Shown piece by piece: positions 1 to 64,000 of a DNA stretch of 64,000 nt. The stretch is from Ophelia neglecta (Eukaryota): NCBI GenBank assembly GCA_965285935.1, contig OZ260667.1, positions 19,592,001-19,656,000 of the forward strand. The letters are read 5' to 3'. The translations under genes and the position numbers were made by a program. Positions within the stretch are counted from its first letter, which is position 1. The number at the start of each line of letters is the position of its first letter. Below the pieces are notes generated by a model. It had not been told where the DNA came from, made no database searches, and worked only from the letters and a program-made list of their open reading frames with translations.

Positions 1-180
1 ACCCGTATGTAATGTAAGCAGAGAGGTGGAGGTAAACAAACCCAATGGCTTACCCAAAGTTTCCCACCAATATTAATTGTTAAATAATTGTGGTTTTCAC
101 CAGTTTCATTGCATTGAAATCTTATATATCTTAAACCTCTTTTTTGCAAACTATCCTTATGAACCTTTGATCAAAGCTTT

Positions 181-361
181 TAGTGTAAATCAAGGGATTT
201 TCGTGTGCACTTATTTTATTTTTTTTCTATTTTCGAAATAATCAAGTACGCTGTTATCATTTATTCCGCTACTCGAAAATCGCGTTATAACATGCTCCAA
301 AATTTAAATTGCGGCTATTTCGCTAACATGATGTCCCGCGAGAAGCTTATGTTTTATAGGA
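181..361. mobile_element. Possible degenerate short MITE-like element
   Basis: The ends resemble a decayed inverted pair (TAGTGTAAAT..ATTTTCGTG.. / ..CGCGAGAAGC..TTTTATAGG), with internal TTTTCG/CGAAAA motifs. Confidence 0.25.
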
Positions 362-1780
362 CGTGTGTACGTGCACGAGGATATGCCGTGCGAAAACCGA
401 AGGAATAATTTTGGTCTTAAGCGGATAATCTAGATACACAATGGTTATGTGTACATGGGCCCACATGCGGAATACCCCATATAAATATATTTATATAATG
501 ATTAGCATATGAACTATCTTATCATTATATCATTATAATCATACCTCTTGGCCATCGATAATAATGCAACTTGCTACTTTGAATTGAACATTCTTCTTTT
601 GGTATTTACATAATATATATATAGGCCTATATGTTGACATTATTAACTTCCTTCACTTGGGAAACCAGTTGATGTTCCAATCTTTCGGACTTGGCAAGCA
701 TTAATAATCTTGACAGCTGTTAAACAACTAAATTGGAGTTATCGACCAGTGTCGTTTTACTATCGTTATGAATACAATAACGTGGTTAAGTTTCTGGGTA
801 TTTTGGCTATGATACTTACTTATATTTTTTGGGTGGGTGGCATGGTACCCGCTGGAGGGCTAGGGGGCGATAGGGAGTTGGGGTTTCGGGTTTTGGTTTT
901 ATGTTTTCGATCATCACAGGGGAAATGCATCAAGAAAGAAAAATGGCACTCCCTTCCTGCTTCCTGCTCATACGTGCCAGGAACTAAAATCCTCGTCTCA
1001 ACCAAACTGGTGGTCAAGCTCTTCGTTGTCAATAGGCTTTCCCCTATCGCATGAATTGTCTCCTCCTTCTCAAGAGCGTTCACCTTGAAACAGTGAACCT
1101 TGAAGGTGGTGATCTGAAGGAAGCATTCTGTTAACAGAAAGCGCAGTAAGACAGTCTACCTTCAAGGAATATCAGGTTTTTTTCCGAGGAAGTTCAGCCT
1201 AAGGAATGCATTGTATAAAGGAAGCTTGCCCTATAGTAATAGTGATTTGAGGCAAGCCCACGTGTATACTACATGTACTTAATATATTATTTTTATGTAG
1301 TCGAATTATCTTATCGCTGGCATGTGGTTTAAACGTAAATCTAAAAGTGGACAATTTTAAAAGTGTCGCCTGCCATGGATGGGGTTATGGGAAAACTGGA
1401 GGGGTGGATTTGGAGTAGGTGGTGTGGTGTGGAGTTGGGGTGGGGCTGTGCCAGGGATTTGCCAGGGGTAAAAACATATCCTCTCCCCGAGTTACAAAAA
1501 ATCTGCCTCCGTCTCCCTGTAACACAACGTACCTGTTTCCAAACAAACTGTACATTTAATGAACATTTCCAATATTTTGTTTTTGTTTAAAAACCGAATA
1601 ACAAACAAGCAGCAGTTTTACAAATTTGCACTGGGCAAATGTGTATTAATATTCCTTTACCATTTAGAGTCTTTATTTATCATGTATAATATTCAGAACC
1701 CGAGAGTGCATATCGGTTTTATATTAGCATATATTAAAATTAAAGAACTACAGAGTAATAAGGGTGTAAACGATTTAAAT

Positions 1781-2012
1781 GTCCCCTGTCTGAATGGTCC
1801 CCCATTTCAAACCACAAAAAAACGAAACCTCGGTGACGCGATAAACCAGTGCATGGCGTCCAGGGGAGGTAAAACACCGAATTTCAAGACCGGATCTCTG
1901 ATATTCTAGGATTTTTTGACCCCCCAACCTAAATATTAGTATCCCCAAACCGTGTGCCGTTGGTTTAGGTTGGGGTAGTTAAATATATTGTGGGGCCATT
2001 AAGTCAGGAGAC
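1781..2012. mobile_element. MITE-like element with ~22-bp imperfect terminal inverted repeats
   Basis: Left end GTCCCCTGTCTGAATGGTCCCC; reverse complement of right end GTCTCCTGACTTAATGGCCCCA. Internal perfect 12-bp inverted pair CCCCAACCTAAA / TTTAGGTTGGGG. Confidence 0.5.
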
Positions 2013-3277
2013 TCCCCAAACTACAGCGGTGCTAATAGTTATAGGCAGAAAACAACTTTATGTGGGCATATTTCTAATATGCAAAGGACACATACCGTTC
2101 AGCTCTACCTAATATCAATATTTGAAAATTAAAAAACATATTAGATTCTTATAAATATAAAGTAATAAAGGCTTTTTCATCCACCATATACCTGTTCAAT
2201 ACAAAATCTGGCAAGTAACGTTTTAAATTGTTTTGTGTGTTTTTCTTTGGTTCCGAATTTCCCGACAACTTGAATACCAAATTGTTGAAATCGTGTAGGT
2301 CTATGTATCCATTTCAATGCCATTCCTTAACCAGCTCTTCGCTATAAAGACAGTTCCCAAAACAGCATATTCCTACCAAAATTAGTTCTAACCTACTGAA
2401 CGATCTTTTTTTTCATGCTTATCTAAAAAAAAAACAAACATTGTTGTTCCAACACAAACATGTATCTAATTACAACAATTAACAGTGAAATTGGGCCCAG
2501 CTGATCGCCCGATCAATTCACTTAATACGAAAAAAATTCTGATAATTTTAAGCCATATATTGATATTGGTAACAAATGACTCAATAAATATTAGCACTGT
2601 TTTTTTGCATGAGACTATATAATTGAGTTGGTCACAAGGGAAAAAATACGGACTGTTTCATCTCAAGTGATATGAGGTTGGGAGGGGGGGGGGAGGTGTG
2701 AGGGGTGGGGTTTGAATGAAAATTATGTTTCTGAATTGCGAAACCGTGAATTTTAGTTTTCCATTAAACTTGTATCATAAGCATTGCGAAACAAAGAATC
2801 TAAGTAAACATGGGCTTGGATTCGTACATACTACTACACGATTTCTCTAACTTTTTAAACATTCCCGATGACGAAACCTGGCCTAAAGTGTAACAAAGAG
2901 GAAAGGGATATTCGTACAGTGCCCGATGTTAACGTTTCTCTTAGCCATGGTCATATTGACATATATTATAATAGAGCGGCACGTGATAGAAGTACAATGA
3001 CAACAGCCATAATCAATTGCGAAATTGAATTCCGCAGCAATTGGAATTTTCCATAATCGTTTCCTTGATTATGCCATACTTCTGTTTACATCAGGATAAT
3101 GATGGGTCGGAGCACACGACTCACGGAAACTAAGAGCCGTTTATAAACCGAAGCGAATGGACTACTTCGAATAGTTATTTCGAAAGTTTCAGAGCATCAC
3201 CTAGTTATAAATGGAACTGTCTCTTAAGTCATAGGACATTTTCCTCTGTATGTTGCTAACCATAGGATAGATAGAGA

Positions 3278-4216
3278 ATGTACTGCACAACAAACGTTTG
3301 CCTGGCGAGCACCCACATTGTTTCATTAATAATATCCCTGGTGAGTATTGGACTATCAATGTGGACAATTTTAACGCTGAAAGGATATGAGTGGAGGTCA
3401 TCTCACATTTCTTGTAGGCCTTGCAAAGCTCCAAACGAGGATATAAACTGTTGCTCCAGGACTAACTTTGACATCATCGCACAAGGGGTAGGCACTTAGA
3501 TTACATGTGTTTCATATAAATATCAACTTATTGCAATAACTAAATTAGCATAGAAACGCCGTTTCCTCTACCTATATGTATTCGAATGCATTTCTAAATT
3601 ACGTTTTACTTTTAATTTTTTTAGTTAAACGTTCATTTCTGCGTAGCCTTCAAAGAAAATTCTTTAAGATTGTTACTTTTTATTTTAGCGACAGTTCTCG
3701 GAAGCTGGTGCATGGGAGCATGATAGTACAGTGGCTGCTCACGTAGGACTGTCTCTCGACAACTGCAGAGTCACCATGCGCTCCAGAGACATAGATGACT
3801 TAAATACACTTGAAAGAATCCGACGTGATAAAGCGAACAAATATTTAATTGTGCCAAAAGCCGGTCTTTATTTTCTGTACAGTCACGCGACAATTTTAGA
3901 TTTTCATGATGATAAGCATGGTACTCTTCGTCATTCCGGGCATCGTCAAAGGAAAAACAAAAAGTGGGATGTACAATTATACATAATGAGATACAACAGC
4001 CTGTTGCCGAATGGAGGAGGGGAAATCTTGCTGCGCAGTTCGTCTGTGCTTCCATCCACAATAAACAGTACGCATTCCGAGAGCAGTAACTTTGTGGGTG
4101 GAGTAATTAAACTTTTCAAGGATGATCATGTTTTCTTTAACATGTCAGGAATCCAACCATCTATGAAGTTTAGTGAATCGTCCAAATCAGCCTACTTTGG
4201 CCTATTCAAAGTATAA
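3278..4216 (+). CDS. TNF superfamily ligand, copy 1 (type II membrane protein, ~245 aa, 2 coding exons)
   Basis: Exons 3278-3487 (TM IVSLIISLVSIGLSMWTIL, Cys stalk CRPC...CC, donor GTAGGC) and 3689-4216 (acceptor TATTTTAG, phase 0, in frame). THD motifs: VAAHV, LIVPKAGLYFLYSH, FVGGVIKLFKDDHVF, AYFGLFKV*. AATAAA at 4371. Confidence 0.9.
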
Positions 4217-5928
4217 TACTTGAAAAATGTTGCAACTATTCTTATACAAACTGAGGCAGAATAGGGAACTGAAAAAAATGTCTTTCATGTTGTTAAGTTT
4301 TTTCTACTTTATTTCATTTCATAATTGGTGTATTAAGATTGTATAAAGAATGTACTGTTTGTTCAAGTTTAATAAAGAGTTATTTGTAAGCTTCGTTTTG
4401 TCCTTCAAGAAGCCTTAAGCTAGAAATGGTCCTATTTGATGAGGAATAACATGGATATGTTGTTATACTATTCTTCATTTCATTGTTTTGATTAAATATT
4501 TGCTTTGTCTGCCAGGTGTCTACTCCCATGTTTATAAGGGGAAATAAGAAAAAGAGCTGTATAAGGCAAAACTAAATTACATGCTTGCCTCCACTAATCC
4601 ATACGACTGAATTTCCTTATATTTTTCAACTCGCTTTTATTTAATCATATTGTGACGAGCATGGACACTACTATGACCTATTTTGAATCCGACGATAATA
4701 GTTACAAAATAACACAGTAATGTCACTATTTTACAAGTGCAACTGCAACGTAAATAAAACCCACTGAATGCAGCTAGTAGGCTACTGTAATGAAGAATGA
4801 TCATTGTTTTTTGTTTGGCCTGGTTTGCAGGCTGTTTGCACATAGGCCAGTGACTCATATAACAACATATCATAGACTCTTTGCTAGTACATTGTTGGTT
4901 TTATTGATCAATTGAATTAACATGAAATTCGGCTTTTACTGTAAGAAATAAATTAATAAGAGCAGAACTCGGACCAACTGCCTTGATTCCTTAAGGGCCA
5001 TCGGTATAGAACCAAACGTATTGTTTTGGTTTATTTTGTTTTAAGATAATTGATGTATTGCCTCAATTTGACTTTTTGTGCCTAGGCCTGTTATACATAT
5101 GTTTCCAAAATTACAAACGGGAATAAAAACCAGGATATTTGTTCTATTGGATCAAAATCATAATATAGGTAGACGCAAAATAAATGTGTGGCCACATTAA
5201 TGAATACAAATAAACCTACTTCTTCTTAGTTCTTACGAGTAGTTTTTATAACGACGGATATTCTGTCCTGTATTTAGGGAGAGCTAACACGATCGTAAAT
5301 CAGAAAGAGAGCAGCGCCTTGTTGCATAATTATGTTTGACTGAAAGCATCTATACTACTAAATCCCTATTGCATTTTAATCAAATAGGTGTGACTCTATT
5401 GTCTCCGTTGGATTGACAAAGTTTGAAATATTCTGCAGTGCTCAGGACGTACAAGAAGTGGGATCCTTCAGATTGACACCCAAGCATGGTATGTGTAGGA
5501 CTCAGACAGGAACGCTCCATGTAGCTAGATATTCTTTTTTATCTTGAATATGATGGATAAGAAATCGATAGTAAAACTGATTTTTAGGTTTAACATACAT
5601 ATGTTGAAAAACTGGGTAACTTATAATAGTAGTACATTATTGCTACATTACTTGCTGCCATCAACTTTGATTTGCGCGTAGCGACATTTCCTCTTCTACG
5701 AAGGGAAGACTATTTTGTGATTTTAGGCTGTTTTTTGTAATGTAACAAAGTGTTGTTTTGATTAAAATTATGCTGTTCGTCGTTTTCAAAACGGTTTAAT
5801 CTAACTTTTCTTTGATATTTATTTTGGCGATCTGAAAATGTACATAATCGGCTTGTTAATGTGTTCTGGGCACATATTGGAAATACTGTTGATAATACTA
5901 CTTCCGAAACTATATAGCTAACTATATT

Positions 5929-6020
5929 TGGATTTCCCATACGGGGGTTTCTGTTTCAGGGAATCGAAAATCAAATCTTTCGGTTTTCTGACTTCTTTGT
6001 TTTAGCCCAGTATAATAAGG
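5929..6020 (+). promoter_or_regulatory. Candidate NF-kB/IRF-type immune-responsive promoter or enhancer upstream of TNF copy 2
   Basis: TGGATTTCCC (reverse complement GGGAAATCCA) at 5929, GGGGGTTTCT at 5943, ISRE-like TTTCTGTTTC at 5948 and TTTCGGTTTT at 5978, TATAATAA at 6011. Motif match only. Confidence 0.4.
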
Positions 6021-7738
6021 GATGATGTCACAAACTCTGGCAACCTCCTCCAGTCAGCGGATTTGTTCATGTGTGAATTTGTATGTACGACATCACCATG
6101 AATGCCACGCCCAATCAAATTATAAAATTGAACATAACTGTGTCTGGATTAATCACATCAAAATAACCTTTTATCAGAAGTTTGAGTATCCATTATATAT
6201 ATCTGTTCGGTTGTATGCTCCATTAATGAATCAAAACCGGCGACTAAAAATGGCCACTAATATTTTTTCAATTGTTGGACATATAGATAGTTATTGGTCT
6301 TTATTTCCCGTTTCAGGCACTACCCGCAGTGTACAATTAGAAAACGATTACGTCTTAGATTGTAGTAATAAAAGTGGAAATTTCTCATAATGGACTAACA
6401 TAACTTAATATAATACACGGTTTGAAATACGATAGGACGCTTTTAGCTATCCATGAATCAGGAAAGTAGGCCAATGATCATTGACAATTTCACTTAATTG
6501 ACGGCTGATGTTGAGAGTTAACATATCAAACAACAAATGATTTTCAGATTGTCGTTGATTTGCTTGTTGTATAGAAGCAACTGGCAGAATAAGCTATAAT
6601 ATAAAACAGAAGTGATTCATTTCCCAATTTATACAATCTAGTAGGAATAGCAGTACTAAGTAAAAGCCTCAACTAATGCTTAGATATAGCATGAGAAATG
6701 AATGTCTCATGCTATTCAATTATTAGATAGTGTTGTATTGTGATATTGTGACACTGAGGTAATTAGTTATCTAAAGATAGTGCTGATTCAGTGTGGTGAC
6801 TAGTATAACATGCTACTTTAGGATATCATTACAGCTTCCCTTGTACTTTCCCGGATAACAATACGAAACCTACGGTATTTTTGAAATACATGCATATTGT
6901 ATGCTGGACCCTTTCCAACTACGCTCTTTATAGGCCAACGGCAGGTGCTGATAAAGAAGCGAAAATACACCACAATCAATACATTATGTGGATATAAACT
7001 ATGTATAGATCAATCTGTGACATCAAATTCCAACAATCAGTCTCTGTCAAGATGTTTGGTTAGTATGAAACCAGCCACCTTGTGAATCATGATAATACAT
7101 TTGATCGCAAACCATTAAATGATCAAAATCAAACATGGACAAATACACATTCCTTACAATGAGTTGTTCATGATTTTAGTCGAAGTACAAAAGAAAGCAA
7201 GCCTGTGGTCAAATTAGCATGATAGACCTTTCTGAGTCAGAAGGTCTTTTTTAGTCAGTATAATATGTGTAATCTCTATACTCGAGATGAGGGTAAATCA
7301 GTATTTTGTTTGGATACCAAATAACCCTTTTTTGTCATGTGATCTATATTTAAACAGGCGACAAAATGTGCACAATGAGTCAGTCCTCACTGAGATGGTG
7401 TTTGGTGAAACACCATGCTTGTAAATATATGTATATCGGCAAACTGGCTCAACAAGAGATTTGATTTTCGGAATCCCCTATGAACGAACGTCTACATTTC
7501 GGAATAAAGCAAAATTTGGTCTTAGGTGTTGACGATGTTATCGTGGTTATTCACATGTGTGCACCACAGTGGTTTAACCATATAATATACGTCATACGTT
7601 GTGCTTCCCAAGCTGCATTGCACGCTCAGTTGTTTAGCATTCGTAGGGCTTACATGTACATGTAGTAGGAATCTTACATCCATGTTTGAGTACCTTAAAT
7701 CTCTCATTTTAAAAACCAGACAGTATACCGCACCTCAG

Positions 7739-9536
7739 ATGGCTGCAAGGAAGTCATTACTGGGCAGTAGAGACGCCAAGGGTTCTACGGCTTCAGACCA
7801 ATCTGACCACGATAACACGAGCAGACATGTAGTATGGAGTACGAGAACCGTTACCCTATTGACAGTGTCGCTTGGCGTGGTCTTCGCGGTTTCTACGGTC
7901 AGTTTATCGTTGTCTGTATTTAATTGTTTTCGAGGATCCTCATTAGGCCTGTATGATTACTGTGTGCCATTGGATGTTGTAACTCTTGGGCCACCTGGAT
8001 TTGAAAATCTCGCTGACAAACTTCCGAAAATAACGACGAAAACTGGCCAGGTACAATGTTGTGCCCAAGATCAACAACAACTTAACACGCTGCACCAATT
8101 GGTAAGTTTAAAGTATCTTTACCCGAAAAATTCCTTTCATTCAATAAGATACGTGAGTGTGACCTACTGAATATTGCCTGAAATTTCTTTTCAAAACATA
8201 AAAAAGTATAAGTTTGTCAATGTTAGCTATTTGTTAATAGTACCAAAACATCACCATTACTCGATGCACCTATACGAGTACTTTCACTTTACACTTTGCT
8301 TTATTTACTTGACCTCAGAACGGATTTGTCATACCAGTTTTAAGGTGCAGATTATCCAGTTATCAAATATCAAAGTTCGCTCTCCGTCTGAATTTCCGCT
8401 TGAAAACATTATGTCGTATTGTGTATCGATGTCTGTCTCTGATCGGGCAAACACTCGGTCAAAACCAAGATACAATAAATCGTGTTTGTATTTTCAGTTA
8501 GTGGAAGCTGCTATTCTTCGGCAAAAGTCAAAACGTAAGGTTCATAACTCAATATATTGCGGTGTTTGATAAGGCAAATTACGACAGAATAGGCCCAATC
8601 AATTTCAGAACAAGCTTAGTTTAATAAGTTACATTTTAACGTTATCGTAGTGTTTATTTAAACCTAGTCCCTACTACTTGGCACAGCACCACTTCATCAT
8701 TTTGAAACATCGTATTTTTATATATTCCGAAATGATTGGTAATTATTAGTTAATAAAGCAAGGCACATTTAAAGTATTCCTTGTATCGTTACTATTATTT
8801 TTAGTATGATATCCCGTTATTTTATACAGATGGCTGCGTTATTGGCGGGAATATGACAGACTCGCCAGGAAACTGTACAGACTGGCAGACTGCAAACAGA
8901 ACAACTGCTGCCCATGTCGTTTTAAACAAAACTTCCGGTAATGTTTTAAATGCAGTAGCAGGTATAAGAATAAGAAATCTCGGCCTGTATTGATTTATCA
9001 ATAAAGCTTAACTTCAATCAATAGTCTTTGCAATAAGAAAAAGGTGCACATAATCAACGATCATCTATATTGGTTATTCGGTTATCGATTCAGGGCCAAC
9101 ACCCCCAAAGCACCTAATCTCGCCAATCGTTGGATGGAGCAGCAGATATCCCGGCTTTCAAGAAAATGTTGGATTAAAAGACAATCGACTGGTAATTCAA
9201 GCTGCTGGACTGTATTATATATACAGCCAGGCGACAGCTGTCGAATACCGTGACGTCAGGTCCTCTCCGGGGGCGCAAGGGCGAGACTCCAATTCCGGTT
9301 TTGTTCACTATATCAATCGTTGGAACATCATCTACCCCACAGAGGAAACACTGTTTAAGCACAGCGAGTCGAAATCCACGGATGAAACAAGATCATTTAT
9401 GGAGTATGTGAGTTATGTAGGAGGGGTGGTCTCCCTGCGAGCCGGGGATGAGCTCTATGTCATGGTGTCTGATGGTCATTTGATACAGTCAGAACAAGTC
9501 TCAACTTTCTTCGGACTTTATCGTCTGCCGAAATGA
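7739..9536 (+). CDS. TNF superfamily ligand, copy 2 (~316 aa, 4 coding exons; THD exon absent from the ORF track)
   Basis: Exons 7739-8101 (TM VTLLTVSLGVVFAVSTVSLSLSV, stalk C..CC, donor GTAAGT), 8498-8534 (LVEAAILRQKSK), 8830-8937 (..TTAAHVVL..) and 9094-9536 (IVGWSS..LVIQAAGLYYIYSQ..HYINRWNIIYP..YVGGVVSLRAGDELYV..TFFGLYRLPK*). Intron phases 0/1/1 are all consistent. An alternative in-frame ATG lies at 7682. Confidence 0.9.
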
Positions 9537-10307
9537 TAACGATACCAAGGATGCCAGATCTACACATTAAGAAACATTCAACTTTAATTTCACACAGAAA
9601 AACCCACACATATATAATATATATATTAACTCGAAAACTTTTGCCTGGTGTTGTCAATTTGAAAAATCTTAGAAATTTATATATAACCCAATTCTGTTAT
9701 TTCCTTGTTCAGCAAACTGGTTTTACACAAGACTGCATTTAAGCAAAGAATAGATAGATTATTATTAAATAAGACGAACTATCTGTGTTTTATGTCAAAT
9801 CGATAAAAATGAGAAGTACGTGCCAGGCCAATTATGTTTTTTCCTTCCTAGTTGTCACATTAACTGTTTTTAAACTAATATTTATTGATCGATTTGTTTG
9901 GATGAAAGAAACCTGAAAAGGACTTGTCGAATCCATTTTTATAGTTTCAACATGGTTGGTTGGATTATTTTAGTATTTTCCAAACCGGGAAGTGAGTTTC
10001 GGATTCCAGAAAACATCTTTAGTCAACCATGATGACAAATGATCATCGAGTTTGAAGGGCTGTTTTAAAAAATGCATTAACCTGGAGTAGATTCTTTTGA
10101 CATCGGGGATCAATATGTATATTTGAGCTGGACCCAGTGGAGTTATAAACAACCTTTTCTCTCCAGGCACTTGGGTGACAAGATTTTTGACAAGACGAGT
10201 TTTATTTTATGTTGGAGCAATGCCAAATATAGTTTGAACAATTAAATAAAGAGGACTTCCTAGTTTAATTCATACGGTGATGGGTCGTCTGAGGAAAGAC
10301 CACCATA

Positions 10308-11334
10308 ATGATACAGGCCAAAGGCTGTCCGTATGAAGACAGAAAGACGAAGACAATCTACTTCACTTTGATATTATTGTCGCTCTCTGTATCTTCTTTA
10401 AGTCTGATTCTATCTATTCGAACCTTTCTGCACCAGACTGAGGATAATCCAGCAAAAGGAAAACATAGTTTTGTAAGCTGAATAATTTTTGAATATATCA
10501 TTGCCTTGTTGACAATTATATAGTTCTCTCTCATTTGAATCATAATGATGCAACATAATTGTCTGATATTATCAGTATAGTGATGTGGTTTTAAATTCAA
10601 TTTCAAAGCTTGACCCTCAAACAGCAAACGATGATACGAAAGGCAGTACTTATGCAGGTGAGCATTTGTTTACAAAGACACAAAAGGAATTAATTTATGG
10701 GCGATCTATATAAATAAATATATTGCATATAATGCGACAATGTAATCACTTCCGTCAATCTATTGTCAATTACCATAGAATCATTTTATCCTGTATATGA
10801 TTGGTAGACGACCGTGCAAGACAAGATGGCACGCCATGGTCTGGTAAGGCTCGTCCAGCAGCTCATTTTTCCCTACGGGCCTTGAGGGCTGAGAGCAACC
10901 AGGGCAGCCGACAGTCGACCAGAAACTTACTCGATATTCAAGGCGCCGATTTTGGGGTGTCCGCGGAAGCAGACCTCCACCTAAACAAAAAGGCTATAGA
11001 AATAAAACAGCCTGGTCGCTATTTTGTGTATTGCCAGGTCAGTTTCCTTCAATATCACAGCCAACGGTCCCCTGGCCTTGATAAAAAGCAGTCCTTTGCA
11101 CATTATGTGTACAGATATAATCCCATGGGACTGTACCCTAATGATGGAACAGAGTTATTGCTAAGGGGCGCCATAAGAGACAGTGCAATAGGCAAGTCAT
11201 ATGGCGAGCATACCAGCTTTACTGGAACACTTATTTATTTGCACCGGAAAGATGAACTATTTGTGAATGTCTCTGACATCACTTCCGTAAGTCATCAGCA
11301 GGGTGGTTCATACGTTGGACTATTTAAAATATGA
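10308..11334 (+). CDS. TNF superfamily ligand, copy 3 (~246 aa, 3 coding exons)
   Basis: Exons 10308-10472 (MIQAKGCPYEDRKTKTIYFTLILLSLSVSSLSLILSIRT.., TM, not in the ORF track, donor GTAAGC), 10609-10657 (LDPQTANDDTKGSTYA, donor GTGAGC; this acceptor is less certain) and 10808-11334 (PAAHF..IKQPGRYFVYCQVSF..HYVYRYNP..LHRKDELFVNVS..SYVGLFKI*). Confidence 0.88.
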
Positions 11335-13199
11335 ATGAAAGCTCAAAATAACCCAGTGAAACAATAATGAATACAAGAATTTATATAAACGAGTGTGGTA
11401 AACAAGAATGTGAATTTGAACGAAATTTTTTTAAGTACAATTTTTTCAGCAAAGTGCTGAAAGAAGCACTTTTGTGTCTCACTTTAAGGAATTTGTTTAT
11501 GTTATGCTACATGAAACTTATTAAAAATAGCTAATACCTAGGATAGATTATATAATTTATTTATAAGATATATAATTACATAAAACAACAAAAACAAGCT
11601 AACTCAAATTATTGAATAATTTCATTGGTGCTTTCAGATTCATGACATTTAGAAATGATCTAGATATTTGTTAATGCAAATGTTAGGCTAATAACAGTGA
11701 ATTGAATAAAGCGCTGGGAAATAGTGAACCGTGAACAGTTATTTTGTGCTTAGATCTATACTTGCTACATGGTTTGCCATTCAACGGACTTCACGTAGAA
11801 AACCGGCAACGGAGAAAAATGGATTTCAACCAGATCATCGGAGAATCCGCTGTTTGTCAATTAGCGGTTTTTTGCGGAGATAAATATCATTCCATTTGAA
11901 AGCAAGCTTAATGGCGAAAGAGCGAATGAATAGGATCTAGCAGTGACATTTAAGAAATGTTGTTATTATTACTCAGCCTTTTTTGTTACTCAGATCGCCT
12001 GACACACCTTCATTCATGCATAAAACTCCCTGAATAAAGTCAGATAAAGTGTGCTATTGCGTCATTATTATCTTTATGGTATTCTCCAACTATAAGTGTT
12101 CAACAGATATGGGGCCAACTGCATAAATATTGTTAAATGCAATCTTACCAAAAAGAGTGGATTTCATGTATGCCATTTATGGATCTCATAGATATCATAG
12201 ACAACCAAATGTTAAAAAGGCGTCAAAGATTAATAAAGCACACTAACGTTATTGAGAGACCGAAACAAAACTTAAATAATTTAGATAAAATGGTATTTTT
12301 CTGAATTAACCTCCTGTGTTCATTCAAAGGGAATTATTGTTAAATTCTCCACTTAAATCGTGTGAAAAAAAATATCTGAAAGCTTTTGAATTAATATATT
12401 TGTATAACGAAGTGCAGTTTTAAAAGGATCAATCTGGGAACAGCCCATGGTTCCGGTCTTCATAGGCAATGGCTTTAAATGAATAATTGTGTACAGTTTG
12501 TATCGTCGACCATCTAGACCCACTAAGAACCAGATAATACATGTTCAAGTGTAACGTGTACGTTATGCAGCATGCTATCTGGTGCAAGTGCGCACGCATC
12601 TCCTTTTAAAGCTGTAGTTGGCAGCTGACGATCTCTTATAACGTAAAATGGACATGTTTAAATGGAAAACCTGTCATTAATGGAATATTATAACTGCTGA
12701 TAAACCCATAATACATTCTATAAAAAGGGTCGACCTATACCATACAGGTTCAGCTATCCTGTATATACGGGCACTATAAATATCCCCCAAAGTGGGGAAT
12801 TTTATCCAATGACATTTGGTTATTCAAAATAAGAAACAATTGTGAAATTTAATAAGCTTAAGTTAGGGTTCATAATGGAAATATTGACCAATCCATGCAT
12901 CATGTGATATCATATAACCTTAAATACATAGCACACGCCATCTATTGCTAGGCGTCAAAATACACTGCAGTCGGGGCAACTATTTATCAAATTCATCTAA
13001 ACGAACAGTTTTCCATTTTCTCATAACGATATCACTTTTGTGGGAACATAACGAACTAATATATAAGGGTAAGGAGCACAGATTCTAAAATTGTATTATA
13101 AAATGCTTAGGGTACAAAATACTTCATTCTCTATCTACATGTATGTTAGGGCAGTGCTCAAGATATATGGTTTAAGGAGCACGTCTGACAAACAACTGT

Positions 13200-13223
13200 G
13201 GGGTTTTCCCACTTTTCCGGAAA
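13200..13223 (+). promoter_or_regulatory. Candidate kB site plus STAT-like site upstream of TNF copy 4
   Basis: GGGGTTTTCC(C) at 13200-13210 fits GGGRNYYYCC and is followed by TTTCCGGAAA, about 400 bp before the ATG. Confidence 0.4.
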
Positions 13224-13612
13224 TCAAAAACACAAGTTAAGATATAGATTCAAGAGCTTTTCGAAAAACTGTCTGGTACAAAATCCGTATTCAAATTATT
13301 TGAACGACTTTTAGAAAAGGAAAAACATTAGAAATGGTGTAAATAACCCTGAGTTATTTTTTTCTTGAGCATAATATCAAGGGTACGTGTTTAATATTCA
13401 TCACCGGTTATGTGGGTAACAGATACATGCGAAATTACACTATAAGTTAGTTGCAACGGTGTATTCTTGGTCATATCTAACTTTAAAGTGTGCCTTCCTC
13501 TCGACGGCGGCCTATTGAAGTAAACATTGTGTCTGAATGCCTTAATGTTAAAAGCCAACACACGATCATATGGAGATAAACGTTTGATGGTGTGCCGCTA
13601 GAGACGAGTAGC

Positions 13613-15177
13613 ATGTCACCAACAAGTTCTCGCTCTGTGATCATACTCGTGATATTAGCTTTCGTGGTGTCGCTGGTTTCACTTCTCTTGGCGTCGTACA
13701 ACTTCTATCAGCACATATTTAGCCATAATGGAACACGGGAATTTATGGATGCTGCGACATGTACGTTTTCTTTCTGTCTGTTTTGTTATTCTGTTTTCTC
13801 GTATACTTTGAACTACGTATATTGCAAACAATAAAGACTGTAACAGAGCTGATTTCATGACTATTGGTGTGATTAAGACTGCAGTCTATGACATTCTTCT
13901 TTAAGGTAAAATCACAGATCTCAAAGACTTGAATATAAAATATGGCCAAAAGTATAAGATGAGTGTGATATCTATTTATTTGCTATTTTTCAACTTCAAA
14001 TAAGCTTTGTAAAAGACAAATATATGTTCTTATTTGCGAACCATTTGGCAGATATAAGTGCAGCTAGCAGCTTACTTCGCTGCTCCCGAGCAGAGTACAT
14101 GCGATGATGCAATTTAATTGGGTCAGAACAAGGGTGTGCACCTCAATATGGTCCATATGAGGATTTCTATGAGATGATCGGAAGGCAGCAAGCAAGAAGT
14201 TTATATGCTAATCTGTTTTAGTGAGGTTATTTTGAAAGAGGCATCTGAACAGATATTCAACAGAACACATAAGTCCCGTAAATACACGACATCCGTATGG
14301 TTACTCGACCAGTCTTTAGGATTTATAAAGCCGAATCCAAATAATGGCTAAACCGGTAGTTTTCTTTAAATGTAACTCAAAGATAATCTGTATGTGCCAT
14401 TAGGTCACCCATTGCAGGCCTAAACTATGAAGTAGATATATTTGCAATCAATGTCAAGCTGCATGAAAAAAGCCAAACGCTGCATCGAAGTAGTTTCTCG
14501 AATTATCATATAAATTGTGAGCTATAGATTATATGAAGAGAAGAATCGATAAATGGTTTGGCACCATGGTATTATTATTATTATTTGGTTTTTATTTTTA
14601 TTTTTTTTTATATTGTTTGTAAATGCTTTCAGATATTGGGTCTAACAGTTATCCGAAAGGGGGCAATCTTTCCAGACTGGCAGCCGCACATCAACCACTA
14701 AGAGCCACAAATCTGCCTGGCAGCCACAGACCTGGTCCAACATCGACACGTCCATTTCCCGTGGAGAACGTTTTACAATTTTACGATGACCTAAGAGGGG
14801 TGTCAATCGAGCAAAATACAAACATTAATTCGTACAGTATGGTCATCAAGAATCCTGGTTTGTATTTCGTCTACAGCCAAGCCAGTTTTATTATGTACAA
14901 TGACGTTGGTACTTTCCATCATGAACAGTCACGTTTTGCCGTCTACATTTACAGATACAACAAAATATACCCCGGAGTAGGGACAGAGTTGTTGTTTAGC
15001 AGTTCTAATACACCAACAAGAAACAATAAAACCGCATTCGAAGAGCATACCTGTTTTGTGGCAGGATTAGTTCGAGTCCTCTTAAACGATGAACTATTTG
15101 TTAAAGTTTCGAACGACAAAGATATTAGTAGAACACCTGGATCGACATATTTTGGATTGTTTCAGACTGGAGTGTAA
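13613..15177 (+). CDS. TNF superfamily ligand, copy 4 (~230 aa, at least 2 coding exons)
   Basis: Exon 13613-13760 (TM VIILVILAFVVSLVSLLLASY, donor GTACGT, phase 1) joins in frame to 14633-15177 (acceptor CTTTCAG after a long T tract; AAAH..IKNPGLYFVYSQASF..YIYRYNKIYP..FVAGLVRVLLNDELFVKVS..TYFGLFQ). A small middle exon cannot be excluded. Confidence 0.88.
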
Positions 15178-17425
15178 ATTCTAGATTTGAAAAATCACTC
15201 TCACAGAAACATGCTACCAATTTAAAATTGTTTTAAAAAACAATTAAGGGAAATACTTTCAAGGACATACTGGTAGAAAGCGTTGCATTAACCTATAGGG
15301 TGCCCGAATCTAACTAAACAAAATAATCAAGGGTTAACCGGAACAATCTGATCATCCGATTGACTGCTTTGGCGTTTTATATGAAATTGATTAATCAATC
15401 AATTGCAGCATTGTGCTATAGTGATCAATCGCAATTGAGCACATAAAATAGGAGTGAAACCGCGGAGCCTACCCAAATAGCTAAATAAAGTGACTAAAGG
15501 GCTCTCCAGGGGAGCAGGCAGTCAGGGTTCCCTCCATTTTCCAAACTGTGATATTCCATTACTAACTGTTTTATCCTCTTCGTTGATGTCTAGCTATGAC
15601 ACCAACTCAGTTTATCATTGCCTGCTATTTGCTTAACCTTGCATCCATGCGCATGCCTCTTATTTGCTAGTATTGGTTTGTTCATGGCAACCCGTATTGG
15701 GGTATTTAAACAATTAACACTTATAAGAACTTAATTAACTCAACAACAATCAGTATTCTGAAAATCATTTGTGTTCAATACTGGAATAAATATCGATGTC
15801 ATATCACATTCATTTGTGTTATTACTATAATGTCATGAGGATTATCCTGCAAAAATTTACATAGTATAGTCTAAGCACAGTTCAAAAATGATTATAGAAG
15901 GTACTTCCTATGAACGTTGATTGTAGTTTATAACAAAAAGGACGGGGTCATTTTAACGTTGGATTTCCTTAAAAAGTAGGCCTATCACTTAATAAATAGT
16001 AACTGCCCAGTATCGCAATATGGAATATACAGATGCACTGCTATGTTCACAACCATCAGCCTACCACATCTAAGAAGTTTAAACAATTCAATTGTTTCCT
16101 ATTATGGTGGAAACGATTCCCACTGAATTATTGTGTATTTTTTGTAGCATAAAATGCTGTTGCTTCTGCTACCAAACATTCACATCGTTTGTTGCACCTA
16201 AACAGAGTCACCAAATCATATTATTTACTTACGAGGATATTTAAAGACAATCTAGGGCAAAGTATAAAACTTGTCAACAGTCAAATCTACAGCAGGAAAG
16301 GGTTTAAAGTACTAAATAAGTTGCAGATATTTTTTATCCGTTATTGGGAACACCTTATCTTCAAAACAGGCAAAATGTGAGGATGAGGCCCAGTTATATT
16401 TTATTTGTCATTTGGGAATTTGCACTGAGGTTTAAGTTACTTGTTCTACGCCATTACTTATAATGTTTAATGCTCACATTATCACACCATGCCGCAGGCG
16501 AATATGAACCCTCCAGCATCACTTGTTATCTTACATTGTCGGCATTTTTCGCACAACTTGTTGATATATGTAGATCTTCTTACTTGAAACTATGCCTAAG
16601 TCGAGATAAATACCATAAGGTTTATGTGTTTGGCGTTACGTTTACAACTATGTCACCTAATTCTGCAAATATTAAAAGTGTTATTGTCAAAGCCTGGAGT
16701 GGATAACCGGTAGACAAAGTAAAAGCATTAATTAATAATATTCCACTCAATCGGTTCGAAAAGTTATTTTGAAGGAAAAACTATAACAACTTATATATAT
16801 TAAGCATACTTTTGAAGCGGACAAATATTTTGAGCTACATGATTATACATTCGCAAAATTGCATTTGTCAAACGTAAACCTAGCTATTATGGTCCCGAAA
16901 TAGAATCCCCCAGCATTCCACAGGTTTAAACATTGAGAAATACCCCCCCCCCCTCCCCTTCACATAACGTTTATACCGGAAAATAACCAAGAAATATAAG
17001 AAGTAGAGACTCGGAACTGATATAAGTTGCGGGTGCAAAATAGTTCATTCCCCAGTATCTAAGTGGTCTGTGTCTAAGAGAAGGGCAGTGGCTCAAGTAT
17101 CATTCAATACAAACTACTGAAGAGTGGACTTGTCCGGAAATGAAGAATATACGAGTTAAGAAATCGTTGCAAGAAGTTTTCGAAAAACTACATTTTTCTT
17201 GGGAAGATCTAAACGTAATAACCTCTTTGCAATTCGTTTGCATAAAACCAAGTAGTTGACACGATCAATAACGTGAGAAAATGAAACAAATTGGAAATTT
17301 CGAAAACAACTCTAGATAATTCGTTTATTTTTGCTCAAGACATGAGCTGCTAATGATAAAACAGCCATCAGGGCAACACAAAATCATATGAAGATAAACA
17401 TGATTAGCCGCGTGATATTATATTA

Positions 17426-18174
17426 CAGCAGAAACTCGTCACATAAAGAATAGCAAAAATAAATAAAAATCCCAAACTCGGTTTGGATGCAGAAATCACA
17501 AATCAATTTGCAGCTGACGTCACTTCCTATGAGATTGGCGGGTACAGGCTGTGACCTGTACGGGTGACTACCTATATATGGATGCGGGAAATCCCGTGTT
17601 ATTACAACAGCGCTAAATTGAAACAAGGGATCCAATCTGCCGAAGTCGTCATCTTGTCATGATCAAGGTTTTGAGCAGAGATCTCCAGTGGAGAGTGATA
17701 TACCAATTTCACATTCATGGAAATTCTCCTAAATATTTCGCGGAAAATTTATTCATATCGCTCTCCAATGTTTACAAACTGATAGGGCAGTACCAACGCA
17801 CCGGCGATGTTCAGGCTGGGAAATCCGGAGGCAGGCAGCACACACCTGACCAGCGCTTGACCTCTGACGTCACAAAACGCGGTAAGGGTCGAATATGGTA
17901 ATATTGTGTTATGCCAGTACGGGAAATGAAATAACCTAAAGTTGCACACCGCGAGAAATAAAGAAAAACGAAACCTATCATGTATTTCATAGCCAAAGTA
18001 CATACCTTCCCTACTAGTTAGCGTTACAATGTACGCACAACGAGAGTACTGGGGAAGCCACTTCCAATCTCATAGGAAGTGACGTCAGCTGCAAATTGAT
18101 TTGTGATTTCTGCATCCAAACCGGTTTGGGGATTTTTTTTTTTTTGCTTTTCTTTATGTGACGAGTTTCTGCTG
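17426..18174 (+). mobile_element. Non-autonomous (internally deleted) Tc1/mariner-IS630 superfamily DNA transposon
   Basis: ~112-bp near-perfect TIRs (17426-17538 and 18064-18174, CAGCAGAAACTCGTCACATAAAG...) with TA on both sides (17424-5, 18175-6). Internal ORF 17659-17901 (LSRDLQWRVIY...LFISLSNVYKLIGQYQRTGDVQAGKSGGR) resembles an N-terminal transposase HTH. No DDE domain is present. Confidence 0.88.
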
Positions 18175-19869
18175 TAATGTTTCTTGATAACATTTATTCA
18201 ATCGCAGTTGAATACGGTTTGTGAGATTGATCAGATTAGGATTCTAATAGGTACATGATAAGGGATCATTTATCCATTTAGTTGATTAATTGAAAGTAAT
18301 GCCTTGGCGTTTTGTACGAATTAAATATAAATTGCGGCATTTCTGGGTTTAAATTGATCCACGGGTGAGCACATCAAATGGTGGTAAAAACCGTGGAGCA
18401 TAATTATTAATTGGCAATAGTGGTTTGTCCGTATAAACCCTTATAAGGGTATAAAACAGTTTACCATAAATAGTATTTATTTAAAACAACGGTCATGATT
18501 TCTGAAAATCACTTCGATACGTGAAAACCTTCTTTTCCGAATTCACTTCTGTAGATATCGTATCATCTTGAACTGTTTTGTCAATATTATTACTCCACGA
18601 GGGTTATTCTGCACACTTTCGGGTTTAAGAACACTTCAACTTTGACATGATGTACCTTTAATGCTATACACAACTCAACATGAGAGAGAAGATTCTAGAT
18701 AATACCGAAGTTAAGCGGATAAGCTTGTTGCCTTAAAGTGGGAATCATTTATAAGTGTGCAGATTTCAGCTTAAAATCTGCCAAATATAAGAACGGAGGG
18801 TGCACAGGGCAATATACTGAGTTCACAACCAACTCCCTGTTACATATAGGAAGTTTGCATTAATTACAAAAATAAATCTTTCGCGTTATGAATAATAGTG
18901 ATGGATTTTATCATTGAAATATTGTTTTTGTAATATGCATTTTGCTGCTTACGGTAACACAAATGAAGCTCGCTCATTTATAAGAATGCTTTCACTTAGA
19001 TATACATCAAATACTTTTTTTAACTTGAAGCCGGATCATAAATCTTGCTTACGTCGAAAAGTCAACAAAAATTCAAGTTATAAAAAGTATTAATGCTTTG
19101 TGTAAAAAATATACACAAGATTGCCGCAATCTACACAGTTTGGCCCATACATTAGGTAGGCCCTATTAACCCGAAGGAGATTAATTAAAAATAATCAAAA
19201 GATGAGCATGTTAGTTTCAGATATTGGAAGCAACCTTTCTGCAAGAACAGGCAAAATGAAACACATATAGTTACGATGATCACTATCCAATAACTTTGGG
19301 GTTATTGGCACTGTGAACATGGAAGCAAAATGTAGTATGAAACCCAGCACTGAGCCATTCATAGGTAGTTACAAACAGAGGTATCAATTATCGAGGAGGG
19401 TATGGGACGCCATTGCTTTTTGGTTCCTTAAAATAACTCATAATAATAACATATAATGAAATGGAAAACATCTAAATAAATACTCAGACAATTGACCTTA
19501 TAATATAGGGCGCAAGCAAAGTGCGCGGGCATTAGTGAATAATTCATGTTGTAAATAACATTTTAGTGTTGCTGACATGTTATAGTAGGCTCTCTGATGC
19601 TATTATATGGTAGAAACAAACAGCACAAATAGCTGGGGAGGGGGTGGGAGGGGGATGTTGAATGTGTTCCGCCCGCCATTGGTGTGGACATAGGTCTATT
19701 ATAATCTTTTTACACATCTCTTATACAGTAATAAAGCAAGACATAAACTTAGGTACAATGGCAATTTATTATTTCACATCACAAATTGTCCAACCCCGCT
19801 TTCCCGCACATTTTTTCCTGTTATATTGAGAAAACTGACTACATCGATATAAAGAGTAGTATTCTTATA

Positions 19870-19915
19870 TCTACAAAGCAGTATCCTGAAAGTCTACAGA
19901 GCAGTATCCTGAAAG
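19870..19915. repeat. 23-bp tandem duplication
   Basis: TCTACAAAGCAGTATCCTGAAAG followed by TCTACAGAGCAGTATCCTGAAAG (1 mismatch). Confidence 0.85.
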
Positions 19916-20336
19916 TAGTATTTAACACGATCAAGTAGCGCCTTTTTAACTTGGCAATTTATAATTTAGTTAAGTTGCCCATTTTAAGAATTATTGCCAA
20001 TTTTAACCATTAAGCAAAGTTTTGTAATTTAGAATATCCTTTTCTACGTGATTTTGGTGCAGGTGAAAATTGTCAGAGATTATTAGTAGTATTCATATTT
20101 TATGTTTTGCGACTTTGCAAGGGGATTCCCCCTCCCCAACTCGAATTCCAGATTGTTATTCAATAAAATACAAGAAATACGCCGAATACATGCACAATGG
20201 TGCGTTAAATCTCCTATTCGTATTTATATTTGCCCTGCAGATGACTTTTTAAACCCCCACACATCGGCCATTTCTAATGCATGGGCTATATAGTTATTAA
20301 ATACATGTTTATGTCGTGTATCCACGCTGGCAGTTG

Positions 20337-22465
20337 TTAGGTGTTTTGTGCTGTTTCTGAAACGAAAGTAATATTCACAGTAAAAAATGTGTAAGAACTG
20401 GACAACGGTGCTTCATACCAATGCTTTCGCACCCCACGCACAACCACTCCTACTGGTTCAAATTGAATTGTAATAATAAAACTGTCTTATTATTAAATAT
20501 ATACATTTTCTTCTAGTATTAAACTAATAATAGCCAATGAATAGTTTGATTTTAGGCACGGATATTATAACACAGTTAACCGTGTTTCTTTAACTGTAGA
20601 ATTTGATGTATGTGACGGAGAGGTTCTTACGTTGAGCTTCATTTTTCCCGGGGTATCCAAACCACTGTGGGTAGTGGACTAGAAACATAAAAGACAGAAG
20701 TTATAATTTTTTAACAAACTTCCAGATGTTGTTGTTGTACAGCAATAACAAATAAAAACATATCTCAGTCCATTGTTTCTAAAAACAAAGGTATAGTGTT
20801 ATTAGTTAAAGTCGAGTAATCTCACTCATCGTTTAAATTTGCGTAGAGTACTTTTAAAATCGATGTTGGTCTTCTAGCTGTTGAGGCGACGTGAAGTTCA
20901 ACGAAATAAGTATCATAAAGTCTCAAGTAGAACAATCGAGTCTCAAATTGCGACGATGAACGTTCGAGTATAGAGTATGAAATTTCGAGTATCGAGTATT
21001 TAAGTTCGAGTAACTTTTGTGCTCGACACTTTCGTGAAACTACGTGTGCCTTTCGCGGAAGTCCACGGACATTTACCCGAGAACTACACTTCTCCACAAG
21101 GTCGTTTGGGAGGAATTAAACGAAAGGCCAAATTAATAGTGTTTATTCGCAGAATAAACACTATTTTCTGGGCTCAATAATAATTTTTAGCGTTGTTACA
21201 AGATTCGGGAAATAACCCGGCTTAACCCTATCGGCCTATCTATGTTTAAAAAATTAAGTTAATCGGACTCACAGGAGAGGATTACTGGCAGTGATGTTCC
21301 AAGAACAATGGCAAGAATAACAACCACAAGGATGATGTTACAGATAACCGTTTTCCTCTGAAACAAAAAGCATCGGTATTCAAAGAACGGAACATAAAGT
21401 TAAGGTATTTTAATTGTATTTAATTACATTCATATATCTCAACATAGTCGCATATTAATATAATTTAAGCTGGATTTTCTTGACATACTTATTTTTACAG
21501 TCCATGACGTTTGGTAAACAATTAGAGCTAATTAGAATGCTGTTGGTACAACAGTCACAACCATAGTTGTAGGGTCGACTATGCATATCTGGTATAACTA
21601 AAACAAGCCCTGGACAGAATTACATATTTGCACAACGAGGCGAACATTGCATTATTCACCAGTCTTGCCCCACATATTATACACCTCTTTTAAATATTTA
21701 GGGTGATGTACAAATAGAGCCTTCCTGACATATAAAAATATATTATAATACAAAAAGAAACACCAGGGTCCGTATAGAAATGAACGTTTTGAATGTAAGA
21801 AGACGATATATATATATATATATACATATATTGTACATCCCTTGTACTGGGCTTGTGTGATGTACTTAAATGTACTTCAAGTTGTGTGTTAGTGTCCAAT
21901 ATTGATCGTATAGAACAATATAAAGTGTACCTGTGATAAAGAATTAATTCAGGAATATTAGAAACAATACACAGGAAAAGAAATGCATGGCGTAAAAAAA
22001 AAAAAAAAAAGTTCAATCATCTAGAAAACAACAAATCCTTTTATAGTAATTCAAAGTGTTTATAACATTTACTAAGATTGAACTATCCCAAACTTGCCAG
22101 CAGAATGTACATTTAAGCACACTATATAATCCAGACATTTTAGGTGAATCATTAATATTCGGTCCAACTAGTTAGCTTTGAAACAATCTACCAATATTTG
22201 GCACAGTAGGCCTATATAGGTAAGAGCATTGTTGAAGTTGATTAAAATTTTACCTATTAAATCTTTAGTTTAATTGAATATGGCAACATAGATGTGTAAA
22301 GGTCACAAGTTCAACGCATCAAAGATACATACTGTCTTGGTTAACTTATTCGTGGTATCTTTTCAAGAGTTGGAAATATTCCGACCTTCATCACAAGCAT
22401 AGCCAACAGACAATACAGTATAAACAATATTAAGATAAAATCCAGCAGATACTTACGTCTACCAT
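20337..22465 (-). CDS. Putative 53-aa single-pass membrane microprotein (4 coding exons), family unknown
   Basis: Exons 22465-22457 (CAAAATGGTAGAC|GTAAGT), 21357-21273 (TTTTTGTTTCAG| ... |GTGAGT), 20678-20631 (TTTTATGTTTCTAG| ... |GTAAGA) and 20356-20337 (CTTTCGTTTCAG|). Phases 0/1/1 give MVDRKTVICNIILVVVILAIVLGTSLPVILSFHYPQWFGYPGKNEAQQTAQNT*. Minus-strand AATAAA at 19765-19770. Confidence 0.65.
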
Positions 22466-23732
22466 TTTGATTGTTGGGGCGTTGTTTTAAATGTAAGTTT
22501 AACAGTATATCCTGGTTTTGGCAGTAGAAGTTCGCCCAGCGACACGGAGGTATGCACCTGTACAGGTATGTTTTCACCTGTACTGCCTTAACACATTCAG
22601 AAGCCAGTGAAGGCATACGCCGTGACGAGGGCGGTTTAAGGTCGCAAATTGACACAAGAGAGGGCCATGTATTTACCATCACATACAAACACCCGAAACC
22701 TCGTTACGCAATAAAAATCTTATCATGGTCTGTATGAATGCCAGAATCTGACGCAGCGCTTGGTACAAAGAACACAACGAAAGGGCGGGGGGGGGGGGGG
22801 GTTATCATAATGTTAGTAGTAGTATCCTAATTTGTTAAATCAGTCATTTTTTAATATGGATACATGTAGCTGTACCTACTTTTGCATTTTAGAAATAGTT
22901 CAACACACCTTATAATGGCGTATTGTAGAATTATATTGAAATCGTATTATAATATGGGAGATTTCATATTTACTATAGTACAAGTAAATTTCTAGCTATT
23001 CTATACTGCAAAGGTTGACAAATAATAAAACTAAGTTGGCTAGAGCTTATCTTTTTATTGGTTATATATACACATGTCCTTCGAGCTACTCGGCATGGCG
23101 GTGAGATAATCACATAAGGCTAAGCGCTTTAGAATATCTTATATAAAGAAGGGTTCCAAACATGACTGAAGTAGCTTATAAGCATATCACATAACCAAAC
23201 AAACGTGTCAATCACTTTTCTATACAGGAGCAAGCCTTGAATACGAGCGCACATTAAAAAATTATGTTTATTTTAAATAATATGCGAGCATCATAGAACA
23301 TATTTTTTTCCAATTTGTCTATAATGTATGGAATTAAGGTTAATTTTAAAGCGTTACGGAAAAAACTAATTCAGCTGGAGAAAATTGGTAATTAAGACGG
23401 TGGTTTCTGAAAAAAGTGAAACCTAGGAGTGGACTGAACGAAAATTTACCAAAAAACGAAAATTGTCGATTGAAATGATGGGAAATGTTCATAATCATAT
23501 ACGATTAAGGATTAATTACAAATGGCGACCTTACATTCAGCTCTACACATTGACCAAAGCAGAAAGTAACACAATTTAACACAGATTACTACATTTTTTG
23601 TGTTTAAAGTTCGTGAGTTTTTATTTAATATTATATAATGTAACACTTGGGTATACATGTAAATAATCATATAAAGTTGAGATTGTTTTTATTTCAAACG
23701 AGCGCCCTGAGTTTCACCTGAGAAATTCTGCT

Positions 23733-26939
<3,207 letters not shown>

Positions 26940-26960
26940 GCTGCTAATTTAGTTAGACAT

Positions 26961-27080
26961 GGGGAACCCCCGGAAGTGATGTTATATAGTGGCGGAGGGA
27001 ATTCTGTAAACCGAACTTGTCGTGGTTGGCCTATAGAAGACGCCACTAACAGGACTGTTCACCGCTACCTGAAGGCCTAT
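26961..27080. promoter_or_regulatory. Likely SelO promoter region
   Basis: Locally GC/CpG-richer sequence just upstream of the ATG, with an ETS-type CCGGAAGT and a kB-like GGGGAACCCC at ~26961-26978. Confidence 0.4.
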
Positions 27081-30000
27081 GTGTTCCTTCGTCGCGTTTT
27101 GGCTAATAATGTATAGACCGATTGGTGGCGCCACATAATATTACAAAGTACTGTTCATATATATGCTTAACATGTCTGATTTATATTTCTTAATAAATGT
27201 TATGTCCAATCATTTTTCATTTTTCTTTCAATAGTTCTGATTGCTTTATTTATTGAAAACGTTCTCTCCAATTAAGGCTTGGAAATGCATTTAATTAAAT
27301 AAATACACAAATTGGATGAACAACCAACTTACGATGGACACACACATATATAGGGGGGGGGGGGGGTATATAACTATTGTTAAGGTAGTTCACAGAGGCA
27401 AAGGCATCGTATTTCAAATGTCTAAAGTAGGTACCCTCGGCCAGATATATATGAAAAGGCGATTACACATACATCATGTATCAATTTTCAATAATTGCAA
27501 ATGGGCATAGAACACCTACATATATATAGGCCCAGGGATATAGGCCAACCATTCAACTGTATAAGTTACAGTAAACCCTTATTATCATTATATTTAGATA
27601 TTAATATTTGATGGATATATCGGAGCGACTTCGATGAAAATAAAGATATTAGATAACGGTATGCCTGTAAGTTTGTATCTCCAAGTACCTCTATAAGACC
27701 CTGATGATATGTATGTCAGGGTAACAAATTAATGATGTTTGGGTATCCCCATCATTAATTAGTTTAGGGAAAGAGTAGCTGATTATGTCGATTCCTAATA
27801 CTTATAGGCTAGGTATAAAAGGGAAGCTTAGAATACACCCAGGAAAACTGTAACGCGGTATTTATAAGTGCTATTTACGGACACCTAGTTACACCGAGAT
27901 ATCAGCTGTAAGCTTATATACACATGAGATGCCGCGATCAGACTTATACTCAATAAGTAAGGAAAAAATCGGAACTCTTTCTTTTTATTCAGAACAGAAC
28001 TATACTGTCAAATAAATTAAAAAAACGTCACGAAAATAGTATTCCGATGGTCTCTCTTTTGATTATTTCTTGTCTCTATAAATCGTGTAAATCAAATTCG
28101 TACGAAGTGGCTTAGTTGCAGACAAAAGGGAGGAGTACTGGTTTGTACTGTAATCAACAGGAAAATGTAAGCCTAAATATCGTCACATTAATGTCCCGCG
28201 AAATACATTTTTCATGAAGTTGCCAAAATTCCGCACTCAAACATTTCCCCCATTATATAGCATTACATTGTTTATTAACCTTTATGGCTCGGTATTCCAA
28301 TCAGATGCACATAAATAACAGACGGTGTCAAGTTTGTTGTTTTCCTTGCCATACCGACACCCATTAACGACAGGAATGGCTGGCGTAACACAACAGTGTG
28401 TTACTATAAATGTCCTGGTTTCCCTGATATTCTGTGATCCGGTCCAAAATGAAAAATGTTATCATGAAAACCAAGATACAGAGCCAATAACACCAATCTC
28501 TACCAAAATAAGGACATCATTCATATTATTTTCCGTTTGAATTGGATGCATGTGATATTTTTCGCTACGTCTTCAGAAACATCTTTTTCTATATTATCTG
28601 CTGTATAGAGCCCGATGGCGCGTCTTTAGATACCCCTATACCTGATAACAGAGACAGGACACAAACACAGGTGACGTCCGACAAGTCTGACATGTAACTG
28701 ACATGCTAGTGGGAATCATATTCTTGGTTCCCATGCCGCTGAAAAAAAACCTAAAACGAGTCTCAGAGTTTCCTCAAATGTTCCCAATAAAAACACTTTG
28801 TCTTTTGACTGAAAAAGCAATTGCTTGCCCAATGCTCCGCTTTAGCCCGAGCCTAATGTCCCGATTTTTCAGAAGATATTAGGACAACCTTTATATTACA
28901 CAAACTTTGTGTACCCTCCCATTTAAAATAGAGGAATTACCCACATCTGCATGGCATTTATTCTATGTTTTTAACTATGTATCATGCCTATACTTTTCTT
29001 GTTAGCACGTTAGTTTTTACTGGCAGGGGTGTTGAAAAAACTGACACAATTGAACAATTGCACCCCGGCTGTGAAGAATCAGACATCACATGATAGAGGT
29101 CAGTAAAAATACTATGACGTGTATTCACATTCATATACGAAAAAAAAGTCTATGTCGAATGGTTCTATCAGCACTAAAAGTGCTGGGAAGCAACGTGCCT
29201 ATAGGGGGCGACAAATATTAAAAATATCTGCTGTTGAGGTGTTAGATTTATCTTGGTTATTGCGAAGAAATGCTCGTTTACTAAATAAATTAGTAGTTTT
29301 TTATTTCGTTTTATTCGTGCCACCGAAACAGGATTTCCGCTATGATTTCTCGGGATCTGTTTTTTTCCATTTGCAGATAAATGAGGTACTTACCGCGCAA
29401 TTCTATTTATTTTGTTTCGGTAAGACTTTCAGAACCCATGTTGTTTTCTTTAAAAGTGGCTGGAATGAAAAACAATTAAATTGCTTGTGTGAATTTCATA
29501 AACTTGCAATTCATTTTGACACATTTGACCTTTTCTCGAAGCGGTTTTATTTTCAATTGCATAACTGGCTGGTGCGTTATGTTTTATTTGATATTTCTTG
29601 TAAGCCAAGTCAGGAAAAACGAGCCCCCTAAGAGACCTGGGTGGGAGTTGGAATCAGGCAGGGCTGGGAGAGTTTCATTTTCGGTGACCACAAGTCATAT
29701 GACCCGACTTACCCGGTGTCCAGATTTACATTGAAATTAGACTATAATTATAATATTGGAATATGCAAAACACACTATAACGAAATGAGAAATAATAATG
29801 TTAAGCATTGTTATAATAGGTCTAGATCTATAGCGCTATTAATTGTATGACAACATGGGGTGTGATTCCCTTAGAAGGCTACTGCTTTGTACTCTGACAT
29901 TATAACATGTATAGCATTTATATAAGGATGGATTATGATATATTCTTCTTAGTACGATTTACTGTGGCCTATTTCGTAAAAGACCTGTTGTTGGATGAAT

Positions 30001-33000
30001 ATTCTTGTAACCTTTTGTCTTTTTCTTTAGCTCCTTAACCTATAAGTATTGTTTATTAAAAGACTTTTTATAGGTATGTATGACTCAGGAATTTCAGCAT
30101 GGAAACGAGAAACGGCACACCCTATCCGAGGAAATGGATTGCTCCACCAACCTACGTAGATGACCTACGAACAGATTCCTAAAACGGAAAACATAGGAAT
30201 TGCTCTAGGGAACGATCGAACTAATGACTTGTTAGTAGCTTACAAGGGCGTATATATAAATATATACATACAAGAATGCCGAGCAAATATTTCATGAAAC
30301 TGTACTAAATGATTTGGTATAACGATACAATTTGAAATGTGATGCTTTGGGATAAGAAACAAAAGTCATAGTCCAAAGCATATAATAGGAAATGGCTTTT
30401 AGGGCTTAGACCACAAACACTTTAACTATATCGTACATACAAAGAAATAGCAATGTAGGCCTATTTAATATTGTATGATTCGAAGAACTAATATAAATTT
30501 ATACTGAATATATATTGCTTGGAACGAGATTATTGTTATACAATACATTATATAGGACCTTTAATAAAACCATCTTGCTAGGTAGGATTTTTAATTATCT
30601 GTATGACTCTGTGGTCTAACGATAAGAAAACAAGGCCGATCATCTAAACAGTTGGTGTGAGCCAGTACTGTACAGATTCTAGAGCCCGATCTAGAGATAT
30701 CTGGTTGGCAATGGGACTTAATGCTACTTTAACAATGTCGATTAATTTCATAAGTTTTTGGACCAGTTTCTGAGGTTGGTAAAAGCAAAATCATGGTCTG
30801 ACATTCGAGAATCGTAAAGTTTTAATTTAATAATAAGCAAATATATGCTAAATTCCCTACTGGAAAGGGGAGTTATGTGCCCCCCCCCCCCCTATACACC
30901 GGAAGCAATAGGCGGAATCATCCCTATTTCTTTATTTATTTGAACATATTTATCCTGGGTAACCCTTTCAGGTTGCCCTGTTCTACCAAGGAATACTACC
31001 TAGGCATATTATAAGTACAAAGAGATCCATATATACATATATACCACACTGAAGGTGTAATCTTTACCATAAACCCTCTCCTAACTCATGCCGATAACAT
31101 CAATCACAGTTTCTCAAAAAGGGTGACACTTCAATGGTCAGGCATTTATTTTTTTTAGTAAAGATTTAGGAAATGACCTTTAGTTTTGCTAGTAGGTGGT
31201 GTTGCAAATTGGGTTGGAGAACATTTTAACCGATGTATGTTTGTTTTGCAATATTTCATTTGATACTGGCAAAAAATCACTGTTTTTATTTGCAATTAAA
31301 TAAGACGATTCTTTCCAAGGCTCTTTTGTCAAAATTATTAGGCCAGCATGAAACTGAAGTTTTTAAACTCCCAATATGCAATGCGGGTGGTAAAATATAT
31401 CCTTCGTCGATGTATGGCGTTGTTTACTTGGTAGCAGGCTGCTGGTGAAACATCAAAGTCTCCCATGGCCAATTACCAGACGACAAATAGAAATATATCT
31501 GTCGTTCCCGCCTTCAAAATCCGTCGTTTGTGAAACGCCACGAGCGGGCATGTCAACGCAGTCATTAACATACGAAGGCGACGAGATTTTTTTTACATGG
31601 GTGAAATTTATTTTCAACAAGCTGGAGACTAACGTGTTATAATTATCAATCTTGACTGAAAAACATTGTTTCGCACCACAAACTTGTATCATTGTTCGTA
31701 TTTCAATAATAATTAGTGATGTTTGTTAAGGATGTGTAAAATTACGAATTCTGAAGAATGAAGCTCTTACCATTTCAATTACAGGAATATCAAATGCAAG
31801 TATAAATGTCCAGCACCTGGGGTGTCACTTATTAGAGAAAACTCCTTCAACATCATCTATGAATAATTGTAAAATTATAAGACATGAAATTCGGCACCTG
31901 TCTCCGTCGTCAGGTGATTATAGAAAGGGTAAAAGTATATGGAGAGTAAAAACTCTTAGGCTTGGTGTCAGACCTTCCATCAAAACGCTGTTTTTTTGCG
32001 TCCGCTGTCTGTTTATCGTTCCCCTCATCACCGATTAACGCACCACACAGAAAGTAACAAAGCGCAGAGCGAGCAAGGCATACGGCCCACTCATAACATT
32101 CAACAGAAGAAACAGCAACAGTAAACACGCAAGCAGATCCCTAAACAAGGCTATATTTTTGCCATTATTTCACAGTATCAAAAGCGTGTTTTGCGCCTTG
32201 AGAAGTGGAGGCAGATAAGAAGCTGACATATGAGTCCAAAACAGCAGATGCCCCAAAAGACCTCGTGATAAAAGATGCTCAAATGCAACTGGGAAATGAG
32301 TACTAGGCCAAACCAGTATCTAAGGAAACGTCCAACCGACACAATGCGAAATGACTGATGCCTGTAAACGAACCTAAGCTCCAACACGTTATCGGTGATT
32401 GGATGTAATTGCTCTGTCAAAGAAAAACCAAACCAATTCAAAATACAACGTCTGTATCACAAGCGTTCGACTCCAACGGGCTTTAAACAGTTTTAATCGC
32501 GTTTAAGAGTGAATGCCTAAAAAGTTTTATACGATTGAATTTGCTGCGGGCTGTGTTTCAAATTACTAACAATAATATACCTTTTCATTCATAGCTCATG
32601 AAGTTTTATTCAATTTTGTGTCTCAATGTGGAATGTTTATAAAAAAAGAATATATATATTTTATAGCGTTGGCTCCGCTCTGGCCGATGAAGTTTTGACG
32701 TTCTATGATAATTCAAAACCATTTTGTTTTGATAACCTAAAATTTAGCCACGGGCAACACCAACAGCACTTGTTGACTATCACATAAGTATGATACTGAA
32801 ATTGATCACAGTCTTAACGCTAAGTCGACCGGATTTGGGTTTTATTTCTCAAGCGAGGCCTCGGATATTTAAGATTCTTCTATCCATGCTGTTTCGTTAT
32901 TCTGTCAGTCTCAAGTGTTAATAAGTATTAGCCATTGGCAAAGAGCGGCTATATGTTCCTGAGAAGATTATGAGAGGCCAGCTACACCGACATTAGCGTA

Positions 33001-34894
33001 CCAAAGGGGCCTCAATTATGGATAACAGAATCTGGCAGAGATAATGAAGAGGCTCTCCAGGCATCCTGGTCACCGATAATACGCTACTCACTGGATAATT
33101 GGACACTAGAGAGATAATTAGTTAATTAGGAGCAGATTTACAGGAGCATGTGAGTTTTAATGACCTAGGTCAGTTTTTGTGGGAGTTAAAGTAAAAAAAG
33201 CGTGTATATGTCTACGGGAGAGCTACATAGATGATGTTTATCTCCTGGAATATAAAAATTGATGTAGCCTATTTCTGATGTGCACGCCACCTATTAATCA
33301 ATATTACCATTAACATTGGACTGTGATATGTTGCCTTTATTTATTAAGAGTGATCGATTTCTTAACCTGCTAGATGGATTTCCAATAAAACATTTATTCC
33401 GACACCCGACTTCCCTGTGGAAAACAGACACGAGCCAAATCTCACGGGTCAATGCGAGGTTCTCGTCGGGGTCTCGTCAAAGTCACAACGAAATCACGCT
33501 TCCCCGAGGCCAGAGATAAGCCTTGTATCGTATTTGACATCGCTCGGTGTAACTTTACGGAATGTCGCCATAATACAATGCCCGGTGTTACCATTATAAT
33601 CTCGTGGTAGGTCTGAGGGCGGCACTGGTTTCTCTCTTGCTGTTTTGATGTTCTGAAATTAATAGAAGTTGACGCTAACCACGTCACACTGTTTTGAAGT
33701 GTGATATTAAGCAGGTGATTGAAGCTAAAAAAACCAAACAGCATTATAAACTGGAATCTCTAAACAAAACTCAGAATATTCTGCAATATTTGAAAGCTAA
33801 ATGATTAATTTGCTTTATAAAATATTTGATCGTAGTAATATGATACGGGGGAAGTTTCATGTTCAAGCTGCGAGACAATTCAAGGCTGGAGGCTCTTGCA
33901 CATGTATATTCAGTTTTGCTTATGAATCTCACCGAAGGGCATTCGTTAAAAAAGGTCGTGCAATGAAGAGAGCTATCACTATGACAGCCGCAGAATTTCT
34001 TTTCCATCGGGTATAAGTGTTCCTTTGCTCTTCCGCGTCATTTAAAATTAATATGTTTTGAGCTGTGACACACTTTCGCCCGAGGCGATCGGGGTATTTT
34101 CTGCTCAATTTACAGCAAGTCAGCATGGCTATACAGATGCCAAATTCGATTTGTATCCAGATTAGAGCATGCCACACAGGCTCTATCCGGTGTCGGAATT
34201 CCAGTTGGAAAATGAATATTTTGCGAAACAAAGTGGCAATACGCGATAAACCGTAAAAAAATGTGTTTTTGTCTCTTATTGACAAGATGTAACTAAAAAT
34301 GTCCATTTGCCGTTTGCGTACAGAGAAAGACGGCGGGATCATAATTCGAAACAATAATTTATTACTTTACAAAAAATGACGAAATACGACAAAGCATGTG
34401 AAATTGACTGAAAATATGCTATAGGACATGTTAATCAATTCTACAAACAAATCGTAAGAGCATACAGTTTTCATATTGGAGCGAGGGGCCGGTAACCACC
34501 AGCACTGCATAACAAGCAAACGCCTCAAAGAAAGCAGACATCGTAGTCCTGTTAGCACCAAAAGGGGTTATATCCCTGAATATAGTTTTAAAGTTTCCCA
34601 TTGTTTTGCCAACACAGTATACACAATATACGGTACATCGATCTTTGAGTGTTTGGTACTCCGTAGTAGAAATTCGTGCGAGAAATGGCGATAATATTGT
34701 CAGACCATCTTTAACTGACAGTGGAAGAGGTTAAAGGTCATGTTGCCATTTTACCCGGCCTTTTGTTCCAAAGAGGCAACAGCGGCTCGACTCCAAAAGT
34801 CAATTTCAGAAGCGTTTTAAATATCCTAACGAAGCTCATATTTACAATTATCAAAACGACACCTAATTCCGTCTGACGCAATAGGTCACATGAT

Positions 34895-55989
<21,095 letters not shown>

Positions 55990-56370
55990 GAGATCCCGGC
56001 GACTTTATCGGCCGGTGAGACGCTAGGAATACTGATAATCCGGCATAAAACTGACAAATGGCGAGGAGGGGCGCAAGCAGACGAGACAGCAGCGTGGCTC
56101 AGCGAGAATTTATCTCTACGGGACACGGGGCGATCCTAATCTACTCACGGCGCTGAAATCCACCGCCGTCATACACTCACACACATCTCACCAAATTCCC
56201 AATATTTTATGTGAGCAAGTGCAGTTCGAGGATTGAGCAAAAGGATCCAAAACGAGCAGACGATTGGCGCGCGATGAGCAGGGGCGGGAAATCTCGTTTC
56301 TGACAGCTCTCGTGAGTACGCGATTTGAGCTCAACCAATCGTGACCACCTCCTTGCACGTGTGTGGCAGT
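55990..56370 (-). promoter_or_regulatory. CpG-rich 5'UTR and proximal promoter of Tbx1
   Basis: CpG-dense stretch upstream of the ATG, with GC box GGGGCGGG (56281), CCAAT-type boxes (~56262, ~56335) and E-box CACGTG (~56356). Confidence 0.5.
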
Positions 56371-58689
56371 AAGGGTCCTAACAGATTGTCAATAGCGATG
56401 CTAAGATTTTCAACTGTCTGGTTGATTCCTTCTGAAATAAGCACAGATACTAATGTAACGCCGGAAAGTACACACACGCAAGTACCCGGATTTGTGTAAA
56501 ATGCATAGCCAAGGAAAATGGTGATCAATTCACCCTGTTTGGTGTCGGACATGGGGCCAAAATACTGTCTCCCTCATCTATCACTGCCGAGTTGACAGCT
56601 CTGGCACCTTGTCCTAAGAGCTTATCTAACTTACAAAAACACCGACATGGACACTTCCACTCCACATACACACAGACACTAACCTCACCCAAAAGGCAAG
56701 AAACTGTGGCTGTGGAAATCTAAACAAAATGCCAAACTGTCGGGGCTTTCTAAACCACCGAGTTGGAGAAAACACATCAGGTCTCTTGTAGTGCAAACGC
56801 TGGATCCTCCCAAGAACAAACCGGAGTTAGATGGTCCAAAGTGTTTTCACATGTTTCAGAAAGTGGAAGAAATAAATCCTGCCACGTGCTTGTCACACAT
56901 CCTGGACCTGTCCGGTTATAGTTTTCATAGACAGGACGCTTCTTCCTTCTGGGAAAAGCTACCAAGGCAGCTGCTAACTCAGAGTATCAGCTAGGCCTAC
57001 TCAAATGTAACAAGTAGGGCATTACTTTAAACGCACGAGAAAGGTTAAGCTATCGGGATTTCCTGCGCAGTGGCGGTCCAAACGTCTTGCCAGACCACAA
57101 ACATCCAATCGTTCTAAAAAACACAGGGACTGGTTGTGGTATGAGAATGCCACGTTGGAGTTTGGTTTCTTAAAGATGTCGAGTGTGAACAAGTTGAGTA
57201 ATTGTCGGCTCGTATCACCGATTATCACTGAAACTCTGGCGGGTGTCCGTCAGGGAACTTGCTCGATTTCCACCATCGCCAATCCTATATCCTATCAACA
57301 CAAAAGATACATTGTGAACTGCGTTCGGCCGCAAACTGGTGAAAATAATCGCCATTTTAGTAGCGAGAGATAAGCTGATAAGGTCATTATATACTTGTTA
57401 ACTTGCTATCGATAAAAGAAGCTATTGTCGCCTTGGGGTCCCAGGGGTGATTCAAGGTCGTGGAGTACGACTTCCATATTGTGAACCCGCCTGGATGCTT
57501 CGCCGCAAAGTAATTGTTTCACCAGATTCCATATGTAGATTATTTGGTGTCAAATTTCCGGTTCTGGTTGACGCATGCGTCTTGGGCTATAGCATTATCA
57601 GCGGTGATGTCATGCTTTGCTGACCGTGACGTCACCCATGACATATTTCGACAATTGACAAGCACTGCAACAATCTCATGTCATATACAACTAATGTACA
57701 AAACCGCGAGTATATGAGATGCTAAGAAACATTTAAAAATATGCTCTACGTGATAAGATCATGAATCCTAGGTTTATATATCTTACAAGTTGAAACGTCC
57801 TAGGGCTTGAAATATTCGCCGACTTTTAAAAGCAAAATGCATGCATATATAATGTGTGTCCATGGCTACTTATATATTTTGACTTAAAATCATGAGTCAG
57901 TTTTTTTTCTTCCCTATTATTTCTTGCTCAATTGTGCCTTTCTTCCTTGATTGTGAGCTGACTTATCATGTTTCTTAGCGTATTGTGCGATGTGCTATAC
58001 GACATTATTGGACTTGACAATAGCCCGGGGGCTTACAAACCAACAAGATGTCGACATGGGTGGTTAAATTTGTCTCACAGCTGAGAAGATTGAGGCGGGC
58101 TGAGCCATGATGTTGTTTTAAGGATTATGGCACATGATTTGAGTACGGTAAGGTTCGCCCTGGACGTGCTTTACACGTCCTGTCACATGTCACCGGTCTA
58201 AAATAACGCTTCCGGCTAAAACTAAAGTCATTTGTCAACTTCATAGCTTCATTTCTCGTACGACACTCCGTGCTATTCACAGGAACAATTGGAAAATTAA
58301 ATATGTACGTTGGTAGTCCGCCTCAGCAAAATATCTTGGAGATTGATAAATCATAGAAGTCTCCAGAGTGGTCCACAAGGGTCTTTAACTAAACTACTTT
58401 GAACAGCAGTTCAGTAGGGCAAACGGCAATATTTCTTTTCTGAACTCTGTAGGCGTATATGTTTAAATTAATATCCCTTATAAAAAATGAACCCAGTTAG
58501 CCCAGTTAGTCTTGCATTAATATAGTGTAATTGTCCGTCAAATGATTGAAACTGGTCTAAAAATTGCCAGGAAGTAGTGTCTTTTCAGACACTAGGCCTA
58601 TTTTAGTCTTAGGAGACAGGCAAGTCGATACAGCATAGTCCTATGTACGTAGTGTTGACTTTTGATCCAGTCGACTCAATGGCCATATT

Positions 58690-59640
58690 TCTGTCATACT
58701 AATGAAATTAGATGCTGAGGATCCTCGTAACAAACAGAATGGTGAAGACAAAATCCGTCTACTGACAGACCAAGAAGCCTACTTGCAGACAAACACAGTC
58801 ACTTTATAGACAGTAATATATAGACACTTTACGGACAAAAAATCCTTTAGGTTCACTGCTTAGAATGCCCAATAGTGCTGATAACATAAATTTTATATTG
58901 TTATTAATGCAATAATGGGCATTCTTTTGAAATATATTTTTCAAGATCCTAGCATGGCACTACACGAAAGGTTTCGTATGCAAAATAATGTGATAAATTT
59001 AGAAGCTTTTAAGTTGGGCTAATGCTGAATTTTTTAAATGCCTGCTTGAAAATATCATAAAGTGCTAAAATGGGCCTGCTTAATAAAAATAATGTCGTTT
59101 TTGTAATGGGCAATACTGTTTGAACTCGCTTTTCTTAATCAAGACACACATGTTTCAATAAATAACCCCTGCCCCCCCCCCCCCCCCACCCAAAAGAGCG
59201 CTTAAAAGAGTAGATTACACCCGACTCATCACTGAAAAAGAAAATGATGTCCCCCAATGGACAATCGAAAGTGTTCATATTGCTAATGAATATTGACCCA
59301 CACCTGGTAGGTGACGAAATGGGTGAAGGGGGTGGGTCGGTCGTTGGTGGGAGACTTAGTTTATCAATTTGACCTTGAAAATTAGATCAAGGTCGAAATC
59401 AACATCCCTGCTATATCCTCTGCGTATGATATTCTATTAGTGGTTTATATATTTGATATGCCCATTTTGCACCTTTAGCCATTAGGAGAGAAAGAATCTT
59501 TCAGTGAACTCAATAATATTGACACATAGAATGAGGCCACGATCACATGTGCATTAAGCACACTATTAGACCATAACTTCCTTACAGTGGCTAATACATC
59601 TGATACACACATATTGCATTATTTTGCACCTTTAGCAACC
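58690..59640. repeat. Probable decayed non-autonomous repeat with internal sub-repeats
   Basis: ATTTTGCACCTTTAGC occurs twice (~59464, ~59621), TAATGGGCA..TTTGAA twice (~58912, ~59104), a poly-C tract at ~59172-59187, and ACAGAC-rich sequence ending in TAATATATAG at ~58760-58823. Confidence 0.3.
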
Positions 59641-62600
59641 GGACTGTCTAGTGATCGGACTCATTCATTAGAAAATAATACTTATGATTTTGCAATGCTA
59701 TAAGAGGAAAGTTAGCTCTACTTGGCTGAATATCAATTGAGTAAAAGGTTGGTCTTACCTACAGAGAAAATATATCATTTTAGCAAGACAACTGCTGCAA
59801 TCTTTCAGGCAGCTAGACCTTCACAGTAAGTTATGTTTGACCTGGATAATTTACTGTATTTAAAAAAAAATCGAGTTAAGATGCTTACGTTTTCAAAACC
59901 TCACAATATCTTTTAGTATTGCCCTTCGCATGTCTATATTGTGAATACTTTTGAACGTTTTTAACGCTGTTTCGTTTGTTTTTGATTAAAGTGGTGGCGC
60001 GGAGACTTGGCATACACATTTCGAGCGTGATATATATTGGCGTAATACCATAATTAAAGGTGGGGCTACTGGTGAATCTATATGCACTTCGGGCCATTCA
60101 AGAATATCTAAGTTAGCCTATCAATGACCGCAACCTACTGTTTTGGTCCTTTGAAGTAGATTTCGGTTAATCTTGTCCATCCGGGTCCTTCTCTCGTCCC
60201 CAAAAGCTTGTGTTCTATACCTGGGCCAAATCAAAGAAAGCAGAAAGTAATATAGAAGCATCCAAAACTATTACACATCTGTAATGTCTATAGATTCCAT
60301 TGGCAGACACAATCAGAACAAGTAGCACCAAGCTCAGAAAAAAGAGTTGTGGAGAAAAATACAAACACCAAAATACAGACACCAGTTTCAAACAGTAAAC
60401 AGTTTCAAAAATGTACTTTATCAGGCTTTATCATCAATCATCGGCAAGCAAACTTGCTCGTGGCAAAAAATTCGAACAATTTATCGTGTGCAGGAAAAAG
60501 GTCTTTAAAATATATTTTTTACATATAAATATGGTGTATCAAGAGATACAAGTTAAAAATGTTTAGAGAACGAAACAGCATGTTATAAGCACGGCGCATT
60601 GAAAGTCGACACTAGCTTATCAAATTTTATAGACAACCAAATCGCCCATACGAGGAACAGCTTGTAAACTGCTCAACAGAATTTGAAATTATCTTACATT
60701 TTGATACTTTGTTTTTGCTATTTCTAAATTATTCGCAATAATGTTCGCTTATATATACCTGAACATGTCTATACCTGAAGTGAAATCAGCAGGCAGCATA
60801 TTTTTAGTGGTTCAGAAGTTAATAATCAGTGTTTGGAGAGGGCGGGAAAGTGTAAGTTTAACCAGATCTCGAGCAGCATGTTAAACGTTTTATAGGCCGT
60901 TGTCAAGGTTATCGCGGCGTCCATCCCGCCTACTCACATGTCTCTTGCCGAAAACCAGGGTCACTGTGTAATGTCTGGAGCTAATTATCTAATTACACGC
61001 TCGAGCTTCAATTATACGCTAAAGTAGAGTTTTATCAGTGGGAGGGAGTCTGGCCCTCCCCGGAATTTATGCAATCTCTTTTGCCATGGTCAATCTAGAG
61101 GAACTCGCCTCTAACAGATCATTTGAGTTTAACACAGCTATACCCATACTGACTACAATGAATAAACATGTACTAAATGCTTTGAAATAGGATTTGTGCA
61201 TATTTGTTTACATAATCGTGAATTCAACTCGACCGGCCATATTCGAATGCAGATCACATTTGTAAACTCTGTAGGGTCCTAAATATTATAGTCGTGTAAT
61301 AAGCACTGCCAAAGATGAGTCTGATTACTTTGAACGACTTAACGTACCTCTGTCTACCCAGTCTGGCGACTTAAAACGTAAAACTCCTAGTAATGAGCAA
61401 ATAACTCTTAGTGAACGCTGTAAAAATGATCCGTAATAAATGACATGGAATATCTTTGAACTAGGCCATGGTGGATTTTCAAGTTTTAAAGACAAGGGAA
61501 AGTTTTATAATTTAAATCTTTGTATGAAGTATGATGTTTACACAATCTGGACGCTTGGAGATACTTGTATAAGCTACCTTCGGTGCTCTAACCTACTGTT
61601 CTAAAAGATAATTATTTCTTTTGACGGTCTACAAACACCTGTAAAGTCTAAGCCTCGATACCATGCCTCCATGTACATTCTATATGGCTAGTATATCTTT
61701 ATCAAATCGCTGTACAGTGTGGAGGGCCTTGTAAGACACCCCACAAGGATATCAGTGCCTGCGATGTCAACTCGCCGTGACACCGATTACTCGAGCTATG
61801 GAGGCGTAAACATTATCTTAACTCACAGCAGGAGTATTCACAGTAGCGCCGGCTAAACAGTCTCCAGAGCTGAGAGTCACATGGATGTGGTCGGCCATCT
61901 CAGCCACTTACACACCAACCCAGACCCATATCATACGCCTAGGAAATGTCACAATACTATACCAGATACCATCACCAGACTAGACCTATGGGGTCCTAAT
62001 GATGATTTCATGTTTACAAGAAGAATGGTTACTTAATCTTCCTTGCCTCCCTATATTACATTACCTTCATGATCTTATTAGAATAAAGCTTAAAATATAA
62101 GAAATAAGTACATACTTATGCGAGTAAGCTTTTGCATAAGTTCATCCTTTTTATTTCTAAAGAAGATGAAATTCGTCGTTAGTGGGGTGACGATGAAAAG
62201 TGAAAAAATACAAAGCAATAATTATTTTGCTTCATGGCTGCCGGTGGAGAAACTTTAGGACGGAGAATCATATAATGCTCATCTCATTTCAAGACATTCT
62301 TTGGGTTATTGCTTGTCTCAAGGAAGTAAACTGTAACGGTGTTCTTTGCAAAAGCAGCTGAACTAGTAAATATTCAAATCAAGATATATATACGAATCGA
62401 TCAGCTTAATATCACTTTCTTGCACTACACGCGAGATAATGATATATATAAATACTCTTAACTTAGCAGTCACTATAGTAATGAGATACTATAAATGCTT
62501 TGTAATATATACAAGTCAGATAATTGCATGTGCTGACTACATTCAAGGTGGAGCAAAAAAGTCTACAGTACAATAATATATAATGATTGTGCAATGTAAT

Positions 62601-64000
62601 TTCATGAATAAGCACTTAATGTATTATATAAAATGTATAATTGAATGAAAATTAACTAGGAGGAGCCTTAACCCTATATTTAGGAAGAATTGTATGATAA
62701 ACTGTATCATGTGGCATTTCCGGTTTGTGGTTCAGGCGTTCTAAATTAATCAAATTCATACAACATGATGGCCAGGTGTGCGCATGTAGGCTGAATAATG
62801 TTGTAAATAATGCTGTTGAAAGTGAAATATTACTCAACATCTATAGAGTCTGACATGAAATAAGAGCGGTGTATGTTGATTTCTTGGTTGGTTTCCTTGC
62901 TGATCCTATTGCTAATCAACTCAATTATCATAACTATAAAGAGTAAGCTTACTGGTGAACGCCGAGACAAGGCTAATGAGGATGTAACCGAAAAATATAA
63001 TAAAAATACACGCGTCAAGATTCTTTTTATGCGTTTGGTTAGCACATAAATTAAGATTGATGGCTTCTACTGGAAATGATAGTCATAAAACAAAAGATAA
63101 TTTCGCAGGTGGAAACTCATAATTTGTAAGATTGATATTGGCGCTGCCGGGTGATCTTCAAACGTTATTCCAATAACGAAAAACCCAAAAACTTAAAAGG
63201 CTCTCTGGTATGACACGAGTCACTCTTCCTCCGTTCCAATTTACTTCTTTTCAGATGGGGTATTTCTTTTCCGGCTTTTTTAGATTTGGAATTCGTGTTT
63301 TCGTTGCTGCCTCACTTGAAAAAGCATTTTTTCAACCATCACATCCCGCGAGAGTATGGTTCTGATCAAGTAGGTCAGAAGTAAAATGTGGATTTTTCTC
63401 TCGAATTTCACCGACAAACTAACAGGTTCGGTATCCAATAACAACAGGCGCAAACACATGCGCACTCCCGACCTCACATCATTAATCTTGCCAATGATTT
63501 CCAGATTCCCGCCTTTTGCTTCTCTCAGACTTGTCTGACATCGCCTCCATACCAATCTTAGGCAACTGATGGACACCATTGTTCAGTACCGGATGTACAT
63601 AAACAGTTCAATGTCAGTTTTACAAATATCGATACTAGAATAACGTATCAAATTATTGCCACTGTCTACACACTAACCACTTTTGCAATCGCTGAAAATA
63701 GGGAATCTAACTAAGTTTATAGGACTTTCAGCATATAAACTGAGTAAGATTCCATGCAAAACACTTGCGGACGCCTATTTAATTTATACTAATAACGGAA
63801 ACGATAATACAAATAGGTCGGGGATAATAAATATGTGAGGTATATTAAATCTGGGCATGGATCGATCGATTGGTGCCTAATGTTCCATATAATGTATGTT
63901 ATTATTTCACAGTATACATGCTGAGAAGTATTTTGATATTTAAATTGTTGACTTCTATTTCGAATCAAATTCATGCATGCTCATCAGGGCCTATGTCATG

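Follow-up and report, generated by a model that had tools for sequence, protein, structure and literature searches.

A single row of genes in the annelid Ophelia neglecta probably encodes eight TRAIL-like TNF ligands: membrane-anchored cytokines, predicted to be homotrimeric, that are likely to be divided by receptor or by timing. A TNF-family search of the genome returned at least ten matches among 15 candidates. Eight of the ten lie on C12 (contig OZ260667.1) between 19,569,606 and 19,607,177, in one 37.6-kb array of co-oriented genes that follow each other in the order A, B, C, D, E, F, G, H without interruption; the other two are gene I on C8, which is unlinked to the array, and an intron-split gene on C2. 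The window, by which we mean the whole stretch of 64,000 nucleotides analysed here (C12:19592001-19656000), has an edge that cuts the locus, with E-H inside and A-D upstream. An earlier note on this DNA described four co-oriented, apparently intact TNF genes with two, four, three and two coding exons, and four + strand TNF-domain frames were indeed found where it had placed them (E, F, G and H); its array size of four falls short by the four upstream genes. All four window genes exceed the Pfam PF00229 cut-off of 23 bits (E 41.8, F 79.4, G 59.6 and H 62.5 bits) and their predicted GT-AG models are open, giving uninterrupted proteins of 245, 316, 246 and 230 amino acids respectively. The frames of A-D and I, five in all, are likewise uninterrupted and score above that cut-off.

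A scan of the surrounding 144 kb detected no TNF remnant besides A-H. Nor did a Lottia protein reveal, elsewhere in the genome, a distinct gene closer to the molluscan one: it recovered the same nine loci among 11 candidates, in a search that intron-split domains could escape. An atlas search gained the TNF label alone, and a search for longer relatives of the last exon of gene F gave one match among 300 candidates. DNA contigs from one sample (three DNA-like runs, possibly from the source animal) span the region and, coming from a single sample, confirm the assembly only. The neighbour of the array is a SelO gene. In a tree of 28 rows this gene belongs to a group of 10 (support 98/99) that contains none of the named molluscs, brachiopod, echinoderm or chordates, and a Lamellibrachia satsuma record belongs to the cluster of one group member, a placement that on this single gene makes an annelid likely. 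The closest relative of SelO (P0002, 62%) is encoded on a contig of 66,602 bases, and a contig of that same length carries P0253, a G/H-type relative, a hint that the TNF-SelO neighbourhood may be conserved.

The window genes, all on the + strand, differ in the parts that precede the TNF domain. Exon 1 of gene E (3278..3487, predicted) encodes a short cytoplasmic end, an anchor at approximately 3317-3373 and a cysteine-rich stalk, and closes with a phase 0 donor; exon 2 (3689..4216) holds the whole TNF domain, which has diverged further than any other in the array and lacks the A' tryptophan. Gene F begins with a predicted exon (7739..8101) for a cytoplasmic tail, an anchor at approximately 7850-7906 and a cysteine-rich stalk, again ending in phase 0. 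This is followed by a 37-nt stalk micro-exon (8498..8534, phase 0 to 1) of the same size and phases as that of gene D, by an exon carrying the end of the stalk and the first TNF-domain strand (8830..8937) and by an exon for the remaining domain with the A' tryptophan kept (9094..9536). In gene G the first exon (10308..10472, start and donor predicted, phase 0) encodes an anchor at approximately 10362-10418 without a cysteine stalk. Its 49-nt micro-exon (10609..10657, phase 0 to 1) has an uncertain acceptor, the alternative at 10625 having a poor donor, and several in-frame alternatives exist for the first intron, these splice models being predictions; the whole TNF domain, without the A' tryptophan, lies in exon 3 (10808..11334). 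Gene H has a predicted first exon (13613..13760, phase 1) with an anchor at approximately 13637-13693 and a very short stalk, and a second exon (14633..15177) with the whole TNF domain, also lacking the A' tryptophan. The intron of gene H contains a multi-copy repeat (13968..14267) that is marked by a rise in depth and by loose ends in the DNA contigs. Each of A-H has one N-terminal hydrophobic segment with a 19-residue mean hydropathy of 2.1-3.3, and the predicted topology of the array proteins, judged at the level of sequence, is that of type II membrane proteins with a single N-terminal anchor. Furin-like sites were not found consistently in the array proteins. NF-kB-like sites occur within 1.5 kb upstream of three of the eight genes; this is close to what the background rate, about 0.1 per kb, would give, and provides no evidence.

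The earlier note had remarked on the different architectures of these genes, and this is borne out for exon counts but not for independent designs. When intron offsets are counted from the conserved His of the first TNF-domain strand, three introns are present in D, F and I, at -39 to -41 (phase 0), at -25 to -29 (phase 1) and at +7 (phase 1), the last lying seven codons past that residue. A, B, C and G have introns at -32 to -36 (phase 0) and -20 to -25 (phase 1), with the +7 intron absent, and the micro-exon in the array genes measures 34-49 nt. H has a single phase 1 intron at -20 and E a single phase 0 intron at -18, so that the whole TNF domain falls within one exon in A, B, C, E, G and H. 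By parsimony these exon counts would be nested reductions of one four-exon plan, with phases 0/1/1, that D, F and I have kept. E most likely lost the micro-exon, because its donor matches that of intron 1 and its acceptor lies near that of intron 2. Hidden micro-exons with adequate splice sites were sought in E and H and none was found (0 options in each). As the exon models are predictions, part of this pattern of intron 'loss' could be misprediction.

The A' tryptophan, which 62 of 69 outside rows of the alignment possess, is found in D, F and I and in the two proteins that group with them, and is absent from 10/10 members of the clade containing A, B, C, E, G and H; this clade without the tryptophan is the only mildly unusual thing about the array. 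A cysteine that aligns with the TRAIL zinc cysteine, which we take to be the zinc-binding residue at the trimer axis, occurs in 54 of 69 outside rows and in none of the 15 array-clade rows. The cysteine-rich stalk, found in 32 of 70 full-length outside proteins, has been kept by C, D, E, F and I and is lost or eroded in A, B, G and H. The first loop is a two-residue turn in the model of A and comprises about 15 residues in that of G; the corresponding His-to-Trp span is 21-33 residues in F, I and D, and is longer in D. A loop insertion in TRAIL enters the receptor site and is described as critical for receptor contact in the available text of PMC6521207. The mid-domain signature that the earlier note regarded as shared is present in all four window genes in its strict form but is not specific to the array: that form is lacking in the five remaining close paralogs, and 15 of 167 outside homologues have it. 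In its loose form it occurs in 9/9 genes and in 68 of the 167 outside homologues, and it is a general TRAIL-like motif.

The earlier proposal that the tandem expansion is old is supported. TNF domains among E-H are 26-39% identical, neighbours in the array are 26-40% identical, and among E-H there is no nucleotide match (blastn E<=1e-5), only short chance-type repeats. A recent nucleotide-level duplication among these four genes was considered and rejected, since blastn gave no match between them. The reported lack of nucleotide duplication does not extend upstream, where B and C, the youngest pair, share 73-75% of their nucleotides.

A profile search returned 980 proteins at E<=0.001. Its 58 highest-ranking new rows were combined with the nine genes and 20 chosen named or earlier rows into a tree, in which 84 rows remained after three short ones had been dropped. 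D, F and I group with two outside proteins (clade support 100/100) and A, B, C, E, G and H with four (99/95), with a subgroup of A, B, C and E (98/89); E and H have long branches. An earlier, smaller tree that pulled three long-branch rows into the array group has been superseded by this one. The array comprises two old sub-lineages, interleaved along the contig, with the four-exon D and F standing among A, B, C, E, G and H. Both contain outside proteins, so the array is no burst confined to this species. The vertebrate-type rows form their own group. The phylogeny thus gives a divided answer to the suggestion of a local expansion: with outside proteins and the unlinked gene I nesting among A-H, an exclusive eight-gene clade is rejected (AU p=0.011), while one origin for the nine genes and six nested relatives may hold, as it is not rejected (AU p=0.17). 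Joining the two sub-lineages costs 21.6 log-likelihood units and the best tree keeps them apart. The eight genes are intact, and the description of the region as a diversified cytokine locus with real TNF ligands is supported.

Among solved structures, TRAIL gives the best sequence match to each of the three genes searched (F, G and C), with E 2.8e-12 for exon 4 of F. Two of the eight proteins were modelled, A (pLDDT 71.8, on an open frame that includes about 35 intron-derived residues) and G (pLDDT 86.1), and both match TNF-family ligand structures (Foldseek E of about 1e-11 to 1e-10), the model of G exon 3 having the TNF fold. For E, the one gene of eight tried as a complex, the homotrimer prediction scored 0.88 against 0.01 for the best of three controls, a result that may reflect memory of solved TNF trimers; contact agreement between runs with three copies was at least 95% and pLDDT was 79. 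The controls were unrelated proteins, a comparison that does not rank homotrimers against mixed trimers. The score mark used for complexes was attained in 21 of 30 solved pairs but in 0 of 23 single chains, a calibration made on pairs and applied here to a job with three copies. By subset the figures are 17 of 29 for eukaryotes, 7 of 16 for animals and just 1 of 7 for pairs that lack an older solved relative. The genome also contains TNF-receptor repeats over the cut-off, with 11 matches at seven loci (13 matches among 131 candidates).

The history that we favour would start from a four-exon ancestor with phases 0/1/1 that was duplicated. The D/F/I lineage would have retained the four-exon plan and the tryptophan, and the A/B/C/E/G/H lineage would have lost the domain intron and the tryptophan and remodelled its first loop and stalk. 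Later, E would have lost the micro-exon and H another intron or its stalk. The order C-D followed by E-F fits duplication of a two-gene block. The products would likely be membrane-anchored cytokines acting as homotrimers on different TNF receptors of the animal, probably in immune or cell-death signalling, with the paralogs split by receptor, tissue or timing. Oyster TNF paralogs respond at different times after challenge, as described in the available text of PMC4346834.

It is conceivable, if rather doubtful, that each sub-lineage is an ancient TNF type of its own, unrelated to the other, and that the two were brought together or were kept as a tandem that predates annelids, with no single lineage-specific expansion. 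Their separation in the best tree is in keeping with such a history, as is the proposal of ancient two-gene TNF tandems for chordates (in the text available of PMC12843592). Against it, a single origin is not rejected by the AU test, both lineages lack the cysteine that most outside rows possess, and neither contains a named mollusc or chordate member (0 among 75 outside rows). This alternative concerns history and is compatible with the function proposed above. We think it improbable that the array is a product of birth and death in which D, F and I are functional and several of the derived copies, most of all E, have become redundant or are in decay. The long branches of E and H and the lowest Pfam score, that of E, would fit such decay, as would the rapid gain and loss of TNF genes in tunicates (PMC12843592, in part). 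A stray copy of one exon lies next to gene I, an instance of local turnover that can be counted on the same side. Yet none of the eight frames is interrupted, although silent sites are saturated: of eight pairs tried, seven have a dS at or close to saturation, and for B/C, the remaining pair and the only one for which the ratio is measurable, dN is 0.29, dS 0.88 and dN/dS approximately 0.33. In addition, proteins of the G/H type have been retained in four outside records, and the second allele of E reads through with neither stop nor indel. This allele differs by three amino-acid-changing and three silent codons, too few to show constraint.

Mixed trimers, in which the tryptophan-less genes provide partner subunits for adjacent TRAIL-like genes (C-D, E-F) or for each other (G-H), seem unlikely, and no observation on the array calls for them. 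The two lineages do alternate as C-D and E-F, and aromatic positions that we take to belong to the trimer core are common to all nine genes in the alignment, so that mixing would be possible. Lymphotoxin alpha/beta and APRIL/BAFF form such trimers, and clustered vertebrate paralogs heterotrimerise in vivo (PMC7674686). However, each of the eight proteins has its own predicted anchor, unlike secreted lymphotoxin alpha (PMC7674686, in part), neighbours share only 26-40% identity, and E is predicted to trimerise alone, with the reservation about memory given above. Block duplication would account for the gene order without any interaction, and gene I sits away from the array. The most elaborate form of this proposal, a combinatorial system in which tryptophan-less ligands with single-exon domains co-duplicate and form mixed trimers with their TRAIL-like neighbours, is improbable; if mixed trimers were real, eight genes could provide many receptor-binding surfaces. 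Homotrimers that differ in receptor or timing remain the reading that we prefer.

The best named relatives of the array are the molluscan TNFSF10-like proteins of Haliotis rubra, Lottia gigantea, Ylistrum balloti and Dreissena polymorpha (profile E 1e-36 to 1e-29), which share the mid-domain motif and the cysteine-rich stalk at about 33-42% identity but form their own clade and keep both the tryptophan and the cysteine aligned with that of TRAIL. In vertebrate TRAIL the last intron lies just past the first strand and is in phase 1. Human TRAIL exon 3 is 43 nt long and frame-shifting (PMC2377072), the receptor-binding part is divided between exons 4 and 5 (PMC3469471) and a zinc ion has been shown in the protein (PMC6521207), each as given in the available portion of the source. 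To that extent the array genes resemble vertebrate TRAIL in their short frame-shifting stalk exon and, in D, F and I, in a domain spread over the last two exons. They differ in having one stalk exon fewer, in the absence of the tryptophan from six of the eight and in the lack of the zinc-position cysteine, and because this cysteine is found in 0/9 genes the array is classed as TRAIL-like and not as TRAIL. The resemblance of the 0/1/1 exon plan to that of vertebrate TRAIL suggests that early bilaterians already possessed this gene design.

The analogy drawn in the earlier note with vertebrate TNF/LTA/LTB holds for the arrangement, these also being neighbouring TNF-family genes, but not for kinship, because by sequence the array genes come nearest to TRAIL among solved proteins; the vertebrate genes belong by similarity to a different subfamily and an independent origin is likely. 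A lymphotoxin-type pair has a secreted and an anchored subunit, whereas 8/8 array proteins have predicted anchors and there is no secreted, anchor-less member. In the open-access literature we found no description of the tryptophan-less clade, of the intron pattern of the array or of a TNF-ligand cluster in an annelid; eight TNF paralogs are mentioned for Capitella teleta in the available text of bioRxiv 10.1101/2024.07.27.603686. The array does not overturn current understanding. It adds an annelid case to the independent expansions of TNF ligands and offers a clean, small example of how an array diversifies, with introns lost in a nested pattern, shorter stalks and a remodelled first loop. 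Because almost all of the ligands share a locus and the receptor loci number about seven, working out which ligand pairs with which receptor in an annelid becomes a bounded problem. Tandem TNF expansions of this size have already been published for oyster, tunicates and amphioxus, and the array is a further case. Going by the accessible parts of the sources, ligand counts are 23 in oyster (quoted in PMC12843592) and at least 24 in amphioxus (quoted in PMC7674686), tunicates have up to 14 TNF genes through tandem duplication (PMC12843592) and oyster TNFs occur in clusters of three or in pairs (PMC4346834). The array, with eight of ten detected ligands in one row, is a larger single cluster than the oyster clusters described there.

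On contig C2 a gene encoding TNF-receptor repeats (plus strand) and a TNF ligand gene (minus strand) share a locus (G000:C2:54134142-54146916; excerpts L036 and L022). The ligand is of another type, with a domain interrupted by introns, and the two genes may constitute a linked ligand-receptor pair. They lie tail to tail and are separated by approximately 5 kb or less. Near gene I, the unlinked ligand copy on contig C8, a 111 nt duplicate of exon 3 that is 90% identical was found approximately 4 kb downstream of the gene (G000:C8:33561657-33561767; L019), with no further exon copied.

Across window positions 1-16500, approximately 1% of sites differ between the assembly and the sequenced animal (the source of the DNA contigs of one sample) and several small indels are present outside the listed coding parts, which indicates either high heterozygosity or a second individual.

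The window also contains a SelO-like adenylyltransferase gene (23733-26948, minus strand) with two long exons, in frames of 330 and 181 codons, whose protein has its closest relative at 62%, and a LINE-type retrotransposon (49568-52628, minus strand) with a reverse transcriptase broken across several frames. Upstream of the TNF array on contig C12, a weak Pfam match marks a pyridine nucleotide-disulphide oxidoreductase exon (G000:C12:19533732-19534076, minus strand; L016:1732-2076), presumably like AIFM2/FSP1. Between the SelO-like gene and the retrotransposon is a T-box gene (about 34895-48250, minus strand), with the start of the T-box domain at 47777-48250 and probably the last exon at 34895-35350, both on the minus strand; this gene may resemble Tbx1.

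What the first reader, a model, noticed from the sequence alone, without database searches (positions are those of the whole stretch)
20337..22465. Hidden four-exon gene for a 53-aa membrane microprotein between the TNF cluster and SelO
Seen: four tiny minus-strand exons (9, 85, 48 and 20 coding nt) with near-consensus donors (GTAAGT, GTGAGT, GTAAGA), pyrimidine-rich acceptors, a good start context (CAAAATGG), matching phases and a downstream AATAAA. They give MVDRKT-VICNIILVVVILAIVLGTSLPVILSF-HYPQWFGYPGKNEAQQTAQNT: a basic N-terminus, one long hydrophobic helix and a short aromatic/Pro-rich tail. No ORF finder would call it, and I do not recognise the family. Inference: a type II signal-anchored micropeptide, possibly regulating a membrane protein. 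Its DRKT...ILS-bounded helix loosely echoes the TM exon of TNF copy 3 (DRKTKTIYFTLILL...LILS), so it could be a THD-less relative of the neighbouring ligands, but that resemblance may be chance.
Basis: partly seen in the sequence, partly recalled or inferred. Interest (0 to 1): 0.8.

Follow-up and report, generated by a model that had tools for sequence, protein, structure and literature searches.

The report
Conserved four-exon membrane microprotein gene
The four tiny minus-strand exons are very probably a real gene for a ~53-residue hydrophobic microprotein, because a distantly related animal keeps the same gene, with the same exon phases and in the same place between SelO and a TNF cluster; its function is unknown and no RNA evidence was available.

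Summary
Observation confirmed. All four exons, their GT-AG borders, phases 0/1/1, the start context and the 53-codon reading are exactly as described.

The model is more than chance. Under criteria set at its own weakest sites, it is the only complete chain on either strand of the window. Markov simulations give 0.07-0.13 such chains per 64-kb strand.

The decisive evidence is conservation. The closest available SelO relative (62% identity) lies on an ENA contig, L010, with the same order: SelO, gap, convergent TNF genes. The same four-exon gene sits in that gap. Its exon 2 is also 85 nt and 68% identical in protein, and the motif FHYPxWFGY is kept.

Over 37 aligned codons the differences are 9, 4 and 26 at codon positions 1, 2 and 3 (pN 0.19, pS 0.82). 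Introns and the rest of the interval are unalignable.

No paralogue, Pfam, PDB or protein-database relative was found. The spliced peptide was never searched whole.

No RNA runs exist here. The choice between membrane anchor and cleaved signal peptide, and the function, stay inferred. The TNF-relative idea is not supported.

The parts
22457..22465 (-). Exon 1, coding part (ATG GTA GAC), followed by donor GTAAGT. The 5' UTR extent is unknown.
   Evidence: It is the only phase-0 ATG plus strict donor within 1.5 kb upstream of exon 2. The orthologue has ATG GAT | GTAAGTATC at the matching distance, 1141 nt against 1099 nt before exon 2. Both have A at -3 and G at +4.
21273..21357 (-). Exon 2, 85 nt, phase 0 in, 1 nt left over. 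It encodes a basic N-flank and the whole ~23-residue hydrophobic segment, ending ...VLGTSLPVILS.
   Evidence: The orthologous exon in L010 is 13076-13160. It is also 85 nt, 19 of 28 residues are identical with no gap, and tblastn gives E 2.6e-9 within the locus. Two SNPs in resequenced individuals (21337, 21349) are both synonymous.
20631..20678 (-). Exon 3, 48 nt, phase 1 in, 1 nt left over. It encodes the conserved aromatic motif (F)HYPQWFGY and a polar stretch.
   Evidence: The orthologue is L010:13350-13394, 45 nt, same phases, (F)HYPEWFGY. A 27-nt DNA match at 89% identity is the best DNA match in the locus.
20337..20356 (-). Exon 4, coding part, 20 nt including TAA. This is the least certain exon.
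   Evidence: L010 has an acceptor at 13541 that also gives 20 coding nt and ends ...T-stop. A second acceptor at 13461 would give a different 5-residue end. Four strict acceptors are possible in the window.
20357..22456 (-). Span holding introns 1-3 (1099, 594 and 274 nt), with exons 2 and 3 interleaved. It contains a (TA)n run, a poly-T run and a short dispersed repeat.
   Evidence: There is no similarity to the L010 introns.
22551..22583 (-). Candidate conserved promoter element. Two copies of GTACAGGTG (E-box CAGGTG) with flanking ACATA lie 85-118 nt upstream of the ATG.
   Evidence: This is the best local alignment of the 300 nt upstream of the two ATGs. L010 has ACATACTGGTACAGGTGAACATA at -115 to -92. 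Three of 500 shuffles reach the score. Function not tested.
19765..19770 (-). First AATAAA downstream of the stop codon (567 nt). A possible poly(A) signal.
   Evidence: Not conserved in position; L010 has ATTAAA 387 nt after its stop.
23733..24725 (-). Context: the last large exon of SelO, same strand. Its stop is 1.27 kb upstream of the microgene ATG.
   Evidence: Pfam SelO, E 1.8e-69. AATAAA lies 40 nt after its stop.
14623..15177 (+). Context: THD exon of the nearest TNF ligand, convergent with the microgene.
   Evidence: Pfam TNF, E 4.9e-17.

Best explanation
This is a real, single-copy, protein-coding gene of four exons on the minus strand. It has its own start 1.27 kb downstream of SelO and encodes a ~53-residue protein.

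Shown: the exon-intron structure, frame and sequence are under purifying selection at the protein level.

Inferred: the protein is a single-pass membrane microprotein. It would have a short basic N-terminus in the cytosol, a ~23-residue helix, and a ~22-residue luminal or extracellular tail. The tail begins with an interfacial aromatic belt, FHYPxWFGY.

It is so short that the hydrophobic segment would leave the ribosome only at termination. It would then be inserted after translation, like a tail-anchored protein.

The invariant block is the outer half of the helix, which contains Gly and Pro, plus the aromatic belt: VLGT-x-LPVILSFHYP-x-WFGY. That pattern points to a specific helix-to-helix and juxtamembrane contact. 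The likeliest role is a small accessory or regulatory subunit of a larger membrane protein or complex. The partner and the compartment are unknown.
For: Structure and letters verified. It is the only complete strict-site chain in the window, against 0.07-0.13 per strand in simulations.

Syntenic orthologue in L010:
- Same strand as SelO, 2.1 kb after its stop, before convergent TNF genes.
- Exon 1 is ATG GAT | GTAAGT.
- Exon 2 has the identical length of 85 nt.
- Exon 3 has the same phases.
- It has a short terminal exon.
- The model is 51 codons.

Coding signature over 37 aligned codons: differences are 9, 4 and 26 at codon positions 1, 2 and 3, with pN 0.19 against pS 0.82, which is saturated. 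Replacements are conservative: R/K, T/S, I/V/L, S/A.

Nothing else in the 8.5-kb versus 4.5-kb interval is conserved. Both exonic SNPs in three resequenced individuals are synonymous.

Kyte-Doolittle 19-residue maximum is 3.0. The N-flank is net positive in both species. The C-tail is neutral in the window and acidic in L010 (sequence). The N-flank D-[RK]-K-[ST]-V-I is itself conserved, which is unusual for a signal-peptide n-region (inference).
Against: - There is no expression evidence. Only DNA runs hold the stretch, and no spliced form was seen.
- Only one orthologue was found. The gene is absent from the 10 kb downstream of SelO in two more distant relatives, where synteny is broken.
- Exon 4 is ambiguous.
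- The antisense frame shares wobble positions and also looks conserved, at 59%. Codon periodicity alone therefore does not fix the strand. The strand rests on splice sites, phases, conservative replacements and the 32-codon limit of the antisense frame.
- The hydrophobic segment can also be read as n, h (12 residues) and c regions of a cleavable signal peptide.
- Topology, partner and function are untested.
Confidence: 0.55

Rival explanations
1. Same gene, different product: a tiny secretory precursor. The first ~25-31 residues act as a cleavable signal peptide. The n-region ends at residue ~9, the h-region is 12 aliphatic residues, and the c-region is G-T-S/A or ...V-I-L-S. Cleavage would release a 22-28-residue peptide whose invariant core is (LPVILS)FHYPxWFGY. 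This would be a signalling or defence peptide beside an immune-gene cluster.
For: Helix-breaking Gly and Pro follow a 12-residue aliphatic core. Small residues sit at -3/-1 in both species: G-T-S and G-T-A, or I-L-S. The strongest conservation starts exactly there and runs into exon 3. The signal part and the peptide part lie in separate exons, as in many peptide precursors (general knowledge). In the window, G-K follows the motif, which could serve as an amidation and cleavage site.
Against: The uninterrupted apolar stretch is about 23 residues, which is the length of an anchor and long for a signal peptide. The N-flank and h-region are more conserved (68% over the exon) than signal peptides usually are at saturated synonymous divergence. 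The G-K is not conserved in L010, and neither species has dibasic sites. No signal-peptide predictor was available here.
Confidence: 0.25
2. The conserved exons 2-3 belong to a longer transcript. They could be alternative 3' exons of SelO, which lies on the same strand 1.3 kb upstream in both species, giving a membrane-anchored isoform. Or they could be part of a larger gene whose other exons I did not see. The 53-residue product would then be an artefact of the model.
For: They lie on the same strand as SelO and immediately downstream of it in both species. Exon 2 starts in phase 0 and has no ATG of its own, so it needs an upstream exon. Exons 1 and 4 are too short to prove by similarity.
Against: A phase-0 ATG micro-exon with a GTAAGTATC donor, A at -3 and G at +4 is present at the same distance (1.1 kb) in both species, giving M-(V)-D. 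AATAAA follows the SelO stop by 40 nt in the window and 81 nt in L010. A conserved element lies about 100 nt upstream of both ATGs. No other conserved coding piece exists between SelO and TNF on either strand. In both species a stop follows within 5-6 codons after either candidate last acceptor (second L010 acceptor read by eye).
Confidence: 0.08
3. It is a THD-less relative of the neighbouring TNF ligands, a duplicated cytoplasmic and transmembrane exon that lost its receptor-binding domain.
For: It is linked to a TNF cluster in two species. D-R-K-T precedes both helices and ...ILS ends both in the window.
Against: The local alignment to the TNF copy-3 TM exon scores 31. That score is reached by 95 of 2000 shuffles after picking the best of four copies. 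The orthologue shows nothing (1349 of 2000). A profile of exon 2 finds only itself in the whole genome. The gene is on the opposite strand from the TNF genes in both species.
Confidence: 0.03
4. It is not a gene: a chance chain of splice-like sites, or a conserved non-coding element.
For: There is no RNA evidence. The site thresholds were set after the fact. T-rich DNA readily encodes hydrophobic frames. The database searches found no relatives.
Against: Three-periodic divergence: 26 of 39 differences fall at wobble positions. The boundaries of conservation coincide with the splice sites. Exon length and phases are identical in a relative whose introns are unalignable.
Confidence: 0.04

Closest known systems
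Single-pass transmembrane microproteins that regulate larger membrane proteins: sarcolamban, phospholamban, sarcolipin, myoregulin and DWORF on SERCA; Sloth1/2 and Brawnin in the mitochondrial inner membrane; Hemotin/stannin. Listed in the review PMC13240139.
   Same: The size class is about 30-90 residues. The body is one hydrophobic helix. There is a short charged cytosolic N-flank. The sequence is constrained despite its small size, and ordinary annotation easily misses such genes. The expected mode of action is helix-to-helix contact with a partner.
   Different: No sequence or profile similarity to any of them. This protein has a conserved 22-residue tail after the helix, starting with FHYPxWFGY, whereas the SERCA peptides end within a few residues of the helix. 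The intramembrane Asn of the window copy is Ile in the orthologue. The gene is split into four exons with 9-nt and 20-nt coding ends, rather than being a single small ORF in a 'non-coding' RNA.
Tail-anchored membrane proteins (a class defined by targeting, not by homology)
   Same: The single hydrophobic segment ends about 22 residues from the C-terminus of a 53-residue chain. It cannot emerge from the ribosome before termination, so post-translational insertion is expected (inference from established knowledge).
   Different: Classical tail-anchored proteins carry a functional cytosolic N-domain. Here only 6-9 residues precede the helix, and the conserved polar part is on the far side of the membrane.
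TNF superfamily ligands (neighbouring genes)
   Same: Type II layout of a short basic N-terminus followed by a helix. Physical linkage in two species.
   Different: No TNF homology domain. No significant similarity of the helix exon. Opposite strand.
Small secretory peptide precursors translocated after translation (for example insect cecropin or melittin precursors; recalled from memory, not tested here)
   Same: A very short precursor with an N-terminal hydrophobic segment followed by a short conserved peptide.
   Different: The hydrophobic stretch has anchor length. There are no conserved basic processing sites.

Membership tests
Transmembrane microprotein (functional class: under 100 residues, one helix, translated and selected) | Complete ORF under 100 codons with start and stop | tested here: met
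   53 codons in the window and 51 in L010, from spliced models.
Transmembrane microprotein (functional class: under 100 residues, one helix, translated and selected) | One hydrophobic segment long enough to span a bilayer | tested here: met
   About 23 consecutive apolar residues in both species. Kyte-Doolittle 19-residue maximum is 3.0.
Transmembrane microprotein (functional class: under 100 residues, one helix, translated and selected) | Purifying selection on the protein sequence | tested here: met
   Differences by codon position are 9/4/26 of 37. pN is 0.19 against pS 0.82. Two of two population SNPs are synonymous.
Transmembrane microprotein (functional class: under 100 residues, one helix, translated and selected) | Transcription, splicing and translation observed | not testable with these tools
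   No RNA run holds the stretch. The three holders are DNA contigs without joints.
SERCA-regulating micropeptides (phospholamban, sarcolipin, sarcolamban, myoregulin, DWORF) | Match to the family profiles | tested here: not met
   Pfam scans of the exon-2 and exon-3 frames of both species give no such hit at E up to 10. Only single exons were scanned.
SERCA-regulating micropeptides (phospholamban, sarcolipin, sarcolamban, myoregulin, DWORF) | Helix at the extreme C-terminus with a luminal tail of only a few residues | tested here: not met
   21-22 residues follow the helix, and their first nine are nearly invariant.
SERCA-regulating micropeptides (phospholamban, sarcolipin, sarcolamban, myoregulin, DWORF) | Conserved Asn in the cytosolic half of the helix (feature recalled from the literature) | tested here: not met
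   Asn in the window copy aligns with Ile in L010.
TNF superfamily | TNF homology domain (PF00229) | tested here: not met
   No THD-like frame on the minus strand between 15177 and 20337. No further conserved coding piece in the interval. Pfam is blank.
TNF superfamily | Significant similarity of the N-terminal and transmembrane exon to TNF paralogues | tested here: not met
   95 of 2000 shuffles for the window and 1349 of 2000 for the orthologue. The whole-genome profile search finds only itself.
Secretory peptide precursor | Cleavable signal peptide (short h-region, small residues at -3/-1) | tested here: inconclusive
   G-T-S / G-T-A and I-L-S fit the -3/-1 rule, but the apolar stretch is 23 residues. 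No predictor was available.
Secretory peptide precursor | Conserved basic processing or amidation sites | tested here: not met
   G-K occurs only in the window copy. Neither copy has a dibasic site.

The most novel reading that the evidence does not exclude
This is the founding member of an unrecognised, lineage-restricted family of microproteins. The family would be held next to a TNF-ligand cluster over a long evolutionary distance because it works with those ligands, for example as a membrane partner or a secreted modulator of TNF-type signalling. Its gene architecture (four exons for ~50 codons, with 6-9 coding nt in the first) makes the whole family invisible to routine annotation.
Probability: 0.1. 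Interest if true: 0.7.

Novelty: new member of a known kind. Interest (0 to 1): 0.5.

Why it matters
This is a worked example of a selected protein-coding gene that ORF finders miss. Its coding sequence is only 162 nt, spread over 2.1 kb in four exons, and no single exon holds more than 28 codons. Most homology-based pipelines would also be expected to miss it, although I could not check whether this genome's own annotation has it.

The two-species comparison turns a model read by eye into a testable gene with a defined invariant motif, VLGT-x-LPVILSFHYP-x-WFGY. If the protein is a membrane accessory subunit or a secreted peptide, that motif is the handle for finding its partner.

The conserved position between SelO and a TNF cluster gives a simple synteny rule for finding further members in new assemblies of this poorly sampled animal lineage.

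Tried and rejected
- **RNA evidence.** The one run search returned only three DNA data sets of one sample. Laying them showed even coverage over the introns and no joints.
- **Protein word searches.** I searched with the 46-residue open frame around exon 2, and with the two-species alignment. Both found nothing.
- **Full HMMER scan.** The scan of 1.84 billion representatives with the exon-2 profile returned one hit: a spurious 482-residue multi-helix protein matched over 12 positions.
- **Family and structure libraries.** Pfam and PDB sequence searches of the single exons gave only noise: CcmF_C at E 0.03, and photosystem small subunits at E above 1.
- **Paralogues in the own genome.** Searches by DNA, protein, profile and exon-3 pattern found only the locus itself, plus a short dispersed repeat in intron 2.
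- **Metagenome scans.** The exon-2 patterns gave no relative. The exon-3 pattern found bacterial enzymes that share the octapeptide HYPEWFGY by construction, and one unexplained contig, L019.
- **Other SelO loci.**
  - L011 and L013 have 10 kb downstream but no gene and no TNF neighbours.
  - L012, L022 and L023 end too soon to tell.
  - Three contigs (those of P0009, P0051 and P0002) came without DNA.
- **TNF kinship.** Rejected.
- **Antisense coding.** Considered because the antisense frame is also open and 59% conserved. I rejected it for four reasons: it shares wobble positions with the sense frame, it is closed after 32 codons, it lacks splice sites at the conservation boundaries, and its replacements are radical.
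- **COX14 resemblance.** The motif [FY]HY-x-QW recalls COX14 from memory. It could not be tested and is not claimed.
- **Left out by the operators' rule.** No search, family scan or fold was run with the joined (spliced) peptide. All searches were exon by exon, by reference.
Full report
**What is in the sequence**

Reading 20200-22600 on the minus strand and rebuilding the model from coordinates confirms every letter of the finding.
- Exon 1 has a 9-nt coding part, 22465-22457, followed by GTAAGT.
- Exon 2 is 85 nt, 21357-21273, between ...ctttttgtttcag and GTGAGT.
- Exon 3 is 48 nt, 20678-20631, between ...tatgtttctag and GTAAGA.
- Exon 4 has a 20-nt coding end, 20356-20337, after ...ctttcgtttcag.
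- Phases are 0, 1 and 1, and the total is 53 codons.

The neighbours are as stated. The last SelO exon lies on the same strand and ends at 23733. The nearest TNF homology-domain exon lies on the other strand and ends at 15177. The first AATAAA after the stop is 567 nt away.

**Is it more than chance?**

I set site criteria at the candidate's own weakest sites. Donors had to match GT[AG]AG[TA]. Acceptors had to be YAG after at least 11 of 15 pyrimidines.

I then enumerated every chain of ATG-exon, two internal exons and a terminal acceptor on both strands of the window. The candidate is the only complete chain, and it has only one admissible first exon. The same filter picks up known real exons, for example those of a T-box gene.

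Markov order-3 and order-5 simulations give 0.07-0.13 chains per 64-kb strand. When a strongly hydrophobic 19-mer is also required, they give 0 and 1 in 150 simulated strands. The thresholds were chosen after the fact and the scan covers many windows. This alone would leave chance open.

**Expression**

The single run search found three data sets of one sample, none recorded as RNA. Laid on 19800-23000 they cover introns and exons alike and show no joints. They are genomic DNA and say nothing about splicing.

They do give polymorphisms. About 50 SNPs and 9 indels fall in 3.2 kb. Two SNPs fall in the exons (21337 and 21349), and both are synonymous third-position changes. That is weak support, roughly 1 in 15 by chance.

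**Conservation: the decisive result**

The large last exon of SelO was used as a handle. Its best relative in 5.8 billion proteins is only 62% identical (P0001), and everything else is 56% or less.

In a tree of the same SelO region the window and P0001 are sisters (SH-aLRT 95). Their path length is 0.72 changes per site. That is longer than Lottia to Patella in the same tree. They sit among unnamed ENA and NCBI assemblies, apart from the molluscs, Lingula, Acanthaster and chordates.

The contig that encodes P0001 is L010. It keeps the same gene order: SelO, a 4.5-kb gap, then two convergent TNF genes.

Within that gap, on the SelO strand, tblastn with the exon-2 peptide gives one outstanding hit, L010:13076-13159. 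It has 19 of 28 identical residues and no gap, with E 2.6e-9 in the locus. The best DNA match of the whole interval is the start of exon 3.

Reading the DNA shows the full orthologous gene:
- Exon 1 is ATG GAT followed by GTAAGTATC at 11929, 1141 nt before exon 2 (1099 nt in the window).
- Exon 2 is 13076-13160. It is again exactly 85 nt, between ...ttgtctttcag and GTAAGA.
- Exon 3 is 13350-13394, 45 nt, with the same phases, and encodes (F)HYPEWFGY...
- A short last exon follows.

The model has 51 codons. Of the four strict donors between the SelO stop and exon 2 in L010, two follow a phase-0 ATG. One of them gives M-D, matching M-V-D in the window.

**Coding signature**

Over the 37 codons that align without gaps, the two species differ at 9 first, 4 second and 26 third positions. 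pN is 0.19 and pS is 0.82, which is saturated. Introns are unalignable.

I compared every open piece of at least 12 codons in the 8.5-kb window interval with the L010 interval. Only exons 2 and 3 stand out. The conservation boundaries coincide with the splice sites.

One caveat applies. The antisense frame of exon 2 shares its wobble positions with the sense frame, so it also looks conserved, at 59% against 68%. I reject the antisense reading for four reasons:
- It is closed after 32 codons.
- It has no AG/GT at the conservation boundaries.
- Its second positions would then be the more variable ones.
- Its replacements are radical, whereas the sense replacements are R/K, T/S, I/V/L and S/A.

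**What the protein looks like**

Both copies begin M-(V)-D-[RK]-K-[ST]-V-I. About 23 apolar residues follow, and then a polar tail of 21-22 residues.

The invariant block is VLGT-x-LPVILSFHYP-x-WFGY. This is the last third of the apolar stretch, containing Gly and Pro, plus an aromatic run encoded across the exon 2/3 junction.

The N-flank is net positive in both copies. The tail is neutral in the window and acidic in L010. By the positive-inside rule this favours N-terminus inside and tail outside.

The chain is so short that the apolar segment would still be in the ribosomal tunnel at termination. Insertion or translocation must therefore be post-translational. This is inference from established knowledge.

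**Relatives and families**

The gene is single-copy with no paralogue in its 762-Mb genome. Every database search was blank:
- Word-based searches with the exon-2 open frame and with the two-species alignment found nothing.
- The full scan of 1.84 billion representatives gave one spurious hit.
- Pfam and PDB searches were blank.
- Two metagenome scans returned only bacterial enzymes that share the searched octapeptide, plus one unexplained contig.

More distant SelO loci either lack the gene and the TNF neighbours (L011, L013) or end too soon (L012, L022, L023).

The joined peptide was never searched, scanned or folded. 'No known relatives' therefore means 'none detectable from the helix exon or the 15-residue exon alone'. 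I also cannot tell whether this genome's own annotation already lists the gene.

**How it most likely works**

My best reading is a single-pass membrane microprotein that acts as a small accessory subunit. Three observations support it:
- The apolar stretch has anchor length.
- The cytosolic flank is conserved.
- The invariance is concentrated in one half of the helix and the adjoining aromatic belt.

This is the pattern of microproteins that act through helix-to-helix contact with a larger membrane protein (class reviewed in PMC13240139). It is not a member of the SERCA-peptide families. There is no profile match, the conserved tail is long, and the intramembrane Asn is not conserved.

The main rival is a cleavable signal peptide, cut after G-T-S/A or I-L-S, that releases a short peptide with the same invariant core. 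I give it about one chance in four.

A longer transcript, for instance alternative SelO 3' exons, is made unlikely by four things:
- The conserved ATG micro-exon.
- The poly(A) signals just after the SelO stop in both species.
- A conserved E-box-containing element about 100 nt upstream of both ATGs (3 of 500 shuffles reach its score).
- The absence of any other conserved coding piece in the interval.

The TNF-relative idea fails its test.

**Verdict**

The gene is very probably real (about 0.9) and encodes a selected protein of about 50 residues. The family is new to the databases I could reach, within the known class of hydrophobic microproteins. Topology, partner, compartment and expression remain to be shown.

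Noticed in passing
L010:8734-18240, compared with window 3278-26939: The order SelO, then the microgene, then convergent TNF ligand genes is kept in a relative whose SelO is only 62% identical. The block is absent downstream of SelO in the two more distant loci that could be read (L011, L013).
   Followed up: partly
window 22551-22583 (-) and L010:11813-11836 (+): A conserved upstream element with E-box CAGGTG (GTACAGGTG flanked by ACATA) lies about 100 nt before both start codons. It is duplicated and partly palindromic in the window. Three of 500 shuffles reach the alignment score.
   Followed up: partly
window 37223-39848 (-): Exons of a T-box transcription factor gene. The exon at 39333-39485 hits Pfam T-box at E 3.9e-16. 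The candidates at 37223-37290 and 39732-39848 have strict splice sites.
   Followed up: partly
window 49568-52607 (-): A non-LTR retrotransposon with a reverse transcriptase (RVT_1, E 1e-28) and a weak endonuclease match. It is read in several overlapping frames, so it is probably frameshifted.
   Followed up: partly
window 20935-21012 (intron 2): A short dispersed repeat (units like ACTCGA...TACTCGA) with at least 20 copies at 77-89% identity on several chromosomes.
   Followed up: no
window 21797-21837 and 21985-22019 (intron 1): A (TA)n microsatellite and a poly-T run. Contigs of the resequencing runs break there.
   Followed up: no
window 23733-23750 (-): SelO ends ...V-S-C-S-S with an ordinary Cys codon at the antepenultimate position, where selenoprotein O carries selenocysteine in some animals (recalled from memory). 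This would make it a Cys form.
   Followed up: no
window 17659-17901 (+): An 80-codon ORF that looks like the helix-turn-helix N-terminus of a Tc1/mariner-type transposase. Pfam gave no hit at E 0.01.
   Followed up: partly
L019:11110-11139 (-): A metagenome contig (GC 0.43) encodes HYPEWFGYIE, identical to ten residues of the L010 exon 3. It has no acceptor site before it and no exon-2-like frame nearby. Probably chance.
   Followed up: partly
window 19800-23000: The three resequenced data sets carry two or more haplotypes about 1.5-2.5% apart, with many indels in the introns. One is a 26-nt insertion after 20195.
   Followed up: no
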